A stretch of DNA of 64,000 bases from Candidatus Latescibacterota bacterium (GCA_965223905.1 CBDCXV010000001.1:1216001-1280000); one strand, 5' to 3'. Positions 1 through 64,000 are shown, counted from the stretch's first letter. The notes: generated by a model not told the origin, from the sequence alone. Numbers and translations are program-made.

Positions 1-166
1 CTTCCCGACGCCAGACCTCACCTCGTTCACCGCCCACGATGACGGCCTGGGTCTGGGCTTGCGCCGAGGCCAGCCACCCCGTCGCTACTACTACGAGGAC
101 TCCAGCGGCTCCGGCGCCGAAGCGCGGCAGCTGGTGGGGGATGACGATGCGCTTCGTCCGTATCAT
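1..166 (-). CDS. 5' part of a secreted protein (runs off window), missed by the ORF track
   Basis: ATG at 166, 2 bp after the stop of the upstream gene; reads MIRTKRIVIPHQLPRFGAGAAGVLVVVATGWLASAQAQTQAVIVGGERGEVW, with a signal peptide and AQA cleavage site. Confidence 0.7.
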   Translation of the reverse strand, partial: MIRTKRIVIPHQLPRFGAGAAGVLVVVATGWLASAQAQTQAVIVGGERGEVWRRE

Positions 167-168
167 TT

Positions 169-2976
169 CTATCTCTGTACTCCGGCGTATATGGCGATGA
201 AGCTGGTGGTCTCCGTGCGGTCCTTGCTCACCTTCTGGAAGGCGCCCGTATCCGTCCCCCGCACCCGCTCTGCGAAGATGCGCGCCACGCGCAGGCCGAC
301 CTGGGTCGTCAGCAGGTACCCCTCGTAACTCGACTGGTTCGTCATCTGTAGCGCGACGTTCATGGAGCGCTCGTCCCCGGTCGCTCCCACCTGACCGAGT
401 TCCACCATCTCGTCTTCGTCCGCGACGCGGTCGTCGAACTGAGCGAGCTCGAGACCTGTGGTGATGGTGCTGTGAGACATATAGGGGAACGAGGCGGTGA
501 GCATGGCGATTCCCAACCAGTGTTTCAGATCGTCCTCTTCCAGCACCAACGAGTCTCGTCGCAGATACTCGCTCTTCAGCCTCGGCCGCAGCGCCAGGGG
601 CCCGAGGTTGAAGTCGTACTCGACCTTGTTGACAAGCCCGTACATGCTCGGCGAGTCGGCCATGGGCCGGTTCGTGAGATCGCGCGGATCGTCGTCAGCA
701 TGGTTGAAGAGCTCATACTTCAGCTTGTTCACCAGCTTCACGTTGGAGATCGCCGTGTAGTCGAACTGTAGCCAGGCCGTGTTGATCCACGTGTCCTGTG
801 CCGGCAGAATGTCAGCCGCCACGGGCCGATTGATCTCGCCGAAGACGGCCGACGCCACCACCCGGTCGTCCGGGATCGTGTCCGAAGCCCGCTTCAGCAT
901 ATCGAAGAAGCGCAGCCGACCCAGCCCGGGATAACCCTTGTCGAACGTAAGCAGTCCGTAGTTTGTAACATTGTCGCGATTGTCTGACAGCATGCGTTCG
1001 TTCGTACGACCCACCATCACGCGCGTCGCCGGAGTCAGGTGGGTGCCCACGAAGGCGTTGTAGCCTTTGCGGTCTCCCTTGTAGGGATAGTCGGGCAGCT
1101 CGTCGTCTTCGAAGCGGTCGATCCAGCCGTTGTTGTTCAGATCGATGCCGAAAAGAACTTCCGGCCGGTCCACGTCGTGGCGCAGAAAGGGCTCCTCGTA
1201 GTCCGGCAAGGCATTGGGCACCGCCCTGTTGTCGTTCTGGTTGAAATCCGAGATGAAGTCGTTGTTTTCGTCCCATCCGGGAAAGATATCCGTGTCGCCT
1301 GCCGTAGAGCCTGCTCGAACCCAATCAGGCAGCGCGTCCTGATCGTCGTTGTCGTCCACGAATTCGTAGACGGAGGCGCCGGGCGCGTTGTATTGGATGT
1401 TGCCGCTCGTGTCCACGATGAAGACGTTGGTGGTATAATCGAGGTCGATGTCGTATGCCTCACCGTAGACGAAAAGCGGATACTCTTGCTTGGAGATGGT
1501 GAGATAGCGGGCGTCGGCCGTGCGCCGCGATATCTTGTGGCCCTTGTTGGAGTTGAACAGGGCGGCGTTGGGATACTGGGCGTAGCGGAAATTGCGATCC
1601 CACTCGCCGTAGAAATCGATGCCCCAGATGTTACTGCCCTGGAGTGTGAACCCGGCGACGACGCTCGCCGTCGGCAGCCCGTAGTCGAACCTCACCCGCT
1701 GGATATTCGAGATGTCCTCCACGTTGCCGGAAGCGCGCTTCACGAGCAACAGGGCCGGCTCCCTCTCGTCGATGACGTCGGCGGTCAGCGGCGGCAGAGG
1801 CACCCCTCTCCGGGCGGTCTGCCTGTCGGACCAGATCTCGATTTTGAAGTCATTGGCCAGAACGCAGTCGAACTCCACGGCGACGATGCTCGTCACCTCG
1901 GGGCCGAGGTAATCGGGGTCGGTGAAGTCGTAGTTCAGGATGATGCGTTCGTCGCCGTCAGCGGCGAGGAATCCGGCGCGTTCGAAGCCGCCGAACACGG
2001 CCGGCCACTCCGTGCCGGGGCGAACCACCTGCTCGAGCGTCCACACCGTCTCCCTTCCGGTGTCGAAGTCGCGGCTGGTGATGCGGATGTCGTGAGCGAA
2101 CAGAGCCGCACCCCCTTTCCCGTCCTGCGGCGAGTCGTCGCTGAGAATGACGGCAATGGCGGACATCGGTGAGCTGCTCTGTCCGGCGGTCAGGTTCCCC
2201 GCCACGAAGTTGCCGTCGAACATGTCGAGTGCGGCATTCGAATTGCGGGCATCCACCAGCGTGCCGCCGATGGTGATGAAGTCACCCACCTGCGCCGTGG
2301 CGCGCCCGGCGATCATACTCGTCGAGTTCGTCTGGCGCCGCGGCGCCGGAAACGTTCCGGACAGCGGATCGCTGATTCGCGATGCGAGAACGGTGAGGGC
2401 GTATTTGTCGGAGAGGAGGTCCGCCTGCACGCCGTTGAAGGTGGGTTTGGAAAACGTCATCGGCGTCAAGGTAGTGCGGAGGCGATTGCCCACGGTGATG
2501 GCGTAGGCGTTCTGGCCCTTTTCGTCGCTGGCTATGGTGACGGAGGTGAACCACTGCTCGAACCGGCTGGTCTTGAATATGCTGCTGCCGTCTTCCTTGG
2601 GCTGATCCTGGCGCCAGTCGTAGATCAGCCAGCCGCGGCTCACGAAATCGCCGTAGAAGTCGAAAAAGTAGTCTCCTTCTAAAAGCGTGTTTACGTAGCG
2701 CTGGAACGGATAGCGGGCGTAGTTGGTGAATTCCCATTGCCGCCACCGGTACTCGGCGTGCAACTCCTGAGGGGCGTACCAATGATGTAAAGACGGGGTA
2801 AGAGCGCCAAAGAGGACGCCGGGGCCGCGCGGCTCCCAACTGACTTCGCCGCCGCGCTGTATGCCGACGCGGGCGCCGTAATCCTGCGTACCGGCCGAGG
2901 CGGCGGCGCAAGCCAACCACGTTCCGACGACGACTGTGAGCGTACCGGGGAGTTTCACATCGAGGAAGATAGACAT
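169..2976 (-). CDS. Large secreted/outer-membrane hypothetical protein with acidic Ca2+-binding-like loops
   Basis: Likely start MSIFLDV at 2976, followed by a signal peptide (..WLACAAASA); motifs DDNDDQD, DENNDFISD, DLNNNGWID; amphipathic beta-strand-like C-terminal part ending SFIAIYAGVQR. Confidence 0.75.
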   Translation of the reverse strand: MSIFLDVKLPGTLTVVVGTWLACAAASAGTQDYGARVGIQRGGEVSWEPRGPGVLFGALTPSLHHWYAPQELHAEYRWRQWEFTNYARYPFQRYVNTLLEGDYFFDFYGDFVSRGWLIYDWRQDQPKEDGSSIFKTSRFEQWFTSVTIASDEKGQNAYAITVGNRLRTTLTPMTFSKPTFNGVQADLLSDKYALTVLASRISDPLSGTFPAPRRQTNSTSMIAGRATAQVGDFITIGGTLVDARNSNAALDMFDGNFVAGNLTAGQSSSPMSAIAVILSDDSPQDGKGGAALFAHDIRITSRDFDTGRETVWTLEQVVRPGTEWPAVFGGFERAGFLAADGDERIILNYDFTDPDYLGPEVTSIVAVEFDCVLANDFKIEIWSDRQTARRGVPLPPLTADVIDEREPALLLVKRASGNVEDISNIQRVRFDYGLPTASVVAGFTLQGSNIWGIDFYGEWDRNFRYAQYPNAALFNSNKGHKISRRTADARYLTISKQEYPLFVYGEAYDIDLDYTTNVFIVDTSGNIQYNAPGASVYEFVDDNDDQDALPDWVRAGSTAGDTDIFPGWDENNDFISDFNQNDNRAVPNALPDYEEPFLRHDVDRPEVLFGIDLNNNGWIDRFEDDELPDYPYKGDRKGYNAFVGTHLTPATRVMVGRTNERMLSDNRDNVTNYGLLTFDKGYPGLGRLRFFDMLKRASDTIPDDRVVASAVFGEINRPVAADILPAQDTWINTAWLQFDYTAISNVKLVNKLKYELFNHADDDPRDLTNRPMADSPSMYGLVNKVEYDFNLGPLALRPRLKSEYLRRDSLVLEEDDLKHWLGIAMLTASFPYMSHSTITTGLELAQFDDRVADEDEMVELGQVGATGDERSMNVALQMTNQSSYEGYLLTTQVGLRVARIFAERVRGTDTGAFQKVSKDRTETTSFIAIYAGVQR

Positions 2977-3029
2977 ACTGAACTCGTTGTGCGAGCATGG
3001 GTTGCGCTCTACCAGGACTCCTGGCCGAT

Positions 3030-3098
3030 CCGGAGCGAGACGCTGTGCGCCAGTCCGCTTATGGCCTCGCGCGCTGCTCTGATCGTCGAACAAACATC
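3030..3098 (-). repeat. Deletion scar made of both ends of the 5802-10709 gene
   Basis: 3030-3075 is identical (46 bp) to 5811-5856; 3075-3098 matches 10677-10707 with a 7-bp collapse and 2 mismatches. Confidence 0.85.
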
Positions 3099-3099
3099 G

Positions 3100-5025
3100 C
3101 TACATATATCCCAAGATCCGTCCCTTATCGACGGTGAGCGCGTAGATTACACCCCACATGCCCCCTACTACCACCTGTCCGAGAATCAAACCCAGAAAGA
3201 ACGGTTTCAGGCCCTGAAACAGCTTGCTTCCCCCCACGTGCAGGATAATGGCCTTCAGCAACCAGGCGAGAAAGGCGGAGAACCAGATCGAGCTCGTCAG
3301 CCATCCCACGGCAATCACCAGCCCGATGGGGTGCAGAGGCCACCAGTGCCAGCGGTAGTGCGCCCACATCAAAAACCACTCGATTGATCCGCCGATTCCC
3401 TTGAACAGCCATCCCCTCATGTTGGCGTCTGGCAACTTCTCGATCGTCGGACCTATGTAGGGCCAGCCATGGCCGCCAGTCCATTTGAGCTGGGCCAGGT
3501 TGATGGCGCCGTGGCTGTAGGACATGTTGAGTGTCGTGAACAGCGATGCTCCGAGGCTGGCGATCAGCGCGATCATCAAACCCCAGAACAATCGTGTCTT
3601 GCTCCCCCGTATGCTCTCGGCCAGCTTGAGCCCGTTGGAGGCGGCAACCATGGGCGAGGTGCGCGACTCTCCCTGCCAGATGAAGGTAAAGGTGAGCGCT
3701 ATCAGCCCCTTGGCTCCCAGAATCGACGTCCCGAACCCCGATATGATGAAATAGGCCGGCACGATCGGGCTGCGGGCCGTCGGCACGCCCGCCGTCGCCA
3801 CGACGCGGGCGACGAGGGCGAAGAAAATGAGACTGACGATGACAAGCACCGGGACGAACACGAGAGGCACGCCCGAGCGCCACAGCCATATGCAGACGAT
3901 GACGAAGCTGACGAGAAACCCGACGGCGGCGGTGCGGTAGCGCAACAGCTCCTCGCTGTCGACGCCGCGGCGCGCCGGATTCCAGGCCGTGTTCAGCATA
4001 TCCCGTAGGTGGACGCGGGCGCTCCACAGTCCGAAGAGGATGAAGACGATGACGGCGCCCGTCTGCTGATGGGTCAAATCCGCGGCGATCGGGTAGGACT
4101 CGTAGGCGCTCAGTCGTTCGGTGCTGGCGATACCGAGCACGTTGAAAATCCCCTCCTGCACCCTGCACAGGACGTAGAAGAACCAGATACTGAAGATGAG
4201 ATCGAGGCTGGCCAGATAGAAGAAGCCGATGTAGGCGAAGTTGACTGTCAGACCCAACGTCACCGTGTCGCGAAACAGCGTGAGGGCGCCCCCTATGTGC
4301 GGGTCCGGGAGGAACGGCCAGAAGAAGTTGAGTCCCTTGAAGGAGAAGAACACGAACGGCACGGCGAATCCCACCCACATGACTTTCCGTTTGAACAGCG
4401 GCGCAATTTGCGATGTCATGCTCCTGTCGTTCTCGAGCATGCTCTGTGGCAGCTGCATCATCGGATAGGCCAGGCGCTCGTGCACCGACCACTGCCGGTG
4501 CAGGATGGCGCTCATGCAGATGAGCATGAAGCCCATGACGACGATGAGGCCGAGCCAGTACGCCATCGGCTCCACCCACGATTCCCACGGAATCGAGGCT
4601 CCTTTCGGCAACCCTTCGTAGTATCCCTTGATCGCCTCGCGATCCTGTGGCACCATCCATGTCGGTATTTGATCGTGAAAGAGCTCCTCGAACCTGTTCT
4701 CCGGAGAGGCGTAGTAGTACGGGTAGACCAGCGTTCCGATGAGAAAGAACACGAGACCCCAAGTGGGCACCGTGACCGCCATGAGGAGCATGCAGTAGAT
4801 GAGCACGAGGTCTGCCTTCGACAACTGGAAGCGACGGCCGAGATAGCCGACGATGATGTTGACGACGAGGACACAGACGAAAAAGAAGATGGCCCCGGGA
4901 GAAGAGGGGTTGTAGCCGATCAGGTAGTACTGGTATACCACCACGAAGGGGGCGACGATACCGATGGCTAGGCAAAGAGCCGTGCCGAGAATGAGCCCCT
5001 TGAGGCTGAAGGCAGAACTTGCCAC
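3100..5025 (-). CDS. Polytopic membrane permease, DUF6785/DUF6784-like (putative oligopeptide/oligosaccharide transporter)
   Basis: About 15 hydrophobic segments; motifs RQWSVHERLAYPMMQLP, WWPLHPIG, KPFFLGLILG; GTG start at 5025 with GGAG RBS. Confidence 0.8.
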   Translation of the reverse strand: MASSAFSLKGLILGTALCLAIGIVAPFVVVYQYYLIGYNPSSPGAIFFFVCVLVVNIIVGYLGRRFQLSKADLVLIYCMLLMAVTVPTWGLVFFLIGTLVYPYYYASPENRFEELFHDQIPTWMVPQDREAIKGYYEGLPKGASIPWESWVEPMAYWLGLIVVMGFMLICMSAILHRQWSVHERLAYPMMQLPQSMLENDRSMTSQIAPLFKRKVMWVGFAVPFVFFSFKGLNFFWPFLPDPHIGGALTLFRDTVTLGLTVNFAYIGFFYLASLDLIFSIWFFYVLCRVQEGIFNVLGIASTERLSAYESYPIAADLTHQQTGAVIVFILFGLWSARVHLRDMLNTAWNPARRGVDSEELLRYRTAAVGFLVSFVIVCIWLWRSGVPLVFVPVLVIVSLIFFALVARVVATAGVPTARSPIVPAYFIISGFGTSILGAKGLIALTFTFIWQGESRTSPMVAASNGLKLAESIRGSKTRLFWGLMIALIASLGASLFTTLNMSYSHGAINLAQLKWTGGHGWPYIGPTIEKLPDANMRGWLFKGIGGSIEWFLMWAHYRWHWWPLHPIGLVIAVGWLTSSIWFSAFLAWLLKAIILHVGGSKLFQGLKPFFLGLILGQVVVGGMWGVIYALTVDKGRILGYM

Positions 5026-5104
5026 GCTATCTCCGATCGCCGAGAGCCGTGTCTGAGATACGGCACTCACGAGAAACCACAGACTCGAGGCCATCCCGTC
5101 AAGA

Positions 5105-5535
5105 GGTCGAGATCAGACGCTGCACGCCAAGATCGGGCAGCTGACCGTCGAGAACGATTTCTTGTCTCGCGCCTTCGGCCGTTGAGCCGCGACCGAAGGG
5201 TAACGATGATCGATCCGAATCATCCCCGGCTCCCTATCGTGCGCCAGTGCACCTTGGTCGCCATCTCGCGCTCCACCTACTACTACGCGAGTCGAGGGGA
5301 AAGTTCCTTTAACTTGCAGTTGATGTGCCGCATCGACGAGCAGTTTCTGGCCACCCCGTGGTATGGGTCCCGCCAGATGGCCCGTCACCTTCGGCGCCAG
5401 GGCCATGGGGTCGGCAGCAAGCGGGTGCGCCGCTTGATGCGACGGATGGGACTGACGGCCATCTACCGCAAGCCGTCGACGTCGTCGCCGGATTGGGCGA
5501 CGCGCACGGTGCTTTCGTGGCGGATGTCGAATACC
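5105..5535 (+). mobile_element. IS3-family transposase remnant (orfA end plus internally deleted orfB)
   Basis: LHAKIGQLTVENDFLSRAFGR* then IVRQCTLVAISRSTYYY..YGSRQMARHL..KRVRRLMRRMGL, jumping to DWATRTVLSWRMSNTL. Confidence 0.85.
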
Positions 5536-5698
5536 CTGCGCCAGCAGCAGCCCAATGTCCTCGACTATCTCACTCTGGCCTGTCACGCCGCCGTGCGGCA
5601 GCAGCCGGCTCCCTCGCTTTTGCTCCCAACCCACTCCGTCATTCAGTAGTCTCTCCCGCGACCGCTCCCAGGCCACAGCCAGGGAACTGAACGGTTAC
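5534..5698 (+). mobile_element. IS66-family right-end remnant
   Basis: TLRQQQPNVLDYLTLAC..PAPSLL C-terminus; terminal sequence CTGAACGGTTAC. Confidence 0.7.
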
Positions 5699-5772
5699 TT
5701 CCGGCACTCCTCGACGAGGATTTCCGGTTCGTCGGTGTCCAGGTAGTCGTCGATCGTGGCTCCGAGCCGCAT
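5695..5772 (-). pseudogene. 25-codon gene start truncated by IS66 (possibly sugar-phosphate isomerase/epimerase)
   Basis: AGGAGG RBS, then MRLGATIDDYLDTDEPEILVEECRK; the stop codon lies inside the IS end. Confidence 0.55.
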
Positions 5773-5801
5773 CGGCGGTTCCCTCCTAAACCGGCCTCGG
5801 A

Positions 5802-8800
5802 TCAGTCGAGCCGGAGCGAGACGCTGTGCGCCAGTCCGCTTATGGCCTCGCGCGCTTCCACCTTCCATCGTCCGGGGGGAGCGTTCAGGGGCAGGATGAA
5901 CTCATGCGCTCCCGCCCCATCGGCCGCCACGATGTTCTCAGCAAAGTCCTCTAACTCGCTGCCGTCCGGAGCGTACAGGCGCAGTCTGACCACGTGCCGT
6001 TCCTCTGCCGCCGCCGCGGGGGCTGTGCGCACGCGGTTGATCAGCCTGATGTTGCCGGCCTCCGTCACACCCTCGCTTGTTTCCAGGTGTGGTTTGCCGA
6101 TGCGATACGGGACCACCGCATAGGCGCCCAGACCTTCCAGCGGTTTCTCCACCTCGAAACTGTCGTGACGGCCCAGATACTGGTTGCTCTTCAGGTCGTA
6201 GACATGTCCCGCGACTGGAGGTGTGATACGCAGGACTTCGGTTCCCGCCCCCCGTCGCTTGCCGCTGTCCAGTTGAAGAATGAATGAATGCCACAACGCC
6301 AGGATGTGTATGTCGCCGTCACTGAAATGTGAAAGCGTGGGCCGCTCGAGCTCAGCATCCGATGATTCAAGCTCTGCCGATCGGTATCTCTCAGGCCGGT
6401 CTACTCGGAGCCTCTCCACACCGAAGAGCGGCGTCAATCCGTACCAGCCCAGCAACCGTTTCATCATGCCAACTGCGCCCGCGTCTGCAGCGAGCGGCGC
6501 GAAGTTGAGCAGCGCCGCCCGGCCAGCGCCGTAACGGGATATCAGCATGACGGCCCGCTCGTCCGTCTCTCCGAGGCTCCTGGCCGTCGTCAGCGCAACT
6601 GGCGGGCCTGCTATCACCGGCACATCCACCACGTCCATCTTCAGTCCGTCCCCGCCCCCGCTGAATGTCAGTTCCGTCTCCAGCGCACCGTAGTCACTCC
6701 ACGCGGCCTCATGCAATACCCCAAACACCTCGTCGAGGTGCCCCTGCGCGCCTGGGTAGCCGTGCCTGTCCGCCACCGCCGGTCGTATGTCGGCCAGCAG
6801 CATGCCGCCGTCTGCGACAAACTCCTTCACAGCCGCTGCCGCCTCGATCTCCAGCGCCTGCGCAAACGGCAGGATCAGCAGCCGCACGCCATTCTCCTCA
6901 AGCATACCGTCCGCTATCTGTTGCTCGGATATGGCGCTGTACTGATAGCCGAGCAACTCCAGTGTGCGGGTGAACAGCCAGAACTGGCGTGAAGGATACA
7001 GTTTGCTCGCCGCATCGGAGCGCTGGATTTCCTGCCAGGCCGTGGCCGCGTGTTCGCTGGAACGCGAATAGAGAACGGCGATGCCGCTGTCATCGAATTC
7101 GCTCTCGAATACCAGGCGGTCTATGCCCGTGCGTATCTGCGCTACCGGCTCTATGGGCCATCGCCCTTCTTCCGTGGTGCGCAAATCCGCCAGCAGCGGC
7201 TGCCTGAAATTGCTGCTCGCGCCCACGTTTCCGTGTATGCCCGCCCAGTAGTTGAACCCGTTCATCCCCTGAAACAGGCACACCCATGGCTGCTGTCCGA
7301 ACCGCAGGCTGTAGAGTGCCTGGTCCGCGGTGTGTATCCAGGGCACACAGAAGGTATCGCCACGCCCGTAGAGCAGATGCCTGTGCTCAGGCGGCGAAAA
7401 GGACCTCAGATGCGGTAACGGGAGCATGGAACCGGCCAGCACGCGACTCAACAGAAGCGAGTAATCGATGCCGCTGAAGCTGTTGGCGTAGCTCATGCGA
7501 CCTTCAGCGCCCCAGCCGAAATCATCCGATACTGCCTGGGCTTCAGGGTCATGGCGGCGCAACACATCCCGCTTGTACTGCAGGAAATCGGCGAAGACCC
7601 TGTCCATATGCCGCCGGTGGTCTATCCATCGCGCTATCTGCCCCTTCTCTACGGCATCAGCCAGGACGATGGGGCGCACTTCGCTCCACGCCTCAAAAGC
7701 CGTGCCCCAGCCCGTGTTGAGTGCTTCCAGCGAGCCGTACTCTCCACGCGCGAAGGTGCTGAAGCTGGCGATACAGTGGTCCGAAAAACAGACATCCGCT
7801 TCCCCCAAACGACTGCCGAGCCCCATCAGGTTGAACTCATGGGTCATCGAATAGGCCAGCGGCGCGTAGGGCAGCGCATCCGGTTGCCCCACTTCCTCCA
7901 TACGCTGCGTCGCGCCGCGCTGCGCATCGCCGGGGTCGGTGAGACAGGGTCTTCTTATGGGCGCATGCTCCTTGTCTCCGAGCACTTCCCGCCCTCCCGG
8001 AAAGTTCACCGCCGCCTGGGCTATCGTCCGGATGTTGTTGAACGCATTGATGCGCCAGTGACCCCAGAAGGCACTTGTTACGCCGTGTCGTTTTCTGAAT
8101 TGCTCTGAGACCAGGATCCCCAGATAACTCGGGTCAGCATGGGACCACGGGATTTGCCACAACTGAAAGTCGAAGGTGTCGTCATACCAGTCCTGCTCGC
8201 GCGCTATCGCCAGCTGACGCGCATGCACGTCTTCTGTGCCCGCAGGTCCGGCCAGCTCCGCCTCGAGTGTGTGCATGAGCACCGGCGCTGCGTCGATATC
8301 CAGTGCGAACGGGATCTCGCGGCCGGTCAAACGGTCGATCGTCGTTTCATGCCAGAGGTGACCGTCGGCATCCATCAGCCGCAGCCGCAACAGATGACCG
8401 TCGCCTTGCTCACGGTCCAACACCACACTCCCTTCGAGGCGCTCGCCCACTCTGTAATATCCCTGAGTGGAGCGCCCGCCGATCTGAGTATCACGCCCCA
8501 GTTTGATCTGTTGTATGGCGATGTCCCCGGATACCTCGAGAGAGACGCTGGACCAATCTGATATGCTGCCCTGTGCCGTCTTCAGCTGGACGTGAAGCCA
8601 GTGTGTGCCCCCCCGAAGCCGCGGCAGCTCTACTCGTGCGGATTCGCTGCCCGCGTCCAGTATCGCCTCTCCCCGGGGCAGCTGGCGGCCGTGATGGGCA
8701 TAGTCGTCGAACCACCAAGACAGGGCTCCGGCCCGGGGAAGCGGTGCGCTGAACACGACCTGCACGGCAGCCGGCAGCTCTTTGCGAGTTATGCTGGCGC

Positions 8801-10709
8801 GCAGCGCCTCACTCTGCACGCCCGGCAGCGCTATGCGGCTGATATGCGCCGCGGGCAGCCTGCCGGAAGCCCAGACCATGGCCTTCATGATGTATGAGAT
8901 CTGTGCCTCGAACTCACCCCGCAGGTATCGGCCCGGGCGCACGACACGCGGCGCTTCCTCATCCCATTCGACCAGCCCCTCGAGGAACGCTATGCGCCCG
9001 TCGCCGTATCGGTAGAACCGCGCTTCCACGTCTGTGACCACGCCCGATGAGACATAGCCGACCCCTTCCCCCGTGAGGTGATCTTCGTTCAGCGCCTCCG
9101 ACCACGCGCCTTCGAGGTAGTTTTCGGGAGGGTCGCCATGCCACGGCCGGATGGGATCGCCGAAGATGACCAGCCCCGCGCCTGCTCGCACCCGCGCCAG
9201 GATCTTCTCCGTCAGTGAGACGGGGAAATCGGGAGGGCTGAGATGTCTTACGACAATGCAATCGACGGGTGCGGACAGTTTCTCCAGGGCGTCATCGAGC
9301 GCCCGGAACACCTCAGGCTCTCCGCCGCCGCCGCGTATCCAGTGGTCGTGGCCGAAATCGTTCTCCCGCTCGAACATCACCGGCTGATACGACACGCTCA
9401 TGCGCTGCGCCAGCTCGAGCGTCCAGCGGTGACGCCAGCGCGGCAAGACCGTCACGATTTTCAGCTCGCCGCCCGCATACGGCTTCGCCCACCGGGTGTG
9501 CGGCGTCTCGATCTCCTCGCTCAACAGATGCCATTCGTCTCCCCAGGGAATCGACTGGTGGTCCCAGCCCGCCGCCCACTGGCTGCCGCCCTCGCGGCGC
9601 ATGACGGACACATCGTCCAGGACGAGATGCACCTCGCCGTGGGTCTGGATGACCAGGTAGGGTCGCGGGACGTCGTTGTAGTACGTCTTGCGGTAGACTT
9701 CGGCCCAGGCGCTGCGCAGCGCCGGTTTCGTGTTGACCCGGCCGATGGCCTGAATGAAGGAGGTTTCGCTCCCGTCGACCTGATTGCGCACCGAGATGCT
9801 CGCGTATTCGCCGCCCATATACTGAGCCGTGAACGAGATCTCGTAGGGGATGCTGATATCCACGTCAAGCGGGATATACAGCTTGCGGCTCACATCGCCG
9901 CCGCCCATTGTGTTTATCTCGAGGGACGCCTCGCCGCTGATCGGGTCGACGGTCCTCAGCGCGATCTCGCCCGGCCGGAAGGCATACGCGCCTTCCCCGT
10001 TGCGCCAGCCTGCGGGAATAGACGGTGCCCCGACCCCTGATCCCGCCTCGAAGTCATGGTTGCCCACCACCTGAAGGTCGGGATCGTATTCCGGCTCCTC
10101 TATCTCCACTCGCGCCCAGTCCGCCGGCGCAATGGCGCGCAACTCGTCCGGACCTCCCAGCGTCAGCACGGAACTGCCACTGCCACTTATGAAGCGCACC
10201 GCGAGCACATTCATCCCCTTCTCCAGCTTCACGTCCACTGTGTGATTGGAGATGGAAGGCGGCCACGCCCCGTTCCCGGTGACCAGGGTGTTCACGATCC
10301 GCGCGCCGTTCAGCCATGCCTGCAAAAACCAGTCGGCGCCCATGCCGAGCGTCGCGGTCTGGGCTTTGTCGGAATGCAGCTCGAGAAAGGCGTAGGCGGT
10401 GTTGTACACCTTCACCCCACCGAACAACGGCGCGAAGTCGAGGACGATGCCGTCTTCCGCCCGCACCCGCCGGCCGGCGATCACTTTGGTAATCCCGTAG
10501 AATCCCGGGACCTCTATGCTCTGGGGAATGCGCTTGAGCGTCTCTTGCGGAAGCAGATGGTCTTCGCGTTCCAGCGGAAAAAAGACGACCCATTCGGCCG
10601 GCCAGGTAAGGGTCCCGGACACATCCGCCGGGCCGCTCCATGCGGGACCGGCGCCGGCCAGCAGGGCCAGGATGATTGCTCTGATCGTCGATTGTCGAAC
10701 AGGCATCAT
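5802..10709 (-). CDS. Very large secreted glycoside hydrolase, GH42-like catalytic and trimerisation domains, with CBM-like N-terminus
   Basis: Signal peptide; GNHDFE CBM-like motif; EYGSLEALNTGWGTAFEAWSEVRP, WIDHRRHMD, LLILPFAQAL..FVADGGMLLAD; C-terminal LPLNAPPGRWKVEARE. Confidence 0.75.
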   Translation of the reverse strand: MMPVRQSTIRAIILALLAGAGPAWSGPADVSGTLTWPAEWVVFFPLEREDHLLPQETLKRIPQSIEVPGFYGITKVIAGRRVRAEDGIVLDFAPLFGGVKVYNTAYAFLELHSDKAQTATLGMGADWFLQAWLNGARIVNTLVTGNGAWPPSISNHTVDVKLEKGMNVLAVRFISGSGSSVLTLGGPDELRAIAPADWARVEIEEPEYDPDLQVVGNHDFEAGSGVGAPSIPAGWRNGEGAYAFRPGEIALRTVDPISGEASLEINTMGGGDVSRKLYIPLDVDISIPYEISFTAQYMGGEYASISVRNQVDGSETSFIQAIGRVNTKPALRSAWAEVYRKTYYNDVPRPYLVIQTHGEVHLVLDDVSVMRREGGSQWAAGWDHQSIPWGDEWHLLSEEIETPHTRWAKPYAGGELKIVTVLPRWRHRWTLELAQRMSVSYQPVMFERENDFGHDHWIRGGGGEPEVFRALDDALEKLSAPVDCIVVRHLSPPDFPVSLTEKILARVRAGAGLVIFGDPIRPWHGDPPENYLEGAWSEALNEDHLTGEGVGYVSSGVVTDVEARFYRYGDGRIAFLEGLVEWDEEAPRVVRPGRYLRGEFEAQISYIMKAMVWASGRLPAAHISRIALPGVQSEALRASITRKELPAAVQVVFSAPLPRAGALSWWFDDYAHHGRQLPRGEAILDAGSESARVELPRLRGGTHWLHVQLKTAQGSISDWSSVSLEVSGDIAIQQIKLGRDTQIGGRSTQGYYRVGERLEGSVVLDREQGDGHLLRLRLMDADGHLWHETTIDRLTGREIPFALDIDAAPVLMHTLEAELAGPAGTEDVHARQLAIAREQDWYDDTFDFQLWQIPWSHADPSYLGILVSEQFRKRHGVTSAFWGHWRINAFNNIRTIAQAAVNFPGGREVLGDKEHAPIRRPCLTDPGDAQRGATQRMEEVGQPDALPYAPLAYSMTHEFNLMGLGSRLGEADVCFSDHCIASFSTFARGEYGSLEALNTGWGTAFEAWSEVRPIVLADAVEKGQIARWIDHRRHMDRVFADFLQYKRDVLRRHDPEAQAVSDDFGWGAEGRMSYANSFSGIDYSLLLSRVLAGSMLPLPHLRSFSPPEHRHLLYGRGDTFCVPWIHTADQALYSLRFGQQPWVCLFQGMNGFNYWAGIHGNVGASSNFRQPLLADLRTTEEGRWPIEPVAQIRTGIDRLVFESEFDDSGIAVLYSRSSEHAATAWQEIQRSDAASKLYPSRQFWLFTRTLELLGYQYSAISEQQIADGMLEENGVRLLILPFAQALEIEAAAAVKEFVADGGMLLADIRPAVADRHGYPGAQGHLDEVFGVLHEAAWSDYGALETELTFSGGGDGLKMDVVDVPVIAGPPVALTTARSLGETDERAVMLISRYGAGRAALLNFAPLAADAGAVGMMKRLLGWYGLTPLFGVERLRVDRPERYRSAELESSDAELERPTLSHFSDGDIHILALWHSFILQLDSGKRRGAGTEVLRITPPVAGHVYDLKSNQYLGRHDSFEVEKPLEGLGAYAVVPYRIGKPHLETSEGVTEAGNIRLINRVRTAPAAAAEERHVVRLRLYAPDGSELEDFAENIVAADGAGAHEFILPLNAPPGRWKVEAREAISGLAHSVSLRLD

Positions 10710-10780
10710 GGGAGCCTCCACAGGTACCGCTCCGGATCTATGGAAGTAGCGTTGCGCTGAACGAGTGTCGCGGGCTTTCG

Positions 10781-12826
10781 TCAGTAGACCAGCGAGACGA
10801 CCCCGAGGGCGGTGTCGCTACCCTCGTCGGCGTCGACGTCGAGCCGCAGGAGGTACACCCCGGGAACAGCGAGCGTGCCGGCGCCTTCCGTGCTGCCGTC
10901 CCAGGTCGCGCTCAGGCGTCCGCTGGCCGAGTGTCCGTCAAAGACATCGGCCACTTTCCGTCCCGCCAGATCGTAGAGGCTCAAAGTGACCGGTACTGCA
11001 CCGGACAGGTTGACGAGGTCGAAGGAGATCTCGATGGCGTCGTTGACGCCGTCGCCGTTGGGGGTGGCCACCGGAGAGGACAGCCGCAGGGCCTGTATCG
11101 AGCTCTGGGCGAGATCGGCCAGCCCCACTGAGAGGGTGTTGCTGGCGACCAGCTCGTCGGCGTCGCCGGCGGCTACGAGCTGGCGCGGCTCCTGAGGTCG
11201 CGAGCTGTCGAAGACTCTGCCCTGGAAGACGGTACCGAACCTGAACACTTCGGTCTGAAACAGGATCTCGATCAGATGGTTCGTGCGCTGCAGGTCCACG
11301 TGGGGGAAATTGACGACAAAGCTGGTCGGACCGCCCTGCCAGCCCCACTGCGATTCATCCAGGTAGATTTCGTTGATCCGCACGGAATCCACACTGGAGA
11401 CCTCGGTCGCCGTCTCGATCTCGATGCTGTCGAATCCCAAGTCCCTGTCGAGCAGCCTCGGCAGCACCAGGTATCGGAACTGGGTCAGGGTGCGCGCCTG
11501 CACCATTTGTGGAACTATCTCGGCCACCACCTGGCTGGCGATCGGGGGGCTCGATACGCGGAACTCGAGATAATCGAGGCGCGAGCTCGAGCGGGCGTCC
11601 GTGGATCTGAGATCGATGTCGAACTGCACGTAGCGGCGCGGGCGGTCTGCCGCAAGCGCCGCTACACCGCTGTCGAAATCGAGCGGGGTCGTCCAGAACT
11701 GCCAGTTCTTGCTGTCCGGCACGATGCCGGCCTTTTCGCCGCCCTCGAGTCGCTGGTAGCTGGCGCGGGTCAGGGGTCGGCCGTCGGCGCCCTGGCTCGA
11801 ACGCTCACCGCCTCTGAAGGTGTAGCGCCAGTATTTCTGCGGATCCGGGGTGTCGCCGTTGCGGGTGATGATGTCCACTGTGGCGTCTGGGCCGTCTACC
11901 CCCCTCCACACGAAGTCGCCCAGGGTGGAGGGCTGTCCGAGATCGATGATGTTCGAGCGGTATCTCGCACGCGGTACGTATCCGTCTGCGTAGATCTCGA
12001 TCTCGGCGATTTCCCAGATCCCGGAACGGCCGATCAGGAAAATGTTCTGAGTCGGCGAGCTCTTCACTTCCAGATCGAGGGTGGACGTGCGGTTCTCGGT
12101 CGAGGAGAACACGGTGCCCTCTTCCGTCCAGTCAAAGAAGTTGAACCCCGCGGTTGAATGCGTGTATTTCAGGCTTCTCTGGGCCACGCCCGCGGGCGGG
12201 TTCAGCGGGGGGCCGGCGCCGCGCAGGCCGTCCTTGAGCGCGTCGCCGTCGTTGACGGCGATGGTGAGCTCCTTGACGAAGCGCTGGGTCGCGTATTTCG
12301 GAGTGGGATACAGTTTGATGCGGGTAATGGGAAGGGGACCACCCAGGTCGATCTCGAGAATCTTGAGGCCGCCCCACGTGTAGTTCGAACCGCTGCCGGA
12401 AAACGCCGTGGTCGGATCCTCGTCGAACATCAATTCGAGACCTGGTTCCCTTTTGAAGCTGTAGGCATCCGTCGACCGGGTGTCGCCCCCCCTGGCCCTG
12501 ACGAGTGGACCCAGATTGACGTTCGGGTCCAGCAGCTCGGGGGCTATGAAATCCGGGTCGAAAACGACGAGATGACTTCTCCCGAAAAACGCGTCGCCCG
12601 TCCCCGACCACGGCAGCTGCACGAATCGGGATGCGCCGTCCGCCTGCGGGGCCGGCAGCTCGTCCCAGTTCAACCGCATGATCTCCAGCGGTCCGTCGAT
12701 ATCAGGAGCAGGCAGGCTCTCGCCGCCGATTCTGTAGACGGTGACCGCATCGCTGTGCGACAGAACCACCGCCGACATGGCAAGTGCGAAGGCGAGCAGC
12801 CTGAGCTGCAGTCGAGGGGTATCCAT
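10781..12826 (-). CDS. Secreted protein with discoidin-like N-terminal part and C-terminal FlgD-Ig/CHU_C-like domain
   Basis: Signal peptide; TPNGDGVND, LYDLAGRKV, WDG..VPGVYLLRL, ending VSLVY. Confidence 0.8.
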   Translation of the reverse strand: MDTPRLQLRLLAFALAMSAVVLSHSDAVTVYRIGGESLPAPDIDGPLEIMRLNWDELPAPQADGASRFVQLPWSGTGDAFFGRSHLVVFDPDFIAPELLDPNVNLGPLVRARGGDTRSTDAYSFKREPGLELMFDEDPTTAFSGSGSNYTWGGLKILEIDLGGPLPITRIKLYPTPKYATQRFVKELTIAVNDGDALKDGLRGAGPPLNPPAGVAQRSLKYTHSTAGFNFFDWTEEGTVFSSTENRTSTLDLEVKSSPTQNIFLIGRSGIWEIAEIEIYADGYVPRARYRSNIIDLGQPSTLGDFVWRGVDGPDATVDIITRNGDTPDPQKYWRYTFRGGERSSQGADGRPLTRASYQRLEGGEKAGIVPDSKNWQFWTTPLDFDSGVAALAADRPRRYVQFDIDLRSTDARSSSRLDYLEFRVSSPPIASQVVAEIVPQMVQARTLTQFRYLVLPRLLDRDLGFDSIEIETATEVSSVDSVRINEIYLDESQWGWQGGPTSFVVNFPHVDLQRTNHLIEILFQTEVFRFGTVFQGRVFDSSRPQEPRQLVAAGDADELVASNTLSVGLADLAQSSIQALRLSSPVATPNGDGVNDAIEISFDLVNLSGAVPVTLSLYDLAGRKVADVFDGHSASGRLSATWDGSTEGAGTLAVPGVYLLRLDVDADEGSDTALGVVSLVY

Positions 12827-12899
12827 ATGCAAAAAAGGGGGAAAATCCAACCGGATTCTCCCCCTGCCAGTCCTGTGTGGTGACGTAAAGGCGACTTCG

Positions 12900-13817
12900 T
12901 TACTTGGCGACGGACGCCTTCACGTTCCCCCAGCTGTCCTCTTCGACCGCCGTGGCCATGAGCTCCTCGTCTATCTCCGTCAGGACGAAATCAGCCAGAT
13001 AGTCGGCATTGACATTGGACTCGCCGACCGAGGTCAGACTCCAGCGCGCGGTCTGCACCGGGTCTTCTCCGTCGTGGTCCCAGACGTTCACGCTCAGGCC
13101 GATGACCTCGCCCTCCATCATGAAGTGCTCGACGCTCCCCACGGGGTCCTGGTAGTTGAAGTCATCCCATGCTGTGAGCATGAATTCCGCGGTCACGCTG
13201 AACTCTTCGCCATTTCCCGGCGTGCCTGAGTTGATCGTGTAGGCGGCGTTCGTGTAGGGCAACTCACCATACCAGTCCGCAGAGGTCATCCACATCCAGA
13301 CCCACTCGCTGTTGTCGCCAAAGTTGTCACCCATGAAGAGGCCGTCGTCGAACCAGAGGTGGTAGATCTGGGCATGGCGACTCCTGTGCCGTGCGGCTTC
13401 CTCATCCGACATCCCTTCGACTTGCCAGTAGTTGCCGCCCGAATGGTCGGCGTCGATGGTGGGCTCGATATCGTCCGACTGAAACCAGTAGTCGTCGTAC
13501 CGCTCATAAGCCCAGTAGAGCTTGCTCGACCCCTGCACGAAACTCGTCATCCAGCGGAACGAAAGGTCGGATGGGTCGAGGCCTGCCTTCGACTCGTGAT
13601 CGCCCTCGTAGCTGTCGACGTTGTAGTTTTCGTGAGTGAGCCAGAATTCCTCCGGGACGATGTCCCAGTCGCGGAGGTCTCCGTCAAACACCGGCAGCTT
13701 GTCCGCCGGCCACTGCCAGATGATGCCCCGATAATCAGGCGGATCATGCGCGATTGCGGGGATGCTGAGGGCACAAATGAGCGCGCAGGCACCCGAACTC
13801 ATTGCCATCTGCTTCAT
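12900..13817 (-). CDS. Secreted CBM9/DOMON-like protein with TAVE..SWG..K C-terminal tail
   Basis: Signal peptide; PVFDGDLRDW, IGLSVNVWDHD; ends TAVEEDSWGNVKASVAK; GGAGG RBS. Confidence 0.75.
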   Translation of the reverse strand: MKQMAMSSGACALICALSIPAIAHDPPDYRGIIWQWPADKLPVFDGDLRDWDIVPEEFWLTHENYNVDSYEGDHESKAGLDPSDLSFRWMTSFVQGSSKLYWAYERYDDYWFQSDDIEPTIDADHSGGNYWQVEGMSDEEAARHRSRHAQIYHLWFDDGLFMGDNFGDNSEWVWMWMTSADWYGELPYTNAAYTINSGTPGNGEEFSVTAEFMLTAWDDFNYQDPVGSVEHFMMEGEVIGLSVNVWDHDGEDPVQTARWSLTSVGESNVNADYLADFVLTEIDEELMATAVEEDSWGNVKASVAK

Positions 13818-14069
13818 GAGAGTCTCCTCCTTGGGGGAATTAGCGCGGCACCTCTTTTAGAAACGCGATCGCGATAGGGTACGGCACTTGGCTAGTATAC
13901 CACATTACTGGCCGATGACCAAGACAAAAAGAAGATGGCCGGAACGATGGCGGCTGGCGCGACTGGGGCAAATAACCCATCCGGATCGTCGCGAAAGGGG
14001 CGAGCTGGGTTGTCGCCTGTCGCATCGAGGGGCCATCTATTCCAAAGGGCGCTGTACCGATGATCCGGC

Positions 14070-15319
14070 TCACGTCGGGCAGCGGCGACGGGGAGTGCTT
14101 TTCTCTGACTTCGGTGCGCGACTCGATGCCATCCTGCGCCAAGGCCAGCAGCTCATCATCCCTCCCTGAAAACCAGCTCTTTGAGTTGCCGCGGCGCGAT
14201 GTTGACGTGCAGCACTTCGTAGGCCCAGTCGAAGTCCTGCAGCGTCGTCATCAGCGGATAGCGCGCCTTGTCGCGACAAATCTCGTACTCGAAGCGTTTT
14301 CCCGGAGGGTAACTTCATGAGGCCGGCCTCGACGTCGCAGAGCATGGCGTAGAGGGGCAGCGGCTCGAGCTTGTACAGGTATTCGGTCTCCCATTCGCGC
14401 AGCGGCATGGCGGCGCGGTCGTCGAATATGTCCTCGATAGCGGCTTCGCCGAACATCGAGTGGCGCATCTCGTCCCACATGTGTCGCGAGATATCGACGT
14501 AGAACGACCAGGGGCTGTGCCTCCTGTCTCACACAACACGAATGAAAGCGCCTCGGCGATGGTGAGCTCGCCCAGGCGAGTACAGACCATCTGGGCGAGC
14601 CGCTGCGGGACCTGATCGTCTTCCATGTGATCGACGTCCCAGACCCTCGGAAAGGTGTCGGCCCATGTCTGTTCCCGCGGAATGACGTAGGGCGCCTGAC
14701 AGCGATCTTTTTTCAGCTGCCCGGGACCGATGTCGCCGGTGCCGTCGATGTCGCCCGCGGCTTTCAGCAGATGTTCGAGCCATGCGGCCCACACCTCGGC
14801 TTCTTCAGTCTCCCACGATGAGGTGCCCGCACCGGCGTACGCTGCTCGCAGCAGAGCCACGCTCTCTTCCTCATCGTCGATTATCTCTTTGAGAGTGCGG
14901 ACGCCGCCGTAGTCCGCCAGGCCGTTGGTCTGGGCAGCGTAGCGGCGATAGGCCCTCGTCCTGGCCGGCTTGATGACCCGCGTCAGCCCGGCCAGGAGCT
15001 CGGCGGTGCCGCGCGAGTCCAGAGCTTCATTGAAGACGACCTTCAGCTCCTGATTGGGTTCCTCGTACGCCCTGCGCTTCGACACCCGAAGCTCAACCAG
15101 CCGCTCCTTGAGCCGGTCGGCGTGCTGGCTGTCTTCGTATTGATATCGAGACAGCAGCGCCTTCACGTCGCGGGACGGCGTACTGATGTGTGCGGCTTCG
15201 AGAAACATCAGCCGCGACTCAGCGTAGGCGAACCGGTGCAGTCGCGCCCGCACACTCGTCGACGCCGAGTCCGACCTGTTTCGTGTTTTTCAGGCCGGCG
15301 TATCGATAATATGGATCAT
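14070..15319 (-). pseudogene. Frameshifted ferritin-like (DUF455-like) protein
   Basis: Split over several frames; carboxylate/His motifs YEDSQHAD, RLGELTIAE, WDEMRH. Confidence 0.55.
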
Positions 15320-15340
15320 TGTTATCTCCGCCCTGGATGG

Positions 15341-16207
15341 CTATTTGGCGGACGCGATGAATTCGTCGAGCGCCGCCGCACTCGGCAGGCCATCGATGAC
15401 ACCGAGTCTGGTGGCGCAGTAGGCGCCGGCGTAGTCGCGCGCGCGACGGCTTCATTCAGGTCTGCGCCCTTGCCCACACCTACCGCGAGCGCCGCGTTGA
15501 AGCTGTCGCCGGCTCCCGTGACATCGAGCGCTTAAATTTGCCGGTGCGGACACTTCTTCGAAGCTGCCTGGAGTCACAATCAGCGACCCCTGTGCGCCTC
15601 TGGTGACGACGATTTGTTTGACGCCCAGATCGAGCAGCCGGCGAGCCAGCTCCGGCGTGGATGTCGGATCGTCCGGTTCCAGTCCCTGGAGGATGCTCCG
15701 TCTCGTTTGGGGTCATGAGATCGACGCTCGCCAGCTGTTGCGGGTCGAATCGTCTGCGCCGGAGTCGGGTTCAGCAAGGTGAAAGCTCCGTACTTTGGGC
15801 CCAGCTGGATGGCTCGCTCCATTGCATCGTGGGAGACCTCGAACTGGGTCATCACGATGTCGCTGGCTGCGATCAGATCCTCTGCGGCGTCCACGTACTC
15901 GGGGCGCATGTGCAGATTGGCGCCGAGGTGTCCGAGGATGGAATTCTTCCCGAGGGCAGCACGGTGACCATGCCGACGGCCGTGTTGACACCGGGAATTC
16001 GATGGATGTGCTCGAAAGAGATCATCTCCCGCTCGAACAGCTCGTCGGCAATCGGCGCGAACAGATCGTCTTCGACATTGGTTGGTGCCTTGCCTCCGGG
16101 ACCGAGGTCGAAGAGATCGCCGATCAGGCCCTTGCCCAGCACTGGCACCCGGGTACGCGAATGGTGATGCCGATGACGAAGCTGCCGTGGACGGTGATGG
16201 CTACCAT
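15341..16207 (-). pseudogene. rbsK: Ribokinase (PfkB family), multiply frameshifted
   Basis: GSFVIG..FDLGPGGK at N-terminus, LLNPTPA, TPNETE, and PfkB signature DVTGAGDSFNAAL in different frames. Confidence 0.8.
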
Positions 16208-16213
16208 AGGCTT

Positions 16214-18016
16214 CTAACCAAAAGGTATACGGTCGCCGTGCCAGGGAAAGGCACAGCTGGGTTTGTTGCAGTAGAGCTGCATGTCGATGTGTAGGTCCAG
16301 CTCGGTGCCGGGGAGCAGGCGGACCTGAAAGGTTTTGTCGTTCACCTCGACCGGCGTCTCCTCGCCTGATACCTCCACCCGACCGAAGCGATGCTCGCCA
16401 TACGAGCCGGCCTGCACGATGAGATCGCGCGCCGAGTGCACGCTCAAGTTCACGATCGACAGATCCACGCTCTCTGCATCAAGGCCGCTGACCAGGGCGG
16501 CCACGTCCTGCGGCAGGCCTGGTCGTTGCTGCTGAGCGTCAAAGTGGCGCAGGCGGCCCCGCGAAAGGCCGCCCCAGTATACGGCTTGGGGGCCGCCCGT
16601 GGTCAGATGCACCAGGGCTTCGTGCACGACGGGGTTGTGCTGCTGCCAGCGATGCGGGTCCGTGTAGTTCGTCATATCGGTCTCGTCCTCCAAGATACAC
16701 CGCACTCGCCGCCGGATCTCCTCGTAATTCGCCTGGAGGATGGCCTCGGGATATCCGGGACAGTCCCCGGCCAGAAAGCGAATCCAGGCCCGGTCGTCTT
16801 CTTGCATGGGGCCGCGCGAGGTGACGATTGCCCAGTCGTGACGGTCGCCCCGGCGCAGCCGTTCCAGCCTGTCCCAGTCCCTCTGCTCCATGGAGGCGGC
16901 CCACAGGTGGACGCATTCCTGGCTGCGAGGGGGGCCGTAGTCGGTCCATCCTTCTCCGCTTTTGTACCTCTGCGGTATGTGCAACTCGCCGTTCTCTTCC
17001 CGGGCATGTTCCAGCAGCATGTCGAGCTGCGAGCGGATCAGGTCCAGGTAGCGGGCTTCTCCGGTGATCAGATAGGCGCTTTCAGAGGCTATGGTCATGG
17101 CCGAGCCCATCATCAGGCGGGAACTGGTGGCGGACCAGCCATAGAACCCACCCCACCACTCGCCCTGGCGGGTCTCGCCGATAAGGCCGTTGGGGCCGAC
17201 ATTGTCCGGGATGATACCGTTGTTTTGCTCGATCCGTTCCATCCAGGCTTCGACGTATTCGACCACCCAATCGCGGTATTTGTCCTCGTGAGTGAGCAGA
17301 AAGGCATGGGCCACCATGGGCACGACTCCCAAGTTTATCGGGATGTCGGCGTTCATGACCACTTCGTCGAATCTGGCGTGGACCCAGGCGCGAACAGCCT
17401 CGTCCTCGTGCCATTTTGCGGGCAGCTCGAATCCGGTGCCCAGGGTGGTATGCCCGTGCTCGAGGTTGAAATACACATCGTCGAATCGGGCGTGGAAGAG
17501 CGGACCCTTGCTGCCACTGAAGGGCGAGCGGATGATGCGGTGCTCGGGATCGTAGTTGGGCGCCTCGGGATCCGCGCCCATGTAGAATCCGGCAAAGCGC
17601 CGGGCCCGGCGCATCATCTCGGCATTGGTCGGATTGGACAGGCCCAGGGCGTAGAAATAGATGTAGTTTTCGCTGTTGTGGAACCAGTCGTCGTCGTTGA
17701 CGAATTCCTTCGAAGCGCGGCCGTAGTGATAGGTGAGCTGGCGGGTGACGGCGTTCCACTCGTGAGTGGCCATCTCGCCGGTGTAGGCGCTGCCCCCGAG
17801 GGAGTAGTACGCCGGCCAGTTGATGAAAGACTCGTACAGATCGTCGGCCCAGACTCCGTCGCCGGGATACTCCTCGATCCAGATCAGGGTTCCGTCGGAG
17901 CGGGTGTACCGGTCGATGAAGATGGGGGTGGCTTGGTCCATGGTGTCGAACAGCCGGCGCTCCAGTACGGCCCAGGCAGGTGCCCGCGTGGGCGTGTGGC
18001 TCTGGATGATGGGCAT
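16214..18016 (-). CDS. Conserved hypothetical protein, probable (alpha/alpha)-toroid glycosidase/lyase-like enzyme
   Basis: About 600-aa ORF from MPIIQSH; aromatic/acidic motifs ADDLYESF, DWFHNSE, IPDNVGPNG, WWGGFYGW. Confidence 0.65.
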   Translation of the reverse strand: MPIIQSHTPTRAPAWAVLERRLFDTMDQATPIFIDRYTRSDGTLIWIEEYPGDGVWADDLYESFINWPAYYSLGGSAYTGEMATHEWNAVTRQLTYHYGRASKEFVNDDDWFHNSENYIYFYALGLSNPTNAEMMRRARRFAGFYMGADPEAPNYDPEHRIIRSPFSGSKGPLFHARFDDVYFNLEHGHTTLGTGFELPAKWHEDEAVRAWVHARFDEVVMNADIPINLGVVPMVAHAFLLTHEDKYRDWVVEYVEAWMERIEQNNGIIPDNVGPNGLIGETRQGEWWGGFYGWSATSSRLMMGSAMTIASESAYLITGEARYLDLIRSQLDMLLEHAREENGELHIPQRYKSGEGWTDYGPPRSQECVHLWAASMEQRDWDRLERLRRGDRHDWAIVTSRGPMQEDDRAWIRFLAGDCPGYPEAILQANYEEIRRRVRCILEDETDMTNYTDPHRWQQHNPVVHEALVHLTTGGPQAVYWGGLSRGRLRHFDAQQQRPGLPQDVAALVSGLDAESVDLSIVNLSVHSARDLIVQAGSYGEHRFGRVEVSGEETPVEVNDKTFQVRLLPGTELDLHIDMQLYCNKPSCAFPWHGDRIPFG

Positions 18017-18091
18017 ATCGGTTTTCCGGAATTTTGTCGCAGTGTTGTGAGACGATAATAGGTCAGGCGACGACGCGAGAGAGAAGTCTGG

Positions 18092-19104
18092 AGGACTTGT
18101 CAAATGAAACTGTGGATGGCGTGGTCTTCGGTCCGCTCGTTTTCAACACGACTCAGCTGCGACAAGGCGCAAGCCGGTTCCGGTGGAGGGGCCTTCGCCC
18201 ATCGCCTATGACCCGAACCCGAAGGTCTACGAGCGGCTCGGGGTCGAGCCCCCGCCGGCGCCGGAGCACAAGATGCCCCGAAAGACGGGCCCTGCTCGAA
18301 AGGACGCTGAACCCGGCCAAGGAGCGAGATTTCAAAGTTTTTCATCATGTACGTTAACATCGCCGCCGAATCGGGAGGTTACGGCGACCACCTCCACGAC
18401 GAGAAGAGCATGCGTGCCCGAGTCGCGCGGATGGTCGATACACTCGAGCATTTTCCCTGATCGACGGCGCGATCATGGACGGTCCCCGCGACCCGTGCGT
18501 GTGAAGGTGCACGACTTCGTCATCCCCACCCAGGGTAAGGCGATTCCTTATGGGGTCTATGATCTGAGTCTCGAAGAAGGCTGGGGCAGTGGGGGGGGGG
18601 GCGATCACGACACGGCCCCTTTCGCGGTCAACGCGATCCGCAGCTGGTGGAAACACATGGCGTCCGGCCTACGGCGGTGCTTCGCACTTGGTAATCACGG
18701 CCAACGCAGGGGGCAGTAACGGCCCGAGACTCCGACGGTGGAAGTGGGAGTTGCAGCGCTTTGCGGATCGCACCGGACTGAAGATCACGGTATGCAACTA
18801 TCCTCCCGGCACCAGCAAATGAATGGAACCGCATTGAGCATCGCCTGTTCTCATATATCGCCAGGCGAGGCAAGCCCCTGGTCAGTCTGACCGCGGTGGT
18901 CCATCTGATCGCGCCACGAGAACGGACACCGGGCTTCGGGTGCGCTCCGAGAATCGACAAGCGATCCTATCCCAGAGGCGTGGGCGTCACGGATGAGCAA
19001 ATGGAGCATGTCAAGTTCTCGCGGCATGAGTTCCACGGAGATTGGAATTACACGATCAGACCGAAGACCGCACGCTGAGTGGACCATTTGTTTCGACAAT
19101 TCCT
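18092..19104 (+). mobile_element. Degraded ISAzo13-family element
   Basis: VHDF..GKAIPYGVYD, GGSNG, YPPGTSK*, HGDWNYTIRP in shifted frames; imperfect terminal IRs 18092-18109 and 19087-19104 (14/18 match). Confidence 0.85.
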
Positions 19105-19561
19105 ACGCCGGCACGGTGTTCCGCTCGGTCGAGACCCTGCGCGAGAGGAACTAGAACATCAGTGACCGCGACGCCCTGGAGGTCGCGCGGGCACTTTTGG
19201 GCATCGTGCTGCCGAATGTCGAGGGGATCGCAGACTTCGAGACCGCGCTGAACCCGGAGTTCTACACGCAGATCGTCACACTGGAGACGCGCCGGGGCCC
19301 TGGCTGCCGTCGACGATCCGGAGCGCATCGTGCCGTGGCTCGACACCGGTCCTTTTCCCCACGACGGCGATCCCATGTCCGCCAGGGCCTCAAGTTTGTT
19401 GTTGCGGGCGGCTGACGAGGGCGGGCTCGAGCGCTTCCTCTACCACCACCCAAGGCAATTTGACGGCCGGCGAATGGGTAGTGATCAGCGATCTGTGCGG
19501 GACCGCGCTGGAATCCGCGAGCCAGCGACTTCCCGACATGCTGGTTCTTTGATTCAATAAT

Positions 19562-19712
19562 GATTCTCTCGTAAAAACCCTACGTCGCTCAGAATGCCCG
19601 GTTTGTCATACAACATATAGTGCATGCGTTGTCTTCGTTGGCCAATATATAGTGGCGCTCTAATGTGCTGAATCGCTGAACATCCTCAAAATGGGGTTTA
19701 TACGAAGGAGTC
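19562..19712. mobile_element. MITE-like element, copy 1
   Basis: Terminal IRs GATTCTCTCGTAAAAACCC / GGGTTTATACGAAGGAGTC, flanked by AATAAT on both sides. Confidence 0.75.
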
Positions 19713-19718
19713 AATAAT

Positions 19719-19883
19719 GATTCTCTCGTAAAAACCTGCACCGTCCATAATGGCCGATGTTGTGATGCATCATATGGTATAGATGCTGGTCTATCAACCA
19801 CAACATGTAGTAGATCTCTAGTGTGCTAAATCGCTGAATTTTCCTGAAATTTTTTCCTGAAATGGGGTTTCTACGAGGGAGTC
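19719..19883. mobile_element. MITE-like element, copy 2 (tandem)
   Basis: Same IRs; flanks AATAAT / AGTAAT; contains the stop codon of the 520-aa gene. Confidence 0.75.
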
Positions 19884-21433
19884 AGTAATGCCTTGTCGAG
19901 CGTCGGATAGAACGGCAGCGGTTTGTCGTTCGGATGAACTCCCGTGATCTCGTCCCCCTTCCAGGCGAACTCATAGGTATCGCCAGCCGGCATGGTCTCG
20001 GATGTGCGCCTGGTCGGCAGTCCGTGTTGCAGGACGACTTCACAGCCAGATCGCAACCGATCCCGAGGCAAATACGCAAATGTCCCGATCTTCTTTAGCT
20101 CTGCCTCACGTCCGTCAACAGACAGTCGCACCGACTCGGGGGGTGCCCAGCCGGGGATGCGCAGGAAGAGGTTGTCCTCTATTCTGGGAATGATCGTGAC
20201 CCTCGCTTGGTCGTCACGGTGCACGGCAACCTGCACGTCGGCCTCTTCATAGTCGAAATGCATGTTGACGAACAAGCCGGCCTGCTCGCGGGAACAAACG
20301 TGCTCATAAATGGCACTCATCGTGTGCACGATCTCTGCCGTGCCGCTCGGATTGAACCCCTTGCCGGCATGGGGATAGCTATTCCCTCCCCAGCCGCCTA
20401 TGGCCTTTTGCGAAATCTCCACATCCGGGTTGTCGCGAACATCAGCTTCGGTCGTCTGCCCCGGAAAGAGGCGCGCCCGCACCAGTCGCTCCACGTCGTC
20501 GTAGCACCCGGTCCTCCCCGTGTGCGCGAGCCACAACGACAGTCGTGCTGCCGCGCCCGTCGATTCGGTGTTGGCCAGCGGATTTCCCGTCTTGTCGGGA
20601 AACCTCAGTACCCCCAGGTCGTGAGCTACCCAACCGCTTTCGTTGACGATATCGGGAACACCAACCTCGTAAGTGCGCACCACGGCGTCGACATACTTCG
20701 ACTGATGGGTCATGCTGCCGAGCAGTAGCAGACCACACAGTGTGTACAGGTAGGACTGGCGGTCACCGGGGGTTTTGTTCTTGAGATCATCGGGAATCGT
20801 GCCGTCGGGATTCGTGGCGTAGGTGAGGTGGAAGCGGGCCAAGTCCTCGGCCAGCTCCATGGCCAGCGAGTCGCCTGTCGCCTCGTAAAACCACATCAGT
20901 GCCTCAATGCAGCGCCCGTGCTGGACGATCAACGGGAAGCGGTCCTCGTTGGACGGCGTATGTCCCGGATGCTCATTCTCTCCGCCGGTGAAGAGCTTCT
21001 TATACTCGAACTGGTCGAAGTCCCAGGTGAAATCTGGTTTGAGGCCGCGGCGAATCGATTCCAGGTACTTGTGACCGGCCTTTGGCACCCAGGTGTTGTT
21101 GCGGTACTTGGCGAGTGCGGCGAACGCCAAGATACCCTCGCGCAGACTGTGGAGCTCGAATTTAAGCGGCTGCCAGTCCAGTCCCGGCGGCACCCAGAGC
21201 AGTCCATCGGGATTGTCCGTGAGCCAGTAAAGATTGCGCAGGTTTGCCCCTTCCATGTGACCGGGGATGGAAAACCCGGTGGCGTGTTCGAGGCGCAGCA
21301 TGGCGTCCCACCACCGGCCCAGATCGTGCGTGATCGCCCAGCTTCCCGTGGGCAGATAGTCCCGCTCGGGATCGAGCCAGCCCAGCAGATGCCGGCCACC
21401 CAGCTCCATCGAATCCTTCAGCTTCATAGTCAT
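19871..21433 (-). CDS. GH127-like (alpha/alpha)6 glycosidase-fold protein
   Basis: 520 aa; YEATGD..LAE, YDDVERLVRARL, LFLRIPGWA; GGAGG RBS. Confidence 0.6.
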   Translation of the reverse strand: MTMKLKDSMELGGRHLLGWLDPERDYLPTGSWAITHDLGRWWDAMLRLEHATGFSIPGHMEGANLRNLYWLTDNPDGLLWVPPGLDWQPLKFELHSLREGILAFAALAKYRNNTWVPKAGHKYLESIRRGLKPDFTWDFDQFEYKKLFTGGENEHPGHTPSNEDRFPLIVQHGRCIEALMWFYEATGDSLAMELAEDLARFHLTYATNPDGTIPDDLKNKTPGDRQSYLYTLCGLLLLGSMTHQSKYVDAVVRTYEVGVPDIVNESGWVAHDLGVLRFPDKTGNPLANTESTGAAARLSLWLAHTGRTGCYDDVERLVRARLFPGQTTEADVRDNPDVEISQKAIGGWGGNSYPHAGKGFNPSGTAEIVHTMSAIYEHVCSREQAGLFVNMHFDYEEADVQVAVHRDDQARVTIIPRIEDNLFLRIPGWAPPESVRLSVDGREAELKKIGTFAYLPRDRLRSGCEVVLQHGLPTRRTSETMPAGDTYEFAWKGDEITGVHPNDKPLPFYPTLDKALLTPS

Positions 21434-21594
21434 CTACCTCCGCAAAGTGTGCGTCGGTCGGGAGTACGTGGCTGTCTCGGTCGCGGTCAAATCAGTATAG
21501 GTTGCGATCCCCGCGGCCGACAGCTCGGGGTCGCTGGCGGACTGCGGCATGCAGCACGATATTGACGCGCCCAACTCTGGAGAGGACGATCTCA

Positions 21595-22515
21595 ATGGCA
21601 GAGCTGAAGGAGCGACGCCTGGGTCACACGGAGATGCGCCCGAAAGGACTGGGCATGGGCGGCGCCTGGTGGTCGGCGCATCCTGCTCGTGAAACCATCG
21701 CCGCCATCGAACGCGCCGTGGAGCTGGGAATCGACTTCTTCGATACGTATCCCGGCGAAGGCGAAGAGCGCTGGGGTGAGGGGCTTTCAGGCGGAAAGAG
21801 GGAGTTCGTGTACCTTCAGGGGAAGGTCAGCAGCGCCGTTGCGAATGACCAGACGTCCGATCACTCCGCCGCCAGGACTCGCAGCAGCGTCGAGGCGAGT
21901 CTCAGGCAGTTGCGCACGGACCACCTCGATTCCTGTCTCATCCACGGCTACGATCGGCCGGAGCAGCTCGATGAGGACGGCTTCATCGATCCCCTGGGTC
22001 CTGGCAACGCCCTCGATGAACTCATCAAAATGCGAGACGAGGGGCTCATCAGGCACATCGGCATCGGTGCCCGTCATGCCGACGTCATCAACAGGGCAAC
22101 GGCGACGGGAGAGATCGAAATCGTGCTGACTTATATGGAGTACAACCTGTTGACCCAGGCAGCGGCCGACAGCTTCTTCCCCCAGTGCCGCGAGCGCGAC
22201 GTGGGCGTCATTCTCGCCAGTCCTCATGGCATGGGAATTCTCACGGGCGCCGAGCCCGATGACGCGAGGGCGCGTCGCATGATCCCCGGCACGGAGCTGA
22301 GGGCCCATGCCATGTGGAAGTGGTGCAGAGATCGCGGTGTCAACATCCGTCACTTGGCGATCCAGTTCTGCATGGCCGCACCCGCCGTCGACAGCATCGT
22401 TCTGCCCGGGCCGGCGTCGGTACAGCAGCTCAAGGAGGCCTACGAGGCCGGCACCGCCGATATTCCCGCGGAGGTTTGGCGCGACTTCGAAGCCGAGTTC
22501 GGCGTCGGCGTGTAG
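21595..22515 (+). CDS. Aldo/keto reductase
   Basis: RRLGHT..GLG, GIDFFDT, SVEASLRQLRTDHLD, GLIRHIGIG, YNLL. Confidence 0.9.
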   Translation: MAELKERRLGHTEMRPKGLGMGGAWWSAHPARETIAAIERAVELGIDFFDTYPGEGEERWGEGLSGGKREFVYLQGKVSSAVANDQTSDHSAARTRSSVEASLRQLRTDHLDSCLIHGYDRPEQLDEDGFIDPLGPGNALDELIKMRDEGLIRHIGIGARHADVINRATATGEIEIVLTYMEYNLLTQAAADSFFPQCRERDVGVILASPHGMGILTGAEPDDARARRMIPGTELRAHAMWKWCRDRGVNIRHLAIQFCMAAPAVDSIVLPGPASVQQLKEAYEAGTADIPAEVWRDFEAEFGVGV

Positions 22516-22536
22516 CCCCCGCGTCAGGTCGTCTTC

Positions 22537-24462
22537 CTAATCGGAGCGCCTCGCTGCCCAGTCCTTGCGCAGGGCAAAGACGCGTTCGTCCCAGATGTGC
22601 ACGTTCTGTCGTTCGGACCAGTGGGCTCCGCCGACGACGAGTAACCTGCCGTTCAATACCCCGGCCCCTCCCCAGGAATTCTCCTTCGGCAAATCGGGTC
22701 CCGACCGCCACACCCTTTCGTCGGGCGAATACCGCCAACTCTCACGCGTTTTGTGATCGCCCAGTGCCCACACCTCGCCCTCGTAAGCGGCGACATACGA
22801 GGTCACTGGAAGATGGGATGGTTCCGGGAGCTCCTCCCACTCGCCCCGCTCTGGATCGAGAGCGAAGAACCCTTGCCCGCCGATGACGTAGATGACCTCA
22901 TTCAAAACACATCCGGCGAATTGGCGTATCGGTCGGGGCAACTCGGGCCCGAAACGCCACACTCTCTCACCGGGTCCAATGGTCTCCACGCTGGCGAGGG
23001 CTTCCTCGCCCAGGCCCCGATGTGCACCGCCGATGGCGAACACCCTTCCCTTCGCGGTCAGCGCCACGACTTCCGTGCGAGGCGTGTTGAGTCGGGGCCC
23101 TGACCGCCAACGGCCGGTCGCCGGGTCGAAAATGGCCACCTCGTCCAGGGGGACGAGGTCATACGTCCCCTCCCGGTCCGCCAGATCGGCTCTTCCGCCA
23201 ATCGCCCAGATTTCCCCTTCAAACACCGTGAGGCCGTTGTGGCACAGAGGGGCCGGCATCCGCGACACGACGCTCCATGAGTTGGTCGTGGGATCGTAGC
23301 CCAAGAGTTCATCGAAGATGCGTCGCTCTGCGGGGAATCCCCATCCCACCGTCAGCCCACCGGCGACGTAGAGATAATCGTCCAGTTCCACCGCTACGAT
23401 GTCATGGTTTCCACCGGGTAGTGGAGCGACCGACTCCCAATGCCGTTGCCAGGCATTGAGCGCCGGCTCCAACCGCATGAGCCGGGTACCGGACGCGAAC
23501 CAGACGCCACCCAAAGGATCGCAGTGGATGAGCTCGATCGCCCCGGAGGACCCGGGTTCCAGGAGAGTGCGCGTGAAAAGGACATTCGCGGTATCGGCGT
23601 CGAGCTCTACCATGGCTCCCGTGTCGAATCCTGCCAGCGCCATGTCAGTGGGAGATCGCGAAAGGGTCGTGATCGTTCCCGGAAGGTCCTCGGTACCGGT
23701 GGGAACGTGCCATCCCTCGGTCGGCGAGAGAGGATCCAGTCGTCGCAAACTCTCGTCTCCCACCGCCCAGAAAAAACCCTCCGCATCGGCACTCAACAGT
23801 CGCCACCCTTCACCCTCGGGTTGTGGCTCTACCCGTTGCCACGCTTGCGGCGCGTTCGCCGTCCGGATGACGAGATGGGTCGTACCGTCGGCGCCTTCGA
23901 CGATCCCCCAATGGTTGTCGTACATGTCGTGGTCCAACGGGATCGCACGGCGACCCCCCGTCAAACCGCTGGGGACATCCGCATAGACAGCGTTCGATTC
24001 CCGAAAACGCTCACAGCCTTCCATCCACACGCTACCGTCCCGGCTGCCGGCCAGGCGACGGGTGAAATCTGAGGTGCAGCCGAACTGTTCCGTGACATCG
24101 GCGATTGCCCACCCCTCTGCCAGATCGAGTTGAAGTACCAATGATCCGCGCGCGATGAACAGCTTTTCATCGCGACTGAGCGCCAAGCCACTCACGTCAC
24201 CCGCGATGACACGTCGCAACCGTGCGCCTTCGACGACGAACAGACCGCCGGCCTGTGTGGGAATGGCCGCGAACAGTCTGCCGTGACGATCGCTACCGAG
24301 TGCCACCGGAGCGACCGGCAGATCGACTACGTGGCGTATGACTCGGTCGATATCTCGATTCGAGTCGCGAGAATTGCGCGGTGCGCCCAGCTCCTGTGAT
24401 CCGTCAACCGAGAGCTGAAGCGCGAGCAGGCTTGCCCATACTGTCATTGTCATCATGCGCAT
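22537..24462 (-). CDS. Secreted beta-propeller/Kelch-repeat protein
   Basis: Signal peptide; repeated YVAGG/AIGG..YDP..W Kelch motifs in the C-terminal half. Confidence 0.85.
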   Translation of the reverse strand: MRMMTMTVWASLLALQLSVDGSQELGAPRNSRDSNRDIDRVIRHVVDLPVAPVALGSDRHGRLFAAIPTQAGGLFVVEGARLRRVIAGDVSGLALSRDEKLFIARGSLVLQLDLAEGWAIADVTEQFGCTSDFTRRLAGSRDGSVWMEGCERFRESNAVYADVPSGLTGGRRAIPLDHDMYDNHWGIVEGADGTTHLVIRTANAPQAWQRVEPQPEGEGWRLLSADAEGFFWAVGDESLRRLDPLSPTEGWHVPTGTEDLPGTITTLSRSPTDMALAGFDTGAMVELDADTANVLFTRTLLEPGSSGAIELIHCDPLGGVWFASGTRLMRLEPALNAWQRHWESVAPLPGGNHDIVAVELDDYLYVAGGLTVGWGFPAERRIFDELLGYDPTTNSWSVVSRMPAPLCHNGLTVFEGEIWAIGGRADLADREGTYDLVPLDEVAIFDPATGRWRSGPRLNTPRTEVVALTAKGRVFAIGGAHRGLGEEALASVETIGPGERVWRFGPELPRPIRQFAGCVLNEVIYVIGGQGFFALDPERGEWEELPEPSHLPVTSYVAAYEGEVWALGDHKTRESWRYSPDERVWRSGPDLPKENSWGGAGVLNGRLLVVGGAHWSERQNVHIWDERVFALRKDWAARRSD

Positions 24463-24477
24463 TTGCTGAAAAATCTC

Positions 24478-25231
24478 CAGTAGTGTCCCGTTGTTGGCTG
24501 AGGATTTTTTCGTAAGGCATTAATTTCGTTGATGTTACAGCATTTATAAGTGGAATAGACTTGAAATCGTCTCGTTATTTGGGCCCTCCCCTCCTCGGCA
24601 ATTCACAAGGAAAGGCCCATGTACAGCGGACGCTTCGTCTTTTCCCAGCTCATGGAATTTTTTCCGTTGCGCGCCTTCCGACAGTGGAGTTGTTCTTCAA
24701 GTGGATCAAGCAGCACCTGCGGATCAAGGCATTTTTCGGTACCTCCGAAAACGCGGTAAAGACCCAGATCTGGATCGCCATCAGCATGTACGTGCTCGTG
24801 GCCATCGTCAAGAAGCAGCTTCACGTCAACCGCCGTCTCTCCGAAATCCAGCAAATTCTCACCGTTTCACTTTTCGAGAAAGTTGATATTTTACAAGTAC
24901 TTACGAAAACACATCTCCAAAACGAATCAGAGCACTTGTAACCAGTTGAATTTATTCGACTCCGGGGTATCCACCTAACCGGACTAACGGAAAACACTGC
25001 CCCGTTGGGAGATAAACGGTACGACCGAACAGGGGATTGCCCAGTAAAGTGGATCGCTACGCGCTGAACCGCGCCGAGGCAAGTTCCAGGGATGTAGAAT
25101 CCGGCATTGTCGCGCGGCGTACCGAGCCATTGGTAGCGGTCGGCCTGTGGTCACCGACGCTCAACCCGGTTGTCCCGAAGCGGTCCGGTTGCATGGATAC
25201 CCCTAATTCGACTAATAACGGAACACTACTG
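24478..25231 (+). mobile_element. Internally deleted IS4-family (DUF4372-type) element with both ends intact
   Basis: IRs CAGTAGTGT(C/T)CCGTT; target duplication GAAAAATCT(C/G) at 24468-24477 and 25232-25241; MYSGRFVFSQLMEF joined to VELFFKWIKQHLRIK..SENAVKTQIW. Confidence 0.9.
24962..25205. mobile_element. 244-bp MITE nested in the IS4 remnant
   Basis: 23-bp imperfect IRs (GGGGTATCCA..AACCGGAC); perfect 8-bp target duplication ATTCGACT at 24954-24961 and 25206-25213. Confidence 0.85.
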
Positions 25232-25739
25232 GAAAAATCTGATTGGTTGTCTTTCCGATGGAAAAGAAAGCCTGAGGCAGTTTGAGACTTCGTCAACGCC
25301 TCAATACGCAGTCCGAGCGATTCTGACCGCTGATCGTGATCTCGACAGGCTCCATCGCGGCCTGTATCATCCTCTCCACCGGCTCGGTTCCAGATCTCGT
25401 GAAATGTCACGGACAGCTGCAAGCATTCAGACCGGTTCGAGCGTCTCAACGTGTGGATCCGGGGAGACTTGAGCGCGGGCATCTGGAGGCACCAGTTGCG
25501 GAGCCTGTCTGAATGCGTGTGTGAGGCAGGGCAGCGACAAACCAAATGAAGGGTATCGAATCCAGGATTCGATAAGGCAGATGCTGCTCGGCGCAAATCC
25601 TTGCCCATAAAGTCGCCGATCCATCCCGACCCGCGGCGCTCCCTCGCCGCATCCACTGATACGACTCGCTCATGCGCCTTGCGAGCCGGGCGCCTCGGGG
25701 GCCGAATATGGTCAGATCTATTTCTTCTGAGACAGGACA

Positions 25740-26975
25740 CTAACCGCCCTCCATGGACTGAATGCTGTAGTAGCCGGCGTAGAACTCCCGGCTCCGGTCG
25801 CGCACCCAGGTGCGGTCCCGGGCCTGCTCCCCGAACCTGAGCAGCCCGAACTCCTCCAGCTCCTCGCCGGGCTTGCCACCGGTGGCCCACTCGGCGAGCC
25901 AGCGGCCGATAGCAACCGATCCGGCGATGCCGACCGCGGCGCATCCCGAGGCGACGATCAGCCCTTCGGCCCCCGGCACTGGCCCGATGAGGTAGCGGCC
26001 GTCCGGGGCGAAGGTGGTGATTCCCTGCCGGTACTCGGCGATCTCGAGGTCGCCGAGCACCGGAAAGCAGGGGACCAGCCTTCGCCGGGCCTCGGCGATG
26101 GTGGCCAGCGGATCGTCGACGTCGCTGCTGCGGAAGCCGGCGGGAAGCCCGTCGAGGTCTATGAGGTGGGGCTCCGGCTCGAAGAAGCCGTACAGGTACC
26201 CGCCTTGGTCGGGGCGCAGGTAGCAGCTGACGTCGGTGACGCGGACCACGGGATGGTCCTCCGGGATGCCGCCGACCGGCACGGTGCGGGCACGCTGGTG
26301 GCGAATCGTCTGCATCGGCAGCTCGACCCCGGCGAGCCGGGCGATTCTCCCGGTCCAGGGGCCGCAGGCGACGATCACCCGCTCCGCGGCCCGCGGTCCG
26401 CTGTCGGTGCTCACGCCGCTCACGCTGCCGTTTTCCACCGCGAGGCCGGTCACCTCGACCCCGCATTCGATTTCGACGCCCCCTTCCCGCGCCGCGGCGG
26501 CGTAGGCGAGGGCGCACTGGCGCGCGTCGACGTACCCGTCCCCCTCGACGAACAGCCCCCCAGGCAGCCGCTCGACCTCCATCTCCGGGCACATCCTCTT
26601 CATCTCGCCGCGGCCGGCGATTTCCGCCCGCACCCCGGTTCTGTCGGCGAGATCGATCAGCCTCCGGTACGCCTCCATGCGCTCCTCGGTGAGGGCGGCC
26701 ATCAGGCTGCCGGGCCGCCGCAGGCCGGGGTCGTGGCCGGTTTCCCCGGCGAAGCCGTCGAGCAGGTCGAGGGCGTAGCGTATGGCGGAACACATGGTCG
26801 GCGAAGAGCGTATCTGCCCGACGAGGCCGGCGGCCCTGGGGGTGGTTTCGTCGGCGAGGTCGGCGTTGCGCTCCAGCAGGCGCACGCTGCCGGCGCCGCG
26901 GGCGGCGAGATGGTAGGCGGTGCTCAAGCCCCAGATGCCGCCGCCGACCACGAGGAAATCAGAAGTTCTGCTCAT
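25740..26975 (-). CDS. FAD-dependent oxidoreductase (DAO / sarcosine-dimethylglycine oxidase-like)
   Basis: VVGGGIWGLSTAYHLA, TPRAAG, DGYVD, TFAPDGRYLIG. Confidence 0.9.
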   Translation of the reverse strand: MSRTSDFLVVGGGIWGLSTAYHLAARGAGSVRLLERNADLADETTPRAAGLVGQIRSSPTMCSAIRYALDLLDGFAGETGHDPGLRRPGSLMAALTEERMEAYRRLIDLADRTGVRAEIAGRGEMKRMCPEMEVERLPGGLFVEGDGYVDARQCALAYAAAAREGGVEIECGVEVTGLAVENGSVSGVSTDSGPRAAERVIVACGPWTGRIARLAGVELPMQTIRHQRARTVPVGGIPEDHPVVRVTDVSCYLRPDQGGYLYGFFEPEPHLIDLDGLPAGFRSSDVDDPLATIAEARRRLVPCFPVLGDLEIAEYRQGITTFAPDGRYLIGPVPGAEGLIVASGCAAVGIAGSVAIGRWLAEWATGGKPGEELEEFGLLRFGEQARDRTWVRDRSREFYAGYYSIQSMEGG

Positions 26976-27056
26976 ATCGAGCCCTTTTTGATCAGACCTG
27001 GCAAAATGGTAAATGACGAGTGGTTTCAGGAGATGGAACTGCCGAAAGCAAAACCC

Positions 27057-27401
27057 TCATCCAGTGAGAAGGACCGTCAGCTTTTCCATGACTTCCCCCA
27101 CCACCTGCGCCGGGGCTCGACACCCGAAGCCGGTTCGTCGGGCCCGCCAGTCCAGGCTCTTGACCTGGTCGGCCAGGACGACACCGGTAACGAGACTGGC
27201 GGATGGGAGGGAAACCTCGAAGGGGTAGCCCTTGACCCTGGAAGTGATGGGGCAGCATAGCGCCAGAGAGGTTTTCTCGTTGTAGCTCTGCGGACTCAGA
27301 ACAAGAGCAGGCCGACGCCCGGCCTGTTCATGTCCAGCCTGGAGAGTGAAGGCAAGCCAGACAATGTCCCCCCTGCCCGGGACATATCCCCGCTCTACCA
27401 T
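27057..27401 (-). CDS. mazF: MazF endoribonuclease toxin
   Basis: YVPGRGDIVW..GHEQAGRRPALVLS..CPITS..KGYPFEV..DQVKSLDW. Confidence 0.95.
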   Translation of the reverse strand: MVERGYVPGRGDIVWLAFTLQAGHEQAGRRPALVLSPQSYNEKTSLALCCPITSRVKGYPFEVSLPSASLVTGVVLADQVKSLDWRARRTGFGCRAPAQVVGEVMEKLTVLLTG

Positions 27402-27634
27402 GCCTCGTTGCCCTGGGCGGGGCCGGTGTCCGCCTCGGGATGGAGATTGTCCTCCGTCACCTGGTCCAGCATGTCGTCCAGGTTATAGGTCTTCTTGCGC
27501 ATCACGACCTGGTCGCCCTGCGAGATCATCTCGATGGAAGAGCCTTCCTGAACGCCCCATTGCTCGGCGATCGGCTTGGGGATGCGCACCGCCAGGCTGG
27601 TGCCCCATTTGGCGATATGGGATTTCGCTCCCAT
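27395..27634 (-). CDS. mazE: MazE/AbrB antitoxin
   Basis: KWGTSLAVRIP..YNLDDML..ENLH-like..G.E.W; overlaps mazF. Confidence 0.92.
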   Translation of the reverse strand: MGAKSHIAKWGTSLAVRIPKPIAEQWGVQEGSSIEMISQGDQVVMRKKTYNLDDMLDQVTEDNLHPEADTGPAQGNEAW

Positions 27635-27972
27635 TGGAATACCTCCCGATCTTCATTTGGTGACTTTCATATATATAAAATATATCTCCATTGTTTCTGA
27701 AGGACAGCCAAAGCTGAGATCCGTCTGGTGAGCCGGCCAGAGCATTGGAGGGCAGACTGGCACTGACCGCAGTAACGGCTGTCACGGAACATCCCGTGGC
27801 GTCTTCGGCCGGGGCATCCCCGTTTGCCGGGTGCCTGAGCGCGGGCAAAACGGCCGCCTTTCCATATCAAGTCCATTTCCTGGTGTAGCGTCCTACGGAT
27901 AACATGAAAACCGGCGCTGAGACGGGAAAGATCCGCGCCGGAAAAATTGCAAGGGATTCCTGGGACGCGACA

Positions 27973-28770
27973 CTATACCCGCCCCTCGAACTCCCGCCCC
28001 CGGACCAGCATGAAGCGAAACTCGCCGGGCGGCTTCCCGCACTCCATCATCAGGCGCTGATCCTCGTTCCCGCTGCCGAGGTACATGGTCTCGGATCGGA
28101 TGTAGTGGAGGGCCAGGCCGCGCCGCCGGTCGGGGGTGGAGTTGGCGCCGGTGCGGTGGAAGTTGAGACCGTGGTGGAACAGGCAGGAGCCGGCCTGCAA
28201 TTCCACCGGAACCGGTTCGGGGAGCAGGGGATCGTCGAGGAAGCGGGCTTTCCGCTCCGGGGTGATCGGCCCCCACTTGTGGCTTCCCGGCAGCACCGTC
28301 ATGCAGCCGTTTTCCACCGTGGCGTCGTCGAGGGCGACCCAGCATGAGACGTGGTCCTGCGGTGCGAACTGGGGCCAGGCCACCGAGTCCTGGTGCCAGT
28401 CGGTGACGGTGCCGTGATAGCGGGCCTTCATCATCAACTGGTCGCAGTAGAGCTTGATGTTGGGCCCCAGCAGCTCCTCGATGACGTCGACGATGGCCTC
28501 CTTGCGGGCGGCTGCTTCGAACAAGGGGTCGAAATAGCACAGGTGGGTCATCTTGCGCACCTGGTCGAGGCGGTCGACGCCGTCGCCGTCCTCCTGGCGG
28601 AAGGCGGCTTCAAGCTGGATGTAGCGCGGGGGGACGTGATCCGCTTCGCCCCGGGCTATCTCCTCGCTGCGCCGGCGCAGGTCACCGAGTTCGCCGTCGG
28701 AGAGGACGCGGTCGAAGGGCAGGTAGCCCTGTTCCTCGAAATGGGTTTTCTGCGCCTGGGTCAGGGTCAT
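27973..28770 (-). CDS. Phytanoyl-CoA dioxygenase (PhyH) family
   Basis: WHQD, WVALDDATVENGCM..PGSH, H.T.AN..RR. Confidence 0.92.
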   Translation of the reverse strand: MTLTQAQKTHFEEQGYLPFDRVLSDGELGDLRRRSEEIARGEADHVPPRYIQLEAAFRQEDGDGVDRLDQVRKMTHLCYFDPLFEAAARKEAIVDVIEELLGPNIKLYCDQLMMKARYHGTVTDWHQDSVAWPQFAPQDHVSCWVALDDATVENGCMTVLPGSHKWGPITPERKARFLDDPLLPEPVPVELQAGSCLFHHGLNFHRTGANSTPDRRRGLALHYIRSETMYLGSGNEDQRLMMECGKPPGEFRFMLVRGREFEGRV

Positions 28771-28772
28771 AA

Positions 28773-29801
28773 TTATTCCCTCGGGAGTGGCAGGTCTATT
28801 CTCGCGTTGTCCCGGGCCTGGGACTGCAGGGCCGCGAGCATGATTTCCAGGGTGTCGCGGGCCCGCCGCGGGGGCGAGCTGCTCACCGCCGTCCCTTCGA
28901 TCATCTCCGCCAGCTCCTCTACCGCGGGGATGAGGGCGGCGCCGAAGGGGTCGGGGTAGGCGGCGCCGGTGTCGGAGGAGACCGGGATCAGGTTCCCCTG
29001 GGACTCCGAGGTGGTCCAGACCTGGCAGTGCTGGTCGCTGACCACGATGCGCCCGTTCGGCCCCTGCAGGTCGTACTCGGAAAACTGCGGCGTCAGCTTG
29101 GCGCTGTTGACCAGGGCGCGGACCCCGTTGGCGAATTCGACGATCAGGGTCGAGCCCGGGTCGTACTGCGGATCCCTGCCTCCCTTGCCGTCGTACACCA
29201 GGCCGTACTCCTCGAAGCCGCGTTCGTGGGCGGCGATCACCCAGACGGGGTCCGCCTCGGCATAGTAGCAGACCGCGTCGACGATGTGGGTGCCGTTGCG
29301 GAAGAGCATGGAGCGCCGGCCCCCCATGTGGGCGACGATGCGGGTCAGGGGGCCCAGGGCGCCGTCGCGCACGGCCCGGCGCATCTCCCGGTAGCGGGGA
29401 ATCCAGCTGCGGGTGTGGTCGACGGACATGCAGGTGCCGTTGCCCTCCACCGTGGCGATCATGCGGTCGGCGTCCTCCAGGGTGGTGGCCAGCGGTTTTT
29501 CGCAGAAGATCCCCCTGACGCCGGCCTCCGAGGCATCGCAGGTCGCCCCGGCGTGCAGGTGATCTGGGGTGGCGACGCTGACCACGTCGAGGTTTTCCCG
29601 CTCCAGCATGAGGCAGTAGTCGGTGTATTCGCCGATGCTGCCCGCGGGAATTTCCGCCCGCTCGTAAAACCGCGGCATGACACCGGGGTCGATGTCGCAG
29701 ACGGCGGCCAGGTCGTACCGGGGGGAACGGGCGTAGGCGTAGGCGTGGGAGCCGCCGAGGCCGCCGCCGATTACCGCGGCGCGCAAGGTGTCGTCGCTCA
29801 T
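28773..29801 (-). CDS. Gfo/Idh/MocA oxidoreductase
   Basis: VIGGG, VSVATPDHLH, CEKPLA, GTH. Confidence 0.92.
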   Translation of the reverse strand: MSDDTLRAAVIGGGLGGSHAYAYARSPRYDLAAVCDIDPGVMPRFYERAEIPAGSIGEYTDYCLMLERENLDVVSVATPDHLHAGATCDASEAGVRGIFCEKPLATTLEDADRMIATVEGNGTCMSVDHTRSWIPRYREMRRAVRDGALGPLTRIVAHMGGRRSMLFRNGTHIVDAVCYYAEADPVWVIAAHERGFEEYGLVYDGKGGRDPQYDPGSTLIVEFANGVRALVNSAKLTPQFSEYDLQGPNGRIVVSDQHCQVWTTSESQGNLIPVSSDTGAAYPDPFGAALIPAVEELAEMIEGTAVSSSPPRRARDTLEIMLAALQSQARDNARIDLPLPRE

Positions 29802-30015
29802 GTCATCTCCTTTTCAGCGATTTGGGGATTTCTCCGCCGGCAGGTCGGGAATGCCTACCCCCGGTCGCGTTGACCTGTGGCGCGAAAGGCCCGCGTGCCG
29901 GCAGAGCTCCGGGGGTTCCTCCGCTGGCAGGCAGGACATGCCCCGGCGGCGTTGGCCAGGTGAGTCAAAGGCCCGCGCGCCGGCGGCTCCGGGGGATTCG
30001 GCTGACAAACCCCCC

Positions 30016-31377
30016 TCAGACGATGCCGAAGGCGAGCATGGCGTCGGCGACTTTGCGGAAGCCGGCGATGTTGGCCCCGGCGAGGTAGTCGATGTTCCCC
30101 TCCTCGCCCCGGCCGTGCTCGGCGCAGCGGGCGTGGATGTCGCTCATTATCTGCTCGAGTTGCCGCTCCATGTCCTCCAGGGTCCACGAGAGTCGGGCGG
30201 AGTTCTGGCTCATCTCGAGACCGGAGACGGCGACGCCGCCGGCGTTGGCCGCCTTGGCCGGTCCGAACAGCACCCCGGCCTCCCGGAACAGCTCGACGGC
30301 GTCCGACTCGCTCGGCATGTTGGCCCCCTCGCAGACGGCGCGCACGCCGTTGCCGATCAGTGTCTGGGCGTCCTCCGCCGACACCTCGTTCTGGGTGGCG
30401 CAGGGCAGGGCTACGTCGCAGGGCACGCCCCAGGGGCGGGCCCCGGCGTGGTAGGCGACGCCGGGGTATGCGTCGGCGTATTCCGAGATGCGACCGCGGC
30501 GGACCTCCTTGAGGTCCTTGAGGAAGTCGAGCTTCTCCTCGCCGATGCCGTCCGGGTCGTGCACGAACCCTGCTGAATCGGACAGGGTCTGCACCCGGCC
30601 CCCGAGCTGGATCAGCTTCTCCGCGGCGTGCAGCGAGACGTTGCCCGAACCGGAGATGTTGGCGCGCAGCCCCTCCATCCCCTCGCCGGCCTCGGCGAGC
30701 ATGTGCGACAGGAAAAGCACCGCCCCGTACCCGGTCGCCTCGCTGCGGATCAGGCTGCCCCCGAACTCGAGCCCCTTGCCGGTGAGCACCCCCTCGAAGG
30801 CCCCGGTGATGCGCTTGTACTGGCCGAACATGAAGCCGATCTCGCGCGCCCCGACGCCGATGTCGCCGGCGGGCACGTCGACGTGGGAACCGACGTGGCG
30901 GTAGAGCTCGGTGGTGAAGGCCTGGCAGAAGCGCATCACCTCGCCGTCCGACTTCCCCTTGGGATTGAAGTTGGCGCCCCCCTTGCCGGCCCCCATCGGC
31001 AGGCCGGTCAGGCTGTTCTTGAAGGTCTGTTCGAAGGCGAGGAACTTGAGCACGCTCGGGGTCACCGTGTGCGAGAAGCGCAGTCCCCCCTTGTAGGGGC
31101 CTATGGCGTTGTTCATCTGCACGCGGTAGCCGCGGTTGACGCGGATCTCGCCGGCGTCGTCCTGCCAGGAGACGCGGAAGGAGACGGTCCGGTCCGGCTC
31201 GGTCATGCGCTCGAGGATCCGGTACTCCCGGTAGACGGGGTGGCGGTCGATGTAGGGCAGCAGCGCTTCGGCCACCTCGCGGACCGCCTGGTGAAACTCC
31301 ACCTCGCCCGGGTTGCGGATCGCCAGGCCGTCCATGAACCGGGCGAGCTCGGGATGGGGTTCTTTCCTGTCTGTCAT
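30016..31377 (-). CDS. gdhA: NADP-specific glutamate dehydrogenase
   Basis: GPYKGGLRF, FEQTFKNSLT, DVPAGDIGVG, GSGNV, KAANAGGVAVS. Confidence 0.96.
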   Translation of the reverse strand: MTDRKEPHPELARFMDGLAIRNPGEVEFHQAVREVAEALLPYIDRHPVYREYRILERMTEPDRTVSFRVSWQDDAGEIRVNRGYRVQMNNAIGPYKGGLRFSHTVTPSVLKFLAFEQTFKNSLTGLPMGAGKGGANFNPKGKSDGEVMRFCQAFTTELYRHVGSHVDVPAGDIGVGAREIGFMFGQYKRITGAFEGVLTGKGLEFGGSLIRSEATGYGAVLFLSHMLAEAGEGMEGLRANISGSGNVSLHAAEKLIQLGGRVQTLSDSAGFVHDPDGIGEEKLDFLKDLKEVRRGRISEYADAYPGVAYHAGARPWGVPCDVALPCATQNEVSAEDAQTLIGNGVRAVCEGANMPSESDAVELFREAGVLFGPAKAANAGGVAVSGLEMSQNSARLSWTLEDMERQLEQIMSDIHARCAEHGRGEEGNIDYLAGANIAGFRKVADAMLAFGIV

Positions 31378-31439
31378 GTTCGCTTCCTCTCAGAGGGTTT
31401 GTCCCGGGAACGGGGATGAGGTCCCCGGGGCGGTGGACC

Positions 31440-31646
31440 CGTTACCGTATCGCCGTTCCCGGCGCCTTGCCCTTGTTGCCGAACCAGGTATTGAACGCCT
31501 GCGACCAGTGGGAGATCCCCCGGATGGCCGTGGTTCTTGCCGCAGTTGTTCGGACCGATGAGGACGGTCGGATGGCCCAGATCGATGCGCTCAGTTTCCC
31601 CGAAACGCTTGAAGTTGCGGATTTCCAGGTAGTGGAGAAGTCTCAT
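31440..31646 (-). pseudogene. N-terminal stub of an AAA_15/OLD-like ABC ATPase
   Basis: MRLLHYLEIRNFKRFGETERIDLGHPTVLIGPNNCGK, frameshift just after Walker A, rest missing. Confidence 0.75.
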
Positions 31647-32488
31647 GCAGGGAGTCCGGCCAGGCGCCGCAACCCGGCTTCGCGCGGCTCCTCGGCCCGG
31701 CGGAGGGCGATCTCGGGAACGTGCAGCTCCTGCAGCACCTCCGGCTCGGCGCGCACGAAGCCCTCGGCGTAGCCGACGCGAGCTGACCAGCCTGCGCTTC
31801 CCGCCCCGATTTCCACCCGCTTGCGCGCGAACTCGTCGAACTGGCCCTGGCTCTCGAACAGCGTTTCCGCCTCGATGCGCTTGTCGCGCCACTCCGTGAT
31901 GTCGACGTAGAAATCGATCTCGTTGAGGGTGAAGTAGGCGCCGAGGTAGTAGGTCACCGCGGTGGTATGGGGTCTTTCCCGGGTCTCGTAATTCGGCATC
32001 GAGGCGAGGCCGCGCGCCTCGAGAACGGCGATCGCGGTTTCGTTGTGGTCGTCGCGGGCCATCAGGGCCATGCCGTTGCGCGCGTCGTAGTAGGGCTTCT
32101 GGGTGATCAGGACGTGCGGGCGCACGTCGTAGAAGACCTGCCGCAGATCGTCGACGACCCCGGGGTTCTTCTCGATGCGGAACGGCTGCGGCCACTGCAT
32201 GATGCGCACGTCTGAAACGCCGAAGAGTCCGCAGACCTGCCTGACTTCGGCCGCCTTGATTTCGGCGTAGTCCTCCGGGCCCTGGTTGACGACCTGCGGA
32301 TCGCGCTCCGCCTCCGGTTTCAGCAGCTCGTCGTGGAGCCGCTCGTTGTGGGTCTGGGCGCCGCTGGTGACGGTGACCAGGGTGACGGAGTCGCCGCGGG
32401 CGGCGTGAATGCCGCAGGTGGCGGAGCAGTGGGTGAAGTCGTGCGGGTGGGCGACGACGACGAGAATGCGCAGTGGGGTTTCGCTCAT
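31643..32488 (-). CDS. PIG-L/LmbE family deacetylase
   Basis: ILVVVAHPHD, VTSG, DDH, YVDIT..YAEGF; start MSETPLR at 32488. Confidence 0.85.
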   Translation of the reverse strand: MSETPLRILVVVAHPHDFTHCSATCGIHAARGDSVTLVTVTSGAQTHNERLHDELLKPEAERDPQVVNQGPEDYAEIKAAEVRQVCGLFGVSDVRIMQWPQPFRIEKNPGVVDDLRQVFYDVRPHVLITQKPYYDARNGMALMARDDHNETAIAVLEARGLASMPNYETRERPHTTAVTYYLGAYFTLNEIDFYVDITEWRDKRIEAETLFESQGQFDEFARKRVEIGAGSAGWSARVGYAEGFVRAEPEVLQELHVPEIALRRAEEPREAGLRRLAGLPA

Positions 32489-33270
32489 GCTGTCCTCTGT
32501 TCGATGGCCGGCACCGGGGCGTACTGGTTGTGACCGCAGGAACGGTCCTCGCCTCGTACCAGGTAGATGAAATGATTGCGGGCGTGGCCGGGTGGATGGT
32601 GGTGGCGCACGTCCGCGGGGAAGTAGCGCATGGTGTACCCGCACCGCCTTTCCGCGGAGCGGTTGGCGTTGGAGGCGTGCAGGGTGAAGGCGTCGTGGAA
32701 GTGGCACTCCCCGGTCCGCAGCTCCAGGTCGACGACGCCGGCATCTGACAGATCAGAGCCGACTACCTCCCGCGAAAAGAGGTACCCTTCCTTGCGTATC
32801 TCCTCGTAGCTCAGCCCGCGGCGGCGGTGGCTGCCGGCCACCACCCGCATGCAGCCGTTCTCGACGCGGGACTCGTCGACCGCCAGCCACATGGTGATCA
32901 CCTTCATCGGCTGCAGCCTCTCCCCCCAGTAGACGCCGTCCTGGTGCCAGGGAACGGCGAGGCCGTCGTCGCGGCGCTTGCTGATGAAATGACTGGACCA
33001 GAGCACGATGTCGGGCCCGATGAAGCGCTCGATGACGTCGAGCACTCGCGGGTGGGCGAGGTACTGGAACAGGAACGGGTGCCGGAAGTGGGGGACGTCG
33101 AGGGACTCGGGCCGCTGCTCTGGCGGCAGGGCCGCGATCATGTCGCCGACGTAGTGCCGCAGCTCCTCCAGCTCGGGCTCGGTGAAGATGCGGCCGAAGG
33201 TCAGGTAGCCGTTTTCCCGGTAGAAGCGAACCTGCTCGTCGGTGGCGGTGGTTTCGGTTTTCCAGCTCAT
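32485..33270 (-). CDS. Phytanoyl-CoA dioxygenase (PhyH) family
   Basis: WHQDG, WLAVD..ENGCM..GSH, LH.S.AN.S..RR. Confidence 0.92.
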   Translation of the reverse strand: MSWKTETTATDEQVRFYRENGYLTFGRIFTEPELEELRHYVGDMIAALPPEQRPESLDVPHFRHPFLFQYLAHPRVLDVIERFIGPDIVLWSSHFISKRRDDGLAVPWHQDGVYWGERLQPMKVITMWLAVDESRVENGCMRVVAGSHRRRGLSYEEIRKEGYLFSREVVGSDLSDAGVVDLELRTGECHFHDAFTLHASNANRSAERRCGYTMRYFPADVRHHHPPGHARNHFIYLVRGEDRSCGHNQYAPVPAIEQRTA

Positions 33271-33374
33271 GCGGGGCCTGGTCTGTTGCGAACTCGAGGC
33301 GGATTCGAACGTCTCAAAACAAGCCGTTGATAAAGTTGTTCCGCAGGCGCGGCCGAGTCATGGCGGTCGAAGAC

Positions 33375-33432
33375 TTGGGGCAGAAAAATCACGAAATCGG
33401 ATCCGACCCCTACCTGGATTTTTCTGCCCCAA
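33375..33432. repeat. Perfect 16-bp inverted repeat, REP-like hairpin
   Basis: TTGGGGCAGAAAAATC, 26 nt spacer, GATTTTTCTGCCCCAA. Confidence 0.7.
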
Positions 33433-33568
33433 CAAGGCGCCCGACCGAGTCGAATCGCAGGAGATCCGGGGAGGAGCCCCCGGTCTGCCAAGGCCGGCCG
33501 CAGCGCCGGATTAGCTTTTTCAACGGGCTGACAAGGCAGACAATATCGCAAAAACCGGAGGGAGTGAC

Positions 33569-34129
33569 ATGACCGCGCACAGTCGTTGGGTGGCGATTTT
33601 CGCCGTGGCAGCCGCGGGCTGCTCGTCGGTGGAGACGGAGCACCCGGTAACCGACCGTCCCGAGGCGCTCGACAAAGACCGGCTGGAGGGGGCGTGGCTC
33701 TTCGAAGACGAGATCCTCCACCTGAAGTTCGGCAGCGACAACGTCGGCCAGATGGGGTCACTGGAATGGAAGGATGGCGAGTTCCGCGTCATGCGCGCCG
33801 AATTCGTCGTCGTCCACGCCGGGGAGGGCCGTTACGCAAGCCTGAGGTTCGATGACGACGAAGCCGGCTCCTACGGGTTGCTGAACTACGACTTCGCATC
33901 CAACGGGGATCTGCTCGTTCGCGTTGAGCCGACCGACGAGTTCGAGCGGGCAATCGCCGCCGGGCGGCTGCGCGGACAGGTCAAAAAGGACGGGAAGGAC
34001 ACGGAGATAATGCTGGCGAGCCCGTCGGACACCCTGCTCACCTTCCTGTCGTCCGCCTCTCCCAACCAGCTGTTCGGAGGCGAGGCGTTTGTTCTGAGAA
34101 AGCTAACCGTCCCCGGCGGAGTGGAATGA
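33569..34129 (+). CDS. Hypothetical lipoprotein
   Basis: GGAG RBS; lipobox AAGC; 186 aa. Confidence 0.75.
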   Translation: MTAHSRWVAIFAVAAAGCSSVETEHPVTDRPEALDKDRLEGAWLFEDEILHLKFGSDNVGQMGSLEWKDGEFRVMRAEFVVVHAGEGRYASLRFDDDEAGSYGLLNYDFASNGDLLVRVEPTDEFERAIAAGRLRGQVKKDGKDTEIMLASPSDTLLTFLSSASPNQLFGGEAFVLRKLTVPGGVE

Positions 34130-35161
34130 CAGCGGTTCCCCCGGCGCCAGGGCCCGCTTCACAAGCGCCCCGAATGGGGTGAGCCTGGTGCGGCTAGGAG
34201 AGGTGAACATGCTCGGCGTCCAGGCGTGGTCCCAGATCCAGGCGGTCCAGCCGAGCCCCAGCTCCTCGCAGTAGCGGACCAGGGACTCCCCGTATCTGCG
34301 CATGCTCGCCGGGTGTCCGGCGCCGAATCCCCATTCCCCGAGAAACACCGGGCTGGTCGTCGAAAGCCTGGAAACCACCTTCTTCCAGGACTCGCCGACC
34401 CAGGGGTACGGGTGGATCTCGTAGACGATGCCGTCCCGGCGCACCGGGTCGGAGAGCGCTCCCTCCAGCTCGCTCGCGAAGTCGACCCCGGAGACCAGGA
34501 TCAGGGCCTCGGGGTGCTGGTCCCGCACCGTGTCGACGAGCTGCTCGGCGACCGGGCGCCACTCGCTCCAGGAGATGAACGCCGGCTCGTTGAAGACGCT
34601 GTAGAGGACCCACGGCTTGTCGCGGTAGCGGGCGGCGATCTCGGTATTGAAGGCGATCGCCAGCCCGAGGTCGGGGTCGTAGGGGTTGCCGTTCCAGGGC
34701 GGGTCGTAGCCCCAGGGGGTATCCTCGACCTCGCCGGTCAGCGGGTTGCCGTGGGCGTGGTACCCCAGCAGCAGGTAGAGCTCCCGTTCCCCCGCCCACT
34801 CGACCAGGGGATCGACGAAATCGCGCAGGTACGTCGGGTGGTTGGACATCAGGTCGGGATGCATCGGCACGCGGACGATGCCGGCGTTCCACTCGACGGC
34901 CAGGGTTTCGATATCCCGCTCGCTGGGGTTGGGGGAGTAGCGGGAAGCTCGGCCGATCAGCGGGTCGACGACGGCCACCCCCCGCAGGATCACGTCGGAG
35001 CCGTCGGCCCCGACAATGCGGTTCTCCTCGACGTGGAGGGCGGTGAACGATCCCGGGCGCTCCGGCGCCGCCGGCTCGGTGGGCAGCTCGCCGCAGGCGA
35101 ACAGCGACAGCGCCAGGGCCGCGGCCTGGGAGAGGCGAAAGATGGACGGGAGCACGGCCAT
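34103..35161 (-). CDS. GH5 (cellulase family) glycoside hydrolase, lipoprotein
   Basis: Lipobox LFAC; VRVP, FNEP acid/base, HPY, FLGEWG nucleophile, GWTAW. Confidence 0.9.
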   Translation of the reverse strand: MAVLPSIFRLSQAAALALSLFACGELPTEPAAPERPGSFTALHVEENRIVGADGSDVILRGVAVVDPLIGRASRYSPNPSERDIETLAVEWNAGIVRVPMHPDLMSNHPTYLRDFVDPLVEWAGERELYLLLGYHAHGNPLTGEVEDTPWGYDPPWNGNPYDPDLGLAIAFNTEIAARYRDKPWVLYSVFNEPAFISWSEWRPVAEQLVDTVRDQHPEALILVSGVDFASELEGALSDPVRRDGIVYEIHPYPWVGESWKKVVSRLSTTSPVFLGEWGFGAGHPASMRRYGESLVRYCEELGLGWTAWIWDHAWTPSMFTSPSRTRLTPFGALVKRALAPGEPLSFHSAGDG

Positions 35162-35308
35162 TCTCCGGCGCCCGGTGCCTCGTAGAACGACACAACCGCC
35201 TCCTGCAAGAAGATTCATGCAGGGTCAGGTTAATGCATCCCCGACGGGGACGCGGACATTCTGCTGATCTCCCCTACGGCTGATTCCGGGATTAACGAAT
35301 ACTGCCGG

Positions 35309-35650
35309 TCAACCCGCATCGCTGATTTCAACCAGAAGCTCCCCCTTGGTTACCAACTCGAGGGCATCCGGAAGGGTTTTCGATAAGATCGTTCTCAAGC
35401 GTGCATTCGAAGTATTTCCGCAGGTAATCCAGATTACTTTCGGGGGAGACCCCAGACGTCCCGACAGCTCGACAAAGTCTCGATCCTTGGTTATCACAAT
35501 CGCGTCAGCTTCCCGCGCGGAGTTAAAAACATCGAGATCCTCAGCCTCCCTGAGACCCAGATCGCGCACATGGACAATATCCAAGCCAAAGGCATCGCGA
35601 ATCCACGGGGCGAGCCTTGGGGAAATTTGAGCGTCGAGCCAAAGGGTCAT
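35309..35650 (-). CDS. DUF5615 PIN-like toxin
   Basis: WLDAQISP..HVRDLGL..D..I.TKDRDF..PPKVIW. Confidence 0.9.
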   Translation of the reverse strand: MTLWLDAQISPRLAPWIRDAFGLDIVHVRDLGLREAEDLDVFNSAREADAIVITKDRDFVELSGRLGSPPKVIWITCGNTSNARLRTILSKTLPDALELVTKGELLVEISDAG

Positions 35651-35871
35651 GCAGCGAGTACCGGATGATCAAGCCGCTCACTGGCGAAGCGAAGACAGGC
35701 GCGAATATCCTCGGATTCAAGGTCGGGATGATCGGCCAAGATCTGTTCAATAGTCGAGTCGTGGGCGAGTAAATCCAGCACATCCGTAACGCGAATCCGC
35801 ATTCCTCGAATACAGGGTCGTCCCCCACACTGCTTCGGGTTCACCGTAATACGATCTGATAGAATTGCCAT
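35647..35871 (-). CDS. DUF433 antitoxin
   Basis: RITVNPKQCGGRPCIRGMRIRV..ILADHPDLESEDI. Confidence 0.92.
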   Translation of the reverse strand: MAILSDRITVNPKQCGGRPCIRGMRIRVTDVLDLLAHDSTIEQILADHPDLESEDIRACLRFASERLDHPVLAA

Positions 35872-36144
35872 AGCTGTTCCTTTCCTACCCGGTTTGTTTA
35901 TTCTCATTCCCTCTCTGTTTTCAAAATGGTATAGTAGTAACAATGGTTTATACCTGCTACCATCATGTACTCGCCTGGATCGGAATGACAATGGGTGTGG
36001 GTGCCCTTTAATCCGAATCCCCACCGCTTGGGATCCCGGGAATGGGTGTCTCCGAGTCTGCTTCCCATGGGAGTTACATGATGCTGTGCGAATGTTTGGG
36101 CACGGGTTTCATCTGCGTGATTCGGGGGGTTCGTCGGTCTCCCG

Positions 36145-36253
36145 CAGCACCTCGAACCCGGACTAATCCACTTCAACCAGCTCGACAAGCAACCCGTTCC
36201 TGACCCAGCCAAACTCCGGGTTGATCTCCAGCGCCCTTTCAAAGGCAGCGCGC
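36145..36253 (-). repeat. Second copy of the TPR gene 3' end (pairs with 36959-37069)
   Basis: About 110-bp direct repeat encoding AAFERALEINPEFGWV.NGLLV; the two copies bracket higBA. Confidence 0.9.
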
Positions 36254-36270
36254 TCAGGTTCCCATCCAAT

Positions 36271-36567
36271 TCAGGCCGCGTGTATCCGAACTTGATCCAG
36301 TCTGTCGGCCAAGGTTTCCAGGGTCGTTTCAAGATCATACCGGGTTTGGAGATTCATCCAGAATTGCGCTTCCATCCCGAAAAAGCGCCCCAGACGCAAG
36401 GCCGTATCCGCGGTGATTCCCCGCTTCCCGTGCACGATTTCATTGATGCGACGTGGCGGCACACAGATGGCCTGAGCCAGGTGATATTGGCTCATCTGCA
36501 TGGGCTTGAGAAAATCCTCCAAAAGGATTTCACCCGGATGGACAGGGGGGAAGTCACGCTTTGTCAT
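36271..36567 (-). CDS. higA: HigA antitoxin
   Basis: PVHPGEILLEDFL..RINEIVHGKRGITADTALRL..FWMNLQ. Confidence 0.95.
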   Translation of the reverse strand: MTKRDFPPVHPGEILLEDFLKPMQMSQYHLAQAICVPPRRINEIVHGKRGITADTALRLGRFFGMEAQFWMNLQTRYDLETTLETLADRLDQVRIHAA

Positions 36568-36578
36568 TTCGTCTCTCC

Positions 36579-36860
36579 TCAGTGGTAATCGACGATCTCG
36601 ACGTCAAAGGCATCCCCGCTCCGCCACACAAAGCACACCCGCCACTGATCGTTAACACGAAGGCTGTGTTGCCCCCGTCGATCTCCGCTCAACGCTTCGA
36701 GTCGGTCGCCAGGGGGTACACGCAAGGTAGCAAGGACCGTGGCGGCGTTGAGTTGCTCGAGCTTGCGAGCCGCCACCCGTTGAATATCCTGCGGCAGTTT
36801 GCGGGAAAATCGGCCGCTGAAAACTTTCCCGGTTTCCTTGTCCTTGAATGATTTGATCAT
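36579..36860 (-). CDS. higB: HigB toxin (RelE-like)
   Basis: MIKSFKDK..LRVPPGDRLE.L.GDR.GQHSLRVNDQWRVCF..DYH. Confidence 0.95.
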   Translation of the reverse strand: MIKSFKDKETGKVFSGRFSRKLPQDIQRVAARKLEQLNAATVLATLRVPPGDRLEALSGDRRGQHSLRVNDQWRVCFVWRSGDAFDVEIVDYH

Positions 36861-36865
36861 ACCAA

Positions 36866-36900
36866 TGCATAACGACTTCCGTTAATAACGTCAACCGTTA
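36866..36900 (-). promoter_or_regulatory. higBA promoter with two palindromic operators
   Basis: TAACG-N5-CGTTA at 36870-36884 and 36886-36900; TTGACG-17-TATGCA ending 5 nt before the ATG (probably leaderless). Confidence 0.7.
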
Positions 36901-36987
36901 TCGGTGGCTTTTCGGATGTGTATCCGGGGCGCTCGGGACAGTGCAAGGACCTGATCGACAGCACCGCGAACCCGGAACTAATCCCCT

Positions 36988-37746
36988 TCATTCAGCTCGT
37001 ACAAGCAACCCGTTCTTGACCCAGCCGAACTCCGGGTTGATCTCCAGCGCCCTTTCAAAGGCGGCGCGCGCCGGCTCCTTTTCGCCCCTGTCCGCGTGGG
37101 CGATCCCCAGCCAGGCCCAGGCCTGGCTGTGTCCCCATTCCGGCTGGATGGGATCGCCCGGCATTTCCCGGGCAAACAGTTCCGTGGCTCGCCGGAACCC
37201 CTGCATCCCCCTCTCCTTGCTCCCCCCCAACACCTGGGGAGTGTTGTAATCGTTCAAGGCCGCGCATAGTACGACGCGCGGATTGTCCGGTGCGATCTCC
37301 CGGGCTTTTTCGAGGGCCTTGCCGATTCTGCGGCCCAGAAGTATCCATTTGACCGGGTTCAGGGCGATCTGCCTTCCGTACGCGCTCGAAAGCAGGGCAT
37401 GGGCTTCGGCTGACCTGGGGTCGAGGCGAAGGGTTTCCCGCAGATGCTCGACCGCTGATTTCAGGTGCAGGGAAGCCTGCTTTTTGTCGTCGGTCCGGCC
37501 AAGCAGGTAGTTGACGATGCTGTGATCCGCCAGGGCGATGTAGTAGTGGCCCCAGGCGGACAGACCTGTATCGGCAAGGACCCGCTCGAACATCCCCCTG
37601 GCGGCGTGCATGGTATCGAGGCTTCCGGCATTCACCCCTGCCTGCAGCACCTGTTTTCCACGGACGATCAGGCTGTCGCCCCACTGGGCGGGTACGGGAT
37701 GGGGGACTGAGAAAAGGACAACCAGTGACAGCTGATAGAATCGCAC
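36988..37746 (-). CDS. Secreted TPR protein
   Basis: Signal peptide; TPR motifs LDPRSAEAHALL, APDNPR, ALEINP. Confidence 0.85.
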   Translation of the reverse strand: MRFYQLSLVVLFSVPHPVPAQWGDSLIVRGKQVLQAGVNAGSLDTMHAARGMFERVLADTGLSAWGHYYIALADHSIVNYLLGRTDDKKQASLHLKSAVEHLRETLRLDPRSAEAHALLSSAYGRQIALNPVKWILLGRRIGKALEKAREIAPDNPRVVLCAALNDYNTPQVLGGSKERGMQGFRRATELFAREMPGDPIQPEWGHSQAWAWLGIAHADRGEKEPARAAFERALEINPEFGWVKNGLLVRAE

Positions 37747-37997
37747 TTGTGGCCTTGGTTGAGGTCGATAACTCGAAGCCAGGCTGACACCAGAATAACG
37801 GGACCGGCGAAAGAGGGTTCCCGGCCGGCCCCTGATGGTCCGGGTTGAAGTCGCAGCCGGGACATTTACCCGATCGAGCAGGTGGCCAACTGCCGGGGTA
37901 ACCGTTCGAACAGCCTCCAGGAGGAAATTATTTCACGCTCAGGCGTTACGTTCCTTGCTGTTCGCGCATCTTACTCAGGGATTCAGCAAAAATCGAC

Positions 37998-39791
37998 GTG
38001 TCGATGACGAACGACAGGGATCTGGTCGAGGCCAGCCTCGGCGGAGACGTCCAGGCCTTTGCCGGCCTGGTGGAGCGCTACCGCTACGCAGTATTCGGCC
38101 TCTGCCTGAATTACACGCGGGACTTCGATGCGGCCGAGGATGCAGCTCAGGAGGCCTTCATCAAGGCCTTCCTGAAGTTGCGAAACCTCGAGGCCGGCGA
38201 CCGCTTCGCTCCGTGGCTCAGGCAGATCGCCGTCAACGAGTGCCGCATGGGGTACCGGCGGCGCGCGGAGCCGCTGACCGAGTGCGTCGAGAAGACCCTG
38301 GTATCGCCGGCAGGAACGCCGGAGGACGAGGCGATCGCGGTCGAGGGCCGGCGCACGGTGCTCACCGCTCTCGGAACGCTCAGCGACGAGCAGCAGCAGT
38401 TGATCACCTTGTTCTACCTGGAGGGCCTGTCTCAGAAGGAAATTGCCGCGTTCCTGGATCTGGCACCGCAGGCGGTGAACCAGCGGCTGTACCGAGCCCG
38501 CAATCAGCTGAGAAAGGAGATGCTGAACATGGTCGAAGAAATTCTGGGAGGCCGGAAGTTGCCCGATGGATTTACCGATGAGGTCATCCGGACCGCGCTC
38601 GGGCGCGGCCGAGGGCTTCTGAAAGAACAGCGGTGGACCGAGGCCAAGGCACAGTTCCGCAAGGTGACTTCCACTGTCCGCGACAATCTGGATGCCCAGC
38701 GGGGCCTGGCCCATGCCCTGGAAGGGGAGGTGCACGCCATGATGCGCGGGGAAGTGGAGGACATCGACAACAAGCTCCTGCAGGAGGCCCTGGCAGCGCA
38801 CGAGGAGGCGTTTCGCTTGGGCGCCCGGGACGAGGAGACGGCGTGGAACCTGGCCGGGTTGTACGATCGCCTCAACCGACGGGGCGATCGAGCGCGCGTC
38901 CTCCAGGTGTTCGGGGAGTCGACGGACGACGCTCAGAAGGCGTTCCGCGCGCTGGAGCAGGCCTCCTGGAGCTACCGGCTTATCGATGATCAACTGGCAT
39001 TCGATCTCCACCGCAAAGCCCTCGCCATCGACGGTATTGAGCCGGAAGATCGTCTCAGGATCTATTTCGCGGCACCGCTGGTGATCTATTTCAACGTGGG
39101 CAAGGGTGACTTGTGGCTTGCCGAGACCGAGGCCCTGTCGCCGGAGTTGGGACTACCCCTCTCCATCAATCATTACATGTACTATCGCGATCGAATGTCG
39201 TTGCTGAGCAGGATGGGCCGGCATCGGAAGGCGATTGAGACCGGGCAAGTCTTTCTGCGTCGATTGGAAAGCGAGGCAGTCGAGGATCCTGTGCAGCGAC
39301 GCTGGTGGATCGCCCATATCCTGGCGAATTCGATTCAAAGCCGGCACGAATCCGGGGATGAAGCGGCCGTTCGTGCCGAGGTCCAGTCGGCAAGAGAGAA
39401 CCTGGTCGAGTACGAGAAGGAATGGCGGGCGGCGCCCGATGATGCAGCGGAGGCTGAATACCGAAAGTTCTACGGATACGCCAACAACAACCTCGCCGGA
39501 CGGCTGCGCCAGATCGGACTGTTCGACGAAGCCATCGAGTTCTTGGAAAAGGCACTGACGGCAGGAGACAGTGGGAATAATTATATGGCCCTGGCGTGCG
39601 GCTATCTGGGGAAGAACGACAAAGCCGGGGCCCTCGAAGCGATGCGCCGTATGCACCGCTCTCCGAAACCGGCATTGAGGAAGTGGATTTACTTCGGGGG
39701 GGCGAAGCGGTGGTTCGACGCCGCCGTGTTCGATCCGGTGCGCGACGATCCGAAGTTTGCGGCTCTGGCCCAGGACGGGATCTCCAGTTAG
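37998..39791 (+). CDS. ECF sigma-70 factor with long TPR C-terminal extension
   Basis: DAEDAAQEAF-like region 2, FAPWLRQIAVN; region 4 YLEGLSQKEIA..RLYRAR; about 400-aa helical repeat tail. Confidence 0.9.
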   Translation: MSMTNDRDLVEASLGGDVQAFAGLVERYRYAVFGLCLNYTRDFDAAEDAAQEAFIKAFLKLRNLEAGDRFAPWLRQIAVNECRMGYRRRAEPLTECVEKTLVSPAGTPEDEAIAVEGRRTVLTALGTLSDEQQQLITLFYLEGLSQKEIAAFLDLAPQAVNQRLYRARNQLRKEMLNMVEEILGGRKLPDGFTDEVIRTALGRGRGLLKEQRWTEAKAQFRKVTSTVRDNLDAQRGLAHALEGEVHAMMRGEVEDIDNKLLQEALAAHEEAFRLGARDEETAWNLAGLYDRLNRRGDRARVLQVFGESTDDAQKAFRALEQASWSYRLIDDQLAFDLHRKALAIDGIEPEDRLRIYFAAPLVIYFNVGKGDLWLAETEALSPELGLPLSINHYMYYRDRMSLLSRMGRHRKAIETGQVFLRRLESEAVEDPVQRRWWIAHILANSIQSRHESGDEAAVRAEVQSARENLVEYEKEWRAAPDDAAEAEYRKFYGYANNNLAGRLRQIGLFDEAIEFLEKALTAGDSGNNYMALACGYLGKNDKAGALEAMRRMHRSPKPALRKWIYFGGAKRWFDAAVFDPVRDDPKFAALAQDGISS

Positions 39792-39984
39792 TGCAGAACA
39801 ACCGGGACTGGGAGATCCTCTTCGATGCCGATGATGCCCTGGTTGGTGAAGATGCGAGTTGACGGCACCGTTCGTTTCCAGACAAACGTGCCCGGAGCCA
39901 CGCATCCCATCGGCCGCATTCCCGACAGAATGACATCGACGACCCGGACCGTCGGCGGTTCTGCGCCCTGGCTGCGCCGCGAGT

Positions 39985-42393
39985 CTACCGGTTCGCCTCC
40001 GCCAGCAGCGCCGCGATCTCGCGCCGCGCTTCCAGCAGGTCCTCCGGGTTGCGGCTGTAGTCGGTGAGCGAGCCGAGGCGGTCGTCGATCGCCAGGGCCG
40101 CTTCAGCCATCCTTCCGCGACCTCGAGCTCGCCGCTGCGGACCTTCGCTACGGCCTGCTCGAGCAGCCACAGGTACTCGTAGTCCTCCAGCCCGTCCCGC
40201 ATGTTCTTCATGCGTATCGAGGGGACCGGCCCATCCGGGCCGGGGTAGAAGATGATGCCGGCGCCGTTGTACCTGCCGGTGCCGGTGCCGCGGGCGTTGG
40301 TGAGGGGGCCCGCGGTTCACCGTCTCCGTCCACTGGTTGAGGCACCAGTAGAGGAAGCCGTCGCTGCCGGCCCGGTAGGGCATGAACCCCATGAGCAGCC
40401 GGTGCTCGACCGCCGCGTCCTCGATGCGGACGTTCGGGTACGGCTCGTCGGGCCCGGCGGTGATGTACCACCAGATCTCGCGGCCGCGCTCGCGGGTCGC
40501 GGCGATCGCCGGTGTCGTCTGGTTGTAGACGTTGATTCCCGGCACCCAGATGTCGACGTAGGGATCGAGGCCGCTGTCGATGCCGTAGGAGTCGTCGTAC
40601 GCCGTCGTCATCAGCGGGATGCCCGGATACAGTCTCTTGATCTCGCCGTGGATGTCCCGGATGGAGTCGAAGCGGTTCTCCGACACCTCGTCGAAGGTGA
40701 AGATGTAGGCCATGTCGAGCAGGCCCGCTTCCCGGAAGCGCGGCACCCCTTCGGCGAGCGCCTCGAACAGCACCTTGCGGCGCCCGGCCGGGGTAGGGCT
40801 CCTCGCGCGGAAGGTTGCCGTAGGCCTGGACGGCGAGCAGCACGAACCTGCGGGCGCCGTGCTCGTGCCAGAGCCGCACCCACTCGGTCGGCGGGGCCTG
40901 GCGGTAGCGGTAGATGTTGTCCGGGAACATCCGGTGGCCGAGGCCGAGGTCGACGCTCTTGCGATGGACCTCGGCGACGTGCCGGGCCGGGGGGGTGAGC
41001 CCGGATTCGTCGAGCCGGCCGCCGATATACTTCAGCATCTTCTCCAGGTCGGCGCGATTCTCGAAGTAGAAACCCCCGGTCGCCTGCGGCCAGTAGGAGG
41101 GACAGGGGAAAGTGGTGCTCCACCGGAACGGCGAAATCCCACACCTCGACCTCGAAGGGCACCTCGAGGGGGGGGGGGGGGGGGGGGGGGGGGGGTAGTC
41201 CTCCCTGGCCGCCCCGACTCCCGGCGGTGACGGTGATCGTTCCGGTGTACAGCCCCGGCGCCTGGCCGGTCACGGTGCGCACGTCGAGCCAGACCGGCTG
41301 CCAGACGTTGGCGTCGAGCTCGAAGCCGTCGAGGAAGTCGAGCAGCGGATCCGGCCACCAGCCCTGGTGCTCGACGTCGTAGGGCGGCGGCCGGGTGTTG
41401 ACGTAGCCGACCGGCAGCACCTCGACCTGCCCCGACTCGATGCGGTTTCCATCTGGCCCGTCCAGGTCGCTAACGGCGACGCGGACGTCCCGGAGCGGAT
41501 AGGTGGCGGCGACCGCGGGGTAGCGCAGAACGAGCTGCACCCCCTCGCTCTCGTTGGCCGCCAGCTCGACCCGCACGGTGCCGCCGATCTCGCCGGCGAA
41601 AGGAAGCTCCCGGGAATCGCGGAAGACCTTCGTCATCCCGTGGGTCCAGCCGAACCCCCAGCCGGTGTCCCCGGCCTGCACGGCGAACCGGTCCTCCCTG
41701 GCGCGAACAACGAGCCGCGCCAGCCTGCTTCGGATTCCCCGCACCTGTCCCGCCCAGCGCCCGGCAGCCGCTTCGTCCCCGCCCGCGGCGATCTGCGTCC
41801 ATTGCTCCGAGAGCCTGGCCGAGCTCCCCTTCGATCTCGCGCAGGTTGGCGCGGACGTGGAGGGTCCGCGGCTCCTCCTCGATGCCGGCGATGAGCCCGG
41901 CGGCGCGGTCCGCGAGGCGCCGCACGTCGCCAAGGTCCCCGGTTTCGAGCCGGATGTGGTCGAGGTTGATCTCGATTTTTCGCGGGGGATCGGCGAAGAA
42001 GAAGCGCAGCTCGTCGATGGTGGAGACGTGATCGACGTCGACGCGCAGGGTCTGCCAGCCCGGCTGCAGGACAACCTGTTCGAGTCCGGGGTGGTCGCCG
42101 AGGCGGATCCACAGGTTCACGGGGCGCTCGGCCGGGTTGAATGCCTCGAAGACCAGGTGCCGGTACGGGGACCAGTCCCGCACCGGAAGCTTCTCTCCGG
42201 TGAGGTGAATCGCCGGCCAGCCGCGGCCCTTCCAGGTATCGTCCGCGGAGACCCCGCCTTCACTGACGGAAGGGACGACGAGCCGCGCGGAGGCCCGGCC
42301 GTGGCGGACGCGGTCCGTGTCGAGCTCCCAGCGCATCACCGTCAGGGTAGGCGCCAGCTCCCAGCGCGCCATCTTGGGTGAGAGGCGGTCCAC
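39985..42393 (-). pseudogene. DUF4091/GH123-like glycoside hydrolase with several frameshifts and a G28 tract
   Basis: AANESEGVQLV, WPDPLL, QPVWLDV..PGLYTG, YIFTFDE, WWY, GFLYW, RDGLEDYEYL spread across frames. Confidence 0.8.
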
Positions 42394-42436
42394 ACTGAAG
42401 CGACAGCCGGGGTCGACCAGTAGTGGAAAACCTGTC

Positions 42437-43228
42437 TCATACCAGAACCTCCTTCTCGAGGTAACTGCTCCAAATAAGGTCCAGGCCCCGGGCGGCCCCC
42501 AGGGGAACCTTCACGTCGACCAGGTGGGATACGTCGCTCGAACCCGGGTTGATCTCTATGGTGGGCCGGCCCATCCGGCTGGCTGCCTCAACCGGCCCCG
42601 AGATATAGGGGAAGAGGCTTGAGGTGCCGATGGAGAAGACGCAGTCGAACCCGAGGGCCAGCTCTTCCTTCAATAGCTGCACCTTGTCGAGGGGAAGCAT
42701 TTCTCCGAACAGCACCACGTCGGGCCGCAGCATGGCCCGGCATCGCGGACACAGCGGCGGAAGCGTGAGATGGCGGAAACCCTCGACTGTCTCCCGGAAG
42801 GGACAGGCCGTGCACATGAGCTGGTGAAGATCCCCGTGTATGTCGATCACGTTCCTCGAGCCCGCGGCGCGATGGAAACCGTCGACGTTCTGGGTCAGGG
42901 TCCAGACCCTTTCGAAGTGGTTCTCGACCTCTACCACCACCTCGTGGGCCCTGTTGAACCGCGCTCCCCGGCAGGCGGCTTCGATCTGTCCCAGGTATTT
43001 CCAGGTGAGCGCCGGATCCCGCCTCATGGTATTTCCCGACAGCACCTTTTCGATAGGCATCCCGTTCTCGGTGGGATCGACTTCGTAGAGCCCTCCCACA
43101 CCCCGGTAGGTCGGAATCCCGGAATCCGCGGAGATGCCGGCCCCGGTGACGAAGAGCACGCTTTCACATCCGTGCAGGAACCCGGCTGCGCGCTCGATCT
43201 CCTGCGCATGGCGGCCGGGGTCGTTCAT
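42437..43228 (-). CDS. cobB: NAD-dependent protein deacylase (sirtuin, CobB-type)
   Basis: TGAGISADSGIPTYRG, TQNVDGFH, HG, two CxxC, RPDVVLFGE, GTS. Confidence 0.92.
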   Translation of the reverse strand: MNDPGRHAQEIERAAGFLHGCESVLFVTGAGISADSGIPTYRGVGGLYEVDPTENGMPIEKVLSGNTMRRDPALTWKYLGQIEAACRGARFNRAHEVVVEVENHFERVWTLTQNVDGFHRAAGSRNVIDIHGDLHQLMCTACPFRETVEGFRHLTLPPLCPRCRAMLRPDVVLFGEMLPLDKVQLLKEELALGFDCVFSIGTSSLFPYISGPVEAASRMGRPTIEINPGSSDVSHLVDVKVPLGAARGLDLIWSSYLEKEVLV

Positions 43229-43418
43229 TTCGGGGTTTGCCGTATCTGCGGACAAGGGTCCTGTTGGCAAGATATGCAGGGTCGCTCCTCCTTGAAGGGA
43301 ACCGTTTTTTTCCTGGCCGCCGCCGCCGGACGGTCACGTCGGAGCCCAGGCATATTGCCTCACTCTCCAAGTGGCCACGGTTAAGCATCGACCGCATCCC
43401 CGGCCACCCGGAGCTCGT

Positions 43419-44213
43419 TCAATCTTCCAGCCTGTGCCCGCAGTTGGGGCAGTGCCGCGCGTGCTCGTGCCGGCTCTGCAGCTCGTCGACGAAGCCGGCC
43501 CCGAGGATGCCCGCGGGCAGAGCGAACATGCCGATCCCCATCACCGCGATGCAGGCGGCGATCATCTTTCCCACCGCCGTGACCGGGTAGTAGTCGCCGT
43601 ACCCGACCGTGGTCAGGGTGATCACCCCCCACCACATGGTCTGCGGGATGCTGGAGAACTTGTCCGGCTGATCGTCGTGCTCGGCGAAGTACATGAGCGA
43701 GGCGGAGATCACCAGCAGGGTCAGCAGCACGAAGAAGATGCTGGTCAGCTCTCCCCGTTTTCCCACCACCACCCGCCCTAGCAGCCTGAGGGCGCTCGAA
43801 TAGCGAAACAGTTTCGCCAGGCGGAAGAAGCGCAGCATGCGGACAATGCGGATAAACCGCATGTCGATGCCGACCAGCGGCAGGTAGAGCGGCAGAATGG
43901 CAAGCAGATCGATGAGGGCCATCGGCGTCACGAAGAACCGGAGCCGGCCAATGATGGGGCGGGGGTACTTCGGGTCCGCGGTGCAGGACCACAGCCGCAG
44001 GACGTACTCGATGCTGAAGATGATAAGGGAGATCCGCTCGAACCAATGGAAGGCGGCCGGACTCAGGGAATAGACCGGTTTAACCGTTTCCAGGGTCAGG
44101 GCCAGGATGTTGAGGAAAATTAGCCCGATGATGCCCAGGTCCACGGCCCGGCTGTGGGGGTCTCCGTCGGTCGACACGGCCAGGAGATGGTGAACACGCT
44201 CCTTCAGCGGCAT
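43419..44213 (-). CDS. Voltage-gated potassium channel (6TM)
   Basis: S4 RFIRIVRMLRFFRLAK; selectivity filter TTVGYGD. Confidence 0.93.
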   Translation of the reverse strand: MPLKERVHHLLAVSTDGDPHSRAVDLGIIGLIFLNILALTLETVKPVYSLSPAAFHWFERISLIIFSIEYVLRLWSCTADPKYPRPIIGRLRFFVTPMALIDLLAILPLYLPLVGIDMRFIRIVRMLRFFRLAKLFRYSSALRLLGRVVVGKRGELTSIFFVLLTLLVISASLMYFAEHDDQPDKFSSIPQTMWWGVITLTTVGYGDYYPVTAVGKMIAACIAVMGIGMFALPAGILGAGFVDELQSRHEHARHCPNCGHRLED

Positions 44214-44287
44214 GGAATACCTCGCGGGTTGGAAATACGGATAGCAGGGATTCAGGGATCAGTTGGTTGTAAACCATATCCCCGGTC

Positions 44288-44360
44288 GAACAGGTCATAC
44301 GTCTTCTGGCTACCGCCCATCCTTCGGACAGGACTTCGGCCTGTTCCAGCACGGTCTGCG
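44288..44360 (-). repeat. Leftover copy of the hsdR 3' end, part 2
   Basis: Matches 46332-46403; encodes [17 protein letters not shown] with mostly synonymous differences. Confidence 0.9.
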
Positions 44361-44416
44361 CTTCTGGGGTAGCAGGGCATCCAACAACGTTCCAGGTGTG
44401 CGGCAACGGCAATCGC

Positions 44417-44653
44417 TCAGTGATCCGCCTTGGCCTCCGTTACCTCTGCCACCTCCACCACCTCGGCAGTCGCTTGGGGTTCCGGGACGGGTTCGCCGTC
44501 ATCACGCATACCTTCGATATGGAACTCGATGGCCTCTCTGATTTCGTCCAGCAACTCTTCCCGGGTGCTCGCCGTAGCAACGCATCCGGGAAGGTCGGGC
44601 ACATAGGCCGCATAGTTGTTGGGGGACTGTTCAATTACGATGGTGTATTTCAT
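44417..44653 (-). CDS. hicB: HicB antitoxin
   Basis: MKYTIVIEQSPNNYAAYVPDLPGCVAT..EAIEFHIEG..PVPEP. Confidence 0.92.
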   Translation of the reverse strand: MKYTIVIEQSPNNYAAYVPDLPGCVATASTREELLDEIREAIEFHIEGMRDDGEPVPEPQATAEVVEVAEVTEAKADH

Positions 44654-44661
44654 GGGCAGGA

Positions 44662-44859
44662 TTACTCCTTCAGGCCGGATTGTTTCAATATGCTGTTCCA
44701 GGTTCCTGGAGGAAGGTCGTCGCCTGGCTTTCCGGGAATGGTTACACGGCCAGGTTTTTCTGGATGTTTGAATTGGCGGTGGCTTCCCCTGGTACGAACC
44801 AGCCGCCATCCGTCCCGCTCTATCGGCGGATAGCCGTGCTTGCGCAAGATGCGGCGCAC
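44662..44859 (-). CDS. hicA: HicA toxin with its N-terminus replaced by HsdR sequence
   Basis: DGW..RGSHRQFKHP.KPGRVTIPG..GTWNSILKQ; 44824-44871 matches hsdR 46423-46470 at 47/48 bp. Confidence 0.85.
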   Translation of the reverse strand: MRRILRKHGYPPIERDGWRLVRTRGSHRQFKHPEKPGRVTIPGKPGDDLPPGTWNSILKQSGLKE

Positions 44860-44912
44860 CAGGACTCGAAGCTTCGATCTTTTCTTTGTAGCGGCGCGCC
44901 AGGTTCAGTCGC

Positions 44913-46169
44913 TCAGTCATCCGCCCCGTTCCCCTCAAACTGCCGGCGCACTTCTCCGGTGCCCACGAATTGGGACAATAGTCGGTAGTTGCCCAACTCA
45001 TGGCGGACACGGCCGGCGATGACTGCCGGGTGGACCTGGGCTTCCCACGCCATTTGCAGCACTGCCATCGGCCCCGGGTTTTCCAGGATAATGCCGTCGT
45101 CCCAGATTTCCGGCGGGGTCAGGGCGTCCTGCGCGAACTGGTCCGCCTCGTGTTCCGTGGGGTCGCTTCCGCCGGATTCAACACCGCGCAGACTGAGGTC
45201 ATCCACGAAGCCGGTCTCGTCGCTGCCGGTGCCCAAGTGGAGCCCGACGTGGCCCAGTTCGTGCAACAGGGTGAACCAGAAGTTATCGATGCGGTCGTAG
45301 CGCAGGGTCAGCCCGACCACCGGCCGGCCGTCGGGGAGCCGGAGCGCCGCGCCGTCCAGATGGGTTCGGGGCAGATGGGGCACGTACTCCAAGCCGATGC
45401 CGTTCCCGGCCAGGAAGTCGCGGGCCCGACCCGGGCCGTCTTCCCGCGTGCTCAGGCGGGCCACCTCCCGCAGGAACTCGGGAGTAACCGCACCTGAGCG
45501 GCCGGGGCTCATCCCGCGCTCCCGGGCCCTGGCGATCACCTTCCAGCACCACGCCTGCAGTGCGTAGTCGTCGGTCTTGGCGTTGATCCGCCGCTGGTCG
45601 TTCCTGCGGTACATCGGCCGGGTGGCGAACTTCCGTCCCCCGGCCTGATCGATCAGGCCGCCGATCAGCTCCTCGGCGCGGTCCTTCAGGTCGGGGGCAT
45701 CGGGTATCCAGGCCGCCCTGGCCATTGCCTTCAGCGGAAACCGGGTCCACTCGAAACCGGGCAGTTGCTCGGGCAGCGTTGCGCCGGGCTCTTGCAGCAG
45801 CAGGTCCGCCGGTATCCGGAGATGCCGATGCAGCGCCCGGGCCATGGCCATGGTGATGGAGCGCTTGCCCGACAGGACTTCGGACACCTTGGCGCTGCTT
45901 CCAAGGAACGGTATGAGGTCCCTCTGAGTCATGCCCATCTGGTCCATCTCAAATTCGATGGCGGCTGTTACGCTGGGAAACCCGGTGGGATAGTGCTTGT
46001 CTTCGTATCGCTCAACCAGGTCGGAGAGGACGTCGAGCTCGAGCCTTCGAGGATCGTCTTCGTCCTCGATCTGCCCTTCCGGCGGTGAAAGAGCATCCAT
46101 GAGCTCCGATATGCGGGCCAATGCCGCTTCGTAGTCTTCCTCGGTGCGGATCGGCCGGATGGCTGCCAT
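44913..46169 (-). CDS. HigA-type HTH antitoxin fused to an ImmA/IrrE metallopeptidase
   Basis: IRPIRTEEDYEAAL..SEVLSGKR; LTLRYDRIDNFWFTLLHELGH (HExxH), E.EAD.FA. Confidence 0.9.
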   Translation of the reverse strand: MAAIRPIRTEEDYEAALARISELMDALSPPEGQIEDEDDPRRLELDVLSDLVERYEDKHYPTGFPSVTAAIEFEMDQMGMTQRDLIPFLGSSAKVSEVLSGKRSITMAMARALHRHLRIPADLLLQEPGATLPEQLPGFEWTRFPLKAMARAAWIPDAPDLKDRAEELIGGLIDQAGGRKFATRPMYRRNDQRRINAKTDDYALQAWCWKVIARARERGMSPGRSGAVTPEFLREVARLSTREDGPGRARDFLAGNGIGLEYVPHLPRTHLDGAALRLPDGRPVVGLTLRYDRIDNFWFTLLHELGHVGLHLGTGSDETGFVDDLSLRGVESGGSDPTEHEADQFAQDALTPPEIWDDGIILENPGPMAVLQMAWEAQVHPAVIAGRVRHELGNYRLLSQFVGTGEVRRQFEGNGADD

Positions 46170-46171
46170 TT

Positions 46172-46342
46172 CTACACCTCCTCGACGTTGATCCGGTTGT
46201 ATTCGGCGTGAGTGCCCACGAACCGTACATACACTACTCGTCCGGGGTAGAAGACTCTGGCGACCAGGCGATAGTCGTTGCCCTTGATTCGAAACACCAC
46301 GCACGAAAATGTTGCGGGAGAAGGAATAAAGGAACCGGTCAT
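46172..46342 (-). pseudogene. higB: 5'-truncated HigB toxin
   Basis: Only VVFRIKGNDYRLV..VRFVGTHAEYNRI remains. Confidence 0.8.
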
Positions 46343-46347
46343 ACCTC

Positions 46348-49490
<3,143 letters not shown>

Positions 49491-49494
<4 letters not shown>

Positions 49495-49910
49495 GGGGGA
49501 TCCCAAGGGTTGACGAGCTCGACATTCAAGCATTCGAAGTCCCTCACGTTACGAGTGACTATCGCCATGCCGTTGGCCATTGCGGTTCCTGCGATAAGCG
49601 CGTCGCCGAGCTCCAACTTTCCACCACTCCGATGCACGCGCGCCTGGAATGCAGCGGCCCACTCGGCTTCCCGCCTCCCAATCGGCGATACGCGCCCTTC
49701 AAAGTCCGCCAGAAGCAGAGACAGCCATTCCCTCAATCTATCGCGGCGGCCGCCCTCCGGGAGAAGTTGAACACCCAATTCAAGCTCCTCGACGACGATA
49801 GCCGGGAGCCACAGATTTTCCTGTGCGTTCAGATAGTCCATGACACCCGGGTCCGGATTTTCCCTGGTCAATTCCGAAACCACATTGGTGTCAAGGAGAT
49901 AACCGCTCAT
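49491..49910 (-). CDS. vapC: VapC PIN toxin
   Basis: [16 protein letters not shown]....[11 protein letters not shown]; stop overlaps the hsdR ATG. Confidence 0.93.
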
Positions 49911-50185
49911 TCGTCCGCTTCGTCGATAAACGGAATTTTGCGGCTACTCTTGCGGCAACTCGGGATCTCAAGGTTGGTGCCGCGTGGCGTATTTGCAACG
50001 AGCCACTGGCCCAAGGGTATGGACTCCGGTGCCCGAGCCTGCCATACATGCTCGGGCACTACGATGAAAGGTCGCCGGGCACCGATGCGCTGGGGACCCT
50101 GCGTTTCGGCTAGACGCAGGATTTCGGACAGCCGAGCCTTGGCCTCGGCAACCGTCCAGACGCGGCCGGGATCGGAGGCAAGCAT
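49907..50185 (-). CDS. Phd/YefM-like antitoxin
   Basis: WTVAEAKARLSEILRLA..GPQRI; coupled to vapC. Confidence 0.88.
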   Translation of the reverse strand: MLASDPGRVWTVAEAKARLSEILRLAETQGPQRIGARRPFIVVPEHVWQARAPESIPLGQWLVANTPRGTNLEIPSCRKSSRKIPFIDEADE

Positions 50186-50214
50186 GGTTGGTCTCCCTTT
50201 GAGAAAGGTTGATG

Positions 50215-50231
50215 TAGTCTATAATAGACTA
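50215..50231. promoter_or_regulatory. Palindromic operator of the antitoxin-vapC promoter
   Basis: TAGTCTA-TAA-TAGACTA, 30 bp upstream of the antitoxin start. Confidence 0.65.
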
Positions 50232-50261
50232 TGACCTTTCGTCAGGCAAGCTGGCAAGGGA

Positions 50262-50362
50262 AATCAGGGGGATATCCGGGGCCCAGGGAGGAACTGCCAA
50301 CCGACGCCGAAGAGCCAAGCTAGGGAGGCCTGTTTAACGTCGGTTTCGGTGAGGGTGGTAAT
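50262..50362 (-). pseudogene. Degenerate copy of the hsdR 5' end
   Basis: Aligns with about 49395-49494; reads [23 protein letters not shown], with ATG changed to ATT. Confidence 0.88.
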
Positions 50363-50366
50363 GGAG

Positions 50367-51385
50367 CTACCCAATGGTGAATGGACGACTATCTGCAACC
50401 TCTTTCATTTGTAGGTTATTTTCTTTAAAAAACTTCAATAGGGCTTGCCCATAGGTAACCATAGGTTCAAAACCGACAATCCTTGACAACTCTCTCCCCG
50501 ATCGGGTCAAAGCCACGCCCGACACCCGAAATTCTTTGTTCGGGTCACGTTCAGTAGTGGGGGATAAGACCCAATATTTGCCCTGATAAGAGAAAGGGAT
50601 GAACAACATGCCCACTTCAGCTTTGGATGGAAAAGGCTCTATGCACAGATTGTAGTCGAACCAAGAGTTGTAGTCAGAGATGATGAGTCCATGCTCGTTA
50701 AGCACGTTTAGTTTGTCGAAGTTGAGCCCATACTCTTCAAGGGCATTTGTTGCCGCATTACCTCCTATTGAAGGGACTCTGGTATCAAGGAAATGGCGAC
50801 CCTCCGTTTTTACCGATATACAGGCTGAGCATAACTTTGTAAAGAGCTTGGCTGTTTCCTGTTCGAGATTCCGTAGGATGCTCAAAGTTTGTATGGACGT
50901 ACTCTTGGGTCGTTCTACTTCGCCTGCAAGAACCTTAGCCCATAGCCGTTGCATTTCTTCGGAAGATACGTCTTGGACATCGTTAAAGAATCGCGCTGTC
51001 CAGTCGTTATCAACTTCGTGATTTTGGACTTCCCCGTCTCCAAGTTCCAGAGCTGCCTGCTTTACTACCGACCCGATGTTTGCCTGGCGTTTCTCTTCTT
51101 GAAATTGAATCCTCTGAGTAACAAAGTCACCAAGGATTAGTTCTCCATGAATTTTGGCATCCGAAGCTAAAAGAGTCGACCGAGCATCCGATTGAGCCTT
51201 GGCAATCAACTGAACTGTGGAGGCTCGCCCAACTGTCAGGATTTCCTGTTCTTTTACTTCCCCCTCTGCAGCAATCACTTTCGCTTCGGCTTCTCTGCGA
51301 GCCTTCCAAGGTGCCAACATTGAACCAGCAACACTGCCAATACCGCTTGCCGCATAGTCCAACAATTTTTCCAGAGCTGGTACTT

Positions 51386-51401
<16 letters not shown>
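50367..51401 (-). CDS. DUF2806 domain protein (low GC)
   Basis: VDNDWTARFFNDVQDVSSEEMQRLWAKVLAGEV.RP. Confidence 0.8.
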
Positions 51402-53073
<1,672 letters not shown>

Positions 53074-53077
<4 letters not shown>

Positions 53078-53493
53078 TCCCAAGGCTCCCCTGTCATGGC
53101 GCTGTAGAGCTTGATGGCGTCGCTTATGAACTCCGGGATTACGGTAATGGCATTGGCGGCCTTTTCCCGGTCGTAATTGTGTGTGGTGTCTATGCGAGTT
53201 TGTACATAGAGCTCCCACTGTTCGCCACCCGCGGCCAGCAGGTGGTTCTCATCAGCAAGACGGAATATGGGCCTGGGGCTGTTGGGGGTTTCGGCGATTC
53301 CAAGGGCCTCCACGAGATGGCGCCTGAGGATTTTCCACAAGGTGTCAAAACAGATTTCGAACCGTTGGATTACCGATTCCGCCATGCCTTCTTGAACGAA
53401 CGACGGATAATCCCTCGGCAGGTTAAGCAGGTGGTCGTGCTGCGTCTCCAGATTCTTCAGGGACATTTGGAGGTTGCTGTAGTCTATTGGCAT
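53074..53493 (-). CDS. HEPN-fold protein (nucleotidyltransferase substrate-binding, HI0074-like)
   Basis: IQRFE..WK; R-x4-H motif RIDTTHNY; ATGA overlap with MNT-hsdS. Confidence 0.88.
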
Positions 53494-53495
53494 GG

Positions 53496-53696
53496 TTATA
53501 CCTCGTCGGAAGTAGCGCGGGGCTCCGGGACGGGGTCCCCGTCTTCACGCATGCCTTCGAGGTGGAACTCGATGGCCTCGCGGATTTCTTCCTGCAACTC
53601 TTCCCGGCTGGTCCCCGTCGCCACGCAGCCGGGCAGGTCGGGCACGTAGGCCGCGTAGTTGTTGGGGGTCTTTTCGATTTGGACCGCGTATTTCAT
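53496..53696 (-). CDS. hicB: Orphan HicB antitoxin
   Basis: Close paralog of 44417-44653 (NNYAAYVPDLPGCVATG). Confidence 0.88.
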   Translation of the reverse strand: MKYAVQIEKTPNNYAAYVPDLPGCVATGTSREELQEEIREAIEFHLEGMREDGDPVPEPRATSDEV

Positions 53697-53726
53697 GGGC
53701 TGGTTCTGCCCATCCGGCATTATCCC

Positions 53727-53915
53727 CTCACTTGTTCGCCGCGGCTTTGGGAAGTTCCCGCACGGCGGCGCGGGTCCGCTGCTCGGCTGTAGCGAGATCA
53801 AACTGGGTCTGGAGGTTTATCCAGAATTGAGGCTCGACACCGAACCAGTGCCCGAACCGCAGCGCGGTATCCCCGGTCACGGAGCGCTCGGATGTACTTC
53901 GGTCGGTCGAATCAT
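53727..53915 (-). pseudogene. higA: Internally deleted HigA antitoxin, not in the ORF track
   Basis: GGAGG RBS, MIRPTEVHP, then out of frame VTGDTALRFGHWFGVEPQFWINLQTQFDL. Confidence 0.8.
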
Positions 53916-53947
53916 TGTGCTGCGCCCTCCATACTTGGTCAGATGGC

Positions 53948-54281
53948 TATTCTCCGTACATCTCTCCAATAAGGCGCCTGAGTTGGCCGGCTGCTTCGGC
54001 AGACAATTTGTCGATCTGGTCCTCAGTCGCTGCTTGCTGATGGTGCGGATCTGGTCCACGGCAATTTCAGCTTTCTTGCTCGCGCATTGGATTTGCAGCC
54101 GGCTCCGCCACTGAGGATGCAACGCGTAGGTGAGAGGACAGACGACAACGGTATCGAGGAACTGATTCATCTCATTCTGACCGACCACAACCACCGGCCG
54201 CACCTTGCGGATTTCCCCTTCCACGGTGGGATTGAGATCGGCAAAGTAGATGGCGTATCGCTGCGGAAAAGCCGCCATCAA
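53948..54281 (-). pseudogene. PemK/MazF toxin with a 1-bp frameshift near the C-terminus
   Basis: LNPTVEGEIRKVRPVVVV..CPLT..DQIRTISKQRL; natural tail IDKLSAEAAGQLRRLIGEMYGE* is in another frame. Confidence 0.8.
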
Positions 54282-54520
54282 TCGAGACCATCGGCGACCG
54301 CGGTGTCGAGATCGCTCCAGTCTTCACGGTCGGATGCCATTGCGCGGTAGGTTTCTTTCCAGGAGAGCTTGTTCTTTTCGTTGCTGTAGAGGAAGATTCC
54401 CTCCTCGGTTTCTTCGAGGAGAAGGGAGTCTCCCCAGCCGTATTTTTGCAGCAGGATCTTTGGGATGCGGATGCCCTTCGAGTTGCCGATGTCGATCAGT
54501 TTGATATCTCTGGTTGCCAT
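54278..54520 (-). CDS. AbrB/MazE antitoxin
   Basis: IGNSKGIRIPK; coupled to the toxin gene. Confidence 0.9.
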   Translation of the reverse strand: MATRDIKLIDIGNSKGIRIPKILLQKYGWGDSLLLEETEEGIFLYSNEKNKLSWKETYRAMASDREDWSDLDTAVADGLD

Positions 54521-54549
54521 TGCCTGGAGTTTCTCCTGAAAGAAACACT

Positions 54550-54583
54550 GTAATTCCAGTAATTACTTGTTGAGTGGTGTCAA
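54550..54583 (-). promoter_or_regulatory. Promoter/operator of the AbrB-PemK module
   Basis: TTGACA at 54583-54578; imperfect palindrome GTAATT..AATTAC at 54550-54566. Confidence 0.6.
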
Positions 54584-54585
54584 GC

Positions 54586-54657
54586 CTGCCAGCGGATGCG
54601 CTCCATCCAGGCGAAGGCGATTTGTGCGCCGTCGGCTTCGGTGACGTTGATGGTCAT
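54586..54657 (-). pseudogene. Older degenerate hsdR 5'-end stub
   Basis: MTINVTEADGAQIAFAWMERIRWQ versus Hsd[24 protein letters not shown]. Confidence 0.65.
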
Positions 54658-54739
54658 GGTCCCACGCTAACCCAGGTTCGAATCGTTTATTCGGTCACAC
54701 TCCGGGAGTCATCCCGCAGAGGCGGGCTTACCCCGGATG

Positions 54740-54994
54740 GTCATTGCCACCAGGTCCAGGTCGCTCCCCCTCATGGCTCTCGCCATAGACCCGGCTGCCC
54801 AGTGCCCAGACCTCAGGGGCACATGCTCACGCAGCAGTCACAGCCTCGCCAATGATCTCGAACTCGCGCTCTACCGCGGCTCGCAGCATGGCGTCGCGCT
54901 GATAATCGTCAAAGGTCTGTCCGGTAACGAATTCATCCAATAAGCGCGCAGCTTTGTGGATGTCATACAGGTATTTCCGAGCTTCAAGCCGCAT
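54740..54994 (-). pseudogene. Truncated HepT/DUF86 toxin joined to a degraded MNT fragment
   Basis: MRLEARKYLYDI..RAAVEREFEIIGEA, then LLREHVP/EVWALGSRVYGESHE/SDLDLV. Confidence 0.75.
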
Positions 54995-55292
54995 AGAGCC
55001 GTGTCCTGGTCTCTTCGACTCGTTGACGGAAGAAGGGGTTCTTTATGGCGGAATCAACGACGAGGTCCACAGGATGCCCGAAGAGGGATTCCAGAGCCTC
55101 CAACAGCCCGAAGTAGGCGTCGGCATAGGCTCGAAAAGCCTCCGGCCGAAACTCCACCACGAAGTCCAGGTCGCTCTCCTCCGGGCGGTGTTCGCCGGTA
55201 ACAGCCGAGCCGAAAAGGTCCAGCCGCGACACGTTGTAGCGGACGCAAAGCTGTTCCAGTTCGCCGACCCGTTTCTCGACAATAGGTATCAT
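54984..55292 (-). CDS. MNT (MntA-like) nucleotidyltransferase antitoxin
   Basis: LDLFGSA..SDLDFVVEF..VDLV..KNPFF. Confidence 0.9.
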   Translation of the reverse strand: MIPIVEKRVGELEQLCVRYNVSRLDLFGSAVTGEHRPEESDLDFVVEFRPEAFRAYADAYFGLLEALESLFGHPVDLVVDSAIKNPFFRQRVEETRTRLYAA

Positions 55293-55331
55293 CGGACGCT
55301 CTCCTGATAAAGAGGTCTCTCTATCCCATAT

Positions 55332-57073
55332 TCACTGCTTGAATGGCCGATACTCGACCAGTGCCGACCGTCCCACGATTTCCACGATTCGCGCGGTCAT
55401 CTCGACGCCATTGACATCGGTGAGCCTCAGGTCTTCCCCAGGTGCAAAATGCACCGGCTGCTGCTGGCCCTGGTTGATGGCGATGTTCGAGGCGTAGAGA
55501 TAGGTCCGGTCGAGGGTGTCTCGTTTAGGATTCAGACGCCCCTTGAGCCCGGGAATGTCACCGGTTGCCTCGGGAAGAATCACCGCGCCGCCGCCGGAAA
55601 GGGGTTTGAGTTCCACGGCCAACGCACCATCCCCCGGGACCCACCCAAGTTCAAGGTGTGCGGCAAAGCCCTTGTCGGCGACGTACACCGTCATGGGAAG
55701 GTCCGTCGCGTACAAGTCCATCGCCGCTTCTCCGTTCGCGTCTGTCATGGCTCGTTTCCAAGTGTTGTTGGGAAACAGCGCCAGTAAATCGGCTCCCGCG
55801 ACCGGCCGATCATCTCGACGAACCGTCACCGCGACAGTGGCTGGCGTGGCATTCGTGGCCGCGGCGGGAAGCGTCAGGAAGAGGTCTGACTCAGCAAGAA
55901 TCCAATACTTGGCGGTTTTCCCGCTCAACGCCTCGGTCTCGCGCAGGATAATGGGAACGCCATCGCCGCGACGCTCCATGAAGAATTGACGCTTTTCGGA
56001 CCCGGGAATGTCGCCAACGGGCATTCGTCCGAGCGCGGATGCGATGGTTTCGTTGCGCGTCGCTTGCCGAGCTGCCATGCTGTCGATGGTGAGATTGTTC
56101 GCCAGTCCACCCGGCGAATTGATTTCTATGCGGTCTGCAAACATGGACATTCGAATTCGGCTGCCGCGGATCGAATAGTCCCGATGAGCGACGGCATTCA
56201 CCATCGCCTCGAAAAGTGCTTCGGCACTGTACTGAGGAAGGTCCATGCGGGCAGGTTTCTTGTACGCCCCAACGCGCATGTTGCGCATCACAAAAGCCAT
56301 TGCGTCCGCCACCTGCTGGTTGATCGGACCCGTGATGATCCGCGCATCCAGTTGGCCGGATGCCCGGTCCTTCCCGCGATAGTGGGTCGCGGTAACGCAA
56401 GCGTTGGGAAGCCACTGCTCGGGGGTGTGGGTACACAGGAGAATCCCCGCCACGGTGGCTCTCACTGCGCCGTTCTCATCCCTGCCCAACAGCGCGAGTT
56501 TTTCCAGTGCCGTTTCGGGACCGGCCCGGCCGCTCGCGCTGAGCAGCGGCTTCCAAAGTGTTTCCTCCAGCGTGCGGAACCCGGTATTCGGAACGGGCTG
56601 CTCGTCGAACCAGCGATAACGCGCCTGGCCGCGCTGTTGAGCCAATCGCATTCGCTCGTCGCTGGCCATCTGGCGTTTGGAACTACCGACGCGCCGGAAG
56701 CTGCCACCCGGACTGTCGTACTGCGCGGTGCCTTTGGCTACTGAGACGGCCAACAGTGCTTTGTCGTCGAGTTTGTGGCGGGTAATGGCTACGTCGAAGA
56801 GCGGTGGCTTGATCGAGTGGGAACACAACTCGACCACCATGCGTTCCAAAGCGTTCATTTGTTCTCGCGACATGCCCTGTACTTCACCGGCGTCGGTGAC
56901 ACCACAGAGCAGCACACCGCCGCCGGCATTGGCAAAAGCCGCTATTTCATCTGCCAAGTCGTTTCGTTTTGGTGCCGTCGGACGGTCGGCCCGGAACTCG
57001 ACCTGCTTGAACTCCCAGTAGCTGTCCTCACCTGAATCCAGTTGGCGTTTGATATCGTCCGTGTTCATTCGGA

Positions 57074-57077
<4 letters not shown>
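55332..57077 (-). CDS. Schlafen/AlbA_2 + HATPase_c_4 (RecG-C-like) protein with atypical beta-rich C-terminus
   Basis: [23 protein letters not shown]; [27 protein letters not shown]; ATGA overlap with the hsdM stop. Confidence 0.85.
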
Positions 57078-58675
<1,598 letters not shown>

Positions 58676-58700
58676 TGAGATGATTTCTTGCGTTTGTAAC

Positions 58701-59228
58701 TCAACGTCTCAGCTTGCGGTACTCCTCGCACGACTCAGACAATGAAGGCGGGACGGGTGACCGGAGTTCTTGGATCTCATGGCACATCCGGAACAGTTCG
58801 TCTGCAAAGGAGCGTTGCTCTTTCGGTTTCCGGCGGGGATACCTCTCATTTTCGATAACAGATTCGCCGTCAAGGTAGGCAAACCAAGTCTCTATATTCC
58901 GTCGCGGAACGAGGATGATCACAGGTTCTTCCGTTTTTCTTGGATCTACCTTTTGGATCGTGCACTCATCGTCAAGCTGAGATCGGCGGAATTGAGTCGT
59001 ATGCTTGTCCGCGTCGATGGCGACGATCAGGAAGGCGTTTTGCCGGCTTCGAATCGCCTTCAATTGGTCGGGATACTTCTCACGAACCCATTGCTCGCCG
59101 GATCGGGATCCATGTGGAATCGGAAACGTTCTGATGTCGTGAGGTGTGAATTGCCGCCGGCGAAGAAAACGGCGTACGAACGTGTCTGTCGCTGCATCCT
59201 CGCAGAGCAGGACGATGCGGACGCTCAT
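58701..59228 (-). CDS. TOPRIM-like protein (DUF4276/RloB/AriB-like)
   Basis: VLLCED, IVAIDAD, NIETW; ATGA-coupled to the ATPase. Confidence 0.7.
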
Positions 59229-60331
59229 TCCCAGCGTCTTGCTATGGTTTCAGACAGGGACAGGCCATCTACCGTATTGTTTGGTTTCTTGCTCACCCGC
59301 ACCGGGCCGTCTCCTTCGCGAAAGAACCATCTGCCGTTCGCGCCTGCCATGTAGTCAATCGTCACGGGGTGATGGGATGCGACGACAACCTGTCCCAGAG
59401 ACTCGCCGGCTTGCTCCGCTGCTTCCGCGAGCCAAGGCTGTACTTCCCCAAGGGCGAGGTAGTTGTCGGGTTCGTCGACAAACAGCGAAACCTGCCCTTC
59501 CGAGGAGAGGTGGATCAGGCTGTACATGGCGATCAGGGCCCGTTGACCATCCGAGAGCTGATCGAAACCGTAGCGGACTGGCTCGGAGGACGGGCCTTTA
59601 AAGATTGCCTTGAGGGCGCGGGAGTTCTCTCCGGATTCCGTCAAATTGATCGAGTCGAAACCAGGGAGGGTTTCGCGAAGTGCCTCGAACAGCGAAAAAA
59701 TGGAGCGCATATTTTCCTGTGCAGCGCGGCGGTACCAGCCGACGAAATTCTGCATCAAAGGATCCAGGAACTCGTCCTCGGTTCTCGTTTCGGGTGCCAT
59801 TATCGCCGGACAGCAGCTGACGACTATGTAGTTGCCAATCTCTTTTTTGAACCGAGTCAGCTTCTTATTGTCGGTCCTTTCGTTTAGGAAGCTAATTCCG
59901 GACTGCGACCAATCGAAGGGATATGATGGGCCTTTGGAGTAATCGTCGTGGTACAGTTGCGCGTCACCATTTTTGAATGCAAAGATCGGGTTTCCGTCGT
60001 GTTCAAGCGTTTCTTCCCAGACTCGCATCCTATTGCGAGGGACGTCATGCTCAACCATCAGGGAGTAACGGTAGGATTCTTCGTCGATCCGGGTTTCGAT
60101 TTCGAATCTTTGTTCGTTGCGTTGTCCGTACAGGGAGATGTCCCGGGCAGGGAACACGGTATCCACTTTCCAGCCCCGAACGATCAGGTTCTGGATATTC
60201 CTGAGCACGTTCAGGACTGAGGTCTTGCCTGTTCCGTTCCGCCCCAGAAAGACGTTCGTCTGGTCGAGATCCAAGTCGAAATTTTCCAGACAACGGAAGT
60301 TGTCCACGTAGAGTCTTGAGAGCACGGGCAT
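59225..60331 (-). CDS. ABC-type ATPase (AAA_15/AAA_21)
   Basis: VDNFRC, GRNGTGKT, LSDGQR, FVDEPDN, ASHHP. Confidence 0.9.
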   Translation of the reverse strand: MPVLSRLYVDNFRCLENFDLDLDQTNVFLGRNGTGKTSVLNVLRNIQNLIVRGWKVDTVFPARDISLYGQRNEQRFEIETRIDEESYRYSLMVEHDVPRNRMRVWEETLEHDGNPIFAFKNGDAQLYHDDYSKGPSYPFDWSQSGISFLNERTDNKKLTRFKKEIGNYIVVSCCPAIMAPETRTEDEFLDPLMQNFVGWYRRAAQENMRSIFSLFEALRETLPGFDSINLTESGENSRALKAIFKGPSSEPVRYGFDQLSDGQRALIAMYSLIHLSSEGQVSLFVDEPDNYLALGEVQPWLAEAAEQAGESLGQVVVASHHPVTIDYMAGANGRWFFREGDGPVRVSKKPNNTVDGLSLSETIARRWE

Positions 60332-60436
60332 TCACCTTTGTCGGTAGGACTTGCCGGTCCGCTGATGTGACCGTCTGATTTCAAGGTGGCTTGGATGGTA
60401 TTCACCTGTCAAGAAGCCTTGGACTTCCTTTTGCCT

Positions 60437-62052
60437 TCAAGGCTGGCCCTTGAAGCGGCGGATGCCGGTGCGCGGCACGAAGCCGACTTCGGGTGAAAAA
60501 TCCTCTGCGACGTCGAGGTGGCTCAGTCTGGTCTCGAAGCGGCTCCGGCGGTAGTCGAGCTCCAGCAGGCCGGCGCCGTCGCCCCCCTCCGCCGCGGGGG
60601 TCCAGGTGCCGGCGGCGAAGCCGCGCAGGTTGAGGGCGGCCTGCAGCAGCGACAGGGAGAAGTCCATTCCGGCGGTGCGGTTGTAGTCCGCGTCGGAGCC
60701 GGGCTGCTTGTCGATGGCGATCAGGCCGAGACTGGAGCTCCCCGGCAGGTCGCGCTTGAGCCGCAGGACGGTGAAGTCGGTGCGGGCAACGTCCAGGGTG
60801 TCGAGGACGTCCACCTGCAGGGTATCGACGATGGCCTCCCCGCTCAGCTCGGCCTGATCCTCGTCAAGGAGGTCGGCGTCCGCGGTGAGGAAGCGGTCTT
60901 CCTCCTCTTCGTCGACGAAGGTCATGGCCTGCGTCGTCATGCGCAGGGTGCCGATCTGGTAGGGTCCTGCCCGGCCGGTGAGCTTGCCCCCGGCGAGCAC
61001 GGGCAGGTTGTGCCCCTCCTCGATGCCGATGCGGCGGCTGTAAAACATCAGGGTGGGAGGCCGTCCTCCCAGGCCCTGCCTTTCGACCCGTTCCCCGAAC
61101 TCGAAGATGCCGGCCCCTTCGAGGAAGAAGTCCCGTTTTTCCGGAAAGAAAAGGTTGAAGCGGGTGAGGTTGACCTGCTCCTGGTCGGCCTCCACCTGGG
61201 CGAAGTCCGTCTTCCAGGACAGGTCGAGGGTCAGCGAGGGAGTGAGGCCGTACTTGAAATCGAGGCCAGGGTCGAGGTCGTATTCATTGGAGTCGTCTGC
61301 GGCGTAATCGCGCCGGGCGCCGCTCAGTACGAAGGGGACGACCGCCATGGGCGGGCGGCTGCGGAGCCGGCCCAGGCCCTTCAGCACCGCCAGGCGCGAG
61401 GTGCGGTAGCGCCCCCAGTAGCCGTACGACTGGGGCGGCGGCACGAGGAAGACCTCCTCGTTCCTGCGCCGGATGGCGCGGCCGATGTTGATTCCCCACA
61501 CCGCCTCGTCGCTGTCGGGGTAGCGCACCTGGTCCAGAGGAATGGCGACCTCGGCGCTCCAGCCGAGGCTGTCGATGCGGGTGCGGCTCCGCCAGACGCT
61601 GTCCCAGGCCTGGTTGCGGGTGCGGCCCTCGTCGGTGGGCAGCAGGTCCTGGCGCGCCCCCAGGGGATTGGTGCTGAAGTAGAAGCCGCCGCCGCGGTCG
61701 TTGTAGGGGTTGAGGATGATCTGGATGTTGTCGTTCTCCTCGAGGTCGGCGTCGCGCCGCATCTGGTTGGCCACCAGGCGGCCGGCCTCCCTGTCGAAGC
61801 AGCGCACGGCGAAGTACAGGTGGCGGTCGTCGAAAAGGACGCGGACCTCGGTCCGCTCGCTGGGCGGGGCTCCTTCGACCGGCTCCCGCTGGAAGAAGCC
61901 GGCCGTGACCGGGGCCTGGCTTCAGACCGGATCGTCGAGGCGGCCGTCGATGCGCGGGGGCGAGGGGGTGCGGGCGGCCTGGACTACGGGGGGCTCCCCG
62001 GCCTGGACCGGAGCGGCGAGCAGCGCCAGGAGAACGGCGCTTTTGAGAATGG
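60437..62052 (-). pseudogene. DUF5916/CBM9-like outer-membrane protein, with a nonsense codon and 3' truncation
   Basis: PRIDGRLDDPV*(TGA for W) at 61922; WSAEVAIP, DFAQVEAD, FFPEKRDFFLEG, FYSRRIG; ends at the RM island boundary. Confidence 0.8.
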
Positions 62053-62064
62053 AGGACCGCGTTT

Positions 62065-64000
62065 TTACGGTTGTGGTCTGGAATTGGTGGCTGAAAATCT
62101 TTGTCTGATTTCGGTCACTGCAATCATGATCTCCGTGGGCAGGGGTTCTAGTTCTTCGCCCAGTTCCGCCCTTATGGCGTGCCACAGAGGCTCCATCGAT
62201 TCTGCCAGACCCGTAGCGTCCAGAATGTCCTTGACACGTGGTCCATGGCCAGCGGCGACCGCGCGGATAAAGAACTCAGTCAAACCGGTTACCTCTTGTT
62301 TCTGCGAATCGCTCCTGGTTATGCGCAGGGCGTGTTCGAGCTTGCCCAGCGCTTCCGTCCATTCGCCTCGACCGGCCAGGACATTGGAGAGCGTCCGCAA
62401 CGCATCCGGGTTTTCTGGGGCCAATTCCACAGCACGTCGGGCATGCTCAAGGGCTTCGGGAAGACGCTCGGTGTCGTTCTGGTGGAGGATAGCCTGCGTC
62501 CAGACGATCCATGATTCGCCACAGTCGGGATCGAAATCCGTCGCAGTTCTGCAAGCGGATTCCGCTTCTCCATTCCTTCCCTCCAGATTCAATGTAGCTG
62601 CTACGGATGCCAGCCCCTCGGCGGTCATGCGGCGCAACTTAATCGGGTCGTCTCGATGTATGTATTTCCGGGCCAATTGGGATGATGCGCTCAAAAGGTC
62701 GTGGTTTCCCAGCTCGTACTGAACCATTCCTCTGATACTTGCCGCCGTGACTGCCAGGTGGCGCATTGGCGCCGAATCGCCTTTACGGACGTAGTCGGCA
62801 ACCCGTTCCCAGACACCAGCGGCCTCTTTGTACCTGCTTTGGTCGGTAAGAATGCTACCGTTGGCAGACAGAGCGTTGACGACTATCCGCCGCAATTCCT
62901 CCGAGTCGTCAGGACGGACATACCTGGGAACCTGTTCCCTTGCAATGATGGCCTCTTCATCCCGGCCTAGTTTTTCAAGAAAACGGCCTTTATCCTCGAT
63001 TGCCATGGCCGCCGTCCGGCGCAATTCCTCCGGGTCGTCCGTGCGAATGTGTTCCGAGGCCCGCTGCCAGACCGCGATAGCCTCCTCTTCCCGGTTCAGT
63101 TGGGCGAGAAAGCTGCCGCTGATCCTGGCCGCCGCGGCGGCAGCACCCCGCAGCTGTACCGAGTCATCCGAATCGACATACTCGGAAGCCAGCTCGAAGG
63201 TAGCAATTGCGTCTTCACGCTTTTCCAGTTGCACGAGGGCCGTCCCCTTCCCGACCAGAGTCGCAAAGGTCAGAATGCGTAACTCTTTCGGGCCATCCTT
63301 GGAGACTTGCTCCAGGACGCATCCATAGGCAGCTACCGCCTCTTCGAAGCGATGTTGCGAGGCTAGAACAGAACCGAGGCCGAACCAAGCTGCAAAGTGG
63401 TCGGGCTTAATCTCCAAGGCCTTCCGAAGCGCTGCTTCCGCGTCTTCAAAACATCCGGCCTGGTTAAACTTTAGGGCGCGCTTCATCCATTCTTCGAAAT
63501 GGCTTGCCTTTTCGTTTTCTGCGAATTCCTCCCGTATGGTCTGGACAATGGGAGCGTTCGGACCGACGCGGTCGGCAACAATGGCCAGCGCTTCGCGCTG
63601 CCAGTCTTCGCGCCCCTCGAAGTGTTGATCACCCGCGACGTGCGGAGCCAGAACGCCCAGCCACTCGGACAGGGCGGTGGCGTCCACGCCATCGGCACGC
63701 AACGCGGTCAATGCGGCGGGGTACATCGTCCTCATACCGGTCGGGCCGAAAAGGTCGTGAAGGAACGCGACGAGCCGTTCGAGACGGTCGCGTCCTGTGC
63801 GTGAGAAACGCAGCAGGTAGTAGATGTTGTAGAACCGGTCGCTGACCTCGTACCGCGCCCGCTTGGCGCCGGGGAGCCGGACTTCTCGCGCATAGCCCTT
63901 TTCCAGAAGTTGCTTGAGCTGGGCGCTGGCGTGTGATGAACTCAGCTTCGCGGCCCCGGCCACCTCCTTCGCCAACATCGGCTTCCACCCCTCCGAGAGA
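62065..64000 (-). CDS. C-terminal part of a wHTH + TPR protein (probably NTPase-wHTH-TPR; start outside window)
   Basis: SAQLKQL..GY..YEVSDRFYNIYYLLR; TPRs and about 45-aa repeats with D.P.ELR. Confidence 0.75.
   Translation of the reverse strand, partial: LSEGWKPMLAKEVAGAAKLSSSHASAQLKQLLEKGYAREVRLPGAKRARYEVSDRFYNIYYLLRFSRTGRDRLERLVAFLHDLFGPTGMRTMYPAALTALRADGVDATALSEWLGVLAPHVAGDQHFEGREDWQREALAIVADRVGPNAPIVQTIREEFAENEKASHFEEWMKRALKFNQAGCFEDAEAALRKALEIKPDHFAAWFGLGSVLASQHRFEEAVAAYGCVLEQVSKDGPKELRILTFATLVGKGTALVQLEKREDAIATFELASEYVDSDDSVQLRGAAAAAARISGSFLAQLNREEEAIAVWQRASEHIRTDDPEELRRTAAMAIEDKGRFLEKLGRDEEAIIAREQVPRYVRPDDSEELRRIVVNALSANGSILTDQSRYKEAAGVWERVADYVRKGDSAPMRHLAVTAASIRGMVQYELGNHDLLSASSQLARKYIHRDDPIKLRRMTAEGLASVAATLNLEGRNGEAESACRTATDFDPDCGESWIVWTQAILHQNDTERLPEALEHARRAVELAPENPDALRTLSNVLAGRGEWTEALGKLEHALRITRSDSQKQEVTGLTEFFIRAVAAGHGPRVKDILDATGLAESMEPLWHAIRAELGEELEPLPTEIMIAVTEIRQRFSATNSRPQP

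Follow-up and report, generated by a model that had tools for sequence, protein, structure and literature searches.

Partial copies of hsdR ends as probable recombination scars beside toxin-antitoxin and defence cassettes in a Type I restriction-modification operon

On its minus strand, the window (the whole stretch of 64,000 nucleotides analysed here, from a Candidatus Latescibacterota bacterium) carries one intact Type I restriction-modification (R-M) operon with extra genes inside. Our best explanation, with a probability of roughly 0.55, is that this working-looking operon (hsdM ... MNT::hsdS ... hsdR) acts as a sink for toxin-antitoxin (TA) and defence cassettes, and that the copies of hsdR ends found in it are recombination scars. 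This reading draws on the repeats, a variable cargo, a junction shared between genomes, a stub divergence resembling that of alleles, a mosaic with a close relative and the lack of recombinase genes at the locus. In the homologous-plus-illegitimate mechanism and order of events that we infer, DNA of a related operon would arrive carrying a cassette beside its own hsdR end; one crossover would be homologous, within hsdR, while the second join would be illegitimate, within the resident hsdR end, which would be left as a dead stub. hsdR would stay whole because the incoming piece brings a complete end, and the scars would be of termini because only hsdR-preserving events survive. No integrase or transposase would be required. 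Later, deletions and recombination between stubs would reshuffle the array, and several toxin genes would decay. The features of the locus, in the order in which they are read, are the following.

57074..58675, minus strand: hsdM, 533 aa (Pfam N6_Mtase 1.2e-104, HsdM_N 9.5e-28; PADLOC MTase_I 1.2e-213)
55332..57077, minus strand: embedded gene with AlbA_2 (Schlafen-like) and HATPase_c_4 domains (Pfam 4.8e-18, 6.9e-17)
54984-55292, minus strand: MNT antitoxin (Pfam NTP_transf_2 7.4e-14; with HepT, PADLOC PDC-S09)
54827-54994, minus strand: HepT toxin cut to 55 aa (HepT-like match spans only 1-42 of the 120 profile positions, Pfam)
54583..54657, minus strand: stub 3, a probable old hsdR 5' stub, 25 codons from ATG, then a stop
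54278-54520, minus strand: mazE (Pfam MazE_antitoxin 0.0015, under the curated cut-off)
53877-54281, minus strand: mazF (Pfam PemK_toxin 8.4e-20)
53496-53696, minus strand: hicB copy 2 (Pfam HicB_lk_antitox 4.4e-12), in a module (53496..53801) whose upstream hicA is only a remnant
53074..53493, minus strand: HEPN (NTase_sub_bind) gene (Pfam 4.1e-19)
51386..53077, minus strand: N-terminal MNT domain and hsdS in one in-frame fusion ORF (Pfam Polbeta/NTP_transf_2 and Methylase_S 4.8e-12; PADLOC Specificity_I 2.3e-105)
50367..51401, minus strand: embedded DUF2806 gene (Pfam 7.8e-35)
50263..50378, minus strand: hsdR 5' stub, positions -15 to +99, ATG changed to ATT (self-BLAST)
49907-50185, minus strand: vapB (Pfam PhdYeFM 0.0036, weak)
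49491-49910, minus strand: vapC (Pfam PIN 8.4e-14)
46348..49494, minus strand: intact hsdR, 1048 aa (Pfam HSDR_N, SWI2_SNF2, T1R_D3-like, T1RH-like_C; PADLOC REase_I over 2-1043)
46172-46342, minus strand: truncated higB, 5' half gone (PADLOC PD-Lambda-2_A, positions 55-97 of 97 only)
44913-46169, minus strand: intact higA-ImmA (PADLOC PD-Lambda-2_B 9.8e-121, 1-397 of 402)
44824..44871, minus strand: hsdR 3' copy part 1, positions -122 to -75 (97.9% over 48 nt)
44662-44859, minus strand: chimeric hicA (Pfam HicA_toxin 6e-22, residues 14-63)
44417-44653, minus strand: hicB copy 1 (Pfam HicB 2.3e-13)
44288..44360, minus strand: hsdR 3' copy part 2, last 18 codons, stop lost (84.9% over 73 nt)

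By domain content the system is predicted to be Type I: HsdM has the N6 methylase and N-terminal domains, HsdS has target recognition and HsdR is full-length, with four Pfam domains over residues 17-1055 of a 1061-aa ORF (nuclease, SF2 motor, C-terminal). As assigned by Pfam and PADLOC, the cargo consists of mazEF, two hicB-containing modules (the two hicB copies share 82.8% DNA identity over 204 nt in self-BLAST), two HEPN/MNT pairs, vapBC, a truncated PD-Lambda-2 (higB/higA-ImmA), the AlbA_2 gene and DUF2806. In what follows G000 is the genome of the window, other G numbers are relatives' genomes and L numbers are loci of the hsdR family. The AlbA_2 gene is also found in G001, G002, G012, G020, G032 and G040 (aa identity 64-99%), and the MNT::hsdS fusion in G002, G020 and G040. 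PADLOC finds PD-Lambda-2 incomplete in the window (B full length, A partial) and with both genes complete in G001. VapBC has the features of a type II TA pair, a PIN toxin behind a small antitoxin with an ORF overlap of 4 nt, and the vapC stop itself overlaps the hsdR start (ATGA).

The earlier note on this DNA had proposed an hsdR 5' stub at 50262-50362, and this stub is real. Self-BLAST of 43000-59000 aligns 50263-50378 with hsdR 49396-49510 at 79.5% over 117 nt (E 1.8e-21), in agreement with the repeat search, and the stub comes second in a genome-wide search (E 1.1e-7) with a profile built from the N-termini of 13 relatives. It has ATT at the start codon and a stop at codon 33. The junction between the stub (+99) and the vapB leader is common to G000, G002 and G020, and the DNA upstream of the stub varies; other stub junctions fall at +143 (G040), +233 (G020), +18 (G002) and about +75 (stub 3). 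That stubs lie directly upstream of a TA promoter holds for this one, with two overlapping sigma-70-like sites at 50257-50221, between it and vapB, but there is none before mazE, and the scan gave overall 4 sites against 2.6 expected. In 9 of 76 loci the same pair, vapBC, adjoins hsdR. Upstream of vapB there is a conserved, operator-like palindrome, and a search in 10 loci for a shared left end of the vapBC cassette found nothing else in common but some 60 nt ahead of vapB.

Such stubs are not peculiar to this genome. Across the window's hsdR family, 18 of 76 loci from many phyla have a 5' stub that is robust at the protein level, and DNA-level copies of a locus's own hsdR ends occur in 12 of the 64 full-length loci. 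Where a DNA-level 5' stub was found and the locus annotated, the interval from stub to hsdR holds TA or defence genes in nine cases out of ten (vapBC, hicAB, ThsB-TIR+8xMP, Abi_C, AbiEii, Mrr, Fic/RhuM, DUF6978+DUF1828), the tenth, L053, having no defence family there. Since the footprint is this widespread, a systematic search, an ordering of acquisitions and bench tests become possible.

A second hsdR 5' stub, proposed at 54586-54657, is only probable. Self-BLAST of 43000-59000 finds no DNA similarity between this sequence (stub 3) and hsdR; its peptide matches HsdR residues 4-26 at 43% (E 0.002-0.005 in a tblastn limited to the 12.5 kb upstream of hsdR), and in the genome-wide profile search with the 13 N-termini it is not significant, ranking 47 of 2966 with 5 bits. 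We regard it as probably an old stub. G002 has it at 99.7% identity, and in G112 mazEF is preceded by a copy cut at its 5' end.

The 3' end of hsdR has also been copied. Self-BLAST matches part 1 (44824-44871) to 46423-46470 at 97.9% over 48 nt (E 3.9e-17) and part 2 (44288-44360) to 46332-46403 at 84.9% over 73 nt (E 4.8e-16); in hsdR coordinates the two are separated by 19 nt, and hicA-hicB sits between them. These pieces had been described as one 3' copy split by hicAB. The two pieces, the gap and the position of hicAB are as described, but this is not a single split copy: in G002 the order is intact hsdR, 80 nt, intact hicAB and part 2, and part 1 is absent. Part 2 is therefore an old scar that the hicAB event left. 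Part 1, found in G000 only, is a young copy that runs in frame into hicA at codon 13, where G002 has the native HicA N-terminus. The PD-Lambda-2 remnant lies, as had been noted, between the 3' copy and the real hsdR end, more exactly between part 1 and that end, with higB truncated. Two features of this region count against our scar model. The junction of part 1 with hicA, the only one readable against parent sequences, has just 1 nt of microhomology, and the model needs at least two steps to explain the 3' arrangement of G000, an insertion and then a 163-nt deletion.

The earlier note also held that the 3' copy probably came from a functional allele, and the divergence of the copies supports such an origin for the stubs. 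The 3' copies differ from hsdR by eight synonymous changes and one non-synonymous, the latter being the lost stop; the single difference in part 1 is synonymous, and part 2 has seven synonymous to one non-synonymous. When pooled, stubs differ from the resident hsdR with a pN/pS of 0.44 (Sd 318, Nd 426), a ratio biased downwards by the picking of stubs on similarity and by nearly saturated synonymous sites (pS 0.52), as against 0.36 between functional alleles and about 0.68 calculated for one neutral and one constrained branch. Thus measured, the stubs appear to diverge from resident hsdR as functional alleles do. The copies are also, as had been supposed, of different ages: part 1 is 98% identical to its source and confined to G000, part 2 is 85% identical and present in G002 as well, the 5' stub is at 79.5% with its junction in three genomes, and stub 3 is recognizable at the protein level only.

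These figures bear on a different origin, in which a cassette enters the resident hsdR end in place and break-repair or template switching copies 50-250 nt of target on both sides, after which the stub decays and the working copy is sometimes replaced by another allele. We consider such in-place duplication somewhat unlikely. The layout has a precedent in insertion with long target duplication, where the inserted genes have direct target repeats longer than 30 bp on either side and no transposase or integrase, R-M genes are sometimes the target, and the repeats often cover a start or stop codon and spare the target gene (Furuta, Abe and Kobayashi 2010, PMC2853133, which cites Nobusato et al. 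2000 for it). Near-identical copies (part 1 at 98%, L089 at 97.7%, L048 at 96%) and the G000 5' stub, which is nearest to its own allele, count against the scar model and fit in-place duplication equally well; the patchwork of three hsdR 5' pieces in G020 would suit template switching. However, the pooled pN/pS lies near that of functional alleles and below the calculated value for neutral decay on one branch, and several stubs are nearer to a foreign allele than to the resident one (72 vs 61% and 69 vs 53% in L082, 78 vs 69% in G002, 77 vs 68% in G020).

By sequence our pattern matches the long-target-duplication layout, but with defence cargo and nested stubs. The likeness lies in repeats of more than 30 bp (117 nt around vapBC, 48 nt bracketing the PD-Lambda-2 remnant, and 73 nt that flank hicAB cleanly in G002, the PD-Lambda-2 remnant also lying between those copies in G000) and in the lack of a mobility gene next to the insert among 38 ORFs. 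In the described cases, however, it is an R-M system that is inserted, between repeats that are for the most part near-identical (PMC2853133), whereas here the cargo is TA or defence genes, the target is both ends of hsdR, and the stubs are nested, up to three per operon, at 79-98% or protein-level similarity only and with allele-like divergence.

Comparison with relatives gives the scar model further evidence. As expected from variable cassettes at fixed slots, same-genus loci between identical flanking genes differ in cargo at the same slots: G002 has hsdR, hicAB and part 2 without PD-Lambda-2; G001 has hsdR, a hicB-like gene, the full PD-Lambda-2 A/B and a PIN_4 gene, without vapBC or the 5' stub, and an IS630-type DDE_3 gene between hsdS and hsdR; and the place of DUF2806 is taken by PD-T4-7 in G002, a YaaC-like gene in G020 and PDC-S32 in G040. 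As empty sites these are imperfect: in G002, PD-Lambda-2 and part 1 are missing, but there is a further difference of 163 nt at that place; in G001, which has neither vapBC nor the stub, the upstream DNA is different. It counts against the scar model that no pair among the genomes compared differs by a single event, so that neither a donor nor a repeat at its zero-time state was seen. G000 and G002 are mosaic: vapBC is 97-99% identical, hsdR nt 30-500 only 66-77%, and the remaining hsdR 88-100% per 100-nt window.

A mosaic of this kind could also arise if, in a stronger form of the earlier note's proposal, the hsdR-end copies were portable homology arms and a stub plus its cassette a recombinase-free mobile unit moving between Type I operons by homologous recombination, which we think decidedly unlikely. 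The identity between G000 and G002 does shift at the stub and at about +30 of hsdR, on either side of vapBC; the G002 stub resembles stub A of G020 joined to the junction of stub B; and stub 3 with mazEF is found behind HepT in G000 and G002, behind a higA fragment in G020 and behind AlbA_2 in G112, three genes in all. But the 5' end of hsdR is poorly conserved, four of the nine loci with an intact vapBC before hsdR lack a stub over roughly the nearest 1 kb, and homologous recombination works poorly on some 100 nt that are 70-80% identical. The mosaic boundaries are compatible with stubs later acting as homology arms. More broadly, a cassette and its hsdR-end copy might together form a unit for host homologous recombination to insert before or behind any related hsdR, with the Type I operons of this hsdR family as an integrase-free cassette platform. 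This is an unlikely reading; if true, TA and defence cassettes would spread between operons of distant phyla without mobility genes of their own, and the succession of acquisitions would be readable from the nested stubs.

Conserved hsdR termini had been suggested as the recombination anchors, an idea that we rejected. Over 74 alleles, variability in hsdR is greatest in the first 300 nt; of 104 windows, the one made up of the first 30 nt stands at rank 90, with 0.62 where the gene averages 0.72, and the 5' end is one of its least conserved parts. The repeated, recombinase-free gain of cassettes at hsdR ends is supported. As had been stated, integrase and transposase families are absent: Pfam found none in the 19 ORFs of the locus and the 19 flanking ORFs (window 28-64 kb). 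An integron or transposon reading was likewise rejected, there being no recombinase, intI included, in these ORFs, and no inverted repeats recurring between cassettes in the repeat search, which gave only four weak inverted pairs, kilobases apart.

Strain-chimeric misassembly, which the earlier note had named as the finding that would undo its reading, is largely refuted, and we find it barely credible that strains joined wrongly in this metagenome-derived genome produced the stubs. The sequence runs do contain many related hsdR and hsdM alleles, with a summed depth of thousands in conserved parts. Yet the same stubs and junctions recur in G002 and G020, assembled independently, and contigs from other studies match without differences over the junctions hsdR stop|higB (X6, X8) and DUF2806|stub (X7). 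For the junction of part 1 with hicA, no contig bridges it at the 31-letter rule in four runs, X4, which may be the source sample, having 29 letters on one side; contig depth and uncovered stretches are uninformative in such contigs of mixed communities. Joints in X8 connect 44360 with 46412 across 8 letters and resemble intact hsdR alleles of other organisms with an end like part 2, a hint at 90% likeness only.

It is common for defence genes to sit inside other defence operons. Those within Type I R-M operons are known as cases of "guilt by embedding" (Payne et al., 10.1101/2024.01.29.577857), and DarTG2 has been described between hsdS and hsdR, a slot called a potential recombination hotspot, with PrrC cited there (PMC12255303). 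Our operon resembles these in having same-orientation cargo between hsdS and hsdR, and PD-Lambda-2, PD-T4-7, PDC-M24, PDC-S15 and PDC-S32 occur here or in relatives. The difference is that the stubs add a physical footprint: the main text of Payne et al. gives no mechanism, and the words recombination, duplication, truncated, remnant, homologous and hsdR are absent from it, nor does PMC12255303 give one. How defence genes enter other defence operons is left open in these sources (10.1101/2024.01.29.577857, PMC12255303), and stubs may offer a readable footprint of it. They would indicate entry at the very ends of hsdR, repeated and recombinase-free, with hsdR kept whole each time. In the literature searched for truncated, partial, duplicated or remnant hsdR, no title concerned stubs beside embedded cassettes, though the supplements of Payne et al. 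and PMC2853133 may list comparable cases.

Two further systems share some of these traits, the stubs of the present locus setting it apart from the first. The minimal mobile elements of Neisseria are varied cassettes between conserved flanking genes, swapped by homologous recombination without mobility genes of their own; they are not known to leave duplicated stubs of a flanking gene. Homology-facilitated illegitimate recombination, reportedly described by de Vries and Wackernagel in 2002, is said to combine one homologous anchor with one illegitimate join in laboratory transformation. It is the mechanism proposed here, but our case comes from genome sequences only, with that single nucleotide of microhomology at the readable junction. 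For annotation, small ORFs with an hsdR-like start before TA genes would best be treated as scars, not genes.

The operon carries up to four scars of its own hsdR gene, which makes it an unusually rich and good example of a finding that is real. All genes of the locus lie on the minus strand and, from hsdM to the Sir2 gene, follow in this order:

hsdM (-)
AlbA_2/HATPase_c_4 gene (-)
MNT gene and HepT toxin gene, the latter shortened to 55 aa (-)
54586-54657 (-), stub 3, probable hsdR stub
mazEF (-)
hicB, with hicA as a remnant only (-)
HEPN gene (-)
51386-53077 (-), MNT domain fused in frame to hsdS
DUF2806 gene (-)
50263-50378 (-), 5' stub of hsdR, start codon now ATT
vapBC, its stop overlapping the hsdR start as ATGA (-)
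intact hsdR (-)
PD-Lambda-2 remnant: HigB-like A reduced to profile positions 55-97 of 97, B full length (E 9.8e-121) (-)
44824-44871 (-), copy 1 of the hsdR 3' end region, fused in frame to hicA at codon 13
hicB (-)
44288-44360 (-), copy 2 of the hsdR 3' end region
ion-channel gene and Sir2 gene (-)

Damage is seen in four toxin genes, namely HepT, higB, one hicA and the chimeric hicA, while their antitoxins are whole. As the earlier note had remarked, no integrase or transposase is visible: these families are absent from the 19 ORFs of the locus and 19 flanking ORFs in window 28-64 kb.

Three of the four hsdR-end copies claimed in that note were recovered by a repeat search and by comparing 43000-59000 with itself: the 5' stub matches hsdR 49396-49510 (79.5% over 117 nt, E 1.8e-21), copy 1 matches 46423-46470 (97.9% over 48 nt, E 3.9e-17) and copy 2 matches 46332-46403 (84.9% over 73 nt, E 4.8e-16). 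A further repeat is formed by the pair of hicB genes, at 82.8% over 204 nt. The self-comparison shows no DNA similarity between hsdR and the fourth copy, 54586-54657. This copy is an ORF of 25 codons starting at ATG, whose peptide agrees at 43% with HsdR residues 4-26, and it is the second-best match after the 5' stub (E 0.002-0.005) in a search confined to the 12.5 kb upstream of hsdR. An N-terminal profile built from 13 relatives ranks the real hsdR start first, the 5' stub (at 50359) second (E 1.1e-7) and stub 3 only 47th of 2966 matches, with 5 bits. Among 132 genomes of the class, the 25-residue peptide has matches with E ≤1 in 17; outside the source genome (G000), G002 and G112 these fall mostly on codons 1-25 of hsdR-length frames, and the best match is an hsdR fragment in G030 (48%, E 0.0046). 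Judged from these comparisons, stub 3 is a probable hsdR stub, much older than the others.

Orthologues of hsdR (72-93% amino acid identity) occur in 13 other genomes of the class, and in G001 and G002, of the same genus, the locus is flanked by the same ion-channel and Sir2 genes. In G002 an intact hsdR is followed, 80 nt on, by native hicA, hicB and copy 2; PD-Lambda-2 and copy 1 are both missing. The G001 locus comprises hsdR, a hicB-like gene, an internal hsdR fragment of 50 nt, PD-Lambda-2 with its A and B genes complete, and a PIN_4 gene; it lacks vapBC, the 5' stub and copy 2. Because of these arrangements, copy 2 is best read as an old scar left by the hicAB event, and copy 1 as a young copy specific to G000. 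The proposal that hicAB had split a single 3' copy in the 19-nt gap thus fails, since G002 combines native hicAB and copy 2 without copy 1; the gap arose as a side effect when the stretch running from hsdR position -74 to hicA codon 12 was deleted, and the resulting copy 1-hicA junction has 1 nt of microhomology. The chimeric hicA (44662-44871, minus strand) takes its first 12 codons in frame from the hsdR 3' copy, in place of the native N-terminus kept in G002, and has lost the native promoter and start.

On the 5' side, stubs are also found in G002 (105 nt), G020 (237 nt) and G040 (143 nt), and G001, G002, G020 and G040 all differ in cargo, so the relatives are not identical in their cassettes. 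G000, G002 and G020 share one junction, at which stub position +99 meets the vapB leader. The stub is preceded by DUF2806 in G000, but by a hicB-like gene in both G002 and G020; G020 has extra hsdR pieces between its long stub and the +99 junction, and in G002 20 nt of the hsdR start are repeated immediately behind a PD-T4-7 gene. The content of the slot between hsdS and the stub depends on the genome: DUF2806; PD-T4-7 with PDC-S15 and PDC-M24; a YaaC-like gene; or PDC-S32 with PDC-S15. The slot also takes ordinary insertion sequences, since that of G001, between hsdS and hsdR, holds an IS630-type DDE_3 transposase gene (L014 8596-9681).

Strain-chimeric misassembly is very unlikely to account for these structures, as the same ones occur in independently assembled genomes and two junctions are matched by difference-free contigs from other studies' runs: hsdR stop-higB (X6 45663-46397, X8 45663-46435) and DUF2806-stub (X7 50260-50994). 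X4, possibly from the source sample, spans the whole 5' stub (50130-50977). No contig bridging copy 1 and hicA was found among the runs compared (31-letter rule).

The stubs appear to come from functional alleles, as had been suggested from the mostly synonymous differences of the 3' copy (in copy 2, 7 synonymous and 1 non-synonymous, the lost stop). Pooled stub-resident comparisons give Sd 318 over 606 sites and Nd 426 over 1827 sites, a pN/pS of 0.44 that is biased downwards by similarity-based stub discovery and by synonymous sites near saturation. Taken singly, the stubs give a pN/pS of 0.25 in G000, 0.35 in G020 and 0.18 in G040. Functional hsdR N-termini compared with each other give 0.36, and one neutral plus one constrained branch would be expected to give ~0.68 by our arithmetic; at the sequence level, stub-resident divergence is much like that among functional alleles. 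A foreign allele matches the stub better than the resident one by 9-16 points in L082 (a locus of the family), G002 and G020; for the G000 stub the resident allele is the best match. Between G000 and G002, identity is 97-99% in vapBC and in the first 30 nt of hsdR, 79% in the stub and 66-77% in hsdR nt 30-500; per 100-nt window, hsdR codons ~10-175 (48967-49463, minus strand) are at 66-85% and the remaining hsdR at 88-100%. The best identity of the first 530 nt among sampled relatives is ≤78%. The N-terminal part of HsdR seems to have been swapped between alleles, and this mosaic points to frequent recombination around the hsdR 5' end.

The earlier note had seen conserved hsdR termini as recombination anchors. 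Specially conserved termini are ruled out by a ranking over 74 alleles, in which the first 30 nt come 90th of 104 windows (0.62 vs a gene mean of 0.72) and variability is highest in the first 300 nt; the anchor idea is unproven. We conclude that the stubs are scars. Each would arise from one homologous crossover in hsdR and one illegitimate join in the resident end, a mechanism to which we give slightly better than even odds (about 0.55). Scars would be confined to the termini because an event persists only if it restores a complete hsdR, and stubs would be tolerated because they are cost-free. Duplication in place is a serious rival, if a rather unlikely one, and is favored by the young copies, which are 96-98% identical.

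The hsdR-end scars are a variant of an already known type of rearrangement. Insertion with long target duplication (PMC2853133) has the same layout, with repeats that often cover a start or stop and thereby spare the target gene; the inserted units there are R-M systems, whereas here they are TA and defence cassettes. Type I operons with embedded defence genes are also known. In the available part of the Payne et al. preprint a "genomic sink" is the sole idea offered for them, and the words recombination, duplication, truncated, remnant, homologous and hsdR are absent from its main text; PMC12255303 describes the slot between hsdS and hsdR as a potential hotspot of recombination. Among the titles retrieved on truncated or duplicated hsdR, none concerns such stubs.

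Scanning one genome per species gave 80 loci of this hsdR family in many phyla, 64 of them with a single full-length match. Own hsdR-end copies are detectable at the DNA level (E <1e-4) in 12/64: 5' stubs in 10 loci, 0.85-3.7 kb upstream (9/10 begin ≤34 nt from the start codon), and copies of the 3' end region in three. A protein-level search with every allele as query gave a match in 24/76 loci. Robust 5' stubs (at least two alleles matching, same strand, start within the first 20 residues) number 18/76 and robust 3' copies 3/76 (the window, L048 and G001); the six loci dropped had a sole match that was weak, internal and from one or two alleles, two of them on the opposite strand. When the 10 loci carrying a 5' stub at the DNA level were annotated from stub to hsdR, nine held cargo families: vapBC (L042 and L114), ThsB-TIR with 8xMP, Abi_C, DUF6978 with DUF1828, Mrr, hicAB, DUF4365, RhuM/Fic and AbiEii. 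No defence family lies there in the tenth, L053. L042 and L082 have two nested stubs each, every one with a cassette; on the 3' side a methylase/HATPase block is enclosed in L048 and an AlbA_2 gene in L085. The hsdM-hsdR distance exceeds 2 kb in 47/53 loci with hsdM upstream, the other 6/53 having space for hsdS only, and DNA-level stubs occur in 7/47 wide-spaced loci versus 0/6 narrow ones.

A vapBC pair adjoins the hsdR start in 9/76 loci, with remnants in 5 more. About 30 nt before vapB, a ~20-nt palindrome (around TCTAnnnTAGAC) is conserved in 9/10 aligned loci from several phyla (window 50221-50257, minus strand; L042, L047, L057, L075, L114) and is probably the VapB operator. Protein identity of 63-85% within the family (L038-L117), across records labelled as many phyla, speaks for wide horizontal transfer of the complete operon.

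The MNT (nucleotidyltransferase antitoxin-type) domain at the HsdS N-terminus lies just downstream of the HEPN gene; the fusion (555-560 aa) is also present in G002, G020 and G040 and could physically tie the HEPN/MNT module to the R-M complex. Directly upstream of hsdM, 58704-60331 (minus strand) contains an ABC-type ATPase gene (AAA_21/AAA_15; PADLOC PDC-M25A and HEC-01A-like, E ~1e-21) and a 175-aa ORF without family, which together may form a further defence pair. At ~9 kb from the operon, 35312-35650 (minus strand) is a gene of the DUF5615/PIN_10 family, which supplies the toxin in TA pairs of the DUF433-PIN type; the family also occurs inside vapC of G040 and behind hsdR in L048. Elsewhere in the source genome (G000:C10:69628-69942; L027 9629-9943), a lone fragment from the C-terminal end of hsdR (residues 941-1045, 79% amino acid identity) adjoins an ISL3 transposase gene.
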